Assembly: GCA_902625845.1 (NCBI GenBank) | Contig: CACOCT010000004.1 | Coordinates: 2,778 to 66,777 of the forward strand | Origin: an uncultured Prochlorococcus sp. | GTDB taxonomy: Bacteria > Cyanobacteriota > Cyanobacteriia > PCC-6307 > Cyanobiaceae | DNA: 64,000 bases | Reading direction: 5' to 3' | Made by a program: the position numbers and the translations under genes | Shown here: piece by piece, positions 1-64,000 of the stretch | Position numbering within the stretch: position 1 is the stretch's first letter | Layout: each line of letters opens with the position of its first letter | The notes under the pieces: model-generated | Database searches by the model: none | What the model saw: only the letters and a program-made list of their open reading frames with translations | What the model was told of the DNA's origin: nothing

Positions 1-2520
1 ATGATCGCCTTCATCAAGTTTCTGCAGTCTTACCCCAGTAGCAGCTCTAGATTGTTGAGAAATTTTATCAGCATTTGTTCTTACTATTACTCCTTTCTCT
101 GTAACAAGAAGAATCTCCTCACCTTTACCAAGAACTTTTAATCCAACAAGAACATCATTATTAATTCTGAATTTTATAGCTTTCAAACCCATCCCTGCTC
201 TTTTTTGCAATTTAAACTGAGTTACAGGAACTCTCTTACCTAAACCAAATGAACTAGCAACTAAAACCCATGGCCCCTTAGATAAATTATCATCCGATTC
301 ATCATTAGCATCAATATCTATCTCATTAAGATTAGATAATTGCTCTACAAGTTCAGAGGTTAACACATCCATTGAAACGAGTTGATCTCCATTCCTTAAA
401 TTCATTGATTTCACCCCTCTAGCTGTCCTACCAAGAGGTCTTAATTCGTTCATATCAAGTCTGAAATGAATTGTCATACCTTTACCTGAACCAATTAAGA
501 CACTATCACCTTCACTAGAAGACCTTACCCAAGTAAGTGCATCTCCTTCTTCTAAACTTATAGCGATAAGACCATTTGAACGTATTTTTGAAAAAGCTGA
601 AAGAGGGGTTCTTTTTATGAATCCACCCTTTGTTAGCATCAATAAATAATAATCATTTTCAAAAGATTCAACAGATAACAATGAAGTTATTTGTTCTTCT
701 CTTGGTATGGGAAGTAGCTGGACAGAAGGAGTTCCTTTCGCAGTTCTACTACTTAATGGAACTCTATATGCTGGGAGAGCATAAGCCACGCCTCTATCGC
801 TAAAAAGTAAGAGAGTATCATGATCATTACAACTTATGAATAACTTAACTTCATCATCACCTTGATTTTTGGTACCAGCTTTACCTCTAGAGCCTCTACT
901 AGTTGACTCAAATTCACTAACTGGCATTCTCTTTAAATAACCAGTCTTTGTTAACAAAACGACGGATCTTTCATTTGCTATTAAATCAATATCATCTAAT
1001 CCTGCACCTAAATTTAGTATTTCTGTTTTCCTTGGAGAATCAAATCTATCTCTTATTTTTTTGAGTTCATTTAAAATTATTTCAAAAATCTTATCCTTAT
1101 TATTCAAAATATTTTTATACTCTAAGATTTTTCTTGTGAGTTCATCATGTTCATCTTTTATTTTATCTGCCTCAAGTGCTGTCAATCTTCGAAGCTGCAT
1201 TTGCAAGATAGCATCAGCCTGAATTAAAGATAATTCATGATTATATTGCAACAGCTCTCTTGCAGAAGAGGTATCTTTTGCGCCTCTTATTAAATTAATA
1301 ATTTCATCCATACTATTAAGAGCTATTAACAAACCTTGAATAATATGATCCCTTTCTTCTGCTTTTCTTAGTAAGAAAGTAGTTCTTCTTCTTATAGTTT
1401 CAATTCTAAAATCTAAAAAAACCTCTAACATTCTTTTAAGCGAGAGTGTTGTAGGTTCTCCATTAACAAGCGCAAGTATATTTGCACTAAAATTATTTTG
1501 TAAAGGAGTTAATTTAAATAAATTATTTAAGACCACTTGTGGATATGAATCTCTCTTTAACTCGATAACGATTCTCATTCCATCTCTATCACTCTCGTCC
1601 CTAATATCTGAAATCCCCTCTAACTTTTTATCATTTACTAAATCTGCAATTCTCTCAATTAAAGCTGCTTTATTTGTTTGAAAAGGTAGTTCAGTAATTA
1701 TTACAGCATCTTTTTCAGGCCTTCCTGGAAACTTTAATTGATGAACTTCAGCAACACCTCTCATAGTAATTGATCCCTTCCCAGAAAGATAAGTTTCTCT
1801 AATACCTTCTTTTCCTAATATTTGTCCACCCGTAGGAAAATCTGGTCCTTTGATAAACTCAAACAAATCTTTTTCTTCCATTTCAGGATCTTTAATTAGA
1901 GCTTCTAAACCATCTATTAATTCTCCTAAATTATGAGGTGGTATATTGGTAGCCATACCAACAGCTATTCCAGAGGAACCATTTAGAAGAAGTTGTGGAA
2001 TTCTGGCAGGTAAAACAGTAGGCTCTTGCTGTGAACCATCAAAGTTATCAGAGAAATCAACAGTCTCTGATTCAATATCTTCTAGCAATCCTTCATCTGT
2101 TAAGGCTTTTAATCGTGATTCTGTATATCGCATTGCTGCAGGAGGATCATTATCTACTGAACCAAAATTCCCATGACCATCTATTAGAGGCATTCTCATG
2201 GAGAAATCTTGCGCCATCCTTACTAGAGCATCATATACAGCGGTATCACCATGAGGATGATATTTACCAAGGACTTCACCCACGACTCTTGCACATTTTC
2301 GATAAGGTCTACCGCTGGTTAAACCGAGCTCATACATTGCGTATAGTATTCTTCTATGAACGGGTTTAAGTCCATCTCTTGCATCTGGTAATGCTCTTCC
2401 TACTATGACACTCATCGCGTATTCAAGATAGGATCGAGACATCTCGTTTCTTAAGTCAGTTTGGATAATGCGATTATTATCATTTAATTCATTTTCTCCG
2501 GTGTCTTTATTATCAGCCAT
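1..2520 (-). CDS. gyrA: DNA gyrase subunit A (3' end runs off the window)
   Basis: Not in the ORF track because it has no stop in the window. Manual minus-strand translation from ATG at 2520: MADNKDTG...[34 protein letters not shown]...GKYHPHGD...AAMRYTE. Confidence 0.95.
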
Positions 2521-2703
2521 ATAAAAATCCTTTATCCAATAATAGTGCTTTTAATCAATAATGATTAAAAAAAAATTAGTTAAAAATTGTCAAATACTCA
2601 CATAAGAAATGCAAATAATAAAAAATTCTTTTTTTTCTTGAAAAAATATTGGCTTTTCATACCTTTAGTTGTTAATTTAATCAAAATATATAGGATTAAT
2701 AAC

Positions 2704-3867
2704 GTGAATATTGAACTCGGTCTAAACAAAATCGTTCGCAGAGCTTACGGAATAGATGAAATAGCCTTAGTGCCAGGTAAAAGGACATTGGATTATGAGC
2801 TAACAAATGCATCTTGGACTATAGGGGATTTTAAGAGAGAAATCCCAATTATTGCTAGTGCAATGGATAGTGTAGTTGACGTAAAGACAGCGATTGAACT
2901 TTCTAATATGGGAGCATTAGGAGTATTAAACATGGAGGGGATACAGACAAGATATGAAGACCCTAAGATTGTTTTGGAACAAATTTCCACAGTTGGGAAA
3001 TCTGAATTTGTTCCATTAATGCAAAAAATTTATAGTGAACCCATAAAAATAGACCTAATAAAAAAAAGAGTAAGCGAGATAAAAGAAAAGGGTGGAATAG
3101 CGGCATTAAGTGGTACACCTCAAGCATCAATCAAATTTAATGACGCACTAAGAGATTCAGATCTAGATTTATTTTTTTTGCAAGGTACTGTTGTTTCAAC
3201 TGAACATGAAGGTACAAATGGTCAAGAATCATTAGATATAGAGGATCTATGTAAATCTCTGGATGTTCCTATCATTGCAGGTAATTGCGTAACATATGAA
3301 GTCGCCAATCGCCTTATGAAGGCGGGAGTTGCAGGCCTTATGGTTGGCATCGGTCCTGGAGCTGCCTGTACTTCAAGAGGAGTATTAGGTATTGGAGTGC
3401 CACAAGCTACCGCCATTGCCGATTGTAGTTCAGCTAGAGATGATTTTTTTAATGAAAGCGGAAAGTATATCCCTATAATTGGAGATGGGGGAATAGTTAC
3501 AGGAGGAGATATTTGCAAATGCATTGCATGCGGAGCTGATGCCGTAATGATTGGATCACCCATAGCAAGAGCAACAACAGCTCCGGGGAATGGTTTCCAT
3601 TGGGGTATGGCAACACCCAGTCAGATTTTGCCAAGAGGAACACGAATAGAAGTTGGTTCAACAGGATCATTGGAGAGGATCTTGAAAGGTCCTGCTTTGC
3701 TAGATGATGGGACGCATAATCTTTTGGGCGCGATAAGAACTTCAATGAGTACTCTTGGTGCAAAAAACATTAAAGAAATGCAGAATGTAGAAATTGTAAT
3801 TGCTCCTGCTCTCTTAACGGAGGGTAAAGTTTATCAAAAAGCCCAACAGCTTGGTATGGGTAAATAA
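2704..3867 (+). CDS. guaB: IMP dehydrogenase family (GuaB3-type)
   Basis: ASAMDSVV and VGIGPGAACTSR motifs; GTG at 2704 preferred to the upstream low-complexity extension. Confidence 0.92.
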   Translation: MNIELGLNKIVRRAYGIDEIALVPGKRTLDYELTNASWTIGDFKREIPIIASAMDSVVDVKTAIELSNMGALGVLNMEGIQTRYEDPKIVLEQISTVGKSEFVPLMQKIYSEPIKIDLIKKRVSEIKEKGGIAALSGTPQASIKFNDALRDSDLDLFFLQGTVVSTEHEGTNGQESLDIEDLCKSLDVPIIAGNCVTYEVANRLMKAGVAGLMVGIGPGAACTSRGVLGIGVPQATAIADCSSARDDFFNESGKYIPIIGDGGIVTGGDICKCIACGADAVMIGSPIARATTAPGNGFHWGMATPSQILPRGTRIEVGSTGSLERILKGPALLDDGTHNLLGAIRTSMSTLGAKNIKEMQNVEIVIAPALLTEGKVYQKAQQLGMGK

Positions 3868-3921
3868 AATAAAGTGTTAGAGAAAGAGAACAAAATACTA
3901 TTAAGGAGCTATTATTAAAAA

Positions 3922-3978
3922 ATGGGGGAAACCCCATACTCCTCACACACGAATCGCCCGATTTATCGGGCTTTTTTT
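3922..3978 (+). ncRNA. yfr1: Yfr1 small RNA
   Basis: 5' hairpin ATGGGG-GAAA-CCCCAT, unpaired ACTCCTCACAC motif (3938-3948), terminator GCCCGAT-TT-ATCGGGC-T7, canonical guaB-trxA position, TATTAT -10 at 3910-3915. Confidence 0.95.
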
Positions 3979-4070
3979 AATACAATTTGTTACTTATATT
4001 TTCTATATCTGTAATGAAATCATCACTAAGAAAAATAGACTGCTAAATTTTCTAAAGGAATATATAAATT

Positions 4071-4394
4071 ATGTCATCAGCTCCTGCCGTTACTGACTCT
4101 TCATTTGACAAAGAAGTCTTACAAAGTGATCTACCTGTTCTAGTTGATTTTTGGGCTCCTTGGTGTGGACCATGTAGAATGGTTGCCCCAATAGTTGAAG
4201 AAATTTCTAAAGACTTTGAAGGGAAAATTAAAGTTTTCAAACTAAATACAGATGAGAATCCCAATGTGGCAAGTCAGTATGGAATAAGGAGCATACCTAC
4301 ATTAATGATATTCAAAGGTGGCCAGAAAGTTGATACTGTCGTAGGAGCAGTGCCAAAAGGAACTCTTTCAAGTACACTATCCAAGCATCTCTAA
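4071..4394 (+). CDS. trxA: Thioredoxin (m-type)
   Basis: WCGPC active site. Confidence 0.96.
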
Positions 4395-4400
4395 AATATA

Positions 4401-5015
4401 GTGAGCAAGATAGGACTTATTGATTATGGAATGGGTAATATACATTCAGTCAAGAAAGCGATTGAGAACCTAGACGAAGAAGTCCTATTAATAAAAAGCA
4501 AGTTGCAAATTAGTAGCTGTAAAGCCTTAATAATCCCAGGACAAGGTGCTTTTGATCCTGCTATGGAAAATTTAAATAAGACAGGTTTAGTTGATGAAAT
4601 CAAAAAGTGGATTAACAGTGGCAAATCATTCATGGGTATTTGTCTTGGATTACAAATCCTTTTTGATGAAAGTGAAGAAGGAACAAATAAAGGGATAGGA
4701 ATCATTAAAGGAAAAGTTAAAAAGATTCCCCCTATAAAGAATCAGAGGTTACCTCATATTGGTTGGTGCAATTTAGTTCCCTCAAAAGATGGCAAATTGC
4801 TTTTTAAAGGAGAAATAAATAAATGGGTTTACTTTGATCATTCTTACTATGCAGCACCTAATGATGAGAGTTTTGTCACCGCAAGCGTAGAATATGGTCC
4901 AATTAACTTAACTGCAATTATTGAAAATGAAAATTTAATAGCATGTCAATTTCATCCAGAGAAATCTGGAAATATTGGACAATCTTTTTTATCTAGATGG
5001 CTAAAAACTATCTAA
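4401..5015 (+). CDS. hisH: Imidazole glycerol phosphate synthase glutaminase subunit
   Basis: DYGMGN, GICLG and QFHPEKS motifs. Confidence 0.95.
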   Translation: MSKIGLIDYGMGNIHSVKKAIENLDEEVLLIKSKLQISSCKALIIPGQGAFDPAMENLNKTGLVDEIKKWINSGKSFMGICLGLQILFDESEEGTNKGIGIIKGKVKKIPPIKNQRLPHIGWCNLVPSKDGKLLFKGEINKWVYFDHSYYAAPNDESFVTASVEYGPINLTAIIENENLIACQFHPEKSGNIGQSFLSRWLKTI

Positions 5016-5025
5016 TAAGAAATCT

Positions 5026-5613
5026 ATGAAGACTAGCTTAACTCTGATTGGAGGGAAAAGGATTGAGAGCCCAAAGTCAAATAAAACAAGGCCAACAACA
5101 CTAATGGTAAGACAAGCAATTTTTAATATTTTGAATAAAAAAGTAGAAAATTCTAATTGGCTTGATTTATTTAGTGGTTCCGGTGCTATTTCATGTGAAG
5201 CCTTCAATCATGGAGCAAAGAAAATTGTTGCAGTTGAAAAAGACAGGATAACTGCTAACTTATGTAAGAAAAATTTATTTTCATTAAAAGATTCACAATC
5301 AAGAGATATCGATATAAACATAATTTGCAAGGATGTAATACCTTGGATTAGAAACTTTATTGGCACCAAATTATTAGAAAAAAATAATCTTGAAAATATA
5401 AAATTTGATTTTATTTATATTGATCCACCATATAAAAACAACATTTATAAAAGCCTATTAATAGATTTGTTCAAATCCCATCTCTTAACAAAAAAAACAA
5501 TTGTAATTTGTGAGCATTCAAAAAATGAAGTAATCAAAAAAGATCCATTATGGAAAGTAGAAGATACTAGATTATACGGTCAAACTAAACTGACTTTTTT
5601 AGTCAAAATCTAA
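5026..5613 (+). CDS. rsmD: 16S rRNA m2G966 methyltransferase
   Basis: [16 protein letters not shown] and YG motifs. Confidence 0.9.
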
Positions 5614-5718
5614 CATGCCAGAACCTCTCCGGTATTGATTCCATGCACTAACAAATAAACCTAAGAGAGTTATGGGAACTAACCCTAAAACAATTCCACA
5701 AAGCAAAGGCTCAATCAT
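5599..5718 (-). CDS. petG: Cytochrome b6f subunit 5
   Basis: Manual translation [39 protein letters not shown]; below the ORF-track cutoff. Confidence 0.95.
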
Positions 5719-5935
5719 TTTCTTCTATTCCTTTTATAAATTTATTTTTGCATAAAAAATATTTTTTGCATTAATATCTTCATCAAATGCAGCATAATAA
5801 AGTCAGAACAAATTTATTACTAATCTTATTTAAGGTAATATATTTGAGTATAAGTATAAAAATAAAAATTAATTGAAATAATTATGATAACTTCTTTAGG
5901 CAAAGATCTATTTTTAAGTTTTTTAGTTACGTAAA

Positions 5936-6685
5936 TTGAATCTCAAAGAAACTAATTTTAATCTTAAAATAATTTTAGTTGAACCCCATGGGCCACTGAA
6001 TGTAGGAAGCATTGCAAGATTGTGTTCAAATTTCAATGTTGATCAACTAAGAATAGTTTCCCCAAAATGCAATATCTTTTCGTCAGAGACAAAAAAGATG
6101 GCTCTAAAAGGTATGAAATTTATTAAGGAATGCAATATATATGAATCTCTAATAGATTCAATTTCAGATTGTAATTTAGTACTGGCAACTTGTGGAAGGA
6201 TTGACTACCCAAAAGGACAAGAGCTAAATTCCCTAGAGAATATATCCAGTTGGATTAAAGAGTTTAAAGAAGTGAACAACTTAGCAATTATTTTTGGTCG
6301 AGAGGATAGAGGTTTAACAAACAGAGAATTACTAATGGCTCATAAAGTTTTTACAATTTATACCCATAAAGGTTTCCCTTCCTTGAATTTATCTCATGCT
6401 ATTTCCATTGTTCTATATGAATTATCAAAGATTACAAAAAATGATAATATTGTGAAAAAAAAGGATTTGGATTTTGCCAACTCAAAACAAATAGAAGATT
6501 CTTTTTTAGAGATAGAAAAACTTCTACTAAAAACTGGTTATCTACTCCCTCATACTTTAAATGCAAAAATAAGTAAATTTAAAAAATTCATTCACAAAGC
6601 TGAGACTTCTAAGCATGAATTAGATACATTAAGAGGAATAGTTAATCAAATAAATTGGGCACTTGATAATAGAAATAAAATATAA
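5936..6685 (+). CDS. trmJ: SPOUT tRNA methyltransferase, TrmJ family
   Basis: LVEP..PLNVGS.AR, IFGREDRGL and PSLNLSHA motifs. Confidence 0.85.
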   Translation: MNLKETNFNLKIILVEPHGPLNVGSIARLCSNFNVDQLRIVSPKCNIFSSETKKMALKGMKFIKECNIYESLIDSISDCNLVLATCGRIDYPKGQELNSLENISSWIKEFKEVNNLAIIFGREDRGLTNRELLMAHKVFTIYTHKGFPSLNLSHAISIVLYELSKITKNDNIVKKKDLDFANSKQIEDSFLEIEKLLLKTGYLLPHTLNAKISKFKKFIHKAETSKHELDTLRGIVNQINWALDNRNKI

Positions 6686-6840
6686 TTTTACTTAAATGAA
6701 ATTTTTAATTTATTATTTTTACTTAGCAAAATTTAAAAAATATGATAAATCTATTTATGTTTTTTTCTAAATGATATTTACTAATATCAATATCTGAAGT
6801 AACATCAAAATTCATAAGAAATATAGTTAAGAAAATCAAC

Positions 6841-7932
6841 GTGAATCTAACCAAGAAAAGAAGAGTTTTCCCCTTTACAGCCGTTATTGGGCAGGAAGAA
6901 ATGAAATTAGCGCTTCTTTTAAATGTAATTGATCCAAGAATTGGAGGTGTAATGATAATGGGTGATAGAGGAACAGGAAAGTCAACGACTATAAGAGCAT
7001 TAGCAGATCTATTACCTGCTATTGAAGTAGTTAAAGGAGATCCATACAATAGTTCTCCAAATGATCCTGATTTACAGAGTCAAGAAGTTCTTGAAAGGAT
7101 TGAAGAAGGAAATAATTTAGAGCTTGATAACAAACAAGTACCAATGGTCGATCTACCCCTAGGAGCAACTGAGGATAGATTATGTGGAACTATTGATATT
7201 GAAAAAGCGTTAAGCGAAGGTATTAAAGCTTTCGAACCTGGTCTTTTAGCTAAGGCCAATAGAGGTCTTTTATATGTTGATGAAGTAAATTTATTAGATG
7301 ATCATTTAGTTGATGTACTCTTAGATTCTGCAGCATCTGGATGGAATACAGTTGAAAGAGAAGGAGTATCAGTTAGACACCCAGCTAGATTCGTTCTAAT
7401 AGGCTCTGGAAATCCAGAGGAAGGTGAACTTAGACCACAATTGTTGGATAGATTTGGAATGAGTGTTGAAGTAAAAACTGTAAGAGATGCTGATTTAAGA
7501 GTTAAAGTAGTAGATCAAAGAACCTCTTTTGATAATGATCCAGAAGGATTTACTAATATAATGAATGAAAAACAATCTGAGCTCCAGGAAAAGGTTATAG
7601 CAGCACAAAAAAATCTCAGTAAAGTAAAAATTGATGATGATTTAAGATTAAATATTTCTGCTATTTGTGGCGAATTAGATGTTGATGGATTAAGAGGTGA
7701 TATTGTCACTAATAGATCTGCCAAAGCAATCGCTGCCTTTGAAGGAAGAGATGAAGTTTCCGATGAAGATATAGCAAGAGTAATAACTTGCTCATTAAGA
7801 CATAGATTAAGAAAAGACCCTCTTGAACAAGTTGACTCTGGAGAAAAAGTGATTAAGGCGTTTTGCAAAATTTTTGAAATTGATGAAAAAGATAACCTAG
7901 CAAAATTTCAACTAGCAATAAATGAGGATTAA
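6841..7932 (+). CDS. chlI: Magnesium chelatase ATPase subunit I
   Basis: [22 protein letters not shown] and LYVDEVNLL motifs. Confidence 0.97.
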
Positions 7933-7934
7933 TA

Positions 7935-8405
7935 TTGATTATTATTGGAATAGATCCTGGATTAGCAAGAGTAGGATATGGAATAATTAAAGTCAAAAGA
8001 AATGAAAAGACTGTTCTTGATTGCGGAATTATAGAGACAAAAAAAGATCAAAAAGAAGAAGGTAGGCTCCTTGAAATTTTCATGGATCTCAAAGAATTAC
8101 TTAATAAATGGGAACCAGATTATGCAGCTGTAGAAAAATTCTTTTTTTATAAATCGAGCACCACTATTAGCGTTGTACAGGCTAGAGGTGTAATTATGAT
8201 GACTCTAGGATCTTTTAATATACCTATAACTGAATATGCACCATCCCAAATAAAACTTACGATGACGGGATCTGGAAAAGCTTCAAAGAAAGATGTATTA
8301 GATTCAGTAATGTTTAGTTTAAGACTTGATTATCCTCCTAAACCAGATGACTCTGCAGATGCATTAGCTATCGCGTTAACTAAATTTAATGAATTAATAA
8401 ATTAA
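7935..8405 (+). CDS. ruvC: Holliday junction resolvase
   Basis: IGIDPG, VEKFFF and DDSADALA motifs. Confidence 0.95.
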
Positions 8406-8421
8406 AATTCTCATAAAAAAA

Positions 8422-8967
8422 ATGATTAAAAGTTTTGAAAGAGTTAAATTTAAAAAATTAATGAGTGAAAGCTCATCATTTGAGAGGATAAGAGTTAAAG
8501 AAAATGTAGAAAGATTTATAATAAATCTGGACAAAAATAAATGGATTAATAAATTTTTTGCAATTTATTGGCCTTTAAAAGATGAAGTGGATTTAAGGGA
8601 ATTAAGAAAAAAATATCCTTTAGCCTTGCCAAAATGTAATACAAACAAAAGTATTGATTTTTATATTTGGGATGACGCTCCTTTGATAAAAGATCAAGAA
8701 GGAATTTTTGCTCCAAATAATTCAAATTTATTAAATTCAAGACAAATATCGTATATTTTTGTTCCTTGTCTATCTGTTGACAAAAAATTAAATCGTCTTG
8801 GCTATGGAGGTGGTTATTATGACAAACTTAGAGCTAATAAAGATTGGAGATTAATCCCTTGTATTGGAGTTCTTACCAATAAATGTGTAAGTAAAAGTTT
8901 TTTAACTAAAGATAATTGGGATATTCCTTTAAGCGGATTCATTAGTGATAATGAAATTTCAATATAA
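8422..8967 (+). CDS. 5-formyltetrahydrofolate cyclo-ligase
   Basis: RLGYGGGYYD and WDIPL motifs. Confidence 0.9.
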   Translation: MIKSFERVKFKKLMSESSSFERIRVKENVERFIINLDKNKWINKFFAIYWPLKDEVDLRELRKKYPLALPKCNTNKSIDFYIWDDAPLIKDQEGIFAPNNSNLLNSRQISYIFVPCLSVDKKLNRLGYGGGYYDKLRANKDWRLIPCIGVLTNKCVSKSFLTKDNWDIPLSGFISDNEISI

Positions 8968-8992
8968 TAAAATAATTATTATTTAATTCAGG

Positions 8993-9421
8993 ATGGAAAA
9001 TAAGGAAATTTATTGCAAACTAAATAATATAGTTAAAAAGCTAAAATCAACTAATGATCCAAAAAGAAAATATGAATATATTTTATGGCTAGGAAAAAAA
9101 TTACCATCTCCTAGTAATGAAATATTAATTCCAGAAAATAAAGTAAAAGGATGCGTTTCAGAAGTTTATATTAAAGGCACACTTAAACAAGGGAAAATCT
9201 ATTGGCAAGGTTTTTCTGATGCCTTAATTACAAGAGGTTTATTATCATTTTTAATTAGTGGTTTAAATGAATTATCACCACAGGAAATCTTAAATTTAAG
9301 TAATAATTTTATAGAAGATACAGGTTTAAAAAAAAGTCTAACTCCTTCAAGATCTAATGGATTTTTAAATATTTTAATAAAAATGAAATCTCAAGCAAAT
9401 GAATTTTTAAATACACAATAA
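8993..9421 (+). CDS. sufE: Fe-S assembly sulfur acceptor SufE
   Basis: VKGCVSEV, SDALITRG and LTPSRSNG motifs. Confidence 0.92.
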   Translation: MENKEIYCKLNNIVKKLKSTNDPKRKYEYILWLGKKLPSPSNEILIPENKVKGCVSEVYIKGTLKQGKIYWQGFSDALITRGLLSFLISGLNELSPQEILNLSNNFIEDTGLKKSLTPSRSNGFLNILIKMKSQANEFLNTQ

Positions 9422-9453
9422 TATAAAATTAAAACTATCTACATTTATAGAAA

Positions 9454-10770
9454 ATGGATAAATTAAGAATAGGTATTATTGGTTTTGGAACTGTTGGTAA
9501 AGGGGTATATCAAATTCTAACTGGAAAAAAAGATGCTCATCCAATTCTAAAACAGATTGAAATTGTAAATATAGTAGTAAAAAATATTTCCAAGAAAAGA
9601 GACATTAATATAGATCAAGAAGTACTCATAAATGATCCCAACAAATTAATAGATGATCCTTCTATTGATGTAATAGTTGAGGTAATGGGAGGTACTGATA
9701 TTGCTAAGAATATTATTTTAAAATCCTTGAGAAATGGAAAGTCAGTTGTTACAGCTAATAAAGCAGTTATGGCTAGATATGGAGAAGAGATTCATAAAGT
9801 CGCGCTAGAAAATAGTGTCTACATACTATTTGAAGCTGCAGTTTGTGGAGGCATACCTATTATCGAGCCTCTGAAAAGATCTTTAAAAAGTAATCAAATT
9901 ACTAAAATGACAGGGATAATAAATGGTACTACAAATTTCATTTTGTCAAAAATGTCAACGGAGAAAGCCCCTTTTAAAGAAGGTTTAGATCTGGCACAAA
10001 AACTTGGGTATGCTGAACTAGATCCAAGCGCAGATGTTGAAGGACAAGATGCTACAGATAAAATTTCAATCCTTTCAGAATTAGCTTTTGGTGGAAAAAT
10101 TGATCGAAACAAAATTCATACAGAGGGTATTAATAAAATTGACTTAAAAGATATTGAATATGCCGATAAATTGGGTTTTGATATTAAATTATTAGCAGTT
10201 TCTGAACGAAATAAAGATGATGATAGTACTGATTCACTACCTCTAAATATTTGGGTTGGACCAACACTAATTCCTAAAAGTCATATCTTATCTACTATTG
10301 AAGGAGTGAATAATGCAATACTTGTAGAAGGTGATCCTATAGGAGAAATAATGCTTTATGGACCTGGCGCAGGAAGTGGTCCAACCGCATCTTCAGTAGT
10401 CTCAGATATTTTAAATTTGAAAGCTCTTTCAAAAAAAAATGATATTTCAAGAGATAAATTTATTGATCCTTTATTATCTTTTAATTTCTGGAGAAAATGC
10501 CATGTTATAAATTCGGAACAAATAAGAAAAAAAAATTACCTTAGAATTATGTGCGAAGACACACCTGGAGTTATAGGTAAAATCGGAAATATTTTTGGGA
10601 ATAATAATGTATCTATAGAATCTATTATTCAATTAGACGCGAGGAGAAATGAAGCAGAAATCGTTGTAATAACACATCATGTACCTAAAGGTAATATTGA
10701 TATTTCTAAAAACCAGTTAAACGCATTACCAGAAGTTAAATTTATTGCCGCTCAATTAAATTGTATTTAA
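9454..10770 (+). CDS. hom: Homoserine dehydrogenase with C-terminal ACT domain
   Basis: GFGTVG, VVTANK, GIINGTTN and GPGAG motifs. Confidence 0.95.
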   Translation: MDKLRIGIIGFGTVGKGVYQILTGKKDAHPILKQIEIVNIVVKNISKKRDINIDQEVLINDPNKLIDDPSIDVIVEVMGGTDIAKNIILKSLRNGKSVVTANKAVMARYGEEIHKVALENSVYILFEAAVCGGIPIIEPLKRSLKSNQITKMTGIINGTTNFILSKMSTEKAPFKEGLDLAQKLGYAELDPSADVEGQDATDKISILSELAFGGKIDRNKIHTEGINKIDLKDIEYADKLGFDIKLLAVSERNKDDDSTDSLPLNIWVGPTLIPKSHILSTIEGVNNAILVEGDPIGEIMLYGPGAGSGPTASSVVSDILNLKALSKKNDISRDKFIDPLLSFNFWRKCHVINSEQIRKKNYLRIMCEDTPGVIGKIGNIFGNNNVSIESIIQLDARRNEAEIVVITHHVPKGNIDISKNQLNALPEVKFIAAQLNCI

Positions 10771-10829
10771 ATTAATTTGCAAAAAGTAAAATAACTTGTT
10801 TAATCAAAGAAGAAATAATTTAATAGTAA

Positions 10830-11075
10830 ATGAATATTACTAAATATAAATTAAATAAAGATATTGATTCTTCTAATAAAATCAAAAAATTTATTGATAT
10901 TGGGAAATATGTAAAAATAATTAATTCTGAAAAGAATTATCAAGTAATTGGATTTAACCCTAAGATGAATATTTGCTGGGTTAGAGAGTGGCCTCTTAAT
11001 TTTTATAGCTATCAAACTTTTGAATTGTCAATAAATAAAATCTCAGTTTCATCATTATGTGAAATAAAGAGTTAA
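10830..11075 (+). CDS. Small hypothetical protein
   Basis: Co-oriented ORF filling the hom-ABC gap; YQVIG...CWVREWPL. Confidence 0.65.
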   Translation: MNITKYKLNKDIDSSNKIKKFIDIGKYVKIINSEKNYQVIGFNPKMNICWVREWPLNFYSYQTFELSINKISVSSLCEIKS

Positions 11076-11088
11076 TAGTTTTTTTATA

Positions 11089-12678
11089 ATGCATAAATTA
11101 AAATACTTAAGAAAAAAAGTTTATATAACTTGTACTTTAATCGCCATTTTTTCTCAATATTCATGTACCAAAAAAATTAATACTTCTCAAAATATATCAA
11201 TTGCGAGTTCAGGGAAAATTGAATCTATAGATCCCGCGAGAGCTAATACTCTCAAAGCCTACCAACTATTACATGCCTTAGGTGATACTCTTTATGAACT
11301 AAATAATGAAGGTGAATTAATCCCAAAACTTGCTGAATCTAAACCAATAATTTCCAAAGACAAGCTAAGAATTTATATTAAATTGAAAAAAAATATATTA
11401 TTTCATGATGGAACCCCATTTGATTCATCTTCTATGAAATTCACTATAGAAAGATTTCAAAATATAGGTACATTAAATTATATTCTAAATAATAAAATAA
11501 AATCAATAGAAACACCTTCAAAGGAATTACTAATAATTAATCTGAATAATCCATCAAGTTCAATAGAGGGTATATTAACCTCTGTAAATTTGACACCTAT
11601 TTCTCCAAATTTTTATAAAGATCACTTCGATAAATTTTTAAATGATAATTTTATTGGTACTGGAAAATATAGATTAAAAAGATTTTCTAATGAGATACAA
11701 ACTTTATCACCTAATGTAAGTTATTGGAGTAATAAAACTAAAAATAATGGCATAAATTTTATTGGATATAACAGTTCTTCAACTTTATATGGTGCCTTTA
11801 TAAGTAAACAAGTTGATGTACTTTTATCAAACTCGATTGAAGATACTTTGCGTGCAAAACTAAATTTATTGGATCAGAAAAATAATCTCAAAGAGAGTGA
11901 AAGTGAACCAATAGAAATAAGCTTTATAAGTTTAAGGACAAATAAAATACCTTTAAATAATATAAATATAAGATTAGCTATCGCAAAAAGCTTAAATAGA
12001 CAATTAATAAGAAATAAGATAAGTTTTAATTTAAGAAATTCAGCATTATCACTAATTCCATTAATATTTAAAAAAGATAATTCTGTTTCTTGGCCAGATT
12101 TTGATCCTAAGGAATCTATAAGAATTTTTAGAGAGGAAGGTTATTGTGATGGCAATATTTTTAATTTACCGCTTACTTATAGATCTAATGTTCCTACAGA
12201 CAAATTAATAGCTTTTTATTGGCAGCAAAGTGTAAAAGCAGAAATGAAAGATTGTTTTTCTATAACCATTAACGGGGTAGAGTCTACAACTATTTATAAA
12301 AATTTAAGTAAAGGAATATATCCTGCAGTTATTCTTGATTGGACTGGTACATATTCAGACCCTGAGGCTTATCTCTCCCCTTTACTAAGTTGTGATAAAT
12401 TTATTAGAAATAATTGTTTAAAAGGTGAGTCTGTCTATAGTGGCAGTTTTTGGGCTTCAGAAAAGGTAGAGAAATTATTTAAAGAAAGTGATAATCTTAC
12501 GGGAGTTGAAAGATTGAAGAAACTTCTTGAGATAGAAAAAAGAGCCTCACAATCATTACCCTATATACCTATTTGGACATCTTCTCAGAAAGCTTGGTCT
12601 CAAAATTACATATCAAAACCAATTTTTAATAGTGCAGGAATTATCAATATGAGTGAACTGGTTAAAAATGAAAAGTAA
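11089..12678 (+). CDS. ABC transporter peptide-binding lipoprotein (family 5, DppA/OppA-like)
   Basis: N-terminal lipoprotein-like Cys; FHDGTPF and IGTGKY motifs. Confidence 0.88.
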   Translation: MHKLKYLRKKVYITCTLIAIFSQYSCTKKINTSQNISIASSGKIESIDPARANTLKAYQLLHALGDTLYELNNEGELIPKLAESKPIISKDKLRIYIKLKKNILFHDGTPFDSSSMKFTIERFQNIGTLNYILNNKIKSIETPSKELLIINLNNPSSSIEGILTSVNLTPISPNFYKDHFDKFLNDNFIGTGKYRLKRFSNEIQTLSPNVSYWSNKTKNNGINFIGYNSSSTLYGAFISKQVDVLLSNSIEDTLRAKLNLLDQKNNLKESESEPIEISFISLRTNKIPLNNINIRLAIAKSLNRQLIRNKISFNLRNSALSLIPLIFKKDNSVSWPDFDPKESIRIFREEGYCDGNIFNLPLTYRSNVPTDKLIAFYWQQSVKAEMKDCFSITINGVESTTIYKNLSKGIYPAVILDWTGTYSDPEAYLSPLLSCDKFIRNNCLKGESVYSGSFWASEKVEKLFKESDNLTGVERLKKLLEIEKRASQSLPYIPIWTSSQKAWSQNYISKPIFNSAGIINMSELVKNEK

Positions 12679-13690
12679 TATAAGAAACGTACTCAATTAC
12701 GCACTCATCAAGATATCTTTAATCCCTTTAAATTTATGGATTATATCTTCTTTAATATTCATACTTTTGAGAATTGCACCTGGAGACCCTATTGACGCAA
12801 TTTTAGGCTCTGGAGCAGACGATGAAGCGAGAGAATTAATGAGATTTAAGCTTGGTTTAAATCAATCGATACAAATTCAATACATAAACTATCTTAAAAA
12901 TCTAATAAATTTCAATTTAGGTGATTCTCTCAGTAATCAAGAACCTGTTATGGAAATAATTAGCGATGCACTTCCTGCCACAATTGAACTAGGTTTATTT
13001 TCAATTTTAATAGCTATGCTTATTGGTTTTCCTTTAGGATATATGGGCTTAAAGAATAAAAATAAAAAATATGATTATATTTCAAGAATAATAGGAATAA
13101 GTTCGTATTCTATTCCTCCTTTTTGGGGAGCTATGATGATGCAATTAATATTTTCTGTTATTTTAAGAGTCCTGCCCATTGGAGGAAGAATGCCAATAAC
13201 TGGAAATCCTCATAATATTACTGGATTTTTTATTTTGGATAGTATTTTAAAAAATGATTTTGATGCATTTCTTGGATCTATATATCATTTAGCTCTGCCC
13301 TCATTTACACTAGGATTCCTTTTAAGTGGTATTTTTAGTCGATCTCTAAGATCGAGTCTTGAGAAATCTTATAAAAGCGATTACGTAGATGCCGCTATTT
13401 GTAGAGGGATAAATGAGAGAAATATTCTATTAAATTATGCTTTGCCAAACGCATTAATACCCATTTTTACTATTTCCGGTTTTGCGATAGCTTCTTTAGC
13501 AGGTGGCGCATTACTGATTGAAGTTACCTTCTCATGGCCAGGTTTAGCATTAAAGTTGCAAGAAGCAATCTTACAAAGAGACTATAATCTTGTTCAAGGA
13601 ATAGTAATTGTTACTTCGATACTAATAATATCAATTAACCTACTAATTGATATTATTATTGCATTTTTCGATCCTCGAATAAATTATTAA
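12668..13690 (+). CDS. ABC peptide transporter permease (DppB/OppB-like)
   Basis: APGDP, LPATIEL, EAA-like loop, EVTFSWPG and DPRI motifs. Confidence 0.9.
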   Translation: MKSNIRNVLNYALIKISLIPLNLWIISSLIFILLRIAPGDPIDAILGSGADDEARELMRFKLGLNQSIQIQYINYLKNLINFNLGDSLSNQEPVMEIISDALPATIELGLFSILIAMLIGFPLGYMGLKNKNKKYDYISRIIGISSYSIPPFWGAMMMQLIFSVILRVLPIGGRMPITGNPHNITGFFILDSILKNDFDAFLGSIYHLALPSFTLGFLLSGIFSRSLRSSLEKSYKSDYVDAAICRGINERNILLNYALPNALIPIFTISGFAIASLAGGALLIEVTFSWPGLALKLQEAILQRDYNLVQGIVIVTSILIISINLLIDIIIAFFDPRINY

Positions 13691-15249
13691 TTGCTAAATC
13701 TCCTCAAATCTTTTTCTCCAAGAATATGGAAATTTAAATTTTCTATATTTTGCTTCTGAATAAATTGCAAGCCTTCTTTTTTATCAAGATCATTTAGAAA
13801 TTTTATAATTATTTTTAATGTAAGATTTTGAAATTCATAAGGATTTATACCAATAAAATTTTCTTGAATTTTAAAAACATCACTACTTTTTATTTGACTT
13901 ATATTTTTATTTACTACCCTTACTGGAGAGAAATGACTAGCACCTTCAACTATAAGAAATCTATTTAATTTATTTGATTCATTTGCTAAAAATAATTTAA
14001 ATTGTTCACTTACCAAAGGTGTAATCAAATCAAAAGTGCCACCAATAAATAAAATTGGGACATCGATACCTGAATTTTTTTTATTTGACCAAATCAAACT
14101 TCCAAAACTATTAAAACCAACTATGGCTTTTAATTCTTTAGATTTTTCAAATTCTGGAATAGGTATTTCTAATAATTGACATTGAAGCAGTTTTGATAAG
14201 TTAGTTAAAGCAAAATCAATTAAAGCATTTTCACATTTTGATAAAAATTCATTATTAGGTGGATTACCCACATATAGCATAGAGATTAAGGACCCAAGAG
14301 AATGTCCCATTAATATATATGAATTACTATTTTTAAAACCAAACTGATCTTGTTTATAAGCATTTATAACAGAATCCAAGTCTTTAAGGCGGTATAGATA
14401 AATATCTACTCCCTCAGGGAGTGCTTCATTACCCTTTATCGATGAATTCAATGCAACTGAATCACTGCCTTTATGCTCTATAAATATTACTGGCCAACCT
14501 TTTTTACTTAAACCATTACCTAGCCAATTAAAATTATCTATATCACCACCTAGTCCAGGCATAAAAATTATTAAATCTTTTTCTTTATTTATTTCTGGTA
14601 TCCAAATTTTTAGAGATAATGGTTCTTCTCGGTGATTTACTTTTAAGTTGATCCGATAAGATTTAGAATCTACATCACTTTTATCATTGAAGATAAAACT
14701 TATATTTTTCTTACTATTTTCTGAGAATTTTAATTTTTTAGTATAGTTTTGCTGCTCTTCTAAAGCTTTTTTCCAAGAGGATATAATTTTAATTAAATTA
14801 TCAACATCAAGTTGAATTTCTTCTTCCGGTATAGTTTTTAAAATATCAATTGTAGATACCTCCTCTTTTTGTTCTAATAATTTTTCAATAGTATTAAATA
14901 CTTTAATTCCATTAAGATCATTTGGGACTATAAAAGTATTGCTTAATTCAGAAAGAACTTTCTTTCCAATCCAACTTCTTAAAATTTGTTTTGAAAAACC
15001 ATCCTGTTTAAATATTGGATATTTTAAATATTTGGATAATTCAAAAATTGTTTCTAATCCATTATTCCTAAACCATTCTGTTATTTCAGTAGAATCTTCA
15101 TTAAGTTTATCTAATCTTGATAATTCATCTATTGAAATTGGGATAAACATTTCTTCAAATTTAATATTTATCTTTTCAGCAGCTTTTAAAGTAAAGTTTG
15201 CTGAAAAGAAATTTAAAAAACTCAAACAAATTAAAAAAATGAATTTCAA
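13687..15249 (-). CDS. Alpha/beta hydrolase with N-terminal DUF1400-like region
   Basis: Signal peptide; PGLGG, GHSLG and GASHFS motifs. Confidence 0.8.
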   Translation of the reverse strand: MKFIFLICLSFLNFFSANFTLKAAEKINIKFEEMFIPISIDELSRLDKLNEDSTEITEWFRNNGLETIFELSKYLKYPIFKQDGFSKQILRSWIGKKVLSELSNTFIVPNDLNGIKVFNTIEKLLEQKEEVSTIDILKTIPEEEIQLDVDNLIKIISSWKKALEEQQNYTKKLKFSENSKKNISFIFNDKSDVDSKSYRINLKVNHREEPLSLKIWIPEINKEKDLIIFMPGLGGDIDNFNWLGNGLSKKGWPVIFIEHKGSDSVALNSSIKGNEALPEGVDIYLYRLKDLDSVINAYKQDQFGFKNSNSYILMGHSLGSLISMLYVGNPPNNEFLSKCENALIDFALTNLSKLLQCQLLEIPIPEFEKSKELKAIVGFNSFGSLIWSNKKNSGIDVPILFIGGTFDLITPLVSEQFKLFLANESNKLNRFLIVEGASHFSPVRVVNKNISQIKSSDVFKIQENFIGINPYEFQNLTLKIIIKFLNDLDKKEGLQFIQKQNIENLNFHILGEKDLRRFSN

Positions 15250-15251
15250 TT

Positions 15252-16481
15252 GTGCTTAATCCTTATAGTTTGAAAACTGTAAAACTTTGGTGGATGCAAT
15301 TTCCTCTCCAATTAAAGTTAATTACTAAAATAAGATTTTTTGCCTCATTTGGTGCTGGAGGAGTAATTTATTTAACCTCACTTATCTTTAATAAGATAGG
15401 TCTTTCAGCAACTGAAATTGGACTTGGTTTTACTTTATCAGCAATTATTGGAACAATCACAAGATTTATTACAGGAAACTATCTAAATAAAAATAAAGAT
15501 ATTCAAAATCCATTAAAAATTTCATCTTTATTAAGCATATTTGCAAGTCTTTGCCTAATAATTTCTAAAGACTCAACTTCTTACATTATTGGACAATTAT
15601 TTGTGGGTGCATCTGCAGGAATATATTGGCCCACAGCAGAAATTTCAGTTCCGTTATTGTGTAATCCTATTAAGACCTCAAGAGCCTATGCCTTAGTTAG
15701 AAGTTCAGAAGCATTAGGAATCTTTCTGGGTGTTTTTACTGGCAGTATCTTTAATTCACTAATTTACTTCAAAGCAAATTTTATAAACGATATTTTAAGT
15801 ATGATAATTATCATTCTACTTATCCAGAGAAATAGAGATATTATTTTTAAAGCCTTAAATAGTTTTGAGATTAACAATAAAAAAGATGAACTAATAAGTA
15901 ATAATAAATGGCATACAAATACCAAAATAATAATCGCTTCAATTATTCTTTTAACTACCTGTCTTGCATTAATACAAGTAACATTACCATTAGATTTTGT
16001 AAAAGGTGGAATAGCAAGAGCATCAATTAATAAAGGAATAACTAGTTATATAATTTCTGGCCAACTAATTTTATTATTCATATTGCAGTGGCCCATTGGA
16101 AATTGGTTATCTTCAAAAAACAAACTTTTTGGTCTTAAATTCAGCATTATTAACTTTGGAATAAGTACCTTTCTTTTATTTATCTCAAGTTATTCCTTGA
16201 CTTATGGTATATATATAATGTTACTAGCGATAATTTTCTGCAGTATTGGGACTTCATCATTCCTGCCCACCTCTTCAGATATTGTATTCGGGATTGCTCC
16301 AATAAATAGAAAAGGTTTTGCCTTAGCAATACTATCTCAGTGCTTTGCAATAGGATATTTTATAGGCCCAATTCTTTCTGGAAGCGTATTAGATTTTTTG
16401 GGCAATGCATCATTAATTTGGTTATTTATTTCCTCAATTTGTTTCTTAATATCAATTTTTCTACTTAACAAAAAATTTTAA
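15252..16481 (+). CDS. MFS transporter
   Basis: About 12 hydrophobic segments; true start may be slightly downstream. Confidence 0.8.
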   Translation: MLNPYSLKTVKLWWMQFPLQLKLITKIRFFASFGAGGVIYLTSLIFNKIGLSATEIGLGFTLSAIIGTITRFITGNYLNKNKDIQNPLKISSLLSIFASLCLIISKDSTSYIIGQLFVGASAGIYWPTAEISVPLLCNPIKTSRAYALVRSSEALGIFLGVFTGSIFNSLIYFKANFINDILSMIIIILLIQRNRDIIFKALNSFEINNKKDELISNNKWHTNTKIIIASIILLTTCLALIQVTLPLDFVKGGIARASINKGITSYIISGQLILLFILQWPIGNWLSSKNKLFGLKFSIINFGISTFLLFISSYSLTYGIYIMLLAIIFCSIGTSSFLPTSSDIVFGIAPINRKGFALAILSQCFAIGYFIGPILSGSVLDFLGNASLIWLFISSICFLISIFLLNKKF

Positions 16482-16489
16482 AATAAAAA

Positions 16490-16858
16490 TTATTTTGAAT
16501 TAATTTCAATGATTCTTCTTTCTCTAAGAAACAAAAAAAAAGGAGCTGAAAAAGCAAATGCAATTAAGAAAGTTCCCAAAAATACAATCCACATATTTTT
16601 TATCTTCAGTTTTCTTGATTCATTAACAATCCAGATAAAAACAGCACTAGCTCCAATTAATAGATCTCTGGATATTGATTCTGCCGCCGGATTTGCATTT
16701 GCCAATTTAATAAATTGATTGATATCAAAGCCTGATCCATACTCCATAGCAAAATTAAAATTCGATATCATCGGGAGGATTGCCCCCAGAATTGATATAA
16801 ATAAGTATAAGTAACTAAGAAAATATTTATTATCTTTTAATAAACTGAAGAAATTCAT
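16490..16858 (-). CDS. Membrane protein, DUF2834-like
   Basis: ANPAA..SRDL and PFFLFLRER pattern with TM helices. Confidence 0.7.
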   Translation of the reverse strand: MNFFSLLKDNKYFLSYLYLFISILGAILPMISNFNFAMEYGSGFDINQFIKLANANPAAESISRDLLIGASAVFIWIVNESRKLKIKNMWIVFLGTFLIAFAFSAPFFLFLRERRIIEINSK

Positions 16859-16897
16859 GACTATAGTTTTAATTTAATAGTAGAGACTTTTATTTTA

Positions 16898-17773
16898 ATG
16901 GTAGAAAACAAAAATTATTCAATTAGTAAAAATAAATACAATAAAGGGAATTTAAAATTTGCGGTTATTGGGCATATTGAATGGATAAATTTTCTTAAGG
17001 TTGATTTATTACCTAAACCTGGAATTATCTGTCGAGCAAATAGGTCATTAGAGCTTCCAGCAGGAGGCGGGGCTTTAATTGCTAAAACACTCTATGAGCT
17101 CTCAAATAATGAGATCCATTTCTTCACTTCATTAGGGAAAGATTATTATGGAAAAAAAAGTTTTGAATTCTTTGAAAAGATTGGAATAAATCTTCATGTA
17201 GCATGGAGATCTGAAGCGACTAGAAAAGGATTTAGTTTAATTGATAAAAATGGAGAAAGATCAATAACTACAATTGGGAAGAGATTAGCTCCCTCTCATA
17301 ATGATAATTTAGATTGGAATATTCTTCGTGATATGGATGGAATATTTATAACTGCTGGAGATAATAATTTGTTCAAAAAAGCTCGAGAAGCAAATATACT
17401 ATGCACAACTCCAAGAGTTGGAATTGATTTAATAAATCAATCAAAAGTAAGCTTAGACGCCTTAATTGGGAGTAATTTAGATCCTGATGAGTCTTTTTTA
17501 TTATCTGACTTAAACAAAACACCAAGATATATAATTAAAACAGAAGGTGAGCATGGTGGAATATACATTCCAGGAGGACGATTTAAAGCGATTAATAATA
17601 ATGATATAAAGATCGATTCATATGGATGTGGAGACTCATTTGCAGCAGGGATACTTTATGGTTTAGCTGGAAATTGGCCTATTGAAAAAGCACTAAAATT
17701 AGGTAAAGTATTAGGAAGAAATTGCGTGGAACATTTTGGACCATATCCCAATATGAAAAAAATAATTACATAA
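16898..17773 (+). CDS. PfkB/ribokinase-family sugar kinase
   Basis: AGGG, GERSI and DSYGCGDSFAAG motifs. Confidence 0.88.
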   Translation: MVENKNYSISKNKYNKGNLKFAVIGHIEWINFLKVDLLPKPGIICRANRSLELPAGGGALIAKTLYELSNNEIHFFTSLGKDYYGKKSFEFFEKIGINLHVAWRSEATRKGFSLIDKNGERSITTIGKRLAPSHNDNLDWNILRDMDGIFITAGDNNLFKKAREANILCTTPRVGIDLINQSKVSLDALIGSNLDPDESFLLSDLNKTPRYIIKTEGEHGGIYIPGGRFKAINNNDIKIDSYGCGDSFAAGILYGLAGNWPIEKALKLGKVLGRNCVEHFGPYPNMKKIIT

Positions 17774-17793
17774 AGTCTTTTTGTTAAATCAAA

Positions 17794-17979
17794 ATGAAAA
17801 ATAATAAAAAATTTAATAAGTTTGTAGATATTTATATATTTACAATTATATTTTTAATAATTTTATTTTATAAATCTCTAAGAGACCTTATAGAAGTTTT
17901 TTCTTATGGCATTTTAAAAAAAGAAATTTTAACTGAAGAGAGTAATATAGGTTTTGATATCAAAATAAAAATGAAATAA
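17794..17979 (+). CDS. Small hypothetical membrane protein
   Basis: ATG start, one TM segment, tight packing with both neighbours. Confidence 0.5.
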   Translation: MKNNKKFNKFVDIYIFTIIFLIILFYKSLRDLIEVFSYGILKKEILTEESNIGFDIKIKMK

Positions 17980-17980
17980 T

Positions 17981-18337
17981 ATGATGAAATATTTTCTAAC
18001 ATTCATTGGCCTAACATCGTTTTATTTTATCTTTAGAAATAAATTCTTTTCGAATAAAAGAATGAATAAAATGAAAAAATTTAAAAACAAATTTACAAAT
18101 AAAGAAGCAAAAATAGAAAAGATTTTTTTAAGAAATAATGAAAGACTAATTAAAGATCCAAATATTGATTTAATAATAGGTTTATACGAAAAAGATAATG
18201 ACTTAAAACTAAAAACAAATATCCACAGAGCCAGACTTGCTAAATTTAACAAGTCAAAATTGAATGGAGAATTTATTTATAAAGATTTAAAAGGTAATAT
18301 TTACAAAATTATAAATAAAAACAAAATATATATTTAA
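17981..18337 (+). CDS. Hypothetical basic protein with N-terminal membrane anchor
   Basis: 118 aa ORF starting 1 nt after the previous stop. Confidence 0.65.
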   Translation: MMKYFLTFIGLTSFYFIFRNKFFSNKRMNKMKKFKNKFTNKEAKIEKIFLRNNERLIKDPNIDLIIGLYEKDNDLKLKTNIHRARLAKFNKSKLNGEFIYKDLKGNIYKIINKNKIYI

Positions 18338-18340
18338 AGG

Positions 18341-18859
18341 CTAACTACATTCCAAACTATCTCTGGTAGCTACTCCTGTTGTTGGATTAACTCCATCCGC
18401 AATTTTACATAAATTTCTTTGATCTTCACTATCCAGTATTGCAAATGTAAAATCTGCTCCATCAATTTGTGCACCTGCGAAACTACTACCAGAAGCAATC
18501 ATATTTACTAAAACAGCATTTCTTAGATCAGTTTTTTGAAAATTAACCCTATCAGATAAAGTATCAGTTAAATCAATCCCATTTAAATTTGACCCCTTTA
18601 AATCTGATAAAGTTAAAGTGGTTCCATGTAAATCAACGTCACTAAAATCTGCGTCTCTCGCAACTGCGCCAGCTATTGAAGACAAATGCAAATCTTCTCC
18701 ATGAAAATCGAATCCTGTGATATTTGAACGAACATAACTTGGAACTTCATCACCTTCACCTTTAACTGCCACATTAGCCCCTGCAAAAGCGGGTGCTGAA
18801 ATAAGTAAAATTGAACATACAAAACTTACAATATATTTTAAAAATACAAAAAATTTCAT
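18341..18859 (-). CDS. Exported pentapeptide-repeat protein
   Basis: Signal peptide (AFA), ADFSD/SDLKG/SNLNG/TDLRN repeats, C-terminal LC...GVNPTTG..TRDSLEC. Confidence 0.9.
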   Translation of the reverse strand: MKFFVFLKYIVSFVCSILLISAPAFAGANVAVKGEGDEVPSYVRSNITGFDFHGEDLHLSSIAGAVARDADFSDVDLHGTTLTLSDLKGSNLNGIDLTDTLSDRVNFQKTDLRNAVLVNMIASGSSFAGAQIDGADFTFAILDSEDQRNLCKIADGVNPTTGVATRDSLECS

Positions 18860-19228
18860 TCCACAAATAATTTAATATTTGCTTTATATTAAAGCAGTTT
18901 AACGATTATTTGCGAGCAAATTTAAAATAAAACATAGTTTTAAATTTTTTAAATTCAGTAATCAATAATTTAATATGTCGAAAATACCATTATTAATCAA
19001 CTTTTAAGAGATTAAAAATTATATGATTGGTAATTATAGGCTTAATTAATTTAGAAAAAATATAATGAGATTTAACTTCAAAAAATTCATTATCATATTT
19101 GATATATTCAATTTATTTAAGATCTCATAAATTAAAACGAATAAAATATTTAATGAATTCTTTTAAGATTATTTCTCCACTAGATTAGTAAAAATTAATC
19201 AGAGAACAAAATTTGTATGAAAAATTCT

Positions 19229-19507
19229 TTACATAACGAGTAATAATTTTTCTGTAGTGATTTGTTTTAAATTCGAATATGCCAAGTTTTCTTTTTGATC
19301 TTTACTTGTATTAATAATTGAGGAGAGAATTATGTAAATTAAAGGAAAAGAAAACGAAAAAACTAATAATAAAGCTATTAATTGCTTTAATTGAATTATT
19401 GGTTTTTTTACTAAATCCTCACCGCATAATCCACATACTAATGTCCCATTATTTTCTTTAGAAAATTGATATTTGGGATTGCAATAGGGACAATAGTATC
19501 TTTTCAT
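19229..19507 (-). CDS. Hypothetical Zn-ribbon plus TM protein
   Basis: CPYC...CGLC followed by a hydrophobic helix. Confidence 0.7.
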   Translation of the reverse strand: MKRYYCPYCNPKYQFSKENNGTLVCGLCGEDLVKKPIIQLKQLIALLLVFSFSFPLIYIILSSIINTSKDQKENLAYSNLKQITTEKLLLVM

Positions 19508-19510
19508 AAA

Positions 19511-20602
19511 TCATACGTTGAATAAAAATTCCATTACATCACCCTCACAAACTACATATTCTTTTCCCTCACTTCTTAAAAGCCCTTTATTTTTTGCATT
19601 TGCGATTGATCCAGAATTTATTAAATTTTCATATGAAATTGTTAAGGCTCTTATAAATCCTCTTTCAAAATCAGTATGAATTACTCCTGCTGCTTGTGGA
19701 GCAGTCATCCCACTTTTTATTGTCCATGCCTTCGTCTCTTTCTCACCAGTTGTAAAATATGTTTTTAGCCCTAATAGTTTATAAGTTGCTTTAATGAGTG
19801 AAGATAATCCTCCTTCTTTAACACCTAAATTATTAAGATAATCCATTTTTTCTTCAATATCCAGATCAACCAATTCTGATTCAACTTGAGCAGAAATTTT
19901 TACACATTCAGCTTTCTCATTACTTGCAAATTTAATTACTTTTTCAGAGTAATTATTACCTTTCTCTAAATCACTCTCACTAAGATTAAGAGCATAGATA
20001 ATTGGTTTAGCTGTTAAAAAACCTAATTGTTTAATTATTATGTTTTCTTCATAACTTAAATCAATGGATCTAACTGGCATTCCACTCTCAAGACTTAACT
20101 CTATTTTTTCAAGTATCAAGTCCTCAGTCGCTGCATCTTTATTTGTTCTTGTTTGTTTTTTTATTCTCCCTCGTCTTTTTTGCAGCTGACTTAAATCTGC
20201 CAAGTTAAGTTCTAAGTTAATTATTTCTATATCATCTAGCGGATTAACTTTCCCTGATACATGAATAACTTCATTATCATCAAAACACCTAACTACATGA
20301 ACGATTGCATCTACTTCTCTTATATTTGAAAGAAATTTATTTCCAAGCCCTTCACCTTTGCTAGCACCCTTTACTAATCCAGCAATATCAACAAATTCAA
20401 TTTTTGTTGGAATTTTATTATGACTTGAACTTAATTTACTGAGTTCCTCTAGCCTTTTATCAGGGACTGAAACTATTCCTTTGTTAGGTTCAATTGTACA
20501 AAAAGGGAAATTAGCAGCTTGAGCTTTTGAATTCTCAACAAGTGCATTAAATAAAGTTGATTTACCAACATTTGGTAATCCTACAATTCCTGCTTTCAAC
20601 AT
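19511..20602 (-). CDS. ychF: Redox-regulated ATPase YchF
   Basis: GLPNVGKST, FCTIEPN, DIAGLV motifs and TGS domain. Confidence 0.97.
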   Translation of the reverse strand: MLKAGIVGLPNVGKSTLFNALVENSKAQAANFPFCTIEPNKGIVSVPDKRLEELSKLSSSHNKIPTKIEFVDIAGLVKGASKGEGLGNKFLSNIREVDAIVHVVRCFDDNEVIHVSGKVNPLDDIEIINLELNLADLSQLQKRRGRIKKQTRTNKDAATEDLILEKIELSLESGMPVRSIDLSYEENIIIKQLGFLTAKPIIYALNLSESDLEKGNNYSEKVIKFASNEKAECVKISAQVESELVDLDIEEKMDYLNNLGVKEGGLSSLIKATYKLLGLKTYFTTGEKETKAWTIKSGMTAPQAAGVIHTDFERGFIRALTISYENLINSGSIANAKNKGLLRSEGKEYVVCEGDVMEFLFNV

Positions 20603-20743
20603 ATAAATAAATTTCCTCAGAAATTAATCAAAGAGTATTTATAAGTAATATAATAAAAACTATCTAATCTCTATTTCAAAAAGTAATATTTTGTTGATTA
20701 GTTTTCAAAGAATTTTTATTTCAGAATAAATCTTAAAACAAAC

Positions 20744-21802
20744 ATGCTTGAGCTAATAAAAAAAAATCTTAATTTCAAATCAGGAATATTAATTTTTATA
20801 ATTGCTAGTTTTGTAATCTTCGTATCAAACAATATAAAAAAAAATAAACCTAAAGATATTTCTAATTATGTAGTCGAAGTAAAAAAAGGATTACTTTCGG
20901 AGAGTATAAATAGTAGTGGAGAAATAAAAGCAATAAAAACCGTAAAGATAAGTCCTCGTAAACCTGGATTTATTCAAACTCTTCTTGTTGAAGAAGGGGA
21001 TAAAGTTAAGAAGGAACAGCTATTAGGAACTCTTGATGATAAAGAATTTAAGTTTAAATTAAAAGAATTAAAAATTAGGAATGACAAACAAAAATCTGAT
21101 TTTTTAAGAAGAGAATATCTTTATAATGAAGGTGCTATAAGTAAAGAAAATTTCGAAGACTTCAAAACCAAATACAATACGTCAAGGGCAAAACTTAATG
21201 ATGCAATATCTGAAGAAAGCTTTTATCTCATAAAATCTCCTTTTTCAGGAATTATTACTTCTAAATACGCAGAAATCGGATCTTATGTAGCACCTATTGC
21301 AAATATGAGCTCAAATACTTCAGCAAAGAATTTTATTTTCGAATTATCAGATGGGATTGAAATAATTGCAAAGGTACCTGAAAGTGATATAGGTCGAATA
21401 AAAATTGGGCAAGAAGCCTTGGTAATAATTGAATCATACCCTTCTAAAAAATATCAAGCAAAAATTATAAAGATTGCACCAAGAGCAATCAAGGACAACA
21501 ATGTGACTTCTTTCGAGGTGACATTAAGATTTAAAGAAATTTCTGATGATATAAAAATTGGGATGACAGCTGATTTAGAATTTAAAGTAGAAAACGATAT
21601 CGAAAAAATCTTAGTACCAACAGTTTCTATAGTTACTGAAAACGGAAAAAAAGGGATATTAAAACTAGATAAAAATAACTTTCCAAAATTTGAAGAGGTA
21701 GAATTTGGTATTAGCAGTGGAAGTCAAACTTCGGTAATTAATGGGCTAAAACCAGGAGAAAAAATATTTATTGATATTCCTCCATGGTCTAAGAGAAAAT
21801 AA
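20744..21802 (+). CDS. Periplasmic adaptor (membrane fusion protein, HlyD/MacA-like)
   Basis: Lipoyl-hairpin motifs V.EGD.V and IKSPFSG; C-terminal GLKPGE. Confidence 0.88.
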   Translation: MLELIKKNLNFKSGILIFIIASFVIFVSNNIKKNKPKDISNYVVEVKKGLLSESINSSGEIKAIKTVKISPRKPGFIQTLLVEEGDKVKKEQLLGTLDDKEFKFKLKELKIRNDKQKSDFLRREYLYNEGAISKENFEDFKTKYNTSRAKLNDAISEESFYLIKSPFSGIITSKYAEIGSYVAPIANMSSNTSAKNFIFELSDGIEIIAKVPESDIGRIKIGQEALVIIESYPSKKYQAKIIKIAPRAIKDNNVTSFEVTLRFKEISDDIKIGMTADLEFKVENDIEKILVPTVSIVTENGKKGILKLDKNNFPKFEEVEFGISSGSQTSVINGLKPGEKIFIDIPPWSKRK

Positions 21803-21806
21803 CTCT

Positions 21807-24728
21807 ATGTCTGAAAATAATACATCAAAGCCAATATTACTATTAGTTGATGGACATTCACTTGCTTTTAGGAGTTTTTATGCATTTAGCAAAAGTAGGG
21901 ATGGAGGTTTAACAACAAAAGAGGGATTCCCAACTAGTGTGACATATGGTTTTCTAAAAAGTCTTCTTGATAATTGTAAGAACATAAGTCCTGAAGGTAT
22001 TTGTATTGCCTTTGATACAGAGCAACCAACTTTTCGTCATAAATTAGATCCGAACTATAAGGCTAATAGAGATGTGGCTCCTGATATTTTTTTTCAAGAT
22101 ATTGAACAATTAGAACTCATATTAAAAGAAAGTCTTAACTTACCAATTTTTAAATCTCCAGGTTTTGAAGCTGATGATCTCTTAGGTACAATCGCAAATG
22201 ATGCTTCAGCGAAAGGATGGTGTGTAAATATTCTTTCTGGAGATCGAGATTTATTTCAATTAGTTGATGACAAAAAAGATATTTATGTTCTTTATATGGG
22301 TGGAGGTCCATATGCAAAAAGTGGTAATCCAACCTTAATGAAAGAAAGTGGAGTTAAAGAAAAATTAGGTGTTTCACCAGATAGAGTGGTAGATCTTAAA
22401 GCTTTAACAGGAGACAGCTCTGATAATATTCCTGGAATAAAGGGAGTTGGTCCAAAAACCGCAATCAATCTTCTAAAAGAGAATGATACACTTGATGGCA
22501 TATATATAGCTTTGGAAAAGGTCCTACAAAATAATGGTAAAAACTACAGTGGTTTTATCAAAGGCTCAGTTAAAGAAAAACTCAAAAGTGACAAGCTTAA
22601 TGCATTTCTTTCTAGAGATTTAGCAAAAATAAATACTAAAGTTCCATTGATATTAAAAAATGGTTATGAATTAAAAAATATAAATCAAGAATCTCTTTCT
22701 GAATCACTTCAAAGATTAGAATTATCCTCTTTACATAGACAAATTGATATTTTTAATTCTACTTTTAGTAATGGAGGTTTTAGTAAAAATAATATTCTTA
22801 AAGATCAGTCAAAAGAATCAAAAGTCTTAATTAAAAATAATTTGCAAAGCGGAAGTAAACTTCCAAAAATCAATGTAAAAGTAATTAATAATCTTGATTT
22901 ACTAGATAAATTATGTAAAAAATTAGATATCAATGATGATATTGTTGCTTTAGATACGGAAACGAATAGTTTAAATCCAATTGAGGCTGAACTTGTTGGT
23001 ATAGGATTTTGTTTAGGAGAAGAAACTGAAGAACTCTTTTACATACCTATTGCTCATCAATCAAAAAAAGAGACTTTAAGGCAACTATCAATTGAAGATG
23101 TATTTTCAAGAATAAGACATTGGATCGAGAATCCAACTAAAGAAAAAGTTTTGCAAAATTGTAAATTTGATAGGCAAATTTTTTATAATCATGGTCTTGA
23201 TCTTAAAGGAGTCTCTTTTGATACCCTGATTGCAGACTATCTTCTCAATAATCAGGAGAAGCATAGTCTAAGTGAAATTAGTTTTAGAGAATTTGGTTTT
23301 AGACCGCCATCCTTTAAAGAAACTGTAGGAAAGAGTAAAGACTTTTCATTTGTAGGAATAAATGAAGCAAGTATTTACTGTGGTTATGACGTATTTCTAA
23401 CTTATAAGATCGTCAAAATTTTTAAAGAAAGATTTGCAAAGGAAAAAGAAAAATTACATAATTTATTTAACAAAGTTGAATTACCTCTTGAGCCAGTACT
23501 ATCCCAAATGGAGATGAATGGGATTTTAATTGATGTACCTTATTTAGTTGAACTTTCAAGAGAATTGAAAAGTAAATTAGAGAATATTGAATGTAAAGTT
23601 TTTGAACTAGCTAAAGAAAATTTTAATTTATCTTCCCCAAAGCAACTTGGTGAAATTTTATTTGAGAAATTAAATCTAGACAAAAAGAAATCAAGAAAAA
23701 CAAAAACAGGATGGAGTACAGATGCAGTAGTACTTGAGAGATTAGTTGATGAACATGAAATAATTCCTCATTTAATAAAACATAGAACTCTTAGCAAACT
23801 TCTAAGTACATATATTGATGCCCTTCCAAACCTAATTAGTGAAAAGACAGGAAGAGTGCATACAAACTTTAATCAAGCTGCCACTGCCACTGGAAGACTT
23901 AGCAGTAGCAATCCCAATCTTCAGAATATACCTGTTAGAACTGAATTTAGTAGAAGGATAAGAAAAGCATTCTTACCTGCAAAAGATTGGAAACTATTAT
24001 CGGCAGATTACTCGCAAATTGAATTAAGAATTCTCGCTCACTTAGCGAATGAAGAAATACTTATAAATGCATTCCATAAAAATGAAGATATTCATTCATT
24101 AACAGCAAGATTAATTTTTGAGAAAGAAGAAATAAATTCTGATGAGAGAAGAGTTGGTAAAACAATAAATTTTGGTGTTATCTATGGAATGGGGATTAAA
24201 AAGTTTGCAAGATCTACAGGAGTAAGTACGCCTGAAGCGAAAGAATTTTTAATTAAATATAAAGAAAGATATTCTAAAATTTTCAAATATCTCGAACTTC
24301 AAGAAAGGCTTGCGTTATCTAAAGGATATGTAGAGACAATTTTTGGTAGAAAGAGAGAATTTAAATTTGATAAAAATGGTCTTGGAAGACTAAAAGGAAA
24401 AGATCCTTATGAAATTGATTTACAATCTGCAAGACGAGCGGGAATGGAAGCTCAGTCATTAAGAGCTGCAGCTAATGCTCCTATTCAAGGTTCAAGTGCA
24501 GATATTATTAAAGTAGCAATGATTCAACTAAACAAAAAATTTATAGAAATGAATATTCAAGCCAAAATGCTCTTACAAGTACATGATGAATTATTATTTG
24601 AAGTTGAACCAGATGCCTTGCAAGTGACTACAAAATTAATAAAAAATACTATGGAGAATTGTGTAAAATTAAAAGTCCCTCTTCTCGTCGATATTGGAAT
24701 TGGAGACAATTGGATGGAAACAAAATAA
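21807..24728 (+). CDS. polA: DNA polymerase I
   Basis: LVDGHSLAFRSF, DYSQIELR and QVHDELLFE motifs; ATG at 21807 preferred. Confidence 0.97.
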   Translation: MSENNTSKPILLLVDGHSLAFRSFYAFSKSRDGGLTTKEGFPTSVTYGFLKSLLDNCKNISPEGICIAFDTEQPTFRHKLDPNYKANRDVAPDIFFQDIEQLELILKESLNLPIFKSPGFEADDLLGTIANDASAKGWCVNILSGDRDLFQLVDDKKDIYVLYMGGGPYAKSGNPTLMKESGVKEKLGVSPDRVVDLKALTGDSSDNIPGIKGVGPKTAINLLKENDTLDGIYIALEKVLQNNGKNYSGFIKGSVKEKLKSDKLNAFLSRDLAKINTKVPLILKNGYELKNINQESLSESLQRLELSSLHRQIDIFNSTFSNGGFSKNNILKDQSKESKVLIKNNLQSGSKLPKINVKVINNLDLLDKLCKKLDINDDIVALDTETNSLNPIEAELVGIGFCLGEETEELFYIPIAHQSKKETLRQLSIEDVFSRIRHWIENPTKEKVLQNCKFDRQIFYNHGLDLKGVSFDTLIADYLLNNQEKHSLSEISFREFGFRPPSFKETVGKSKDFSFVGINEASIYCGYDVFLTYKIVKIFKERFAKEKEKLHNLFNKVELPLEPVLSQMEMNGILIDVPYLVELSRELKSKLENIECKVFELAKENFNLSSPKQLGEILFEKLNLDKKKSRKTKTGWSTDAVVLERLVDEHEIIPHLIKHRTLSKLLSTYIDALPNLISEKTGRVHTNFNQAATATGRLSSSNPNLQNIPVRTEFSRRIRKAFLPAKDWKLLSADYSQIELRILAHLANEEILINAFHKNEDIHSLTARLIFEKEEINSDERRVGKTINFGVIYGMGIKKFARSTGVSTPEAKEFLIKYKERYSKIFKYLELQERLALSKGYVETIFGRKREFKFDKNGLGRLKGKDPYEIDLQSARRAGMEAQSLRAAANAPIQGSSADIIKVAMIQLNKKFIEMNIQAKMLLQVHDELLFEVEPDALQVTTKLIKNTMENCVKLKVPLLVDIGIGDNWMETK

Positions 24729-24751
24729 ATCTTACTTAATATTCTCAAGAT

Positions 24752-26230
24752 ATGATTAAACTTTTTAATACTTTAAGTAAAAAGATCGAGGTTTTTAAAC
24801 CAATTGATGATGTTGTAAAAATATATTGTTGTGGAGTAACGGTTTATGATTTGTGTCATCTCGGTCATGCAAGAAGTTATATTGCATGGGATATTTTAAG
24901 AAGATTTTTAATTTACAGGAATTATAAAGTGAGGTATGTGCAGAATTTTACTGACATAGATGACAAAATCTTAAAACGAGCAAAAGAGGAGAATAGTTCC
25001 ATGAAAGAGGTTTCTGAAAAAAATATTACTGAATTTCATAAAGACATGGATGCTTTAGGAATTTTGCGACCTGATAGCATGCCAAGAGCAACTAATCACA
25101 TATGCAATATCTGTTCTTTTATATCTATTCTTGAAAAGAAAGGATATGCATACTCTTCCAACGGAGATGTTTATTATTCTGTTTTTAAAAATAAAGACTA
25201 CGGCAAATTAAGCAACCAAAATATTCAAGAACAAAATATAAATCAGCAAGGCAGGATGACGAATGATGAACATAATAAAAAAGTAAATCCACAAGATTTT
25301 GCTTTATGGAAAAAGGCGAAAAATGATGAACCATTTTTTAATTCTCCTTGGGGGAAAGGAAGGCCAGGATGGCATATTGAATGCTCAGCAATGGTCAAAG
25401 ATGAGCTTGGAGATACAATTGATATTCATTTAGGCGGCTCAGACTTAATTTTCCCGCATCATGAAAATGAAATTGCTCAATCTGAAGCGGCAAATGGTAA
25501 GAAGCTTGCAAATTATTGGCTACATAATGGCATGGTCAATGTAAATGGACAGAAAATGAGTAAATCCTTGAAGAACTTCAAAACTATAAGAGAACTTATT
25601 AAAGCCGGAATAAGTCCAATGACTTTGAGATATTTTGTTCTAACTGTCAACTACAGAAAACCATTAGACTTCACAGAGGATGCATTAAAAAGTGCTTCAG
25701 AAGCATGGAAAAATATAAATGTCGCTCTCTCTTATGAAGATATTGAAAATTATAAATTTTACTCTTTTGACAAAAACCTAACGAATGAATCAATTGAGGC
25801 AAACTTTGCAGAAGCTCTAAATTTTGAAATTATTCAGAAAAAACAAAAATTTATTGATGCATTAAATAATGACCTTAATACAGCAGGTGCTATTGCCGTA
25901 ATTTATGAACTAGCAAAACCAATTAAAAACTTCATAAATCAGTTTCAAAGGATTAAAGATATTGAAATAAAATCCAAAGAGATATTTTCATTAAGTAAGA
26001 GATTTGAAATGCTGAAAGAACTTACCGAAGTTCTTGGATTACAAAAAGAAGCAATCATTAAAGAAAGCGTCATTGAAGAAGAAGAAATTAAACTTCTTAT
26101 AGACAAAAGATTAAAAGCTAAAAGAGAAAAAAATTTTACTGAAGCTGATAAAATTAGAAACTGTCTTAAAGAAAAAGGAATTGAACTTATAGATCAATCT
26201 CGCGAATTGACAACTTGGATAAGAATTTAA
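24752..26230 (+). CDS. cysS: Cysteinyl-tRNA synthetase
   Basis: HLGH, GWHIECS and KMSKS motifs. Confidence 0.97.
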   Translation: MIKLFNTLSKKIEVFKPIDDVVKIYCCGVTVYDLCHLGHARSYIAWDILRRFLIYRNYKVRYVQNFTDIDDKILKRAKEENSSMKEVSEKNITEFHKDMDALGILRPDSMPRATNHICNICSFISILEKKGYAYSSNGDVYYSVFKNKDYGKLSNQNIQEQNINQQGRMTNDEHNKKVNPQDFALWKKAKNDEPFFNSPWGKGRPGWHIECSAMVKDELGDTIDIHLGGSDLIFPHHENEIAQSEAANGKKLANYWLHNGMVNVNGQKMSKSLKNFKTIRELIKAGISPMTLRYFVLTVNYRKPLDFTEDALKSASEAWKNINVALSYEDIENYKFYSFDKNLTNESIEANFAEALNFEIIQKKQKFIDALNNDLNTAGAIAVIYELAKPIKNFINQFQRIKDIEIKSKEIFSLSKRFEMLKELTEVLGLQKEAIIKESVIEEEEIKLLIDKRLKAKREKNFTEADKIRNCLKEKGIELIDQSRELTTWIRI

Positions 26231-26312
26231 ATTTTAAGAAAAAAACCAATTTTAAAAAATTTTTTTTTAAATCACCCCAAAGGTGGGAAAATAGTAGAAA
26301 TATAAAAGGAAA

Positions 26313-27539
26313 TTGAAATACATCTCAATACTTGGTTCAACAGGTTCAATAGGAACTCAAACCCTTGAAATAGTAAAAGAACTTCCCTCTAAATTTAAAG
26401 TTGTAGCTCTCTCTGCTGGGAAGAATATAGATTTATTAACAATACAAGTAAAAATTCATCAGCCAGAAGTTATTGCTATTGAAGATGAAAATCTTTTATT
26501 AGATTTAAAAAACAATATTTCAGATCTAAAGTTAGAAAATCCTCCAATAATTTTGAGTGGGACAAACGGGATAAATTCTGTTGCTGGTTGGGACAGTGCA
26601 GATACTGTAGTTACTGGAATAGTAGGATGCGCTGGTTTAATTCCTACTATTACAGCAATTAATGCAGGCAAAAATATTGCACTCGCAAATAAAGAAACTT
26701 TAATTGCAGCAGGTTCTGTTGTTATTCCAGCCCTGAAGAAAAATAAAAGTAGGCTTTTACCTGCAGATTCAGAACACTCAGCTATTTTTCAATGTTTGCA
26801 GGGATTACCCAATTATGAAACTGCAAATTTTTTTACTGGCCAGATCCCAAAGGGTTTAAAAGCAATTCATTTAACAGCTTCTGGAGGGGCTTTTAGAGAT
26901 TTGTCAATTGAGGATTTAAAAAATGTAACTGTTAAAGATGCGACTTCACATCCAAATTGGGATATGGGTAAAAAAATAACTGTAGATTCTGCAACTCTTA
27001 TGAATAAAGGTCTAGAAGTTATTGAGGCGCATTATCTATTCGGAACATCATACGAAAATATAGAAATTGTTATTCACCCTCAAAGTATTATCCATTCAAT
27101 GATTGAATTAGATGATTCTTCATTATTAGCTCAATTAGGATGGCCTGATATGAAATTACCCATATTATATGCTTTGAGTTGGCCTGAAAGATTTAATACA
27201 AATTGGAAAAGATTAAATTTAACTGAAATAGGAGAACTTACCTTTAGAAAGCCTGATAATTTAAAATATCCTTGCATGAAACTTGCGTACTCAGCTGGAA
27301 TACACTCAGGCACTATGCCTGCAGTATTAAATGCTGCGAATGAAATATCTGTAGAACAATTTCTAAAAGAAAAAATATCTTTCCAGGAAATTCCCAAGTT
27401 TATTGAAAAAACTTGCGAAATACATTTAAAAGATCATAATAAATATCCCATCTTAGAGGATATTTTGAGTGTAGATAACTGGGCAAGAAGTTTTGTAATT
27501 GAAGAGATAAAAAAGGGTACAAAATATATAAAAGTTTAA
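26313..27539 (+). CDS. dxr: 1-deoxy-D-xylulose 5-phosphate reductoisomerase
   Basis: [19 protein letters not shown] and HPNWDMG motifs. Confidence 0.97.
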
Positions 27540-27573
27540 TAACTAAAGAGTTCATTTTTTTTAATGTAGAGTT

Positions 27574-28701
27574 TTATAAAGGATTTAATTCTTTCCAAGT
27601 TTCATTAAGAATATTACAAGAATATTTCACCCATTTGCTTACAACATCATCTGACCAACAACCATTTGGCGAGTGAAAACCATTATGTCCTCCTTTTTCA
27701 GTTATCAGAATTGAAAATTTTTTTTTATTTTTATTCAACAATTGACTTAGTTCATAGGTTGATTTATACGGGACCCAAGGATCATCCTTTGCATGTATGA
27801 AAAGAGAAAGAGGTAATTTTTTGGAACTTATTTTTAACTGAATTAACGGAGATGCTTTTAAATAATAGTCATCAACTGACTTATATCCCCAACTAGGTGC
27901 AGTTAATTGTTCATCAAACTCTCTTATAGTTTTTATTTTTTTTAGTTTATCTTTAATGATTTGTTGAGAAGAAGTATCTTTATTAATTAACTCACTATCA
28001 AGAACCTGTCTTTTTAGACGTCTGATTAACCATTTTTGATAAAAAAGATTTCTTGGTTTATCAATACATTCACTACATGATAATAAATCTAGGGGACTAC
28101 TTATACATGCAAGACCATCAAATAAATTCTTCTTATTATCACAATCATAATCAAGGCATGCATTAAGAAAAATAGTACCGCCAAGAGATAAGCCAATCCC
28201 AAATATTGGGAAATAATTATTACTTAAATTAAAATCATTAAACTCTCTTGAAAACTTATTTTTCAAGAAATCAACTACAGAAAATATATCTTTCGAACAT
28301 CTTGCTGAATAATTACTATTAGTTAAATATCTTCCTGATCCGGCTCCTCTCAAATTTAATTTACAGATAACAAATCCGTTACTTAATAGTTTCTTAGATA
28401 TTCTTTTTAAACCAAATCTTTTCGTTGAACCACCTAATCCATGAGTAACAACTACGAGACCCCTAAATTTATTATTTTCAGGAAATTCTAAAAAACCTAA
28501 AAGATAATCTTTCTTAGATTTATCTGATAATAAATTCTCTACAGGAATAAAAACTTTTTCTACTTTATTAGTTATTTTAAAGTCCAAACAAAATGTATCT
28601 CTAATAGTTTGAAGATCTCCTCCTATCCAAGGGAACCTTTGCCTAAAGTTTTCTTGTTCTAAAATATTGAATTTTATTAATTTACTTTTTCTACTTTGCA
28701 C
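27574..28701 (-). CDS. YheT-like alpha/beta hydrolase
   Basis: HGLGGS, GLSLGG, DDPWV and GGHNGF motifs. Confidence 0.85.
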   Translation of the reverse strand: MQSRKSKLIKFNILEQENFRQRFPWIGGDLQTIRDTFCLDFKITNKVEKVFIPVENLLSDKSKKDYLLGFLEFPENNKFRGLVVVTHGLGGSTKRFGLKRISKKLLSNGFVICKLNLRGAGSGRYLTNSNYSARCSKDIFSVVDFLKNKFSREFNDFNLSNNYFPIFGIGLSLGGTIFLNACLDYDCDNKKNLFDGLACISSPLDLLSCSECIDKPRNLFYQKWLIRRLKRQVLDSELINKDTSSQQIIKDKLKKIKTIREFDEQLTAPSWGYKSVDDYYLKASPLIQLKISSKKLPLSLFIHAKDDPWVPYKSTYELSQLLNKNKKKFSILITEKGGHNGFHSPNGCWSDDVVSKWVKYSCNILNETWKELNPL

Positions 28702-30109
28702 CTACTCCTAATTCCTTTAATTCAGTCATTATTTCACTAAGGACTTGTTTTGCATCTCCAAAGACCATTGAAGTATTTGGTAAATCAAACAAATCATTTT
28801 TGATACCGGAGTACCCTGCACTCATACCTCTTTTTATTACAAAAACAGTTCTTGCCTCCTGAACATCCAAAACTGGCATTCCATATAAAGGTGAATTTTG
28901 ATCACTTTTTGCTTGAGGATTAACTACGTCATTTGCTCCAAGAACTAATACAACATCAGTTGCAGGAAAATCTGGATTTATATTATCCATTTCTTTTAAC
29001 TGTTCATATGGAACATCAGCTTCCGCAAGTAATACATTCATATGCCCTGGCATCCTTCCTGCTACTGGATGGATCGCATATGAAACATCAATATCATTTT
29101 GCTCTAATATTTTTGCTACCTCCCTGAGAGTATGCTGCGCTTGAGCCACAGCCAAACCATAACCAGGAACAATAATAACTTTATTTGCAGCTTCCAATGT
29201 AAGAGCACATTCTTCTGCACTGCAAGAAGTTATATTTGTATATTCTCCTCCACTATCTAACTTCTTACTTTGAGAAGATAAAGTCCCACCAAATAAAACA
29301 GAAACAAGTGATCGATTCATACCTTTACACATTACCTGGGTGAGTATCAAACCAGCAGCACCAACCATTGCTCCAGCAACAATTAGAAGTTGACTCCCAA
29401 CAACAAAACCTGCTGCGGCGGCAGCAATTCCGGAATAACTATTAAGCAATGAAATAACTACAGGCATATCAGCACCACCAATTGGTAAAGTGACGCCAAT
29501 TCCTAATACTGTAGAAGAAATAACTAAAAGCCAGATTGTAGAAGTATTAACAGATTGAATTAAATTCAAAAAAGCAACTAGAGAAATTATTGCAATTGAT
29601 ATGTTTATTAAATGCCTTATTTTACTTTGTGTCCATGATGGAGTAGAAAGCCATCCTTGCAATTTTGCCATGGCAATAATTGAACCAGAGAAGGTAATTG
29701 AACCTACAAATATAGAAATGAGAATTGAAATATCTTGAATAAAAGTTTCATTTCTTTGAAAAAATATAACTCCAATTGCGACTAACAGAGATGACATTCC
29801 TCCACAACCATTAAACAATGCAACAGTTTCAGGCATAGATGTCATAGGAACTCTTTTTGCAAGAATTGCTCCAAATAAACTACCTACTAATGTACCTATT
29901 ATTATCCATAACCATGATTGTTGAGTGATCCCCTCACCAGGTTTTCCTAGATAATATGTTAGAAGGCCAATGATTGATAAAAACATTGCAAATGCAGCTA
30001 GTCTATTTGCTTCTTTAGCTGATCTAACTTTTGATAATCCTTTAATTCCTAAAGCCAAAAGTAAAACTGCAATAAGATTAATAAAAGACTGAATTAATGA
30101 AACATCCAT
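28691..30109 (-). CDS. pntB: NAD(P) transhydrogenase beta subunit
   Basis: GGADMPVVIS, HPVAGRMPGHMN and GANDVVNP motifs. Confidence 0.96.
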   Translation of the reverse strand: MDVSLIQSFINLIAVLLLALGIKGLSKVRSAKEANRLAAFAMFLSIIGLLTYYLGKPGEGITQQSWLWIIIGTLVGSLFGAILAKRVPMTSMPETVALFNGCGGMSSLLVAIGVIFFQRNETFIQDISILISIFVGSITFSGSIIAMAKLQGWLSTPSWTQSKIRHLINISIAIISLVAFLNLIQSVNTSTIWLLVISSTVLGIGVTLPIGGADMPVVISLLNSYSGIAAAAAGFVVGSQLLIVAGAMVGAAGLILTQVMCKGMNRSLVSVLFGGTLSSQSKKLDSGGEYTNITSCSAEECALTLEAANKVIIVPGYGLAVAQAQHTLREVAKILEQNDIDVSYAIHPVAGRMPGHMNVLLAEADVPYEQLKEMDNINPDFPATDVVLVLGANDVVNPQAKSDQNSPLYGMPVLDVQEARTVFVIKRGMSAGYSGIKNDLFDLPNTSMVFGDAKQVLSEIMTELKELGVGAK

Positions 30110-30112
30110 TTT

Positions 30113-30409
30113 TTACTTCAATTTTTTTGAGGGTTTACGATTAAACATTGCTAGCATCCTATCTGTAACTACAAATCCTCCAACAACATTAAAAAGAGCA
30201 AATCCGAGTGAAATTGAACCTATAATCAGTAGAGGTAAATTATTCTTAGCTGTAATTATTAAAGTCAATGCTGCAAGCATAGTTATTCCTGATACAGCAT
30301 TAGCTCCACTCATTAGAGGAGTATGTAAGGTGGGAGGCACTTTGCCTATTAGTTCTAAGCCTAAAAGACTTCCAAGCAATAAGACCCAAAATGCTTGCGC
30401 GAAATCCAT
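30113..30409 (-). CDS. pntA2: NAD(P) transhydrogenase alpha subunit, membrane part
   Basis: LHTPLMSGANA and GGFVVTDRML motifs. Confidence 0.93.
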   Translation of the reverse strand: MDFAQAFWVLLLGSLLGLELIGKVPPTLHTPLMSGANAVSGITMLAALTLIITAKNNLPLLIIGSISLGFALFNVVGGFVVTDRMLAMFNRKPSKKLK

Positions 30410-30429
30410 TTCTAATTACTGCCTCCGAT

Positions 30430-31554
30430 TTAAAAAACTTTTTCTTGAAGGATAGCTCCTTTATCGCTTATTAAACAACCTAAAATAATTTCATCATTCT
30501 TATTAATATTTAAAATCCCTTTATTGATAAATGGAGTTATTAATGCAATTAAATTTTTTGAATACAAACTACTTGCATGAAATGGAACTGAAGCGGGAAG
30601 TTCAGAGGCTCCAATAAGTTTTACTCCATTTTTAATTACTGTTTGATTTTGCTTAGTGTGGACACAATTACCACCTTGAGCAACTGCTAAGTCTACAACT
30701 ACTGAACCAGATCTCATATTTTCCAACATTTTTTCATTAATAAGTAAAGGAGCCTTCTTACCTAGAACTTGAGCTGTGCAGATAGCTACATCTGCTTCTG
30801 ATAAATGTTTAGAGAGAATTGCTCTTTGCTCTTCAAGAAATTTTGTTGAAACAGCTTTAGCATATCCGCCCGATTCCGAAGGCTTTTCATCGACCTCTGG
30901 TAAATTAATAAATTTTGCACCAAGTGACTCAACTTGTTCTTTCACAGCTGGTCTTATATCAGAAACGAAAACCAAAGCACCAAGTCTTTTTGCAGTAGCT
31001 ACAGCTTGCAAGCCTGCCACTCCTCCACCAAGAACAACTACTTTTGCTGGTTGAACAGTTCCAGCAGCGGTCATAAGCATTGGAAAATATCTATCTAATT
31101 CACTTGCAGCTAATAAAACTGATTTATAACCAGCTATATTTGCTTGAGAAGAAAGTACATCTGAGGATTGAGCCCGACTTATTCTAGGTAAGAGTTCTAA
31201 TGCTATTGCTGATAATTTCAGATCAGATAATAATTTTGCAAGATCTTTATTACCAAAAGGATTTAACAATCCAATAATTAAACAACCTTCTTTTAATTTA
31301 TTTAATTTTTCATAATTTGGACAATGAATACAAAAAATAACATCAATGTCTTTCCAGTGATTAAAATCTTGTTGAGTAAAAATTATTCCTCCACTTTCTT
31401 CATAAGAAAAGTCTTTAAACCCTGATAGTTCTCCTGCTGATTTTTCAATATATACATCACATCCAAGGTTTTTTAATTTTTTTACAGTTTCTGGAGTCGC
31501 TGAAACTCTTCTTTCTCCAATTGATGTCTCGATTGGTATTAAAATTTTTGTCAA
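30430..31554 (-). CDS. pntA: NAD(P) transhydrogenase alpha subunit, soluble part
   Basis: ERRVSATP, PRISRAQS and GGGVAGLQA motifs. Confidence 0.95.
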   Translation of the reverse strand: MTKILIPIETSIGERRVSATPETVKKLKNLGCDVYIEKSAGELSGFKDFSYEESGGIIFTQQDFNHWKDIDVIFCIHCPNYEKLNKLKEGCLIIGLLNPFGNKDLAKLLSDLKLSAIALELLPRISRAQSSDVLSSQANIAGYKSVLLAASELDRYFPMLMTAAGTVQPAKVVVLGGGVAGLQAVATAKRLGALVFVSDIRPAVKEQVESLGAKFINLPEVDEKPSESGGYAKAVSTKFLEEQRAILSKHLSEADVAICTAQVLGKKAPLLINEKMLENMRSGSVVVDLAVAQGGNCVHTKQNQTVIKNGVKLIGASELPASVPFHASSLYSKNLIALITPFINKGILNINKNDEIILGCLISDKGAILQEKVF

Positions 31555-31682
31555 TTTAAGATTAATTTAGACATCCTAAGGATATATTGATTTGAATTAA
31601 AAGTCTTAGAAATTTTATTAAAGATATATTTTCTTTTATTTAAAAATTAGCTATCAAGAAAATATACAGAAAATTTTATCTA

Positions 31683-32261
31683 ATGAGTATAAAAGCTATT
31701 GAGTGCCCAGATGGCGTTTGTCATAGTCATCATGGAGGTCATGCCGTCCCAAGACAGGCTATGCAAAAGAATCTCCAGAGTCATGGAAGAGAATGGTGCG
31801 AAAAATTAGCCGAAAGAATTTATGAAATGTCCGTAGATACCTATTCTCAAACCGTTATGCCAAGTCTTCATTCCTCTGGATGGCAAAGACGCCATTTAGA
31901 TTGGGAATTTAAATTGGCCGAGAATGATTCAGAACCAGATGAAGCACTTGTTGAAGGAATTATTAACGCAACTGAAAGTTTTCTTAGAAGCAGCGAAGTA
32001 CATAGATTATTTATACAAGAATTAGTTCAAGGGACTTTTGAGGAGGCCAATGATAAAAAATTAATTTCAAAAGCCATAAAAACTATTATTGAAGAAGAAA
32101 TAATTAACTCGTTAAGAGATAGGAAACAAGATTTATTGAAAAAATTATCTTCAAAATTGATATCTGAAGAAAGGATCAGCGAAGAATTAGCATTTAATTC
32201 AGCTAATGAAGGTTTTGAAGAAGTGGAGAGATTACTGATGAATCATACAGAAGCAGTATAA
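31683..32261 (+). CDS. Conserved hypothetical protein with N-terminal Cys/His cluster
   Basis: 192 aa ORF; CPDGVCHSHHGGH. Confidence 0.8.
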   Translation: MSIKAIECPDGVCHSHHGGHAVPRQAMQKNLQSHGREWCEKLAERIYEMSVDTYSQTVMPSLHSSGWQRRHLDWEFKLAENDSEPDEALVEGIINATESFLRSSEVHRLFIQELVQGTFEEANDKKLISKAIKTIIEEEIINSLRDRKQDLLKKLSSKLISEERISEELAFNSANEGFEEVERLLMNHTEAV

Positions 32262-32373
32262 ATTTTTAATTTTGCAGCGAGAGGAAATAATAAGCTTAAA
32301 ATATTAAAAAAACATAAAATTATTGTTTATTAGTACAAAGTTGTACCCTATTTAACAATAATTAACCATAAAA

Positions 32374-32637
32374 ATGTGCTTTTCTATATTAAACAAACTT
32401 TTTAGTATGGAAAATTTCCACAGAAGGAGAATAGATATTGCAACCTGCTGGGCCTCTAATAGGATTACAGTTATGGATAGTCTAGAAAAATATGAAGATA
32501 GTTATGCTATCGCAGAAGAATTTAGAGAATGGATAGTAAACATGGGCCAAGATAGCAGTAACTTTTCAGATTGTGTACTAAATTTCCCAAAAAATTTGAA
32601 TAAATTGCTTGATAAAAAAATAAGAGAAGAAAATTAA
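32374..32637 (+). CDS. Small hypothetical protein (start may be ATG 32407)
   Basis: YEDSYAIAEEFREWI picocyanobacterial-type motif. Confidence 0.7.
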   Translation: MCFSILNKLFSMENFHRRRIDIATCWASNRITVMDSLEKYEDSYAIAEEFREWIVNMGQDSSNFSDCVLNFPKNLNKLLDKKIREEN

Positions 32638-32706
32638 ATTTTTCTCTTAAAAATTAATAATTTATAAATTTAATAATTAGAATAAAAAATAATTTAAAAA
32701 ATATTA

Positions 32707-34080
32707 ATGGATAAGTTAGAGGTTAATTCCACCATAGAAAATCTCGTAATTATAGGATCTGGTCCTGCAGGCTACACAGCAGCGATTTACGCTTCTAGAG
32801 CTAATTTACAACCATTACTTGTTACAGGCTTTTCTTCAGGAGGAATTCCAGGAGGCCAGTTAATGACTACTACTTTTGTTGAAAACTATCCAGGCTTTCC
32901 AGATGGTGTAATGGGTCCAGAATTAATGGATCTAATGAAAGCGCAAGCTGTAAGGTGGGGAACAAAACTGATTGAAAGTGATGTTAGTTCTATTGATGTC
33001 AACAAAAGACCTTTTGAGATAAAAACACTTGAAGAGAAAATAAAGGCAAATTCAATCATTATCGCTACAGGTGCAAGTGCTAATAGATTAGGAATCAAAA
33101 ATGAAGAACTTTTTTGGAGCAAAGGGATAAGTGCTTGTGCAATTTGTGATGGAGCAACTCCTCAATTCAGAGATGCTGAACTCGCAGTAGTAGGTGGAGG
33201 AGATTCAGCATGCGAAGAAGCTGTTTACCTCACTAAATATGGAAGCAAAGTACATTTGATCGTTAGATCAAATAAATTGAGAGCCAGTGCAGCTATGGCA
33301 GATAGAGTATTGGCTAATTCTAAAATAACAATCCATTGGAATACTTCCTTAGTAGAAGCGATTGGGAATGATTGGTTAGAAAAAATAAAGGTAAAATCTC
33401 TTAATTCAAAAAATAAAGATATTGAAGTAAAGGGACTCTTTTACGCAATTGGTCATACACCAAACACAAGTTTTCTTGATCAACAAATATCAATTGATGA
33501 AAGAGGTTATATAAAATGTAATCCAGGTAGGCCTGAAACTTCTACGGAAGGTATTTTCGCTGCTGGAGATGTTGCTGACTCTGAATGGAGGCAAGGAGTA
33601 ACAGCTGCTGGGAGTGGATGCATGGCCGCTTTAGCTGCAGAGAGATGGCTTACTGAAAAAGAGTTATCAATAACTATCAATAGAAAACAACCAGAGCCTG
33701 AAAAATCAGAATCTATAAAAGAAGAAGAGGAAGAAACAAATGAAGCAACTTTTGACTTTAATTCTCAATGGCAAAAAGGAAGTTATGCATTAAGAAAACT
33801 TTATCATGAGAGTTCAAAACCAATTTTAGTAATCTTTAGTTCACCAAGTTGCGGACCTTGCCATGTCCTCAAACCACAATTAAAAAGAGTAATTAATGAA
33901 CTTAACGGTGAAGTTCAAGGTATTGAAATAGATATAGATAAAGATCAAGACATTGCGAAACAAGCAGGTATTAATGGAACACCTACTGTTCAACTTTTCA
34001 AGGACAAACTCCTAAAAAGAGAATGGAAAGGTGTTAAGCAACGAAGCGAGTTTAAAGATGCAATTAAAACTCTAATTTAA
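32707..34080 (+). CDS. trxB: Thioredoxin reductase fused to a C-terminal thioredoxin (NTRC type)
   Basis: GSGPAG, CAIC and GGGDSA motifs, plus C-terminal CGPC. Confidence 0.93.
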   Translation: MDKLEVNSTIENLVIIGSGPAGYTAAIYASRANLQPLLVTGFSSGGIPGGQLMTTTFVENYPGFPDGVMGPELMDLMKAQAVRWGTKLIESDVSSIDVNKRPFEIKTLEEKIKANSIIIATGASANRLGIKNEELFWSKGISACAICDGATPQFRDAELAVVGGGDSACEEAVYLTKYGSKVHLIVRSNKLRASAAMADRVLANSKITIHWNTSLVEAIGNDWLEKIKVKSLNSKNKDIEVKGLFYAIGHTPNTSFLDQQISIDERGYIKCNPGRPETSTEGIFAAGDVADSEWRQGVTAAGSGCMAALAAERWLTEKELSITINRKQPEPEKSESIKEEEEETNEATFDFNSQWQKGSYALRKLYHESSKPILVIFSSPSCGPCHVLKPQLKRVINELNGEVQGIEIDIDKDQDIAKQAGINGTPTVQLFKDKLLKREWKGVKQRSEFKDAIKTLI

Positions 34081-34093
34081 AAAATTAAAAAAG

Positions 34094-34363
34094 TTATTTA
34101 TTCTTTTTTGTATTACCTTGCTTAGAGCCGGAAGGTCTTGTATTGCCACCAGCATTTCTTTCTCTATAAGTAATCCTACCTCTAGTAAGATCATAAGGAC
34201 TTATTTCAACTAACACTTTATCTCCTGCAAGAAGTTTTATTCTAAATTTTGTTAATTTTCCTGCAGCCCTACATAAGCATTGATGACCTTCAGGTTGCTC
34301 AAGTGTCACTAGATAAAAACCATTACCTTGTTCCTTTTCTATTACACCTGAAGTCTCAATCAT
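34094..34363 (-). CDS. infA: Translation initiation factor IF-1
   Basis: GDKVLVEISPYDLTRGRITYR. Confidence 0.95.
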   Translation of the reverse strand: MIETSGVIEKEQGNGFYLVTLEQPEGHQCLCRAAGKLTKFRIKLLAGDKVLVEISPYDLTRGRITYRERNAGGNTRPSGSKQGNTKKNK

Positions 34364-34453
34364 TAAAAATAACTTATTACTAACTAATATAGTATCAGAA
34401 AAAAATTCATAAATTTACTATGAATGATAATAATTAAATCTAAAAGAGATTAT

Positions 34454-34669
34454 TTAATTAGAAAATAATTTTATCTCATTTATTGTTTGCAATTGGCCGT
34501 AATAAAAATTTGCTTTAGCAATTTTATCTTTACTATCTAGTTGATCAAAGTAAACGAAGCCCAGAGTTTCCCAAAGAGACGATTCGCAAACTTTATTTAA
34601 TTCTGAAGTGGCCTCTTCTGCTAGAAGATTCAACCTTCTTTCAAGGTTTTTTGACTTAGAAAGTGACAA
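34454..34669 (-). CDS. Small hypothetical protein
   Basis: 71 aa ORF co-oriented with its neighbours; AKANFYYGQ. Confidence 0.65.
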   Translation of the reverse strand: MSLSKSKNLERRLNLLAEEATSELNKVCESSLWETLGFVYFDQLDSKDKIAKANFYYGQLQTINEIKLFSN

Positions 34670-34721
34670 TGTTAATTTTATTACTAGTACAAATATACTA
34701 TAAATTCATCTTAATGCAACT

Positions 34722-35684
34722 TTAAAATGGTAATCTTTTTTTCTCTTCTAAATCCAGGTCAACTTCCATTTCTTTTAATCTCTTTAATATTTGCTCGTAA
34801 TATTCTTTCAAATAATTGTCGAGAGAAGTTAGATCGGAATTTTTCATCTCTAGCAATTCAAGAGTTTTTGACATGTCAGCATTTAATTCCTTACCGCTAC
34901 TAGTTACTTCAGCGAATGCAAGTCTTTCCGAAACATTTAAAGAGTCTTCAAAAAAAGAAACTGCAGACTGAGTCGCTTTAAGTATGAAATCAGCCACTCT
35001 AAAAACTTTTGCTTTTTTATTACTATACTTCTCACACAATGAAATTATTTCATTTGGATTCCAAGCTTTAGGCCCCACAAGTGGGAGTGTCAATCTAAAT
35101 GTATTTGAATTTTCAATAGAAGAAACTATAATATTTGCCATATCCTGAGTGTTTATATAAGCGATCTTGGTAGGAGCGCCACTCATCCAAACTGCCTGAC
35201 TATCTAATATGGGGATTGCAAATTGGCCAATAACTCCTTGCATAAAAGCTGCGCATTTAAATATGGTGTAATTAAATTCTGATTTTTCTAAAAGTTTTTC
35301 TGTACAAAACTTGACATCCATTAAAGGTACATTTCTAAATTCTTCAGTAAGAAGTATGGATAAGAAAATAATTCTCTTTACACCCTTTTTTTCACATTGA
35401 TTAAAAAGGTTTAGCTTCCCTTCCCAATCAGTCTCATAAATACTCTTACTATCATCTGGTCTACATGTGGCAGCATCTATAACTGCCTCTATATCCTGAA
35501 GTGCATAAGCAATATCATCTTTAATGAGTAAATCTCCCTTCGTTAATTCACAGCCCCATTCTTGTAAGAAAGATGCTTTCCTAGGATTTCTAACTATGCA
35601 TCTAACTTCATGGCCTTCTTGAACAGCCTTTTTAGCTATTTGTCTCCCGAGAGTACCAGTTGCTCCAACTAACAGAATCTTCAT
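34722..35684 (-). CDS. ycf39: Ycf39-like NAD(P)-binding SDR (PSII assembly)
   Basis: GATGTLGRQI, FLQEWGCEL and ERLAFAEV motifs. Confidence 0.88.
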   Translation of the reverse strand: MKILLVGATGTLGRQIAKKAVQEGHEVRCIVRNPRKASFLQEWGCELTKGDLLIKDDIAYALQDIEAVIDAATCRPDDSKSIYETDWEGKLNLFNQCEKKGVKRIIFLSILLTEEFRNVPLMDVKFCTEKLLEKSEFNYTIFKCAAFMQGVIGQFAIPILDSQAVWMSGAPTKIAYINTQDMANIIVSSIENSNTFRLTLPLVGPKAWNPNEIISLCEKYSNKKAKVFRVADFILKATQSAVSFFEDSLNVSERLAFAEVTSSGKELNADMSKTLELLEMKNSDLTSLDNYLKEYYEQILKRLKEMEVDLDLEEKKRLPF

Positions 35685-35742
35685 ATTAATGAATTTACTT
35701 AACCTTCAGACATTAACTTACTTTAAAGCAATTTCGCGAGAA

Positions 35743-35841
35743 TTAATCACCTTGGTATTTCAAAAGAAGAGCCCCCCCTATTAAACCAACAGGAATTAAA
35801 ACCCAAAATACAGCAGCTATGCTAAAAATTTCTTTTGCCAT
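35743..35841 (-). CDS. petM: Cytochrome b6f subunit 7
   Basis: Manual translation [32 protein letters not shown]; adjacent to ycf39. Confidence 0.92.
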
Positions 35842-35958
35842 CAATAACAAGATTTGTATATTTTTATTATTGCATTTATTTTATTTAAAGATAGATAATA
35901 TATATATCTTTTAAATTAATTAATTAATTTACTAATTTATTGAAATTTATTTTGTTAG

Positions 35959-36903
35959 ATGATCTTAAAAATATCTTCAAAGAATAAAAGCTGCAACTAT
36001 TGGATTTGGAATGGTTTTAAAATCGCATGGTTTGTAGAAAACGAGAAAGAAAGTACATCTTTACTTTTTTTACATGGTTTTGGAGCAAATAAGTACCATT
36101 GGAGGAAAAATATTAAAAGTTTTGCAAAAAGTGGTTATTCAGTTTATTCTATGGATCTTTTGGGCTTTGGAGAATCTGATCAACCAGGTGTAAAAGAAAT
36201 TGGCAAATTAGATAACGGTATTTGGTGCGATCAAGTTACAGATTTTATAACTGATATTATAAGACCAATAAATACAAACAAAATAGTTTTAATTGGTAAT
36301 TCTCTTGGAGGATTAGTAGCATTAACTTGTGCTGTATCCATTCCAGAAGAAATTTCCGGAATAATTGCCTCTCCATTACCTGACCCTGTAGGTCTCAAAA
36401 TTAATAATTCTGATGATAAATCAAAATTTAAATCTATTAAATATAAATTAATAAAATTATTTGTAAGTTTAATCCCAATAGAAATTATCTTATTTGTAAT
36501 AGATAGATTTAAATTAATTTATTATTTTTTAAATTTTGCTTATCAAAAAAAAGAATTTATCGATAAAGAATTATTTAATTTAATTAGCATCCCTTCTAAA
36601 AGGCCATCAGCTGCAAGAGCACTAAGGGCAATGTGTTTAGGGATGGCTACTAGATCAAATAAATTAAAATCATCTTTTTTATTAAAAGTTATTAGTGATG
36701 TAAAGAAAGTACCTTTCCTTCTAATATGGGGGGAAAAAGATAAATTTATTCCATTAAATTATGGGAAAAGGATTGCAAAACTCTTTCCATGGGTAGAATT
36801 AAAAGTAATACCAAATTCAGGTCATTGTGTGCATGATGAGGATCCTCAACTCTTTAATAAAATATCCAATGAATGGATTGAAGAATTAACAATTAAAAAA
36901 TAA
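35959..36903 (+). CDS. Alpha/beta hydrolase
   Basis: HGFGA, DLLGFG, GNSLGG and GHCVHDE motifs. Confidence 0.88.
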
Positions 36904-37427
36904 TGAAACACACATTGTCAGTTTTAGTTGAAGATGAATCAGGAGCCTTAAGCAGAATCTCCGGATTATTTGCGAGAAGAGGGTTTAATATCGATAGTCT
37001 GGCTGTAGGTCCTGCAGAAACCAGGGGGATATCAAGATTGACAATGGTAGTCGAAGGAGATGATCAGACTTTACAACAAATGACAAAACAGCTCAATAAA
37101 TTATTTAACGTTCTTGGAGTCGCAGATTTATCCAACCTTGCCGCAGTAGAAAGAGAATTAATGCTACTTAAGGTATCAAGTAAGGAAGAGACAAGAGGTA
37201 AGATCCTTGAACTTGTTCAAGTTTTCAGAGCAAAAGTGGTAGATGTATCTGATATTGCTCTTACCCTTGAAGTAGTGGGAGACCCAGGCAAATTAGTTGC
37301 TTTAGAAAAATTACTTGAGCCATATGGGATTTTAGAGATTGCAAGAACGGGTAAAATAGCATTAAAAAGATCATCAGGAGTTAATACTGAAATGCTAAAG
37401 ATTAATAAATATAGTTTTGATATTTAA
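36903..37427 (+). CDS. ilvH: Acetolactate synthase small subunit (ilvH/ilvN)
   Basis: [13 protein letters not shown] and ERELMLLK motifs. Confidence 0.95.
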
Positions 37428-38041
37428 TTAAGCTCAATTTTTTTTATCAAATCATTTTTATCAATTTTATCTAAAATTTCTAAACCACTTATAACTCTTC
37501 CAAAAATAGTATACCTACCATCAAACTCTGGCAGATTGTTTAATGAGAAAAAGAATTCAGTTGATGAAGATCTTTTTTCATTTATCTTTACCATTGATAT
37601 AGATCCTTTTTCAAAATTATGTTTTAAGTTTTTTATCTCCAGAGGGTTTATTATAGAAGTTTCATAAATTGGTTCTTTATTAATCAGTTTAATTTCAAGA
37701 GGAATAGAGTCAAATTTTTCTAAATCATTTATTTTCATTTGTCCGAAATCATTTAATTTATTTAAACCGTTGTAGATTAACTTATTACTTGAAAAGCTTA
37801 TTATTTTATAAAAATTTTTATTTACATAAATATTTTTTTTAACTTTAGATATAAAATTAGAGACTGTTACTGGGTGTGACTCTTCAAATAATTGAATCTT
37901 TAAGATACCTTTAGAAGTATAAAAAACGAGTATTTTTTCTTGTATGTCACAATTAAGAGTTAGTTTTTGACAAAAATATTCCGTATTTTTTTCATCTTTA
38001 TATCCACAGCCATTGATCAAAAATAAAAAGACCGCACACAA
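37424..38041 (-). CDS. Cyclophilin-like lipoprotein (degenerate PPIase)
   Basis: PVTVSNF, SSTEFFF and [10 protein letters not shown] motifs; INGC lipobox. Confidence 0.8.
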
Positions 38042-38070
38042 AAATTTATTGGTAAATTTTCTTGTTAAAT

Positions 38071-38628
38071 TTATTTTATTCCCTCCAAGTTTACACTTAG
38101 AAACTTAGCTAATCTTGCACCCTCTTCCTCTACTTCTAAAAGGGGTTTTAAATCTCCAGCACTACTAAGAGGGAGAATTTTTCTTCTACCTTTTAAAACT
38201 AGCCCAATCCTTCTTCGAGGATTAAAACCTTCACTAATATCTAATTTTACTGATTTAATTTCATCAAAACTTATATTGACATCAATATCTTTGAATAAAC
38301 CTTTTCTTTTTATTAAAACCATTTTTGAACTTTTGTCAAAACTATTAAAACCAGATCCAAAATTTATAAAGACCATGTACCAAAGATATATATTCAATAG
38401 ATTTGCAATAACACCATATGCACCCATTATTAATCCTTGAGGGACAAATAATAATGTTGAAGGATTCCCTAGAGGCAATAAATCTTTACCTGTATAGCTT
38501 GATATGGATGCGAGAATAAATCCAACCCCGCCTATCGTTAACATTCCACCAACTATATAATTTGAGAGTTTTCTTGAACCATTTATTTTTTGCTCTATTG
38601 TTGCTAGAGAAGAAAAATCATTATTCAT
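38071..38628 (-). CDS. ycf4: Photosystem I assembly protein Ycf4
   Basis: GSRKLSNY, FVPQG and LAKFL motifs; divergent from psbD. Confidence 0.93.
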   Translation of the reverse strand: MNNDFSSLATIEQKINGSRKLSNYIVGGMLTIGGVGFILASISSYTGKDLLPLGNPSTLLFVPQGLIMGAYGVIANLLNIYLWYMVFINFGSGFNSFDKSSKMVLIKRKGLFKDIDVNISFDEIKSVKLDISEGFNPRRRIGLVLKGRRKILPLSSAGDLKPLLEVEEEGARLAKFLSVNLEGIK

Positions 38629-38719
38629 TAAATAACTACCTTGATTACCTACTTTTAATAATGTAACAAATTAAGACCAAGTATTAATACTCAATTTTAA
38701 CTAAAATGGTTAGGAAAGC

Positions 38720-38737
38720 TTTACAAGGCGTTTCATA
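38720..38737 (+). promoter_or_regulatory. HLR1-like (RpaB) direct repeat upstream of psbD
   Basis: TTTACAAG-GC-GTTTCATA resembles the (G/T)TTACA(T/A)(T/A)-N2 repeat. Confidence 0.45.
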
Positions 38738-38813
38738 TATAAAAATATTTCCCCACTTTACCCACAATTTTTGTTAAAGTCTCAGCGTATCCCGAAGCTA
38801 AAAACGTTTTCTC

Positions 38814-39890
38814 ATGACGATCGCCGTTGGAAGCGCACCACAAAGAGGATGGTTTGATGTCCTCGATGACTGGTTAAAGCGCGACCGGTTTGTATTTATT
38901 GGTTGGTCCGGATTATTGCTTCTACCATGTGCATTTTTATCGATTGGTGGATGGTTTACCGGAACAACATTTGTAACCTCTTGGTACACACATGGAGTAG
39001 CAAGCTCCTACCTTGAAGGTTGTAATTTTTTAACAGCAGCTGTTAGTACCCCTGGAGATGCCATGGGTCATAGTCTTCTGTTCTTGTGGGGTCCTGAAGC
39101 CCAAGGTAGCTTTGTTAGATGGCTACAACTTGGTGGTCTTTGGAACTTCGTCGCATTACACGGAGTATTTGGTCTAATAGGCTTTATGCTACGTCAGTTT
39201 GAAATTGCAGGTCTTGTTGGTATCAGACCTTACAACGCACTAGCATTTTCAGCTGTAATTGCTGTCTTCACAAGTATTTTCCTTATTTATCCTTTAGGAC
39301 AACATAGTTGGTTCTTTGCCCCATCATTTGGTGTAGCAGCTATTTTCCGTTATATCCTATTTATTCAAGGCTTCCATAACATTACACTTAATCCATTTCA
39401 CATGATGGGTGTAGCAGGAATTCTTGGTGGTGCATTATTATGTGCTATTCACGGAGCAACAGTACAGAATACTCTTTACGAAGATTCAAGTATTTACACA
39501 GATGGAAAAGTTCAAAGTACTACATTTAGAGCTTTTGATCCTACACAAGAAGAAGAAACCTATTCAATGATTACAGCGAATAGATTTTGGAGCCAAATAT
39601 TTGGTATTGCTTTCTCTAACAAGCGTTTCCTTCACTTCTTAATGTTATTTGTTCCTGTAATGGGAATGTGGACTTCATCAATTGGTATTGTTGGACTTGC
39701 ACTTAACCTAAGAGCTTATGATTTCGTAAGCCAAGAAATCCGTGCAGCAGAAGATCCTGAATTTGAAACTTTCTATACAAAAAATATACTTTTGAATGAA
39801 GGTATGAGAGCATGGATGTCATCTGTGGATCAGCCACACGAAAACTTTGTATTCCCTGAGGAGGTTCTTCCACGTGGAAACGCCCTTTAA
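38814..39890 (+). CDS. psbD: Photosystem II D2 protein
   Basis: DDWLKRDRF...[10 protein letters not shown], with the Prochlorococcus-type insertion [10 protein letters not shown]. Confidence 0.99.
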
Positions 39891-41256
39891 TAATTTACTA
39901 AGAGCTCCTAATCAGAGTATTGAAGAAACTGGTTACGCTTGGTATGTGGGTAACGCCAGATTAATTAATTTATCTGGTCGTTTACTTGGAGCTCACATTG
40001 CACACTCTGGTCTAATTGTATTTTGGGCTGGTGCAATGATGTTATTTGAAGTAAATCACTTCACTTTTGATAAGCCTATGTGGGAGCAAGGTTTAATATG
40101 CATGCCCCACGTAGCTATGTTCGGTTATGGAATAGGCCCTGGTGGTGAAGTAACTGATATAATGCCTTTCTTCCAAGCAGGAGTTGTTCATTTAATTGCA
40201 TCAGCTGTGCTTGGCTTTGGAGGTATTTATCATTCACTAGCAGGTCCTGAAAAGCTAGAACAAGATTTCCCTTTCTTTTCTACCGATTGGAGAGATAAAA
40301 ATCAGATGACTAATATCCTTGGATATCATCTAATTGTTCTAGGTGTAGGAGCACTTGCTTGGTCAGTAAACTGGTGTTTCATAGGCGGTGCATATGATAC
40401 ATGGGCCCCTGGTGGTGGTGAAGTTAGATTAATCAATCCAACTTTGGACCCTCGAATTATTCTTGGATATCTCTTTAGATCTCCTTGGGGTGGTTCAGGA
40501 TCTATCATTGGAGTTAATTCCATGGAAGACATTGTTGGTGGACATGTTTACGTTGGTGTAACCGCTATCATTGGTGGTGTATTCCACATTTTCACCGAAC
40601 CATTTGGCTGGGCAAGAAGAGCATTTATCTGGAATGGTGAAGGCTTATTAAGTTACGCTTTAGGCGGAATTTGTGTTGCTAGTTTCATAGCTTCAACATT
40701 TATTTGGTTTAACAACACAGCATATCCTTCAGAATTCTATGGTCCGACAAACGCTGAAGCTTCACAAGCACAGAGTTTTACTTTCTTAGTTAGAGACCAG
40801 AGAATAGGAGCTAATGTTGGATCAACAATGGGGCCTACAGGTCTTGGTAAATATCTTATGAGATCACCCACAGGAGAAATTATCTTTGGTGGAGAGACTA
40901 TGAGATTTTGGGACTTCAGAGGCCCATGGTTAGAGCCACTTAGAGGCCCTAACGGATTAAGTCTAGAAAAAATACAAAATGATATTCAGCCATGGCAAGT
41001 TAGAAGAGCTGCTGAATACATGACTCATGCTCCTAATGCTTCAATCAACTCTGTTGGTGGAATTATTACTGAGCCTAATGCTGTTAACTTTGTTAACTTA
41101 AGACAATGGTTAGCTGCCGCTCAATTCTTCTTAGGCTGGTTTACTTTCATAGGACACCTATGGCATGCTGGACGAGCTAGAGCTGCTGCTGCTGGTTTTG
41201 AAAAAGGTATTGACAGAAATGACGAACCAGCATTAGAAATGCCTGATCTAGATTAA
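39874..41256 (+). CDS. psbC: Photosystem II CP43
   Basis: GTG start overlapping psbD after GAGGAGG; [10 protein letters not shown] and GETMRFWD motifs. Confidence 0.98.
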
Positions 41257-41278
41257 ATTTTATAATTTAATCAAAACT

Positions 41279-41304
41279 AAAACCCCCTAATAGGGGTTTT
41301 TTTT
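41279..41304 (+). terminator. Intrinsic terminator of psbDC
   Basis: AAAACCCC...GGGGTTTT stem followed by a T run. Confidence 0.8.
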
Positions 41305-41346
41305 ATGTCAAAATTTATTTTTCAAAAAGCTATGTGAGAAAAATAT

Positions 41347-41973
41347 TTATATCATAATTCCTTCTTCAAACATTTCATTTCTCAGCCAAGGTAAACTTAA
41401 TCCCATAATATTACTAACACATCCTTCTATCTTCTCAATAAATTTACCACCTTTTCCTTCCAGAGCAAATCCTCCCGCACAATTAAGAGGTTCAAAGGTA
41501 TCTACATATTTTATAATTTCTTTAATATGCAATTGTGAAAAAAATATCTTAGAGCTTATTGTCTTTTTAACTTCCTTTTTAACAATTATTTTTGAACTAT
41601 TATTTTTTAATTCACAGAATAATAGTGTATGACCAGAATGCAAAATTCCACAATTTGAAGACATATTTAACCACCTTTGATATGCATTTTCTTTATCTTT
41701 TGGCTTCCCAAAAGCTTTTCCATTAAGTTCAAAAATTGAATCACAACCAAGGATTTCAACATTTGATAAATTAAGATTTTTTTTTAAGTTAATCTCTTTT
41801 ATACTATTTTTAATTATTTGAGCTTTTGAAGAAGATAATTTAAGAGCTAAATTCCCTATATTTTCTTCTTTGATTAAGGATTCATCTAGAGAACTTGATA
41901 ATTGAATAAACTTTATATCAGAATTTTTGAGCAAATTCCTCCTTGATTCAGAAGCAGAAGCTAGAATTAACAC
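41347..41973 (-). CDS. maf: Maf nucleotide pyrophosphatase
   Basis: LILASAS..RR, GCDS, GKP, CAGGF and GLSL motifs. Confidence 0.9.
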
Positions 41974-42041
41974 AATTAGCTAAATAAATTTATTAATGAG
42001 TCTCTAGCCTAATAAATATAGAATAAATTATCAATTTAAAT

Positions 42042-43571
42042 ATGCATTTTAAAGAAAGATTAAAAACAAAAAATATCTCCATTATGGTTCTTGGGACCTC
42101 TAGCGGAGTGGGAAAATCAATTACTGTTACAGCTATCTGCAGAATTTTAAGAGATTTAGGTGAACAACCAGTTCCTTTTAAAGGACAAAATATGAGTAAC
42201 AATGCGTGGGTAGATACGGAAGGTGGAGAGATGGCTTTTTCTCAAGCATTACAAGCATTTGCATCAAGAAAAACTCCCTCATCAGAAATGAATCCTATTT
42301 TACTTAAACCGCAAGGAAATTCAACAAGTGAGGTTATTCATTTGGGAAGAAGCGTAGGCATTACAACCGCAAGAAATTATTATCAAAATTGGTTTAAATT
42401 AGGTTGGGAAATCATAAAAAAAGGATTACATAAAATTATCGAAAAAGATGAAAATTGCAGACTTATTATTGAAGGTGCAGGTAGCCCTGTCGAAATGAAT
42501 TTAATACATAGAGATCTTACTAACTTAAGGATTGCAAAATATCTTGAAGCAAATTGTATTTTAGTTGCAGATATAGAGAGAGGTGGAGTTTTTGCTCAAA
42601 TAATTGGAACTCTAGAATTATTAAAACCAGATGAAAAGAAACTGATCAAAGGTATCATAATAAATCGATTTAGAGGGGATCTCTCTTTATTTGAGGAAGG
42701 GAAAAAATGGATTGAAAATAAAACTAAGATCCCTGTCTTAGGCATATTGCCATCTTTAAATGAGATTTTTCCACCTGAAGATTCTTTAGACCTTTTAGAT
42801 AGAGTACCTTCTAAAAAAAGTGCAGCATTAGAAATCGGAATAATAAAGTTTCCATCAATAAGTAATTTTTCAGATTTAGACCCTTTAGAGAATGAAGCCT
42901 CTATTAATTTAAATTGGGTTAGAAATGGGCAGAATTTAGATAAATTTGATTTAATAATTCTCCCAGGAAGTAAACAAACTATTAAAGATATATTTTTCCT
43001 CCGTAAATCAGGACTTTTTAAAAATATTCAAGAATATTCAAAGAATAATGGAAATATTTTAGGTATTTGCGGTGGTTTGCAAATGCTTGGTAAATATCTA
43101 GAGGATCCATATTCAAAAGAAAGTTTTAAAACCTTGAAGAAAGGCTCAATTGAGGGGATTGGCCTACTACCCTTGAAAACAGTTTTTCTGGAGGCAAAAA
43201 CTACAAAAAGGATTAAGTCTCATTCGAATTGGCCATGCATCACTACAATAAAGGGCTTTGAAATTCATAATGGTATTTCTGAAATTATAAGCTCAGAAAA
43301 TAAAGACAATGTAAGCGAGATTTTTAGAAAAAATAAACTTGGTTGGTATATTGACAGTAAGAAAAAAGGATCAATTGCTGGTACATATATACATGGAATA
43401 TTTGAAAATGATCAGTGGAGATTAAACTACCTTAATTTATTAAGAGAAAAAAAAGGTATTCAAAAATTGGACAAAATTCATACCCCTTATAGAATTAAAA
43501 GAGAAGCAATTATTGACAATCTTGCTACTCAATTTAAAAAACACATTAACATTGAATCAATTTTATATTGA
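42042..43571 (+). CDS. cobQ: Cobyric acid synthase
   Basis: GTSSGVGKS, FKGQNMSNN, EGAGSP and GTYIHG motifs. Confidence 0.95.
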   Translation: MHFKERLKTKNISIMVLGTSSGVGKSITVTAICRILRDLGEQPVPFKGQNMSNNAWVDTEGGEMAFSQALQAFASRKTPSSEMNPILLKPQGNSTSEVIHLGRSVGITTARNYYQNWFKLGWEIIKKGLHKIIEKDENCRLIIEGAGSPVEMNLIHRDLTNLRIAKYLEANCILVADIERGGVFAQIIGTLELLKPDEKKLIKGIIINRFRGDLSLFEEGKKWIENKTKIPVLGILPSLNEIFPPEDSLDLLDRVPSKKSAALEIGIIKFPSISNFSDLDPLENEASINLNWVRNGQNLDKFDLIILPGSKQTIKDIFFLRKSGLFKNIQEYSKNNGNILGICGGLQMLGKYLEDPYSKESFKTLKKGSIEGIGLLPLKTVFLEAKTTKRIKSHSNWPCITTIKGFEIHNGISEIISSENKDNVSEIFRKNKLGWYIDSKKKGSIAGTYIHGIFENDQWRLNYLNLLREKKGIQKLDKIHTPYRIKREAIIDNLATQFKKHINIESILY

Positions 43572-43813
43572 ACAAAAAAAAATTAAAAATTTCTTGGCCA
43601 AATAAATTAATCACAACTGTAGAAGAAGGGGAAGATTGGTTTGTAAAGGCAAAAATGGCTGACTTTGAAATACCCACTGGATGCTTAATAGGAAAATGTG
43701 GTGCTTGCGAAATAGATGTAAATGGTGAAACAGTAAGACCTTGCATTAAAAGTATAGAGTACAGAAATAATACCAATTTAAATATTGAATTAACTAATGA
43801 TCCCTTTTGGTAA
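43568..43813 (+). CDS. Small 2Fe-2S ferredoxin-domain protein
   Basis: GCLIGKCGAC...C. Confidence 0.85.
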   Translation: MNKKKLKISWPNKLITTVEEGEDWFVKAKMADFEIPTGCLIGKCGACEIDVNGETVRPCIKSIEYRNNTNLNIELTNDPFW

Positions 43814-43824
43814 GGCAATATAAT

Positions 43825-45645
43825 TTAATATGCAAAATTTATTTTAATTCCAAATTTGTCTTCTCCTCTGAGATTTTGTCCTAAATCCTGAATACCAATA
43901 GCATTAGAGTAATATAAATCTATTGATTTATCAGTACCATAAAGATATCTAAAGGATAATGTATTATTAAATTCAGATTCTTGTTTTAAGAGAGAATTCA
44001 TCTCAGGAATAATTTGTAAATTATCAGCGAGGTTTATATATTTTGATATACCAATAATTCCAAAACTTTCTGCTCCACTAAAGAAATATTTTGGACTAAT
44101 ATTAATCGCTAACCAATTATTTAACCTTACAGTATTTATTAGTTCTGAATAAACATATCCTTGATTAGTATTATCATTTCGTCCAACTGAAGTTCTTATC
44201 GAACTCCAAAAATTATTATTTTTCTGAGGACTAAAAATCATTAATTTGCCTCCTAATCTAAAATTAAGATTATTATTATCAAAATATAAGTTTCTAAGTC
44301 CCCTATTTTTATTTTTTGGGTTTTCAGTATCCTTAAAAGTTCCAATATCAATGAACTCTAACTGGAAAATATTTGAAAGAGAGTATTTATAGGAAAAAAA
44401 GGCATTTCCTCTTGAGTCATAATTTAAACTTCCTTGAGAATTACCAAAATCCTGTATGAGAGCGTTATTAACAGTCAATCCTCCAAAACTCATGAGTTTA
44501 TCTCTAATACTAAGAGGATCTAGAATAGTATCTTTCCCATATGGATTAAAAATTAAATTTGCAGAGTAAAGATTTTTGTTATCCGATGGAATTGTTAGTA
44601 AACCTGTGGAAGGCGTTGATCCATAGGAATTTGAAATTTTTCCTAAAATGCCAATCTTATCATTTAAATCCCAATTCAATCCAAAACTATAGATTGATTT
44701 ATTTGAGTATTTAAGATAGCTATCAAAATAGTTGCTACCAGGTCCTAAAGGATTAGTTATAGATGACAAGAATTTGAGATTATCCGATAAATTAATAACA
44801 ATTCCTGTACCAATATAAAAATTATTTCCATATGAATTTTTACCGACATTTTTTGTGCCTAATTTATCTGGAAGAAAAGTTATTCCAGGCACAAGTATTA
44901 AGGTTAATTTCTTTCCAAATTCTTTTGAAATAGGTAGAGAAAATGCCCCTACTATATTCACGTATTTTTCTTTACCAACTGAATCATCCTTCTCATTAAA
45001 AATACTTTTCGCATTTTTGCCCCCACTGGCATTTCTCCAATATTCTAAAGTTGAGACAGAGGAGACCACCAGTTTTTGTTTTTGATTATCAAATAATTTC
45101 CTCTTATATGAAAGTGCAAAATTTTGCCAGTTATACGGTATGGCTACTCCATCAATGCGATTATATAAATTATCATCCGCTTCAGCAAAATAGAAAGATA
45201 AAATTGAATCATCAGTTATTCCGTAATCGACGAGAAATGATGGATTTTGTTGGCCGGTACCTCCTGAGATACCTCCATCGAAGGAAGATTTCCATTTAAT
45301 AGTTGTTTGAGAATTTCCTTGATATAGAAAATTATTTAAAGGAATAAATGAATCTATATGAGTTAAAACATTTTTGTTAAAAGTTTGTTGTTCATACACA
45401 CTGTAAAAGTCATTTTTATTTTTAAAGTTATAATCACTATTAATTTGATTTGATTCTTCATCAGAGAAATAGCCTTCATCATTTTTATAAGATTTCCATA
45501 TTATTTTATTAATTTTTTTATTATTAATTTTTTCCCACTTTAAAGAATTATCCTCCTCTAAAATTTTTACCTTCTTATTCGCATACACTTTAAATAACGA
45601 TAATGTCTGGAAAATTAATAGAAAAGAAAGAAATAGTTTCATCAT
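43825..45645 (-). CDS. Probable outer-membrane beta-barrel protein, unknown function
   Basis: Signal peptide, alternating aromatic strands, C-terminal GIKINFAY. Confidence 0.7.
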   Translation of the reverse strand: MMKLFLSFLLIFQTLSLFKVYANKKVKILEEDNSLKWEKINNKKINKIIWKSYKNDEGYFSDEESNQINSDYNFKNKNDFYSVYEQQTFNKNVLTHIDSFIPLNNFLYQGNSQTTIKWKSSFDGGISGGTGQQNPSFLVDYGITDDSILSFYFAEADDNLYNRIDGVAIPYNWQNFALSYKRKLFDNQKQKLVVSSVSTLEYWRNASGGKNAKSIFNEKDDSVGKEKYVNIVGAFSLPISKEFGKKLTLILVPGITFLPDKLGTKNVGKNSYGNNFYIGTGIVINLSDNLKFLSSITNPLGPGSNYFDSYLKYSNKSIYSFGLNWDLNDKIGILGKISNSYGSTPSTGLLTIPSDNKNLYSANLIFNPYGKDTILDPLSIRDKLMSFGGLTVNNALIQDFGNSQGSLNYDSRGNAFFSYKYSLSNIFQLEFIDIGTFKDTENPKNKNRGLRNLYFDNNNLNFRLGGKLMIFSPQKNNNFWSSIRTSVGRNDNTNQGYVYSELINTVRLNNWLAINISPKYFFSGAESFGIIGISKYINLADNLQIIPEMNSLLKQESEFNNTLSFRYLYGTDKSIDLYYSNAIGIQDLGQNLRGEDKFGIKINFAY

Positions 45646-45900
45646 TATCTAATTTTAATTTATTCATTCAAACTATTTTAAAAATAATTTAAATTTTAAA
45701 ATAATAAAATTAAATAATATATTATTAACTTATTTTAAAAGCAATAAAAACAAGAAAACTATTATTTTGATAAGACTATAGAACAAAAAGGGAACTTGAA
45801 CCTTTTTACAATATAAATTGCAAAATATTTATAATCTTTCTCCTGGAAAGACTCAATCGCTTTTCCTTACTATTAAATAAAATCTTTAATATTTGAAATT

Positions 45901-46923
45901 TTAATCCCATCCAGCACTTTTCATTAATTTAATCGCATCAGAGTTAAAATCTCCAAGCTGCTGTACAGTAACACTATCAGGATTAAAATCACCAAAGTTT
46001 TGAACAATTGGGTTTTGATTAACTTCTTTTAAAGGGTGTTCAAAGGTTGGAGAAGCAATTCCCTTACTTCCTATTGGTGAAGCTAAAAACTCAAGCAATT
46101 TAATAGCCTCTGATTTATTTTTTGCGTACTTAGCAACTCCTCCAGCACTAATATTCACATGAGCAGGATTTGGAGTAAGAACATTTACTTTTCTTGCAAA
46201 TAATTTATCTCTCCTTCCATTAACTCCTGCAAGCATTCTTGCGACATAATAATGATTAACTATTCCAACTCCACATTTTTTCCTAGCTACAGCTCTAACG
46301 ATTGCGATATCTCCGGGGAAAAATGGTTGTGAAACATTTGAAATCATTCCTTTTAACCAATTTCTTGTTGCTTCTTCACCTTTATTAACTATTTGATTAG
46401 CGACTAACGACTGATTATATGGACTTTTTCTATTTCTCAAGCAAACTTTTCCTTTTAGTGAGGGATCTGCTAAATCGGTATAATCCTTAATCTTATTAAT
46501 ATCGACAACCTTTGGATTAGCAACAATTACTCTTACTCTTCTTGTTAAAGCAAACCACTCATTACCTGGATCTCTTAAGTCTTCTGGAACGTCATTGTTT
46601 AAACTTGAAGAATCAATTGGTTGAAGTAAATTAGCTTTTGCCGCATTAGTTATTCTTGCTGCATCTACTAATAAAATAACATCAGCTTGTGAATTTTCCC
46701 CTTCTCTTTTTAATCTCTCTATAAGAGATATTCCAGCTGCTTCAATTAGCCTTACTTTTATACCTGTTTCTTCGGCGAATCTTTTGAATACAATTCTATC
46801 AGTATTGTAATGTCTTCCTGAGTATACCTTTACCTCTTTTTGAGTAGTGTTTGCAGGAGTATTAAAATTAAATAAAATAGGAAATGTTAAAGCTGAAAAG
46901 AAAAATTTCTTAAGTTTTTTCAC
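45901..46923 (-). CDS. futA: Fe(III) ABC transporter substrate-binding protein (FutA/IdiA)
   Basis: YSGRHY, YNQSL and VNHYY iron-ligand motifs. Confidence 0.93.
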   Translation of the reverse strand: MKKLKKFFFSALTFPILFNFNTPANTTQKEVKVYSGRHYNTDRIVFKRFAEETGIKVRLIEAAGISLIERLKREGENSQADVILLVDAARITNAAKANLLQPIDSSSLNNDVPEDLRDPGNEWFALTRRVRVIVANPKVVDINKIKDYTDLADPSLKGKVCLRNRKSPYNQSLVANQIVNKGEEATRNWLKGMISNVSQPFFPGDIAIVRAVARKKCGVGIVNHYYVARMLAGVNGRRDKLFARKVNVLTPNPAHVNISAGGVAKYAKNKSEAIKLLEFLASPIGSKGIASPTFEHPLKEVNQNPIVQNFGDFNPDSVTVQQLGDFNSDAIKLMKSAGWD

Positions 46924-47025
46924 TTTTAATATTGATATCTATGGTTACTTTATCTCTATCTATAGAAATAGAAATTTAAAAGATATTTTACTTACACATT
47001 AATGTATCATTTCTACCTTTATTAA

Positions 47026-47691
47026 ATGAATTATTTAACTTGTCCTTTACTTCTTGATGAAGAAATTAAAATATTAAAAGCAAATTTGTCTTCCGAGAAT
47101 AGTGATTGGGAAAACGGAAAAAAAACAGCAGGAAGTCTCGCTTCCAAAGTAAAAAATAATTTGCAATTAAATAGAAATTCAGAAATTTCAAAAAATAATA
47201 CTAAATTTATAGTAAAAAAACTTTTAACTAATTCACTTATTAAAAGCTTTGCTCTTCCAAAAAAAATACACGGCATTATGTTTACAAAATCATCAAAGGG
47301 TATGAGATATGGCCGCCATGTCGATAATGCCTATATGTCTTCAGGAAGAGCAGATTTATCATTCTCTATTTTCTTAAATAAAAAAGATTCTTATGGAGGA
47401 GGAGAGTTGGTTGTTGAAAATATAAATACCGAAAACAAATTTAAACTAAATCAAGGGGAAATTATTTTATACCCTAGTACATATTTACATTCAGTAGAGG
47501 AAATAACAAATGGAGAAAGATTAGTATGTGTTGGGTGGATAGAAAGTTATGTTAAAAGTATTGAAGAGAGGGAATATCTTTTTGATATGGATGCTGGAGC
47601 TAGAGGAATACTTGCAAAATATGGGAGGTCAGATGAGTTAGATTTAATTTTCAAATCGTATTCAAACTTGCTGAGAGTTTTAGGCAATTAG
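47026..47691 (+). CDS. piuC: PKHD-type Fe(II)/2-oxoglutarate hydroxylase (PiuC/YbiX family)
   Basis: W..G..TAG.....K.N.Q, YGRHVDN, Y.GGEL and YPST.LH.V.....GER motifs. Confidence 0.9.
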   Translation: MNYLTCPLLLDEEIKILKANLSSENSDWENGKKTAGSLASKVKNNLQLNRNSEISKNNTKFIVKKLLTNSLIKSFALPKKIHGIMFTKSSKGMRYGRHVDNAYMSSGRADLSFSIFLNKKDSYGGGELVVENINTENKFKLNQGEIILYPSTYLHSVEEITNGERLVCVGWIESYVKSIEEREYLFDMDAGARGILAKYGRSDELDLIFKSYSNLLRVLGN

Positions 47692-47763
47692 GAGAATCAT
47701 ATGTTACAACTAATAGATAATTGCAAAAAGAATTACTAATATAATAATAATTTCTAAGTTAAA

Positions 47764-48003
47764 ATGCCTAAAAAAAGTTCTATAGCAATGTTTATCGCTG
47801 CAACGAGTGCGTTAGCTATTTCTTCTACTGATAGTATTGCTATTAAAGCTGGAGAAAATGATTTAGGGGGAACTAAAGAATGGAATACTGATATGCCTTT
47901 GGATGCAGAATTTATACTTGATGAAAAAGCTCAAAAGTTAGCCGATGAAGCTAAAGCATCAAGTACATGTATTCCCATTGGAGAAGGTGAAAACTGCTGG
48001 TAA
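47764..48003 (+). CDS. Small secreted acidic peptide with C-terminal CIPIGEGENCW
   Basis: ATG start, signal-peptide-like N-terminus, strong terminator directly downstream. Confidence 0.78.
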   Translation: MPKKSSIAMFIAATSALAISSTDSIAIKAGENDLGGTKEWNTDMPLDAEFILDEKAQKLADEAKASSTCIPIGEGENCW

Positions 48004-48030
48004 AAAGATTAAAAGTCTTTATTAAAAAAT

Positions 48031-48057
48031 GAGCCATAAAATGGCTCGTTTTTTTTT
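48031..48057 (+). terminator. Intrinsic terminator after the peptide gene
   Basis: GAGCCAT-AAA-ATGGCTC-G-T9. Confidence 0.85.
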
Positions 48058-48062
48058 GGAAT

Positions 48063-48091
48063 AAAAAAAGAGGCCTCAATCTGAGACCTCT
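48063..48091 (-). terminator. Intrinsic terminator of the porin operon
   Basis: Minus strand AGAGGTCTCA-GAT-TGAGGCCTCT followed by a T run. Confidence 0.85.
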
Positions 48092-48115
48092 AGATTATGT
48101 GTAAGAGAATTTAGT

Positions 48116-49318
48116 TTAGAAACTAAATGTAGATTTTAAAATTACACCAGTTTCATCTGCAGTAGATCCACTATTATCTTTACTGTAGATAAGTGGTGTT
48201 ATGGTAATGCCATCAGCATAATTATATGAGTAGAAAACTTCATACATAGTTAATGCATCAGCATTTTCGTTATAAGGTTCTTTAGAACCTATCGCAGCTC
48301 CTAAAGTTCCATCTCCAACTTCATCCCACTGTATACCTATGAAATAGTGTGATGTTTGATCTGAAGTAGTTCCTGCAACAGAATCATCATGATTTGTTTC
48401 AAGCCCAGCACTTATAGATGGGAAATTAGGAAGATCAGGTGAGTAGTAAGCATTGAAACCAACACTCTGGGTATGTCCAACAGCTTTATTTAAAGTGATG
48501 ACACGGTTATTATTTGCATCATGGTTTTCAATATTTGCCCATGATACAGACACACCATAAGTATCTCCTATGTAAGAGAATTGAGCTCCAATAGCATCTG
48601 TGGATTCTTTGCTAACGAAACCTTTGGTTGAATTACCTTGTCCCTCATAAGCGAGAGCGGCAGTAAAACCGTTTCCGAAATCAAAGCTTGCACCTAGCGC
48701 GGAACCAAGTCCTTCATCTACATTTGCAGCTGATATTCCACAATCGGTGAATGTATCTGCTTGAGCTCCATATACACATGCAGTGTTGTAAAGAGCACTA
48801 CCAGCAACTCCATCGCCAAATGCATAGAACGCGGACACTCTATCTCCTAATGGTGTTGTATAGGAAATTGTATCAATAGTAACTTTCTTACTACTATCTG
48901 TCATGTCAAGTTCTGTATAACCTTTAGAGACACCAGCCTGCATAACTACATCTAAAGAATCATCACCTGTAAAACTACTTTGTAGAGCAATTTCATAATC
49001 GAAATTAGCTACATAAGTTTCATCAGCTCCGCCTTCTTCTTTTCCAATAGCGAAATTAGAAGTAAAACTAGCTTTAGTTGTTGCAGAAAAAGTGTCTACA
49101 TCAAAATCTTCACTAGTTTGATTTTGATTAACGCCTTCTCCACCAGCAAGAAGAGGATTCTTACTTGAGAGAGGTTTAAAGGTATCAAGTGTAACTTGTG
49201 CTTGATCTTGAGAGTAACTAGTTACATCTCTAAAATTAGATTCATTAGCATTAGCTGCTAGTGGAGCAAAAAGTCCAAGAGCTGCAGGTGCTAGAAGTAA
49301 TTTCTGAAATAATTTCAT
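48116..49318 (-). CDS. Cyanobacterial porin (Som/OprB-like) lacking the SLH domain
   Basis: MKLFQKLL signal peptide, SSFTGDDSL, YEVFYSY, terminal STFSF; ATG at 49318 preferred. Confidence 0.85.
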   Translation of the reverse strand: MKLFQKLLLAPAALGLFAPLAANANESNFRDVTSYSQDQAQVTLDTFKPLSSKNPLLAGGEGVNQNQTSEDFDVDTFSATTKASFTSNFAIGKEEGGADETYVANFDYEIALQSSFTGDDSLDVVMQAGVSKGYTELDMTDSSKKVTIDTISYTTPLGDRVSAFYAFGDGVAGSALYNTACVYGAQADTFTDCGISAANVDEGLGSALGASFDFGNGFTAALAYEGQGNSTKGFVSKESTDAIGAQFSYIGDTYGVSVSWANIENHDANNNRVITLNKAVGHTQSVGFNAYYSPDLPNFPSISAGLETNHDDSVAGTTSDQTSHYFIGIQWDEVGDGTLGAAIGSKEPYNENADALTMYEVFYSYNYADGITITPLIYSKDNSGSTADETGVILKSTFSF

Positions 49319-49333
49319 TGTACTTCTCACTAA

Positions 49334-50797
49334 TTAGAACTTAAATGTAGTAGCTACGACAAAGCCGAAGATATTATCATTTGTAACTGTAGTGTTTTTA
49401 AGATCGGAACCACCGAAGATACCAGGTGTGATTTCAATAGAATCATTAGGCTTGAAAGAGTAATAAGCTTCCCACATGAATGGTTCGATACTCTTAGTTC
49501 CAGAAGTTGTATGGTTTGAACCTTTAATTGGCTGACCTAAAGCTATACCAATTGTGTCGTCTGCCTGGAACATGTCTGTCCAATTCAAACCAACTGAATA
49601 ACCTTCACCTTCTTTAAATCCATTTGTAACACCTGAGAAAGCAACAGTATCATAACCAATTGATATAGATGGAACTGCTGTTCCTTGATCTTCTGGTCTC
49701 CACCATCCTCTAAGGGCCCAACCTGTAGTGTCTTTACCAGCATTTTTTACTACTGAGTAATAAGGATAACCACCAGTAAATCCATTATTTTGAGTTGTGT
49801 ATGTAGCTGATAAATGATAATTATCACCAGTATAAGCACCCATCACGTTGACTTTGTTTACGTCATCTTCAGTAAATAGTCCTGTTGTAGTGGAGCCTTT
49901 CTTAGAGTTAGCTGTTATAGATGAAGCAAACCCATTGTCACCTACATACTTTAAACCAGCACCAACACTTGTACTTGCACCAAAAGCGATACCATGACCA
50001 CCAAATCTAAATGCCTTCAAAACTTTAGGCTTATATACAGATGGAGTTGCAGCTAACATGTAATAGTTTTCGATCAATGGACCAAAGGTAGCTGTAACTT
50101 TATCTCCAACTGGGAAAGTATACCAAATTTTGTCTACACGAAGAATGTTGTCTTTAGCACTTGTTTCGTTGTGGTAAGTTCCTGGCTTATTACCAAAATT
50201 AGTCTTAGCAAAATCACCACCACCTGTCTTAAGTCTTACATATAAATTGTCATCACCAGTAAAGGTAGTGTTTAAATTCATTTGGTAGACATAAGCAGCA
50301 CCAAAAGCTTCTGTATCTCCGTAAGTATCATCGTTACCATCAACACCACCAAGAAGGAAAACTGCTTTACCGTCTAATGTAGTTGTGTCAGAGAAAGTAC
50401 CTGCTTCGAATTCATTCATTCTAGCTTCGATACCATCAACGCGGCCTCTTAATAATGCAAGTTCACTTGAAAATTCATCAATAAGAGTTCTTTCGATGTT
50501 AGATACTTCAGCTACGTCTCCTAAGCAAGAGTTGACAATAGAAGCAGCTTCAAAACGTGTTAATGCTTTATCGTTTACTTCAATGTCACAACCTCTTGAC
50601 TGTACAAGATCTTTAATGGATTGGTGTGCCCAATCTCCTGGCTGAACATTTAAATAATTGTTTGTAAATCCTGCAGACTTAGAGCTATTGGAATAGCTGT
50701 TCATATCTTCAAGATTGACGTCAGTTGCTTGAGCAGCAAATGGAGCAATCATGCTCGCTGCTGCACCTGCGACCAACAATTGTTGGAAGAGTTTCAT
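49334..50797 (-). CDS. som: Cyanobacterial SLH-domain porin (Som / iron-uptake-porin family)
   Basis: VQPGDWA..., LTRFEAA, coiled coil, FSDTTTLDG, LNTTFTGDD, terminal TTFKF. Confidence 0.92.
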   Translation of the reverse strand: MKLFQQLLVAGAAASMIAPFAAQATDVNLEDMNSYSNSSKSAGFTNNYLNVQPGDWAHQSIKDLVQSRGCDIEVNDKALTRFEAASIVNSCLGDVAEVSNIERTLIDEFSSELALLRGRVDGIEARMNEFEAGTFSDTTTLDGKAVFLLGGVDGNDDTYGDTEAFGAAYVYQMNLNTTFTGDDNLYVRLKTGGGDFAKTNFGNKPGTYHNETSAKDNILRVDKIWYTFPVGDKVTATFGPLIENYYMLAATPSVYKPKVLKAFRFGGHGIAFGASTSVGAGLKYVGDNGFASSITANSKKGSTTTGLFTEDDVNKVNVMGAYTGDNYHLSATYTTQNNGFTGGYPYYSVVKNAGKDTTGWALRGWWRPEDQGTAVPSISIGYDTVAFSGVTNGFKEGEGYSVGLNWTDMFQADDTIGIALGQPIKGSNHTTSGTKSIEPFMWEAYYSFKPNDSIEITPGIFGGSDLKNTTVTNDNIFGFVVATTFKF

Positions 50798-50801
50798 TTT
50801 A

Positions 50802-50810
50802 CCTCACACA
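50802..50810 (-). promoter_or_regulatory. Yfr1-complementary site overlapping the porin RBS
   Basis: mRNA UGUGUGAGG is the exact complement of Yfr1 CCUCACACA (3941-3949). Confidence 0.75.
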
Positions 50811-50884
50811 AAATAACCCTATAAAAGGGGCATTACAACTTTAGTTGGATTATTCAGAAACTGCCAGGATCAAAAGATTCATTA

Positions 50885-50906
50885 ATTTGTATATTTTTTT
50901 ACAAAT
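50885..50906. promoter_or_regulatory. Palindromic operator upstream of the porin operon (NtcA-box-like)
   Basis: ATTTGTA-N8-TACAAAT. Confidence 0.5.
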
Positions 50907-50918
50907 GTCACTTATTGT

Positions 50919-51764
50919 CTAATTTTTCTGTTTTTCAGCCCAAGAGTTAGCAACTTCCTTAGCAAGATTTCTAATCTTTTCAATATAATGGGCTCTGTCT
51001 GTTACGGAGATTACGCCTCTTGCATCAAGCAAATTAAAGCAATGACTACACTTTAAAACAAAGTCTAAAGCTGGGAAGGTTAAATCTTTTGATATTAAAC
51101 TTTCAGCCTCTTTTTTATATAAATCAAAAAGATTTCTAAGGTTATCAGGATTAGATTCTTTAAAGTTAAAGTTACATTGATCTTTTTCGAAATCTAGCCA
51201 TATATCTCCATAAGTATTATTTTTATCCCAATTTAACTCCCATATACTCTCTTTGTTTTGTAAGAACATTGCAATCCTTTCAAGGCCATATGTAATTTCT
51301 ATAGGAATTGGAAAGCAATCAATTCCTCCACATTGCTGAAAATAAGTAAATTGAGTTACTTCCATGCCATCCAACCATACCTCCCAGCCAACTCCCCATG
51401 CTCCCAATGTAGGAGATTCCCAGTTGTCTTCTACAAATCTTATGTCATGATTTTTTGTAATAATTCCAAGTCTTTCTAAAGAACTCAAATATATCTCTTG
51501 GATCTGTTCAGGAGATGGCTTTATAATTACTTGATACTGGTAGTAGTGTTGAGCCCTATTTGGATTCTCACCGAATCTTCCGTCACTAGGCCTTCTGCAT
51601 GGCTCTGCATATGCAGTAGACCACTCTTTTGGACCTATCGCTCTTAAGAAAGTATGAGGGCTCATAGTGCCTGCACCTTTCTCAGTATCGTAAGGTTGCA
51701 TTATCAAGCAACCCTGGGAAGACCAAAATAAATTTAAATTCTGAATTATATCTTGAAAAAACAT
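50919..51764 (-). CDS. glyQ: Glycyl-tRNA synthetase alpha subunit
   Basis: [18 protein letters not shown] and EITYGLER motifs. Confidence 0.97.
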
Positions 51765-51910
51765 CTTAGAGTTGGTGATTATATTTTTAAAGGTTTGATA
51801 AATTATAAATTTTTTTAATTGATACAGTAAAAAGATTGACTTTTGCTTCTATTAATAATTTGCATTTTTTTAAAAAATAAACGTTAAAATTCATAAAGTA
51901 CTGTATGAGA

Positions 51911-52309
51911 CTAGTCATTATAAGTTACGAAGAAATTCAATGGAAAGGGACCATAAGTTAATGAATTGCAAGAAGGATCATCATATTGACATGTTAATAA
52001 AATCCCTTCTCCAAGACCATACTCTGATCTTATATAAACTTCTCCTGTCTTTTGATTTCCTTTCATGAATACATTTCCCATCGCCCTTAATTTTTCAAAA
52101 TTTTTAAAATGTATGAAAGGATATTTTTGAATGAATGTCCTAAAGGCATTCCTAGCCACCGTATCACTTTTAGCCATTACACCAATAGTAATCCAATCGC
52201 AATTTTCTATTTCACTAACCAACTCTAAAGATAATTTTTTAATTTGATTCAAATTAAGTTTTGGAGCAGATTTATATTTGTTTAAATCAGCTAAATGATT
52301 AATTTGCAT
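51911..52309 (-). CDS. DUF1824-like protein
   Basis: DWITIGVMA, VFMKGNQKTG and YGPFPL motifs. Confidence 0.75.
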   Translation of the reverse strand: MQINHLADLNKYKSAPKLNLNQIKKLSLELVSEIENCDWITIGVMAKSDTVARNAFRTFIQKYPFIHFKNFEKLRAMGNVFMKGNQKTGEVYIRSEYGLGEGILLTCQYDDPSCNSLTYGPFPLNFFVTYND

Positions 52310-52341
52310 ATTTTTATTTAAATAAATATAAACGATATTTA

Positions 52342-52677
52342 TTATCCAAAAGTCCTGCTATTCCATGCCCAATGATTTGAATTAACATCTTGAAAATAGA
52401 TGTATATTCTTTCTAAAGAGATTTCTAGCTCGGTAGCAAAAAATTCACAAATTGACTTTGACATTTTTGAAGGGACTAAAGATCCAATTGATTTAATTTC
52501 AATAAAAGCACAATATTCATCAGTACCTGCAAAATACATTGATAAGGAATCAGATATTTTAACCATCACATAATTCTCAGGTTTGTTTAGTAAAGAGGAA
52601 ATAAATTCTGAACTTTTTGATAAGAGGCTTTGTTCATCTTTTATCTCTTTATTGGTGGAAATATTTAATAAGGGCAC
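52342..52677 (-). CDS. MIF/tautomerase-family protein
   Basis: GTG at 52677 gives an N-terminal Pro (PLLNISTN); KPENYVMV, SIG and WAWN motifs. Confidence 0.85.
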   Translation of the reverse strand: MPLLNISTNKEIKDEQSLLSKSSEFISSLLNKPENYVMVKISDSLSMYFAGTDEYCAFIEIKSIGSLVPSKMSKSICEFFATELEISLERIYIYFQDVNSNHWAWNSRTFG

Positions 52678-52818
52678 TTTAGTTATCAATTAATTATTTT
52701 TATTATCGCAAAAATAAAACTTTATTTCTTTTTAAAATGTAAATTGTTAGTTTATAGTAAAAATTTCTTACGCGAATTTTAAAAAACAATATTAGTTTTA
52801 ATATAAAAATTTTTAATT

Positions 52819-53454
52819 TTGGACATCCTAACTTATCAGCAAAGGCAAAAACCAGATGAGTCGAATGATAGTGAGTTTTACTCTACTCCTAAGTTTGTAT
52901 ATCATTTAGATGCAAATTTCAGAAATAATCTTTCTAAACTTTATGAAGATGAGTTAGAAGAAAATTGTTCTATTCTTGACTTAATGTCAAGCTGGGATAG
53001 CTATCTTCCCAGAAAGTTTAAATATAAGAAAGTTATTGGTCATGGTCTAAACAAAGAGGAGCTTGAGAGAAATAAAGCTTTTGATGATTATTGGATACAA
53101 AATTTTAATATTAATCAAATCATTCCACTTGAGGATGAAACTATTGACTATTGCTTAATGGTAGCAGCATGGCAATATTTGCAATATCCAGAAAAAATAG
53201 CAAAAGAAATTGCGAGGATTTTAAATCAAAATGGAAAATTTATTATAGCTTTTTCAAATAGGGCTTTTTGGCATAAAGCTCCTAATATATGGACTTACTC
53301 GAATGAGAGTGAGAGGATTGAATATATCAGAAATATTCTTGTTGCAAATGGTTTCTGTGAGCCCAGGTTAATAAAAAAATTTACGGAAGAAAATTCCTTC
53401 TTACCTTTTTTAAATCGTGATCCTTTTTATTGTGTTATTTCTGAGAAGAAATAA
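52819..53454 (+). CDS. Class I SAM-dependent methyltransferase
   Basis: LDLMSSW.S.LP and FSNRAFW.KA motifs. Confidence 0.85.
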   Translation: MDILTYQQRQKPDESNDSEFYSTPKFVYHLDANFRNNLSKLYEDELEENCSILDLMSSWDSYLPRKFKYKKVIGHGLNKEELERNKAFDDYWIQNFNINQIIPLEDETIDYCLMVAAWQYLQYPEKIAKEIARILNQNGKFIIAFSNRAFWHKAPNIWTYSNESERIEYIRNILVANGFCEPRLIKKFTEENSFLPFLNRDPFYCVISEKK

Positions 53455-53549
53455 TAATTTGTAGAGAAAAAGGAATTATGATAGTTAATTTTCAAAATTA
53501 GTCCTAATTGATAATTATGTATATCATTAGGTAGGTAACTTAAAAATAA

Positions 53550-53795
53550 ATGGGCTCTAAAAGAGAAAAATATCCAGAAAAATGTCCATGGGATCTTGGT
53601 CCTAAGCAGCATTTAGCCGAAAAAGGTAAATGGACTTTAAGATCAGGAGAAACCTGTGTAAGTTTTAGTAAAAACAAGCTAGATAACAATTACTTTCATG
53701 TTATTAGTAATGAAAATGAAGAACAAATATTGGCTTTTAGAGCGAGATTACTATATCAAAAACTCCTTGATAAAGGATTCCGTTTAGTTGAATAA
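53550..53795 (+). CDS. Small hypothetical protein
   Basis: 81 aa ORF with ATG start and ordinary composition. Confidence 0.6.
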   Translation: MGSKREKYPEKCPWDLGPKQHLAEKGKWTLRSGETCVSFSKNKLDNNYFHVISNENEEQILAFRARLLYQKLLDKGFRLVE

Positions 53796-53843
53796 AAGGT
53801 TGAATTTTTCTTAAAGCATTAGATTAAAGATATAAAGATAAAT

Positions 53844-54491
53844 CTACATTGAAGATAATTCTTTAAAAATATACTTTATTTTTTTTGTATTATCATTATC
53901 ATCTAAAAATTTTATAATCCTTGAATCAAGTACCCAAATATTATTAATTCCTAAATTTACAAAATTATCTTCATATTCAAATTTTTTTGATTTTGGAGTT
54001 AAAGTTTCAATATCTAATTGCTGGCTTGAATATTTACTACTCAAAAATCCATCTCCAGTATCTATAAATTCTTTAACAAATATCTCAATTACAACACCGT
54101 GAATTTTTCTAAAAACCATATTAATTTTTTTATCTTTAATTATATATTTATCTCCCTCATTTTTACCTAAGACTTCTAATCTGATTCCTTTATCTGATTC
54201 TCCTAAAAATTTAAAATTATTATTCTTATGCACTTCAGAGAATTCTCTTTTAACTCTATGAATAGCGACTTCAAATAATTGAGATGATATACCCTTTACA
54301 ATACTATTTTCTGAGATATTTATTATTTTAGGTTTAAAGCTACTATCTAAAAAAAATTTGCCCTCAATAGATTTTTCATTCTCAAAATAAATACATTTAC
54401 CACTGTATCCATTGAAGGTAGTTGGCCATGTATACCTACTATTATAGGCTTCTTTAAATATTTCTTTGCAATTAAATTTAGATGAAATCAT
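53844..54491 (-). CDS. DUF3386-like protein
   Basis: F..AY..RYTW and QL.EVAIHR motifs; the longer start at 54557 would span the pcb terminator. Confidence 0.75.
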   Translation of the reverse strand: MISSKFNCKEIFKEAYNSRYTWPTTFNGYSGKCIYFENEKSIEGKFFLDSSFKPKIINISENSIVKGISSQLFEVAIHRVKREFSEVHKNNNFKFLGESDKGIRLEVLGKNEGDKYIIKDKKINMVFRKIHGVVIEIFVKEFIDTGDGFLSSKYSSQQLDIETLTPKSKKFEYEDNFVNLGINNIWVLDSRIIKFLDDNDNTKKIKYIFKELSSM

Positions 54492-54522
54492 TTTAGTAAA
54501 CCAAATAGAGGAATTAATAAAC

Positions 54523-54552
54523 AAAAAAAAACCTCTCAGAGAGAGGTTTTTT
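54523..54552 (-). terminator. Intrinsic terminator of pcb
   Basis: AAAAAACCTCTC-AGA-GAGAGGTTTTTT. Confidence 0.85.
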
Positions 54553-54568
54553 AGCAAGTTTTAATTAA

Positions 54569-55630
54569 TTAGCCATTCTGAGAAATTTTTGCATTTTCCA
54601 TGTTATCGAATGCTTGACCAATTTTCTTAAAGTCAAATCCCATAGCTCTTAAAGCATGCCATAGATGGCCTTGCAAAAAGAAGAAACCAAGATAAAAATG
54701 AACATTTGCTAACCAGGCTCTTGAACTGTAAGCACCCTCTCCTAAATCAACAGTATCAGTAAAATAAGGTGCAAATTGGAATTCTAATTTAAGTGGAGCT
54801 CCATATAGATCCTCCGCATAAATAGTTGTATTTGAAGCACACCAGAAAGCTGCTACAAAAGCACAGAATGAAACTCCTACTACAGAGTAAGAAAGAATAG
54901 CTTCTCCACCTAATAAACCTTTACCTTTGAACTCAGTGTACTCACCAAATTGCTTAGTAGCAATATGGAAAGCTCCTCCAATAATCTCTAAGAAAGCAAG
55001 GAAAGCATGGCCCCCCATAATATCTTCTAAGCTGTCAATCTTTAGGAAATCAAACTGATGATTCCATATAGCTGCGATATCAAGATTGTATATAACCTGT
55101 CTTGTTGAACCAATAGCTGGGTCATAAATTCCATGAATACGAGCCCATTCAACAAACATAATTGCTCCAAGACCTAAGAAGATTAAATGATGACCAAGAA
55201 TAAATGTTAATTTATCAGGATCATCCCATTCAAAGTCAAATTTCTGAGGCTTACTTCCTTCAGGATAATCTCCCAAATCACCTTCAAATTTATTTGAATG
55301 TAATAAACCACCAGCACCGAGAACTGCAGAGAAAATTAAATGCAATGTAGCAATCACAGTGATCCCATAAGTTTCAGTGATAACTCCATTTTCAACTCCA
55401 CCAATTCCAATACCAGCTAGGTGTGGTAAGCAAATTAAATTTTGAGATCCCATTGGAATTGAGGCATCGTAACGAGCCAACTCAAATAAAGCAAAAGCAC
55501 CTGCCCAAAACATCATTAAACCAGCATGGGCAGCATGAGCAGCTATGAATTTGCCTGATCGGCCTACAACACCAGAATTTCCTGCGTACCAATCATAGGT
55601 AACATCAGATTTTCCGTAACTTTGTAACAC
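54569..55630 (-). CDS. pcb: Chlorophyll a/b antenna protein, Pcb/IsiA family (isiB-linked, probably the iron-stress type)
   Basis: YDWYAGNS, AAHAAHAGL and GHLWHALRA motifs; lacks the large CP43 loop. Confidence 0.95.
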   Translation of the reverse strand: MLQSYGKSDVTYDWYAGNSGVVGRSGKFIAAHAAHAGLMMFWAGAFALFELARYDASIPMGSQNLICLPHLAGIGIGGVENGVITETYGITVIATLHLIFSAVLGAGGLLHSNKFEGDLGDYPEGSKPQKFDFEWDDPDKLTFILGHHLIFLGLGAIMFVEWARIHGIYDPAIGSTRQVIYNLDIAAIWNHQFDFLKIDSLEDIMGGHAFLAFLEIIGGAFHIATKQFGEYTEFKGKGLLGGEAILSYSVVGVSFCAFVAAFWCASNTTIYAEDLYGAPLKLEFQFAPYFTDTVDLGEGAYSSRAWLANVHFYLGFFFLQGHLWHALRAMGFDFKKIGQAFDNMENAKISQNG

Positions 55631-55821
55631 TTGATTTAAATAAACAACAAATGAAATCTATTGCTATTCTGGTAAATTTTGACTCATTCTTTACAATTTT
55701 TAGCAAGAAGTAAAGAAAGAGCCAATAGTAACTATCAAAAGCTACAAAAAAGCTCCAGAATTTCATTATTGGCATTAAACCATTAAATAATCCTGAAGCT
55801 TTAAGTATTTTTGTTAACGAA

Positions 55822-56346
55822 TTAAGCTAATGAAGGAATTTCACTTTTTAGTTGTGAAGCCCAAGTTTCTAAACGAGAGTCAGTTAAATCTGATTCACTA
55901 TCCTCATCTAGTGGTAAACCACAGAAGCTTTCTCCAATAATACTCTTTGACTCTTCAAATGTATATGAAGATTTATCCACATACCCAACCATATCAGCTC
56001 CTGCTTTCTGGAAGTAACTATGTAGCTCTTCCATTGCATCACAATAGTTTTCTGTATATGTAGAAGAATCACCAAGACCAAAAATAGCTACTTTTTTACC
56101 AGATAAACTAAGCTCACCAATATCTTCCAATATTGAATCCCAAGCAGTTCCAGACCTTTCTTCATCTGCACCAGTATTCCATGTTGGGATGCCACAAATA
56201 ATTCCATCAAGGCCTTCTAGCTCTGAAAGATCATCTACATCTGATACATCTTTAGGTGACTCTGCAGATGAAATGAAATTGTGAAGACGATCTGCAACGT
56301 CTTCTGTTTTTCCAGTTGTAGTAGCGTAGTAAATTCCTACAGTCAT
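55822..56346 (-). CDS. isiB: Flavodoxin
   Basis: ATTTGKTE, PTWNTG, FGLGD and GLPLDED motifs. Confidence 0.95.
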   Translation of the reverse strand: MTVGIYYATTTGKTEDVADRLHNFISSAESPKDVSDVDDLSELEGLDGIICGIPTWNTGADEERSGTAWDSILEDIGELSLSGKKVAIFGLGDSSTYTENYCDAMEELHSYFQKAGADMVGYVDKSSYTFEESKSIIGESFCGLPLDEDSESDLTDSRLETWASQLKSEIPSLA

Positions 56347-56489
56347 AACTTCAAATTGATTACCCTTAAAATAATAAAATAAAAATCATTGATTTATTTT
56401 TTTAAAAAACTCTTTTTATGTAAAAATTTATACTTATTTATGTATAGATTATTAACGAGAGCGCAAATTAACTCGTATTTGTAAATTAC

Positions 56490-57221
56490 ATGACAAAAAT
56501 CGAAGTAAAAAATCTTTTAACGAATTTGATTAATGATTTTCATTATGAAAAAGCAAAAAAATATAAACTATTAGTATTTGTAGGTTTGTTAGGAGATTTT
56601 GATAGTTTTGAATATGCTATTAACCTAACTAAATTTATAACTTCAAATAAAATTAATAATCTAGATATTTTTTTTATAGCGATAGGTAATCAAAAAGGTA
56701 AAGAAAAATTTTGCAAATATACTGGTTTCCCAAAAAACAATCTAAAAGTCGTTAATAATAATCAACTACACAATCTTTTAGGAGCTTCAAATGGTTTAAA
56801 CATTGGTTTAGGTGGTTGGATTAATATGACACTAATGCTAATGGGAATTGGTTCTTCAAAAACGTTAGTAGAAGTTATTAGAGGATACACAGGAGACAAA
56901 GACTCTAATCAGATTTACAATGATTATGATCAAATAAATTTATTTAATTTTTTTAAATTCTCAGGTAAATTATTTGGAAAATCATTTGGGAAAGGCTATT
57001 TAAGACCATTTGAGTTGGCTACATTTAGATTGAGTAATATGATTGAAATTTTTAAAAACTGGAAAGACTATATGATTGATACTAATTATTTACCACAAAG
57101 ATCTTGTACTTTTATTATTGATCAAAATAATGATGTGATATATAAATATTTTTCAAAAGATATACTCAATTACTCAAATAACATGAAATCGCCTTTAGAT
57201 TTTCTAAAAAAATATCTATAG
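56490..57221 (+). CDS. AhpC/TSA-like (peroxiredoxin-like) protein
   Basis: LGDFDSFEYA, EV.RGY.GD and RPFELAT motifs. Confidence 0.75.
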   Translation: MTKIEVKNLLTNLINDFHYEKAKKYKLLVFVGLLGDFDSFEYAINLTKFITSNKINNLDIFFIAIGNQKGKEKFCKYTGFPKNNLKVVNNNQLHNLLGASNGLNIGLGGWINMTLMLMGIGSSKTLVEVIRGYTGDKDSNQIYNDYDQINLFNFFKFSGKLFGKSFGKGYLRPFELATFRLSNMIEIFKNWKDYMIDTNYLPQRSCTFIIDQNNDVIYKYFSKDILNYSNNMKSPLDFLKKYL

Positions 57222-57225
57222 AAAT

Positions 57226-57492
57226 ATGTTTAATTTTAATATTGAGTTTTTTGGATATTTTGCCGCAATATTAACCACTCTAGCCTTTTTACCACAGTTA
57301 ATAAAAACTCTTAGAACGAAAAAGGCAGAAGATGTTTCACTTTTAACATTAATAATGTTCTTAACGGGTGTATTTTCTTGGATTATTTATGGATACAAAA
57401 TCTCATCAACTCCAATACTATCTGCAAACATTATTACCTTTATTTTGAATCTACTAATTTTAATTTTCAAAATTACTTTTTCAAAGTATTAA
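57226..57492 (+). CDS. SemiSWEET / PQ-loop transporter
   Basis: AFLPQ.IKT, W..YG and AN motifs; 3 TM helices. Confidence 0.88.
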   Translation: MFNFNIEFFGYFAAILTTLAFLPQLIKTLRTKKAEDVSLLTLIMFLTGVFSWIIYGYKISSTPILSANIITFILNLLILIFKITFSKY

Positions 57493-57588
57493 ATAACTCT
57501 TAATTTATTGATAAATGGATTTGTATAAATTTTATTCAACATAATGAAGAATATTATTTATTATCAAATATAAGTTAACGCAAAGTTT

Positions 57589-57813
57589 TTGAAAACTACA
57601 AAATGCTGGGTTTGGTTCAGAGGAAATTTAAACGGGAATGGACACTGGAAAGAAGGTTTTACTTGTACCTTTGATGAAAAACCAGGAATTTTAATAGAAA
57701 GTCCTGCTTACGTCAGTTGTAGAGTTCCAAACTGGAGGGTTTTAACTACGGAACCAGAAGACTTTTCAAAAAGTCCTGCCATCCCTGATAATGCCATTTG
57801 GAAGTTAATTTAA
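57589..57813 (+). CDS. Small conserved hypothetical protein
   Basis: Trp-rich 74 aa ORF; YVSCRVPNWRV. Confidence 0.65.
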   Translation: MKTTKCWVWFRGNLNGNGHWKEGFTCTFDEKPGILIESPAYVSCRVPNWRVLTTEPEDFSKSPAIPDNAIWKLI

Positions 57814-57880
57814 AATTCGAAATTTCAATATTTAATTAGTCTTATTTAAAGTTACAATTTAATTTTACGACTCAAGACCT

Positions 57881-58792
57881 ATTTATAAATTATTTATTGA
57901 TATTATACCTTTTTTAATAATTGGTTTTTTTATTGGCAAAGTTAAACCCTTAGCCTCTGAAAGAATATCTATAAGTTTAATTAGATTTGGAATCCCCATA
58001 AGTGTTATGGGGTTACTTTTAAAGTCTGGAATAAATATTGATTTAATTAAATCAGCTATATTAGCCTTTATAACAATTGTTTGTTTATTGGTCATTATTA
58101 ATATTATCCCAGCATTAAAAAATATATTTCCAAATTATTCACTACAATTAGCAGGCTTAATAGGTAACACCTCCTTTCTAGGAATACCTATTGCTATTGC
58201 TCTTTTACCAACAGAGACTATCAACTTTACAATTGGATTTGATCTTGGTACAACTCTCTTCTCTTGGATCTTTGGTCCTTATTTGCTTCAAAAAACAAGT
58301 AATACTTATTCTTTTTTGAATTTTAGAAAACTTGTGTTTTCTATATTTTATAGTCCTGCTTCAAGAGGAATAATTGGAGTATTAATAATCTATCTACTTG
58401 GGTTAGAGAGTATAATGGAAGACTTTCTTTGGTTGCCTGCAAGATTTGTCATCTATTTAGCTATTGTTGTAGTGGGCTCAAGACTTGGCATAATTAATAA
58501 TACTAAAAAAGTAATAATTCAATTTAAGGAGAAAATTAAATATTCTTTGCTTTTAAAGCTTTTTATTCTACCTTTTTTGGTTTATGTTACTTGTCGTATC
58601 TTAAATTTGGGAAGAATAGAAACAATCGCATTAGTACTTCAAGCGGGAACACCAAGCGCTATATCAACAATGTTGCTGGCAGAAGCTTATAAGAAGCAAA
58701 GGGAATTAGCAGCAAACGCTCTTTTTAAAACTACAATTGTGTCTACAGCTACAATTCCTCTTATATTTTTAATTATTAATGCAAATTTTTGA
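57881..58792 (+). CDS. AEC (auxin efflux carrier) family transporter
   Basis: GNTSFLGIP and QAGTPSA motifs; frame is open upstream of ATG 58007 and encodes a further TM helix; start uncertain. Confidence 0.82.
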   Translation: MYKLFIDIIPFLIIGFFIGKVKPLASERISISLIRFGIPISVMGLLLKSGINIDLIKSAILAFITIVCLLVIINIIPALKNIFPNYSLQLAGLIGNTSFLGIPIAIALLPTETINFTIGFDLGTTLFSWIFGPYLLQKTSNTYSFLNFRKLVFSIFYSPASRGIIGVLIIYLLGLESIMEDFLWLPARFVIYLAIVVVGSRLGIINNTKKVIIQFKEKIKYSLLLKLFILPFLVYVTCRILNLGRIETIALVLQAGTPSAISTMLLAEAYKKQRELAANALFKTTIVSTATIPLIFLIINANF

Positions 58793-58868
58793 TTAACTAA
58801 CATACATGAAACTCATTAATTGTAAATATAAGGTGCAGAAATCCACATAATGTCTTAAGATTTTCTTT

Positions 58869-59120
58869 ATGAAGTCAATTAACTCTCATAATGAATATAT
58901 TCCTTTAAGGATTAATATCTCTTTAAGAAGAGATACCTTAAGACTTATTTCGGAAATGGCTAACGATATGGGAATTAGTATTGATGAAGTTTTAAGTTTT
59001 CTCGCAGAAGATTCAGTGATAGATTTAGAAATAGATGAAGATTTAAAAGATATAAGAATTCCAAGTAGTTGTAGTCTTGAAGAATTGAGGAATATTATAG
59101 AGGAAAGAAAATCGTTCTAA
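58869..59120 (+). CDS. Small hypothetical protein, possible ribbon-helix-helix fold
   Basis: RINISL strand followed by L..MA...GIS..EV helices. Confidence 0.6.
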   Translation: MKSINSHNEYIPLRINISLRRDTLRLISEMANDMGISIDEVLSFLAEDSVIDLEIDEDLKDIRIPSSCSLEELRNIIEERKSF

Positions 59121-60928
59121 AATATTTCATATTTTTCAATTCTCCATGTTGATTTTATCCCTAATTCTTTGAATTTTTTTGCAGACGATTCTAAATCCCT
59201 TCTTTTGATCCTCAGCAAACTATATATTCCATAATTCCCCAGCTTTAAAGAATCTATTTCGTTCCAATGGTTTTCTTCTTTCGAATATTTATCAATTACT
59301 ACCAAAAAGCTATCAGATTGGTAGTTAGGTTGATCTAACTCATTACTTCTCTTCCCGACATTAAATCTTTCATATAAATTAATCAACCCAGAAGGAGAAC
59401 TTGATTCATAAAAAACTATCTGTTTTGAATAAAAATGTAGTGAAGGTTTTCTAATACCAATCATTGCTATTGGTTCACTTTTAGATCTTACATTAATAAT
59501 TTTTTTTGAGATATTTCTCAATGGTACTTGCCTCATATTATCAGCCAATTTTCTTATTGGTGGCATTAAAAAAAATTGGCCAATTAAGAAAAATATTTGA
59601 AAAAGAAGTAATGATTTTGGTGAAAATTTAAATATAAAAATGGTGGATATTACTGTTAAAAAAGTAAACAAAAGCTTTGCTCTAAGAATTAGTCCATTTA
59701 TTTTTATTTGAGTAACGAGATCAGGCATTTCAGGATCATTTATTAATTCCAACCAACTATCAGAAAAATAGAAGGCGATAGAAAATCCAAATAATATTAA
59801 AGTTGTTAATGTCCAAATTAAAGAGCTATTTGATCTATTATTAATTAATGTTTGTGCACTTCTACTTATTAAAATTGAAGCGGCAGGAACTGCAGGGATC
59901 CAATAGCTAGGAAGCTTTGTAGCTGAAAAACTAAAAAATAAAAAAACAGATATAAGCCAACATAAGGAAAAAATATAAATATTATTTGAATTTTCAGATC
60001 TAATTTCGAATTTTCTAAATAATTCTTTGAAGGTATCAATTATTCCATGGATTAAAAAAATAGAAAATGGTAAAGAAGCTAATATTAAAATGAATAAATA
60101 AAACCACCATGGCTCTGTGTGATTATTTACAACAGATGTATATCTCTTAAGATTATGATAACCAAAAAAATTATCCCAAAAAACATTACCATTTTGAAAT
60201 AGCTGTATAAAATACCAGGGAGAGCTTATAAAAAGAGTCAATAAAAGACCTCTGCCAGGATTTATTTTTAAGAGCAATTTATTCCAGTTTTTATGAGTTA
60301 TTAAAAAGCTAAATAAAGTAGTAAAAATTATTACAAAAGCAACTGGACCCTTAGTTAATATTCCGATTGCTAAGAATAACCAAGGTAAAACACAAATACT
60401 ATTATCTTCGCTTGAAAGTTTTCTCCAAAAAGATAATAGGCTTGCTCCTAAAGTAGCGCATAAAAGAGAATCACTAACAGCTGTCCTGCTCCAGATAATA
60501 ATTAATGGAGATAAGACGAAGCTCAATGAAGCTATCAATGAAAGTTGCATCTTAACCTTAGAATTGTCTGTTGCGCAGAATACAGTATCAGCAATCATCA
60601 TCATCAAAAATAATGTAGATAAGGCAGAAGGAAGTCTTGCAGATAGAGAGCCTAATTCATCCCATACTTCATTAGCTGGAATGGAATAAAATATAGCCAT
60701 TAACCAATAGAAAAAAGGTGGCTTATCAAAACGTAAAATTCCATTAACTTTTGGGGTTAGCCAATCCCCAGAATGACTCATTGCTCTTCCCGCAGATGCA
60801 AAAAGAGGAGGTGTTTCATCAATAAGGCCTGTCGAACCCAAACCAAATAGAAGAAGAAAGTATCCAGAAATAAAAATTATTGAAAGGTTTAAAAACCTCC
60901 GCTTAGTGAAAATATTTATCATGAACAC
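59117..60928 (-). CDS. ArnT/PMT (GT39/GT83)-family glycosyltransferase
   Basis: DE, GDWLTP, FDKPP, ARLPS and LTKGP motifs. Confidence 0.9.
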   Translation of the reverse strand: MFMINIFTKRRFLNLSIIFISGYFLLLFGLGSTGLIDETPPLFASAGRAMSHSGDWLTPKVNGILRFDKPPFFYWLMAIFYSIPANEVWDELGSLSARLPSALSTLFLMMMIADTVFCATDNSKVKMQLSLIASLSFVLSPLIIIWSRTAVSDSLLCATLGASLLSFWRKLSSEDNSICVLPWLFLAIGILTKGPVAFVIIFTTLFSFLITHKNWNKLLLKINPGRGLLLTLFISSPWYFIQLFQNGNVFWDNFFGYHNLKRYTSVVNNHTEPWWFYLFILILASLPFSIFLIHGIIDTFKELFRKFEIRSENSNNIYIFSLCWLISVFLFFSFSATKLPSYWIPAVPAASILISRSAQTLINNRSNSSLIWTLTTLILFGFSIAFYFSDSWLELINDPEMPDLVTQIKINGLILRAKLLFTFLTVISTIFIFKFSPKSLLLFQIFFLIGQFFLMPPIRKLADNMRQVPLRNISKKIINVRSKSEPIAMIGIRKPSLHFYSKQIVFYESSSPSGLINLYERFNVGKRSNELDQPNYQSDSFLVVIDKYSKEENHWNEIDSLKLGNYGIYSLLRIKRRDLESSAKKFKELGIKSTWRIEKYEIF

Positions 60929-60934
60929 CTAAAA

Positions 60935-62011
60935 TCATTCATATTCTTTAATAACTCTTTTAAGCCAACTAACAACCTTCTTAGCAAAAATATTTGAAGA
61001 AGCGTTATTCTCTACCCAATCTCTACATTTTCTACGATTTATAAAATCAATTTGTTCTAAATACAAAAGAAGACTTTCTTTATCATCTGCTTTAACGAGG
61101 AAACCAGTTTCTCCGTGCTGAATAATTTCTCCTGGTCCTCCTCTTTTATATGCAACAACAGGAACACCACAGGCTAATGCTTCAACTACTACATTTCCAT
61201 AAGCTTCATTCCACTTTGGAGTATTTATTAAAGCTCTACATTGTCCCAACTCCTCCTGTAATTTGTTAGTTGGTAAAAAACCTTTCCAACATATCTCTCC
61301 AGATGGATATAGTCCTGAAATTTTAGAGGCATAATCTTCATCCTCAATAACCCCCCAGACATTTAGTGTTTCTCCAATTTCAGAAGCTACATATGCAGCA
61401 TCTTCAAGCCCTTTTTCAGGAGCAACTCGTCCTACCCATGCCAAGGGACCTTCTTTTTTTTCCTGAAAAGTATATTTTGATAATTCAAAACCATTCCCAA
61501 GGATTATTGGTTCTTTTATAAAAGGATAATCAGAGGCCTGTGCTTTGCTATGAAAAGCAAAATTGTAAGGATAATTTGCATACACCTTCGAAATTATATT
61601 ACTTATCTCAAAACTTTCATCGCCCATGCTTATAAGATGCAAAATGGGAAAATTGATTTCTAAAGTTTTAGAAATTGGGAGTAAATCATAAGACAAATTT
61701 ATAATTGCATCACAATCTTTAATTAAGGAAAGTGCTTTTTCAAGCATTACATTAACAATAGAACCCTTTGAATTATCTGTTTTAGCAAAGTAATCCTGAT
61801 GTTGCCAACTGCTTTGTTCATACCCCCCCACCGTAAATAGATTAGCAGCGCTGCAACTTTCAGGTAACTTTGAATTAATAGGGGCTACAACATTTATAAA
61901 ATGATTTTGTTTTAATAATCCGCTTACTAAAGAATTTAAAGTCAATTCAACTCCACCCCCTCTACCACTTCCTAAAAATCCTATTGGAGTACTTATTATT
62001 GTTAATTTCAT
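60935..62011 (-). CDS. GT4 glycosyltransferase
   Basis: GGGVE, GRVAPEKG and EAYG...EALACGVPV motifs. Confidence 0.9.
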   Translation of the reverse strand: MKLTIISTPIGFLGSGRGGGVELTLNSLVSGLLKQNHFINVVAPINSKLPESCSAANLFTVGGYEQSSWQHQDYFAKTDNSKGSIVNVMLEKALSLIKDCDAIINLSYDLLPISKTLEINFPILHLISMGDESFEISNIISKVYANYPYNFAFHSKAQASDYPFIKEPIILGNGFELSKYTFQEKKEGPLAWVGRVAPEKGLEDAAYVASEIGETLNVWGVIEDEDYASKISGLYPSGEICWKGFLPTNKLQEELGQCRALINTPKWNEAYGNVVVEALACGVPVVAYKRGGPGEIIQHGETGFLVKADDKESLLLYLEQIDFINRRKCRDWVENNASSNIFAKKVVSWLKRVIKEYE

Positions 62012-62040
62012 CTTATGAAATGACTAAATATTTATTCCCA

Positions 62041-62985
62041 CTAGATTTTACTATCACTATTATCTAATTCCCACAAAGATTTCCTCTGGCTAACAAAAAA
62101 CACTGAAACCAATACAAAAATAACACCAACCCATTGAAGAACTGTTAATCTCTCATCTAGCCAAACTCCACCACTTAACAAAGCAAAAACGGGAGTTAAA
62201 AAAGCGAGGGTACTAAAACCTGTAATTTCTTTATTATTTGCAAAATAAAAAAATAATCCATAAGCAATGGCGCTACCAAAAACACTTGCAAAGGACATTA
62301 AGCCCCAGTCAGTAAAAGTCCAATTTGGAAATGATTGAAAATTAGTATCAAAAAAATATTTAAAAATTAAAGGCAAGCTACCAAAAACCATATGCCAACC
62401 AGTAACAGAAACCGGATCACTTTTTGTACAGGTTAATCTAATAAGTATTGTCCCTAGAGCCATGGATAATGCCGCTGCTAACATCCAGGCTTCTCCAATA
62501 TTAAAGTTTATGTCTCCTAAATCTGTATCTGACATTAACCACCATTTCTCTAAAAATTCCTGAGGAAATCCAAGAAAAATTATTCCTCCTAAACCAAACA
62601 AAAGGCCCAACCATCCAATAGGATTTATTAAGTTTCCAAAAATTGCCCTAGCTAGAAGAGCCACTATTAGTGGTTGAGAATCAATCAAAACAGATCCTAA
62701 CCCAGCTCCAGTTTTAGAAATACCATAAGTTAAAAATAATTGAAAAAATGTTGCGTCGACAATTGTAAAAACGATAAACCACTTCAAATCGCACTTATAA
62801 ATTTTTAAATCTCTCTTAAGCAAATATGTTGTAATCAGGACAAGAATCCCTGCAGGGAATAATCTTAAAAATGCAACTAATTCAGGTCCACCACTTGATA
62901 CAAGAGGGGTCATAGCAGCCATGGAAGTCCCCCAGAGTGCAAAAGGGAGTATCATTAAAAACCAATTTAGAAATAAATTCATCAA
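62041..62985 (-). CDS. DMT/EamA transporter
   Basis: About 10 TM helices; LWG, SQPL and LTPVFA motifs. Confidence 0.88.
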   Translation of the reverse strand: MMNLFLNWFLMILPFALWGTSMAAMTPLVSSGGPELVAFLRLFPAGILVLITTYLLKRDLKIYKCDLKWFIVFTIVDATFFQLFLTYGISKTGAGLGSVLIDSQPLIVALLARAIFGNLINPIGWLGLLFGLGGIIFLGFPQEFLEKWWLMSDTDLGDINFNIGEAWMLAAALSMALGTILIRLTCTKSDPVSVTGWHMVFGSLPLIFKYFFDTNFQSFPNWTFTDWGLMSFASVFGSAIAYGLFFYFANNKEITGFSTLAFLTPVFALLSGGVWLDERLTVLQWVGVIFVLVSVFFVSQRKSLWELDNSDSKI

Positions 62986-63039
62986 ATCTACTGATAATCT
63001 TTTTATTGTTATTTAAGATTAATAATAAAAAACAAAAAA

Positions 63040-63849
63040 ATGATTTGGCCTTTTAGAAGAAAATCCAAAAAAAGGATTGCTCGAATTGTAATTGAAGAAC
63101 CTATTTCAAGTTCCACAAGAGTCGCTACTCTTAAAGCAATTAAACAAGTTGAAGAGAGAGAATTTCCAGCTCTTATTTTGAGAATTGATAGCCCAGGAGG
63201 TACTGTTGGAGATAGTCAAGAAATTTATTCAGCACTCAATAGACTCAAATCGAAAGGCTGTAAAGTTATAGCTAGTTTCGGCAATATTTCTGCTTCTGGG
63301 GGAGTCTATATAGGTGTAGCAGCAGACAAGATAGTCGCAAATCCTGGAACGATAACAGGCTCAATAGGAGTCATAATTAGAGGAAATAATATATCAGAAC
63401 TATTAAGTAAAATTGGTATTAAATTTGAGACAGTCAAAAGTGGTCTTTTTAAAGATATACTTTCACCTGATAAACCTCTAAGTAAAGAAGGTCGAGATTT
63501 ACTACAGAATCTAATCGATGAGAGTTATGAACAATTTACAAATGCTGTATCTGAAGGGAGAAATATTCCAGTTGAAGAAGTTAAAAAGTTTGCTGATGGA
63601 AGAATTTTCACAGGTTCTCAAGCCAAGGATTTAGGTTTAGTAGATGAAATTGGTGATGAGTACAAAGCAAGAGAAATAGCCTCCGAAATGACAAATACTG
63701 ATTTAAAAATTGAACCCCTAACGATTGGGAAAAAAAAGAAGAAAATTTTTGGACTAATTCCTGGGAGTGAATTTACTGAAAAATTAATAAATATGCTTAG
63801 CTTTGAAATTGAGACAATCAATAAATTACTTTGGCTATATAAACCTTAA
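63040..63849 (+). CDS. sppA: Signal peptide peptidase SppA (S49)
   Basis: RIDSPGG, SASGGVY and TGSIGV motifs. Confidence 0.93.
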   Translation: MIWPFRRKSKKRIARIVIEEPISSSTRVATLKAIKQVEEREFPALILRIDSPGGTVGDSQEIYSALNRLKSKGCKVIASFGNISASGGVYIGVAADKIVANPGTITGSIGVIIRGNNISELLSKIGIKFETVKSGLFKDILSPDKPLSKEGRDLLQNLIDESYEQFTNAVSEGRNIPVEEVKKFADGRIFTGSQAKDLGLVDEIGDEYKAREIASEMTNTDLKIEPLTIGKKKKKIFGLIPGSEFTEKLINMLSFEIETINKLLWLYKP

Positions 63850-63857
63850 GGATCGGC

Positions 63858-64000
63858 ATGATTGGAAAAACTAATCCTAATCTCAAATTAACTGCTTTAA
63901 GGGGTGCTACTACATCTAAAGGTGATTCAGATTCTTTTATAAAAGATGCTGTTATTGAGCTTATTCAAGAATTAATAACTCGAAATAACCTTAATCAAGA
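63858..64000 (+). CDS. aroH: Chorismate mutase, AroH type (partial)
   Basis: Manual translation MIGKTNPNLKLTALRGATT...AVIELIQELITRNNL. Confidence 0.85.
   Translation, partial: MIGKTNPNLKLTALRGATTSKGDSDSFIKDAVIELIQELITRNNLNQ

Follow-up and report, generated by a model that had tools for sequence, protein, structure and literature searches.

The five genes between fer2 and glyQ in this uncultured Prochlorococcus probably represent the version, in this clade, of an iron-acquisition neighbourhood inherited vertically from an ancestor and working by the mechanism proposed below. The neighbourhood comprises futA, piuC, a secreted-peptide gene and two tandem porin genes. It is ancestral to marine picocyanobacteria and was lost in one MED4-like lineage. 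Every open reading frame of the five-gene block described in the original prediction is present in the window, the whole 64,000-nucleotide stretch of DNA that was analysed, at the position predicted for it:

45901–46923, minus strand: futA/idiA, periplasmic Fe(III)-binding protein of an ABC transporter (Pfam SBP_bac_6)
47026–47691, plus strand: piuC, PKHD-type 2OG/Fe(II) hydroxylase without a signal peptide (NCBIfam NF003974)
47764–48003, plus strand: 79-aa secreted peptide with a Sec-like signal, a GG.KEW.TD motif and a C-terminal CIPIGEGENCW loop (from invariant columns)
48031–48057, plus strand: intrinsic terminator of the peptide gene (−13.6 kcal/mol, z −5.85, then U9)
48060–48091, minus strand: intrinsic terminator of the porin operon (−14.6 kcal/mol, z −3.65, then U7)
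48116–49330, minus strand: por404, short Som-type porin recognized by similarity to por487, without the N-terminal domain of por487
49334–50797, minus strand: por487, por_somb 'iron uptake porin' (NF033921)
50919–51764, minus strand: glyQ, beyond por487

The intergenic gaps from futA to glyQ are, in order, 102, 72, 112, 3 and 121 bp. Both hairpins run into a stretch of U on the strand that they terminate, which makes them convergent terminators, back to back as in the original prediction.

Inheritance of the neighbourhood and its loss

The same gene order, with futA and piuC divergent and the peptide gene converging on the porin gene or genes, was found in all 38 piuC-bearing marine picocyanobacterial loci examined (18/18 in the genus and 20/20 in other genera of the family). 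The carriers include other high-light (HL) genomes, all low-light Prochlorococcus lineages examined and marine Synechococcus. All four loci without piuC also lack the peptide gene and the porin, and futA lies directly at glyQ. The genes thus travel as one block, and the futA–glyQ adjacency that the original prediction gave for MED4-like strains is borne out in these four genus genomes, of which one is closed.

The original prediction interpreted positions 47026–50797 as an accessory insertion between futA and glyQ, gained by some lineages and adding a TonB-independent iron route. The four futA–glyQ junctions fit such a gain, as does the lack of piuC in 61 of 201 genus genomes, many of which are incomplete; piuC was found in 56 of the 68 high-quality genomes of the genus. 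However, the 20 outgroup loci, from low-light Prochlorococcus and marine Synechococcus, carry the block in the same order, which refutes the insertion. Because the block is common to these groups, it is ancestral and the futA–glyQ junction is a deletion. Moreover, gene trees follow the clades, a closed 1,704,176-bp genome retains the block, and no integrase, tRNA or repeat was found at the block borders among the window's open reading frames and sequence. Outgroup synteny, the clade-following trees and the closed genome indicate that the absence is a recent loss, and a gain by insertion is highly improbable. Base composition gave no island signal apart from the higher GC of the porin genes. 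The closed genome is presumably that of HLI strain MIT9515; since it keeps the block, 'HLI' is not a fitting label for the piuC-less genomes.

FutA itself matched SBP_bac_6 with 57.9 bits, PDB 2pt1 with 243 bits and the solved Prochlorococcus FutA (PDB 8c4y) with 469 bits across residues 27–340. The segments VYSGRHYNTD, RKSPYNQSLV and IVNHYYVARM are exactly those of PDB 8c4y in the alignment. Judged by the residue roles in FutA structures, YSGRHYNTD, SPYNQSLV and NHYYVARM carry the tyrosine-rich iron site. Overall, the protein is 65% identical to the solved MED4 FutA. In the FutA tree, the stem branch of the block-less MED4-like subclade measured 0.60, compared with 0.04–0.13 in sister clades, whereas the glyQ branch of the same clade is short. 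This divergence may be a sign of coupling between the block and FutA.

Porins and the proposed TonB-independent passage of iron

The larger porin, por487, matched the curated model NF033921 with 144.3 bits (cut-off 100), and synteny identified it as orthologous to the porin that is linked to futA throughout marine picocyanobacteria. In agreement with the original claim that the window has no TonB-dependent receptor, the receptor barrel PF00593 was found nowhere in the assembly, which is 66% complete. We infer that por487 would let inorganic iron through the outer membrane independently of TonB, and that FutA would take up the iron in the periplasm for a FutB/FutC importer encoded elsewhere.

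A TonB-independent route of porin plus FutA is already known in kind. That inorganic iron reaches FutA by way of porins, with no need of TonB, is a published model set out in PMC9723758 and PMC10912551, both of which cite Qiu 2018/2021, and the NCBI family name of por487 agrees with it. In Fe-limited Synechococcus, IdiA/FutA and putative Fe-uptake porins were among the most increased proteins (PMC10912551), and oprB-like porin transcripts responded to iron in the field (PMC9723758). On the other side, an in-situ low-iron cluster of Prochlorococcus was named with isiA, isiB and idiA, in a text where the word 'porin' is absent (PMC11970481). The present locus resembles the FutA/IdiA–FutBC system with Slr1908-type/por_somb porins in having FutA, a por_somb porin and no detected TonB-dependent receptor. 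It differs in the physical linkage of the porin to futA and piuC as well as to an unnamed peptide, and in that the operon has taken in another porin, one of the Som type.

This second porin, por404, is 25% identical to por487 over the barrel (E 5e-19) and belongs to no Pfam or NCBIfam family; lacking a match to NF033921, it does not qualify as a por_somb porin. It is 40–53% identical to tandem porins of 380–410 aa that other HL genomes encode at a distance of about 100 kb. The latter are of the Som type of PMM1119/PMM1121, a type targeted by the sRNA Yfr1. Unlike those copies, por404, the sole such gene detected in this genome (G000), lies 3 bp downstream of the futA-linked porin. The relocation of a Som-type copy, kept about 100 kb off elsewhere, to become the clade's second porin appears to be new. 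Co-transcribed with por487, por404 would probably pass iron likewise.

Palindromic boxes and a putative iron regulon

Palindromes of the NtcA/CRP-family operator type, candidate regulatory sites, lie upstream of promoters in the block and at isiB, a canonical iron-stress gene:

46935–46948, plus strand: GTA-N8-TAC-type box near futA, reading ATATCTATGGTTAC here and GTATCTATGGTTAC in most HL genomes
47004–47017, plus strand: degenerate box beside piuC, GTATCATTTCTACC, part of a composite TAC-N8-GTAT...TAC that also occurs at isiB
47694–47707, plus strand: box GAATCATATGTTAC, immediately past the stop codon of piuC; the peptide gene follows 70 nt downstream
50888–50903, minus strand: perfect palindromic box TGTAAAAAAATATACA, 105 nt upstream of por487
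55822–56346, minus strand: isiB flavodoxin (PF00258), outside the block, in the same putative regulon
56419–56434, minus strand: conserved box AGTATAAATTTTTACA, about 87 nt upstream of isiB

In the window, both boxes of the futA–piuC spacer are degenerate. The position of the futA box is kept in all HL loci, 12–25 nt upstream of the futA start, and the peptide-gene box is kept as GAATCATTTTATAC or TCATTTGATAC from HL Prochlorococcus through Synechococcus. The porin box, one of only five intergenic perfect TGTA-N8-TACA sites in G000, recurs at the same place (−103 to −108) in almost every Prochlorococcus locus. Every HL locus, that of the MED4-like genome included, keeps the isiB box as GTATAAAATTTTAC, with TAATTT 22 nt later.

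Exact-pattern searches were too strict for the degenerate sites of G000, and a weight matrix built from the box sites was therefore used. It gave only 12 matches above 13 bits in 1.18 Mb. Outside the training set, matches lay upstream of psaA and of a futC-like ATPase (G000 C41:1620–2681; PF00005), which scored 224 bits against the ferric ABC model, under its cut-off. The futC-like gene adjoins ferritin and a third CRP-family regulator, neither NtcA nor PtrA, which is encoded at G000 C41:3751–4344; the site of the futC-like gene, TGTATAAAATTATACA, is kept in 5/5 closed HL genomes. As the units of the block share the palindrome with isiB and the futC-like/ferritin locus, they are probably co-regulated under iron stress, and the palindrome common to the block, isiB and the futC-like/ferritin/CRP-regulator locus suggests one iron regulon. 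The likely regulator would be a CRP-family protein other than NtcA, and a Fur-family protein is also possible. The presence of this palindrome upstream of the porin, the peptide gene, isiB and the futC-like locus appears to be new. In Synechococcus elongatus, a CRP/FNR-family activator reportedly controls idiA. The present arrangement resembles idiA–idiB of that organism in the palindromic CRP-family-type site near futA/idiA and in a CRP-family regulator gene beside iron genes (ferritin and futC-like), but here the regulator is not adjacent to futA.

The motif also bears on a different reading, in which the conserved neighbourhood is not specific to iron: the porins would be general diffusion porins, the boxes NtcA boxes under nitrogen/carbon or envelope control, and the linkage to futA historical. 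Since GTA-N8-TAC is the NtcA consensus, nitrogen control is conceivable. Neither porin matched the Pfam SLH/OprB domain or any other Pfam family even at E 10, and their sequences bear no mark of iron selectivity. RNA contigs matching the porins, with 0–3 differences for por404, were very abundant and document that transcripts of porin type are made. They come from four metatranscriptome runs of a single study, however, and can neither rank genes nor reveal where transcripts begin; their sparse coverage of piuC and of the peptide gene carries no information. In addition, an SS120 porin homologue rose 1.4-fold under azaserine-induced nitrogen stress (PMC5451487). However, isiB and the futC-like/ferritin locus have this box in front of them as well, the genuine NtcA site of amt1 falls under the weight-matrix threshold, por487 passes a curated 'iron uptake porin' model, and Fe-limited Synechococcus raise such porins along with IdiA. 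We therefore consider a function unrelated to iron unlikely and retain the iron-acquisition neighbourhood.

PiuC, the secreted peptide and their implications

PiuC matched NF003974 ('Fe2+-dependent dioxygenase') with 303.8 bits (cut-off 143), and PDB 3dkq and 9ghl with about 105–111 bits. H98, D100, H155 and R165, the 2-His-1-carboxylate triad and the 2OG-binding arginine, are invariant in 19 orthologues. The neighbours of piuC are futA, the peptide gene and the porins and not the usual TonB-dependent receptor, which upholds the earlier view that piuC is tied here to porins and a peptide rather than to a siderophore receptor. As in piuA–piuC of P. aeruginosa and fiu–ybiX of E. coli, a PKHD-type hydroxylase with an intact HxD...H...R signature is encoded beside an outer-membrane iron-entry gene; in contrast to them, the partner is a porin and a secreted-peptide gene lies between. 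In larger high-GC relatives, piuC lies away from futA and the porin in four of the six examined, indicating a function independent of the neighbourhood.

The peptide matched no Pfam or NCBIfam family, and atlas look-ups were likewise without a family. Its family comprises 5951 clusters at 90% identity, not one of them named, and the profile search returned only 119 representatives at 50% identity; the peptide was absent from the phage genomes and IMG/VR contigs searched. Its 11-residue C-terminal loop, C(I/V)P(I/V)GEGENCW, is invariant across the whole radiation (39 orthologues aligned). In the family sample, all 54 peptide-positive relatives carry piuC, so that the peptide was never seen without piuC among the genomes sampled. 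An unnamed peptide family with an invariant loop, always alongside piuC in the sample, appears to be new. In the proposed mechanism, piuC and the peptide gene would act as conserved accessory genes.

A more specific possibility is that PiuC and the peptide form an enzyme–substrate pair, on the lines of a RiPP-like precursor with its modifying enzyme, the loop being hydroxylated before Sec export and the acidic, metal-binding product, either periplasmic or secreted, working with the porin and FutA. The invariant loop and the constant presence of piuC would fit this, as would the adjacency and common orientation of the two genes in all 38 loci, and the divergent loop carrier P0225 adjoins a membrane-anchored 2OG-Fe(II) oxygenase of another subfamily. 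However, other divergent carriers of the loop adjoin unrelated genes, no peptide was seen in 27 relatives that have piuC, PiuC lacks a signal peptide although its supposed substrate is exported, and the peptide gene has its own box and terminator. Proteobacterial PiuC/YbiX homologues are not known to have such a peptide neighbour either. Furthermore, P. aeruginosa PiuC was reported to affect piuA expression (PMC11878004). We consider such a pairing rather improbable. A predicted complex of PiuC, peptide residues 28–79 and Fe, which scored 0.00 with the fold of the partner uncertain, speaks neither for it nor against it.

In its fullest form, which we would equally hold to be a long shot, PiuC would hydroxylate the disulfide loop, for example at Pro or Asn, giving an acidic peptide that, once exported, would bind Fe(III), trap it at the porin or behind it, and hand it to FutA. 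If true, nearly all marine picocyanobacteria would share a siderophore-like shuttle that is encoded by a gene, and FutA, deprived of it in the MED4 subclade, would have had to re-adapt, which would account for the long stem branch.

Iron limits picocyanobacteria over large ocean areas, and how it crosses the outer membrane is still debated. In essentially every lineage, the ancestral neighbourhood places futA/idiA, the iron marker known best, alongside a porin, a hydroxylase and an ultra-conserved secreted peptide. The shared palindrome leads to a putative regulon that can be tested, with the regulator gene next to ferritin as a candidate. Moreover, MED4 is the model strain for FutA structure and iron transcriptomes; with three genes of the block missing and its FutA strongly diverged, what was learned from this strain may not hold for the majority of Prochlorococcus.

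Gene content of the futA locus

Five genes occupy the interval from cobQ/fer2 to glyQ in the window:

Genes of the futA locus
45901-46923, minus strand: futA, 469 bits to the solved Prochlorococcus FutA 8c4y
47026-47691, plus strand: piuC, NCBIfam equivalog NF003974
47764-48003, plus strand: ORF of a 79-aa secreted peptide
48116-49330, minus strand: porin gene por404, 25% identity to por487
49334-50797, minus strand: porin gene por487, NF033921 'iron uptake porin'

FutA is identical to 8c4y across the segments bearing the iron-binding tyrosines. PiuC scored 303.8 bits against NF003974 (cut-off 143), retains H98, D100, H155, and R165, and is similar to the solved structures of PiuC and Sbal_3634. 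The por487 product meets the NF033921 model; por404 matched no family, its similarity to por487 spans the barrel, and both carry a common signal peptide. Neither porin matched Pfam SLH or OprB. Two convergent terminators, each a hairpin with a U-run, lie between the peptide gene and the porin genes. The assembly containing the window (G000, with the window at C4:2778-66777; 1.18 Mb, low GC, 66% complete) yielded no TonB-dependent receptor barrel. The original observation of the block was confirmed.

The 5' leader of por487 (50798-50840, minus strand) contains a hairpin, CCCCTTTTATAGGG, kept from Prochlorococcus through Synechococcus, and then GTGTGAGG ahead of the start codon. Metatranscriptome contigs from four runs of one study matched both porin genes, some with zero differences, and are of a kind from which gene ranking and iron response cannot be read.

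Most high-light (HL) genomes have a single porin at the locus, and two were found in G000 and in the three relatives closest to it (G081, G128, and G144). The por404 product shares 40-53% identity with 380-410-aa porins whose genes, in other genomes, stand in tandem about 100 kb off. It was the only such gene found in G000, and each relative gave one match at E <= 1e-60. Because these four genomes are only 59-67% complete, the absence of a further copy elsewhere in them is probable, not proven. Two low-light genomes, one of them MIT9211-size, also have two porins at the locus, both por487-type.

Ancestry of the block and its loss

The original prediction read 47026-50797 as an accessory insertion. 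piuC was found in 140 of 201 sampled genomes of the genus (56/68 among high-quality genomes). All 18 loci examined within the genus, of which 13 came from closed genomes, had one and the same order, with futA divergent from piuC and the peptide gene, and the porin and glyQ following on the futA strand. The order was identical in 20 loci of other genera in the family, with glyQ next in the Prochlorococcus ones, which rules out an accessory insertion. The replicon sizes of these Prochlorococcus outgroups are those of SS120, MIT9211, NATL2A, and MIT9313, and we take the outgroup genomes of 2.2-2.9 Mb to be marine Synechococcus.

In four genomes lacking piuC, futA abuts glyQ, as originally noted for MED4-like strains, and piuC, peptide, and porin are all missing. 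One of the four is closed and MED4-size (1,657,990 bp). A closed genome of 1,704,176 bp, the size of the HLI strain MIT9515, retains the block. Given the order kept in the genus and other genera, and the absence in the four piuC-less genomes, the block is therefore ancestral and was lost in a MED4-like subclade. The predicted polarity was wrong: outgroup loci carry the block, so the event was a loss.

In the FutA tree, HL sequences formed a single clade (100/99). The stem branch of the piuC-less group was 0.60 substitutions per site, that of the window's clade 0.13, and that of other HL genomes 0.04; glyQ branches were short in the same genomes. These branch lengths suggest that futA of the piuC-less group either diverged rapidly or was replaced, together with the deletion. 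As a correlate of block loss, this divergence is a single event and suggestive only.

What varies in this region is instead the stretch from fer2 to futA, across futA from the block; it holds a 606-aa ORF (43825-45645, minus strand) that is found in some relatives and missing or fragmented in others. The ORF has a signal peptide and ends in KINFAY, and it matched nothing in Pfam or NCBIfam; as a lead only, Atlas features hint at the outer-membrane barrel families DUF5777 and Phenol_MetA_deg. Separately, one Synechococcus-size genome (G296:C2) has two futA-piuC-peptide-porin blocks (L077 and L078, at ~916 kb and ~1,327 kb), and the second piuC copy is broken by stop codons.

The secreted peptide family

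HL Prochlorococcus and Synechococcus mark the two ends of the range over which peptide orthologues occur. Two segments show little or no variation, GG.KEW.TD at positions 35-43 and the C-terminal eleven residues C(I/V)P(I/V)GEGENCW, and the middle is variable. Public data hold 5951 clusters at 90% identity, none with a name or Pfam domain, and a profile search over 1.84 billion representatives gave only 119 matches. In the family sample, piuC was present in all 54 peptide-positive relatives, and no peptide was detected in another 27 piuC-positive ones. Among six piuC-positive high-GC genomes without a detected peptide, piuC lay apart from futA and porin in four; one of the six, G257, proved to have the full block, including a GEGE-repeat form of the peptide.

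A few very divergent carriers of the C-terminal loop come from AT-rich organisms and adjoin a membrane-anchored 2OG-Fe(II) oxygenase gene in one case and a mitochondrial-carrier gene, purH, or fpg in others. The first, an AT-rich Tara metagenome scaffold of 1165 bp (L082), encodes an 82-aa membrane-anchored protein with terminal CIPIGEGENCW, divergent from the oxygenase (phrog_61). The mitochondrial-carrier gene beside another (L084) may indicate a eukaryotic or giant-virus source.

A candidate iron regulon and the status of the locus

Nearly all Prochlorococcus carry a GTA-N8-TAC palindrome, a putative operator box, at a conserved position about -105 from the futA-linked porin:

50888-50903: box upstream of por487, TGTAAAAAAATATACA

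It recurs, also at conserved positions, at -70 of the peptide gene, straight after the piuC stop, and at two spots in the futA-piuC spacer. The flavodoxin gene isiB is preceded by the same box and the same upstream TAC-N8 element in every HL locus, that of the MED4-size genome among them, with TAATTT 22 nt downstream, spaced as at a class II activator site. An AhpC/TSA-like antioxidant gene (56490-57221, plus strand) is divergent from isiB and shares the box-containing spacer.

A weight matrix trained on the box sites gave 12 matches above 13 bits across the G000 assembly. The best match outside the training set lay upstream of a futC-like ABC ATPase gene, beyond which come ferritin and then a CRP-family regulator that is neither NtcA nor PtrA (contig C41:1544-4344, L091); this site reads TGTATAAAATTATACA in 5/5 closed HL genomes. 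Another lay upstream of psaA. These sites are sequence evidence that the locus may be co-regulated with iron genes through a common box. The binding protein could possibly be NtcA, whose site at amt1 scored lower than the box sites, or a Fur-family protein. Of two ammonium-transporter genes in the assembly (PF00909; C19:12812-14044 and C14:6114-7301, 392 and 369 bits), the C19 copy alone has a clear upstream NtcA site.

Passive iron entry via porins followed by FutA capture is the current cyanobacterial model, backed for Synechococcus by field and proteomic data (PMC9723758; PMC10912551, both citing Qiu et al., 2018 and 2021). In addition, piuC and som are already treated as 'iron genes' varying across Prochlorococcus lineages (bioRxiv 10.1101/2020.03.09.980698); thus, the module belongs to a known kind. 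PiuC of P. aeruginosa reportedly influences expression of the adjacent receptor gene piuA (PMC11878004). No description of the peptide family, the box, or FutA divergence in the MED4 subclade was found in the literature. The original interpretation is partly supported: the genes form one block, which shares a box with iron genes, and the insertion is contradicted by outgroup order. As an iron-uptake neighbourhood the locus is ordinary and ancestral, and its moderate interest comes from the peptide family, from the candidate regulon, and from MED4 as the exception.

Follow-up and report, generated by a model that had tools for sequence, protein, structure and literature searches.

The marine picocyanobacterial gene pep encodes an exported small protein of 79 aa (P0001) that lies directly downstream of the hydroxylase gene piuC, is gained and lost together with it, and is distributed among genomes in a manner complementary to genes for exported proteins carrying Gly-Glu-Gly (GEG) tracts. 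Pep appears to be the marine-picocyanobacterial, specialised form of a cyanobacteria-wide class of piuC-linked GEG proteins, and we regard it as fairly probable that it is an iron-uptake accessory belonging to this class. The explanation that best accounts for the observations overall, and which we think somewhat likelier to hold than to fail, is that of a periplasmic GEG-class mini-protein taking part in Fe(III) uptake on the route from porin to FutA.

The pep gene and its protein

The window, by which we mean the whole 64,000-nucleotide stretch of DNA analysed here, is AT-rich and, judged by its nearest relatives, derives from a high-light Prochlorococcus. The following features were assigned to the pep gene:

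47764..48003, plus strand: pep, an exported small protein of 79 aa, supported by its ORF, its translation, 5953 homologues in the protein collection and invariant motifs
47764..47841, plus strand: Sec-type signal peptide, residues 1-26, with a presumed cleavage site; KK in the n-region, then a hydrophobic core, with small residues leading up to the cut
47866..47892, plus strand: N-terminal conserved block G-G-[LTF]-[KQ]-E-W-[TNS]-T-D, residues 35-43, from the alignment of relatives
47893..47967, plus strand: charged body, constant in length and predicted to contain a helix, from the length count and AF2
47968..48000, plus strand: C-terminal loop C-I-P-I-G-E-G-E-N-C-W, from the constancy of the motif in 129 genes

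The N-terminus of pep has a basic n-region and a hydrophobic core (MPKKSSIAMFIAATSALAISSTDSIA), with no lipobox Cys; both the signal and its cleavage site were judged by eye, without a predictor. An N-terminus of this signal type, with basic n-region and hydrophobic core, is conserved in 49 pep genes, and in relatives the signal is kept as M-x-K-x-S-P-x-A-I-F-L-A-A. If the cut falls after residue 26, the presumed mature protein has 53 aa, a mass of about 5.75 kDa, 12 acidic and 5 basic residues and a pI of 4.2. AGEND stands directly after the signal, and the only Cys residues (69 and 78) both lie within CIPIGEGENCW. The best match, with 91% protein identity, is in the single-cell assembly AH-287-E15.

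An earlier note on this DNA had described a 79-aa ORF with a Sec-like signal and an acidic body, a GEN repeated after the signal (the AGEND above), and a terminal CIPIGEGENCW (47968-48000) holding the sole two Cys, all of which are found in the sequence. The 72-bp gap that it gave between piuC and pep (stop codon of piuC at 47689-47691, ATG of pep 72 bp on) and a terminator-like site where it had assigned pep its own terminator are likewise in place. This site consists of a GC hairpin (48031-48047) with a T-run behind it and lies 28 nt beyond the stop. The terminator scan assigns the 48031-48047 stem to the minus strand, and a T-run also follows on the plus strand.

Genes and spacers around pep

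The genes and spacers next to pep in the window are:

45901..46923, minus strand: futA/idiA-type periplasmic Fe(III)-binding protein, divergent from piuC; SBP_bac_6/1/11 domains, position kept in 49 loci
47026..47691, plus strand: piuC, PKHD-type Fe(II)/2-oxoglutarate hydroxylase; NF003974 with 304 bits (cut-off 143), PF13640
47692..47763, plus strand: piuC-pep spacer, with a conserved block right after the piuC stop
48031..48057, plus strand: hairpin and T-run resembling an intrinsic terminator, 3' of pep, from the sequence
48116..49330, minus strand: porin 1, convergent with pep; 26% identity to porin 2 (tblastn)
49334..50797, minus strand: porin 2, iron uptake porin family; NF033921 por_somb with 144 bits (cut-off 100)

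PiuC carries no signal peptide. The protein of the window is related to PDB entries 3dkq and 9ghl, and the structures available for the family are 3dkq, 9ghl and 9qn0-9qn4. Scans of the neighbouring genes with Pfam and NCBIfam returned only FutA, PiuC, porin, GlyQ and CobQ, with no family match for porin 1. Among the eight neighbouring ORFs scanned, no leader protease, exporter/transporter or TonB-dependent receptor was found. A 605-aa ORF between cobQ and futA (43825-45645, minus strand) also matched no family; it is 58% identical in G171, a genome that lacks the piuC-pep-porin cassette described below. The porins of the compared loci contain no GEG or pep-like conserved motif, and a GGEG in porin 1, considered as an echo of pep, was set aside since porins from other loci do not share it.

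In the alignment of seven high-light Prochlorococcus loci, the block conserved after the piuC stop reads GAATCAT..T..TACA. In relatives this block resembles half a Fur box; the copy in the window differs and the pattern search gave results at chance level, and we make no case for Fur control of pep. A promoter-like site at 47721-47748 in the same spacer scored no better than chance. In the divergent futA-piuC spacer (46924-47025), the blocks GTATCTATGGTTACTTTAT and TGTATCATTT are invariant in the seven high-light Prochlorococcus loci and are candidate shared regulatory sites. In four marine metatranscriptomes the two porin genes (48116-50800) drew a very large number of contigs with a very high summed depth, against next to no coverage of futA, piuC and pep; these are contigs only, which cannot rank expression.

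Selection on pep and its predicted fold

Matches to pep were found in 272 species genomes in the search of species-genome contigs, and only 117 clusters among 1.8 billion cluster representatives matched the pep profile. Of the representatives sampled, 26 match as far as the end of the profile, and all of these have an identical C-terminus, mostly on truncated or chimeric metagenomic ORFs. Thirteen positions are invariant in the 49 pep genes from whole genomes: G35, E39, W40, D43, C69, P71, G73, E74, G75, E76, N77, C78 and W79. For the last 11 codons these 49 genes have 45 different DNA versions, using every synonymous codon so that synonymous sites are saturated, while the protein differs only by I/V at two positions; synonymous sites in the N-terminal block GGLKEWTTD vary freely as well. 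The same three C-termini recur in 80 further Prochlorococcus species genomes, and C-[IV]-P-[IV]-G-E-G-E-N-C-W is kept in 129 of 129 pep genes. Conservation of the Cys loop had been named in the earlier note as a point on which its reading could fail, and apart from I/V the loop is unchanged throughout. Many DNA versions with near-constant residues indicate purifying selection on the protein rather than on the DNA, and pep is thus a genuine gene under strong protein-level selection.

The small size of the ORF and its lack of a known domain could raise the suspicion that the frame is fortuitous or without function, or that the conservation is that of an RNA or DNA element. This has a negligible probability in view of the thousands of full-length homologues, of amino-acid invariance combined with saturated synonymous sites, and of the lack of any Rfam match within 45000-51500 of the window.

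Three metagenomic variants (P0211, P0219 and P0153), all from ENA metagenome contigs of about 1 kb, have the exact pep C-terminus behind divergent, very AT-rich N-terminal parts. One of them is 191 aa long and has an extra domain of about 130 aa.

The spacing between the two conserved blocks of pep is fixed to the residue. From six residues before GG to the last residue there are exactly 51 aa in 45 of 45 distinct sequences having the N-terminal block, a count that omits the L048 variant with its (GE)n body, which is without this block. In the same 45 sequences the stretch from GG to the final Trp measures 45 aa, and the residues between the two blocks are variable. Within the body D, A and A are near-invariant at a spacing of i, i+3 and i+10, which would fit one face of a helix. 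AF2 predicted a helix at positions 26-38 of the mature protein (pLDDT about 79), against an overall pLDDT of 59 for full-length pep and 66 for its mature part, and a short C-terminal hairpin of low confidence that brings the two Cys together on opposite strands. At this confidence the hairpin and the disulfide are suggested by the model; we regard a disulfide closing the C-terminal loop as probable. Given the fixed body length and the conserved helix face, we treat pep as a small folded protein and not as a leader-plus-core peptide.

Similarity searches placed pep in no described family: there was no Pfam or NCBIfam match at E <= 0.01, the PDB sequence search gave a chance-level match only (E = 2), and the ESM Atlas returned only pep's own unnamed clusters.

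Distribution of pep and order of the locus

Pep is present in 77 of the 201 genomes of its family and was found only in Prochlorococcus and marine Synechococcus; a search of about 370 cyanobacterial genomes of other families gave none. The possibility of a cyanophage auxiliary gene was discarded, as tblastn gave no pep match in the phage collection and no relative was confirmed in IMG/VR.

The linkage to piuC, which the earlier note had put forward as a check on homologues, proved constant. Directly upstream of pep and on the same strand, piuC is found in 129 of 129 loci (49 of 49 and 80 of 80), with pep 72-100 bp downstream of it, and each of the 77 pep genomes of the family carries piuC; the genomes compared are kin, so that such counts overstate their independence. 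The usual order is futA(-), piuC(+), pep(+), porin(-), and it spans high-light Prochlorococcus to a 2.9-Mb Synechococcus. A futA divergent from piuC is part of nearly all loci. The convergent porin downstream of pep is present in 49 of 49 loci; of the other loci, 78 extend far enough to hold it, and 76 of these have it. In the genome G171 (1,657,990 bp, same genus, 99% complete) futA adjoins glyQ, and piuC, pep and the porins are all missing, from which it follows that these behave as one cassette, either present or absent. Pep and piuC have also been lost jointly in complete genomes of the genera g5 and g1.

Some loci show traces of rearrangement. The genome G100 has, beside an intact cluster, a stranded fragment with the last 19 pep codons (ending in CIPIGEGENCW) between two porin genes (L049:5001-5033, minus strand), and G098 holds two copies of the whole cluster (L045 and L046), in one of which piuC has decayed with internal stops. 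A pep gene 76% identical to that of the window was found on an 8-kb contig (L162, BOXE01000010.1) of the MAG 'Alphaproteobacteria bacterium CM1_5m.P40'. The set of 80 further loci, in all of which piuC lies upstream of pep, includes this one; its occurrence in an alphaproteobacterial MAG is most likely a binning error and not a transfer.

Exported GEG-tract proteins beside piuC in other cyanobacteria

In cyanobacterial genomes without pep, exported proteins encoded beside piuC carry a GEG tract, (G)GEGGEGGEG, at one terminus. Outside the family of pep, 24 piuC loci drawn from many cyanobacterial families were inspected, and 19 have a GEG-tract gene with a signal or lipobox within about 1.5 kb. 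Among 20 loci of Cyanobium-like members of the pep family of genomes, in which piuC has no adjacent futA, porin or pep, 18 have a small GEG lipoprotein gene head-to-head with piuC, and in the other two genomes the tract is about 4 kb from it. The Cyanobium lipoprotein has a pep-like signal, a lipobox Cys and a low-complexity linker, and ends in GEGGEGGEGGEG. Porin genes flank some piuC-GEG pairs (L056, L059, L088 and L090); for most pairs in other cyanobacteria the sequence inspected contains none.

Near piuC the tract occurs on four unrelated scaffolds:

GEG scaffold 1: lipoproteins (65-104 aa) with the tract at their C-terminal end
GEG scaffold 2: EfeO/imelysin proteins
GEG scaffold 3: PRK06193 histidine-phosphatase-like proteins
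GEG scaffold 4: a helical protein of 260-300 aa with no family match

For the second scaffold, the gene adjoining piuC in L108, L109 and L110 encodes an EfeO/imelysin protein with an N-terminal GEG tract. The histidine-phosphatase-like proteins (L096:2349-3464, minus strand; L102:661-1434, plus strand; L106:680-1435, plus strand) correspond to NF004841, which is named only 'hypothetical protein'; they have a signal and GEG repeats, and their genes adjoin piuC. The exported helical protein combines an N-terminal GEGGEGGEG with a conserved E-P-H-[VI]-G-H-P-[VI]-[DE]-E-L-Y and recurs near piuC in several cyanobacterial families (L087:2233-3057, minus strand; L057:3199-3987, plus strand; L051:5747-6520, plus strand; L114:8059-8955, minus strand), with no Pfam or NCBIfam match.

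The tract is rare in the genomes that contain it. Five genomes of 2.8-5.1 Mb have the tract-coding pattern one to three times each, with one copy beside piuC in five of five; this is the only copy in four of them, and a reversed control pattern had zero matches in the same genomes. In a sample of 251 genomes from the phylum the strict tract pattern was present in 17; piuC occurs in 14 of these, and in 12 the two are neighbours.

Relationship between pep and the GEG class

In the family of pep, piuC is present in 129 of the 201 genomes and absent from 72. The EGGEGGEG-coding tract occurs in 44 of the 201 genomes, and 42 of these 44 have piuC. The genomes divide as follows:

piuC present (129 genomes): pep 77; EGGEGGEG tract 42; both 1
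piuC absent (72 genomes): pep 0; EGGEGGEG tract 2; both 0

The single genome with both pep and tract is a fragmented bin of 400 contigs. In about 40 of the 42 tract-bearing piuC genomes a copy of the tract lies within 4.1 kb of piuC. The same pattern is repeated within single genera: g10 includes two genomes carrying both pep and piuC, two in which piuC is accompanied by the tract and three that lack all of these, and in g47 and g23 piuC and the tract occur only together. This recurrence inside genera means that the pattern does not reflect one inherited state.

Measured against the GEG class, pep has an exported signal, a gene within about 1.5 kb of piuC and an occurrence confined to genomes with piuC, overlapping with the tract in only one of the 44 tract genomes. 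Its own tract is reduced to two steps (G-E-G and G-E-N) with no repeat, often accompanied by A-G-E near the mature N-terminus. In loci L022-L024 a GEGGEG stands shortly before the GGLKEW block, close to where the mature protein presumably begins, and in the L048 variant the whole body is (GE)n. When pep was compared with the Cyanobium GEG lipoproteins by hhalign, only the signal peptide was aligned, with a probability of 88% in a compositionally biased region; common descent of the two is suggested by this alignment, not shown. Further hints of a relationship are the GEGGEG of L022-L024, the (GE)n body of L048, the G-E-G-E-N in the invariant loop and the complementary distribution of pep and tract.

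Proposed role of pep and PiuC

The gene neighbours of pep include an iron uptake porin family member, and its GEG counterparts elsewhere include EfeO-type proteins; Fe-responsive porins have been described in Synechococcus (PMC9723758). An iron-uptake setting, which all the readings of pep weighed in this section have in common, is the probable one as against some unrelated role. Pep would be exported by Sec as an acidic protein of about 5.7 kDa and retained in the periplasm, a location to which its size, the lack of an exporter gene and the nature of its class relatives (lipoproteins and periplasmic iron proteins) all point. There it would act on the route of Fe(III) from porin to FutA. The tract, reduced in pep to G-E-G-E-N, would be presented by a C-terminal hairpin that is closed by a disulfide and has Trp as its last residue, the GGLKEWTTD block and the fixed-length helix would make up the rest of the small fold, and the Glu-Gly carboxylates could bind iron or hand it over at or below the porin.

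A more tentative extension concerns the enzyme. Cytoplasmic PiuC might hydroxylate X-Glu-Gly, or the Pro or Asn of the loop, before export; as PiuC has no signal peptide, any modification of pep has to precede export. That pep is a hydroxylated substrate of PiuC is plausible, at odds clearly short of even, and the reading of pep as a PiuC-modified periplasmic protein is at best equally tentative. The general form of the proposal, in which cyanobacterial PiuC-type hydroxylases act before export on Glu-Gly (or nearby Pro/Asn) and the resulting hydroxy-carboxylates capture Fe(III) entering through porins, is a possibility that we rate a little lower still. If it were true, pep would provide Prochlorococcus with a minimal iron-binding site, made by the ribosome and framed by a disulfide.

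The earlier note had gone further and proposed a ribosomally made metallophore, in which pep, as a RiPP-like precursor, would be hydroxylated by PiuC, released to chelate iron and retaken via the adjacent porin. A short precursor and an adjacent gene for a modifying-type enzyme are indeed found, the latter directly upstream at every one of the 129 loci; the C-terminal core is invariant behind a more variable N-terminal part, the loop is rich in carboxylates, piuC and GEG proteins are strongly associated, and Sec-exported, modified metal-binding peptides are known in the bufferins. However, the mature protein is far beyond the size for passage through general porins, the eight neighbouring ORFs include no dedicated leader protease or exporter and no TonB-dependent receptor, and only porins flank pep where a secreted siderophore would be accompanied by an outer-membrane receptor or export machinery. 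Elsewhere among the cyanobacteria the counterparts linked to piuC are lipoproteins, with a lipid anchor, or EfeO-like proteins of the periplasm, the fixed length and helix face of pep are those of a folded domain, and releasing a peptide of about 50 aa would presumably be costly for a cell in very dilute water. These observations point to the periplasm and make a released metallophore improbable. A role as gate or plug of the adjacent porin, in which the acidic hairpin or the Trp would dock in or below the channel and set its cation selectivity or opening, and no iron would be carried, is comparably improbable: the convergent porin is present in nearly all pep loci, G171 without porins lacks piuC and pep together, as one cassette, and porins flank some piuC-GEG pairs, but most of the other cyanobacterial pairs have no porin in the stretch read and no GEG or matching conserved motif is found in the porins themselves.

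Closer to the periplasmic reading that we favour is the alternative that pep and the GEG proteins bind cations or iron unmodified, piuC being merely a member of the same iron-starvation regulon or acting on another substrate, such as a small molecule that enters by the outer-membrane gate, as suggested for PiuC, CciO and YbiX of proteobacteria. The proteobacterial partner of piuC is a TonB-dependent receptor, with no peptide of this kind; PiuC has been proposed to metabolise the imported ligand (PMC12004943); the piuC, futA, porin and EfeO-like genes cluster generally as iron genes; and PiuC lacks a signal peptide while pep would work outside the cytoplasm. Co-regulation by itself accounts less well for a tie that is to the motif and not to iron genes in general, since tiny lipoproteins with little more than a GEG tail adjoin piuC, four unrelated scaffolds carry the tract when next to piuC, the piuC-side tract is often the sole copy in the genome, and pep or the tract occurs in only 2 of the 72 genomes without piuC. 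Neighbourhood and co-occurrence data are alike for enzyme-substrate pairs and co-regulated partners and cannot separate the two; we consider the unmodified binder possible, with a chance well below even.

Significance

Prochlorococcus and marine Synechococcus are responsible for a large part of the photosynthesis in the oceans and frequently face iron limitation, and their iron uptake, which proceeds without siderophore receptors, is understood only in part. Lying between the genes for FutA, PiuC and an iron porin, pep is an obvious candidate for a missing part of this pathway. As piuC, pep and porin are jointly present or absent between close strains, they may serve as a marker of adaptation to the iron niche.

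The pairing is of wider relevance, as PiuC, YbiX and CciO are widespread iron-regulated oxygenases. The finding that piuC of pep-less cyanobacteria adjoins genes for exported GEG-tract proteins is new here, and the piuC-GEG pairing across cyanobacteria offers a first concrete candidate for a substrate or partner of PiuC. Our literature search found no paper on pep, its C-terminal motif or the piuC-GEG pairing; papers on GEGGEGGEG-type strings dealt with synthetic peptides or unrelated topics and with none of these proteins, and those on piuC, Prochlorococcus and porins mentioned no small peptide. No curated family in Pfam or NCBIfam covers pep or the piuC-GEG pairing. In Pseudomonas, piuC mutations accompany cefiderocol resistance (PMC11878004).

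Comparison with known systems

The activity of PiuC was still called unknown in the literature of 2025, the proposals including metabolism of an imported ligand and a role in the expression of piuA (PMC12004943, PMC11878004). Proteobacterial piuC is paired with TonB-dependent receptors, and suggestions for it are a substrate of the small-molecule kind or a part in regulation (PMC12004943); no substrate is named in the literature searched. The proteobacterial systems of PiuC, YbiX and CciO with PiuA, Fiu and CciT belong to the same hydroxylase family (NF003974/NF003972, PF13640) and likewise encode the enzyme beside an outer-membrane entry gate for iron. The gate is a TonB-dependent receptor there and a porin here, and in the picocyanobacteria an exported small protein is encoded between enzyme and gate, a partner of a kind that is not described for the proteobacterial pairs. 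PiuC also occurs widely without any pep- or GEG-like protein.

Bufferins are Sec-exported ribosomal peptides whose Cys are modified by MNIO enzymes and which bind copper. Pep is similar in being a small ribosomal product with a signal peptide and conserved Cys, in having a candidate modifying enzyme encoded next to it and in the metal-related role proposed for it in the periplasm. The bufferin enzymes are MNIO/DUF692 proteins with a partner, whereas a 2OG/Fe(II) oxygenase is encoded next to pep, and pep has two Cys only, in a disulfide-like arrangement; Pfam and NCBIfam scans of the pep locus returned no bufferin precursor model and no MNIO gene.

The target sites of collagen-type prolyl and lysyl hydroxylases are X-Pro-Gly and X-Lys-Gly, and PiuC belongs to the same PKHD/P4H-like superfamily. 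By analogy, the partners of PiuC display X-Glu-Gly steps, often as literal (GEG)n repeats of a Gly-X-Y-like kind, which might be read as the counterpart of the collagen sites. This family is not known to hydroxylate Glu-Gly.

The EfeO/imelysin proteins of L108-L110 are periplasmic, iron-related, provided with GEG tracts and encoded beside piuC. A protein of this type, IrpA of Synechococcus elongatus, is induced by iron starvation according to a passage of PMC9080828 that cites Nodop et al. 2008. Pep differs from these proteins in having no imelysin domain, and what is common to both is the motif and the piuC neighbourhood only.
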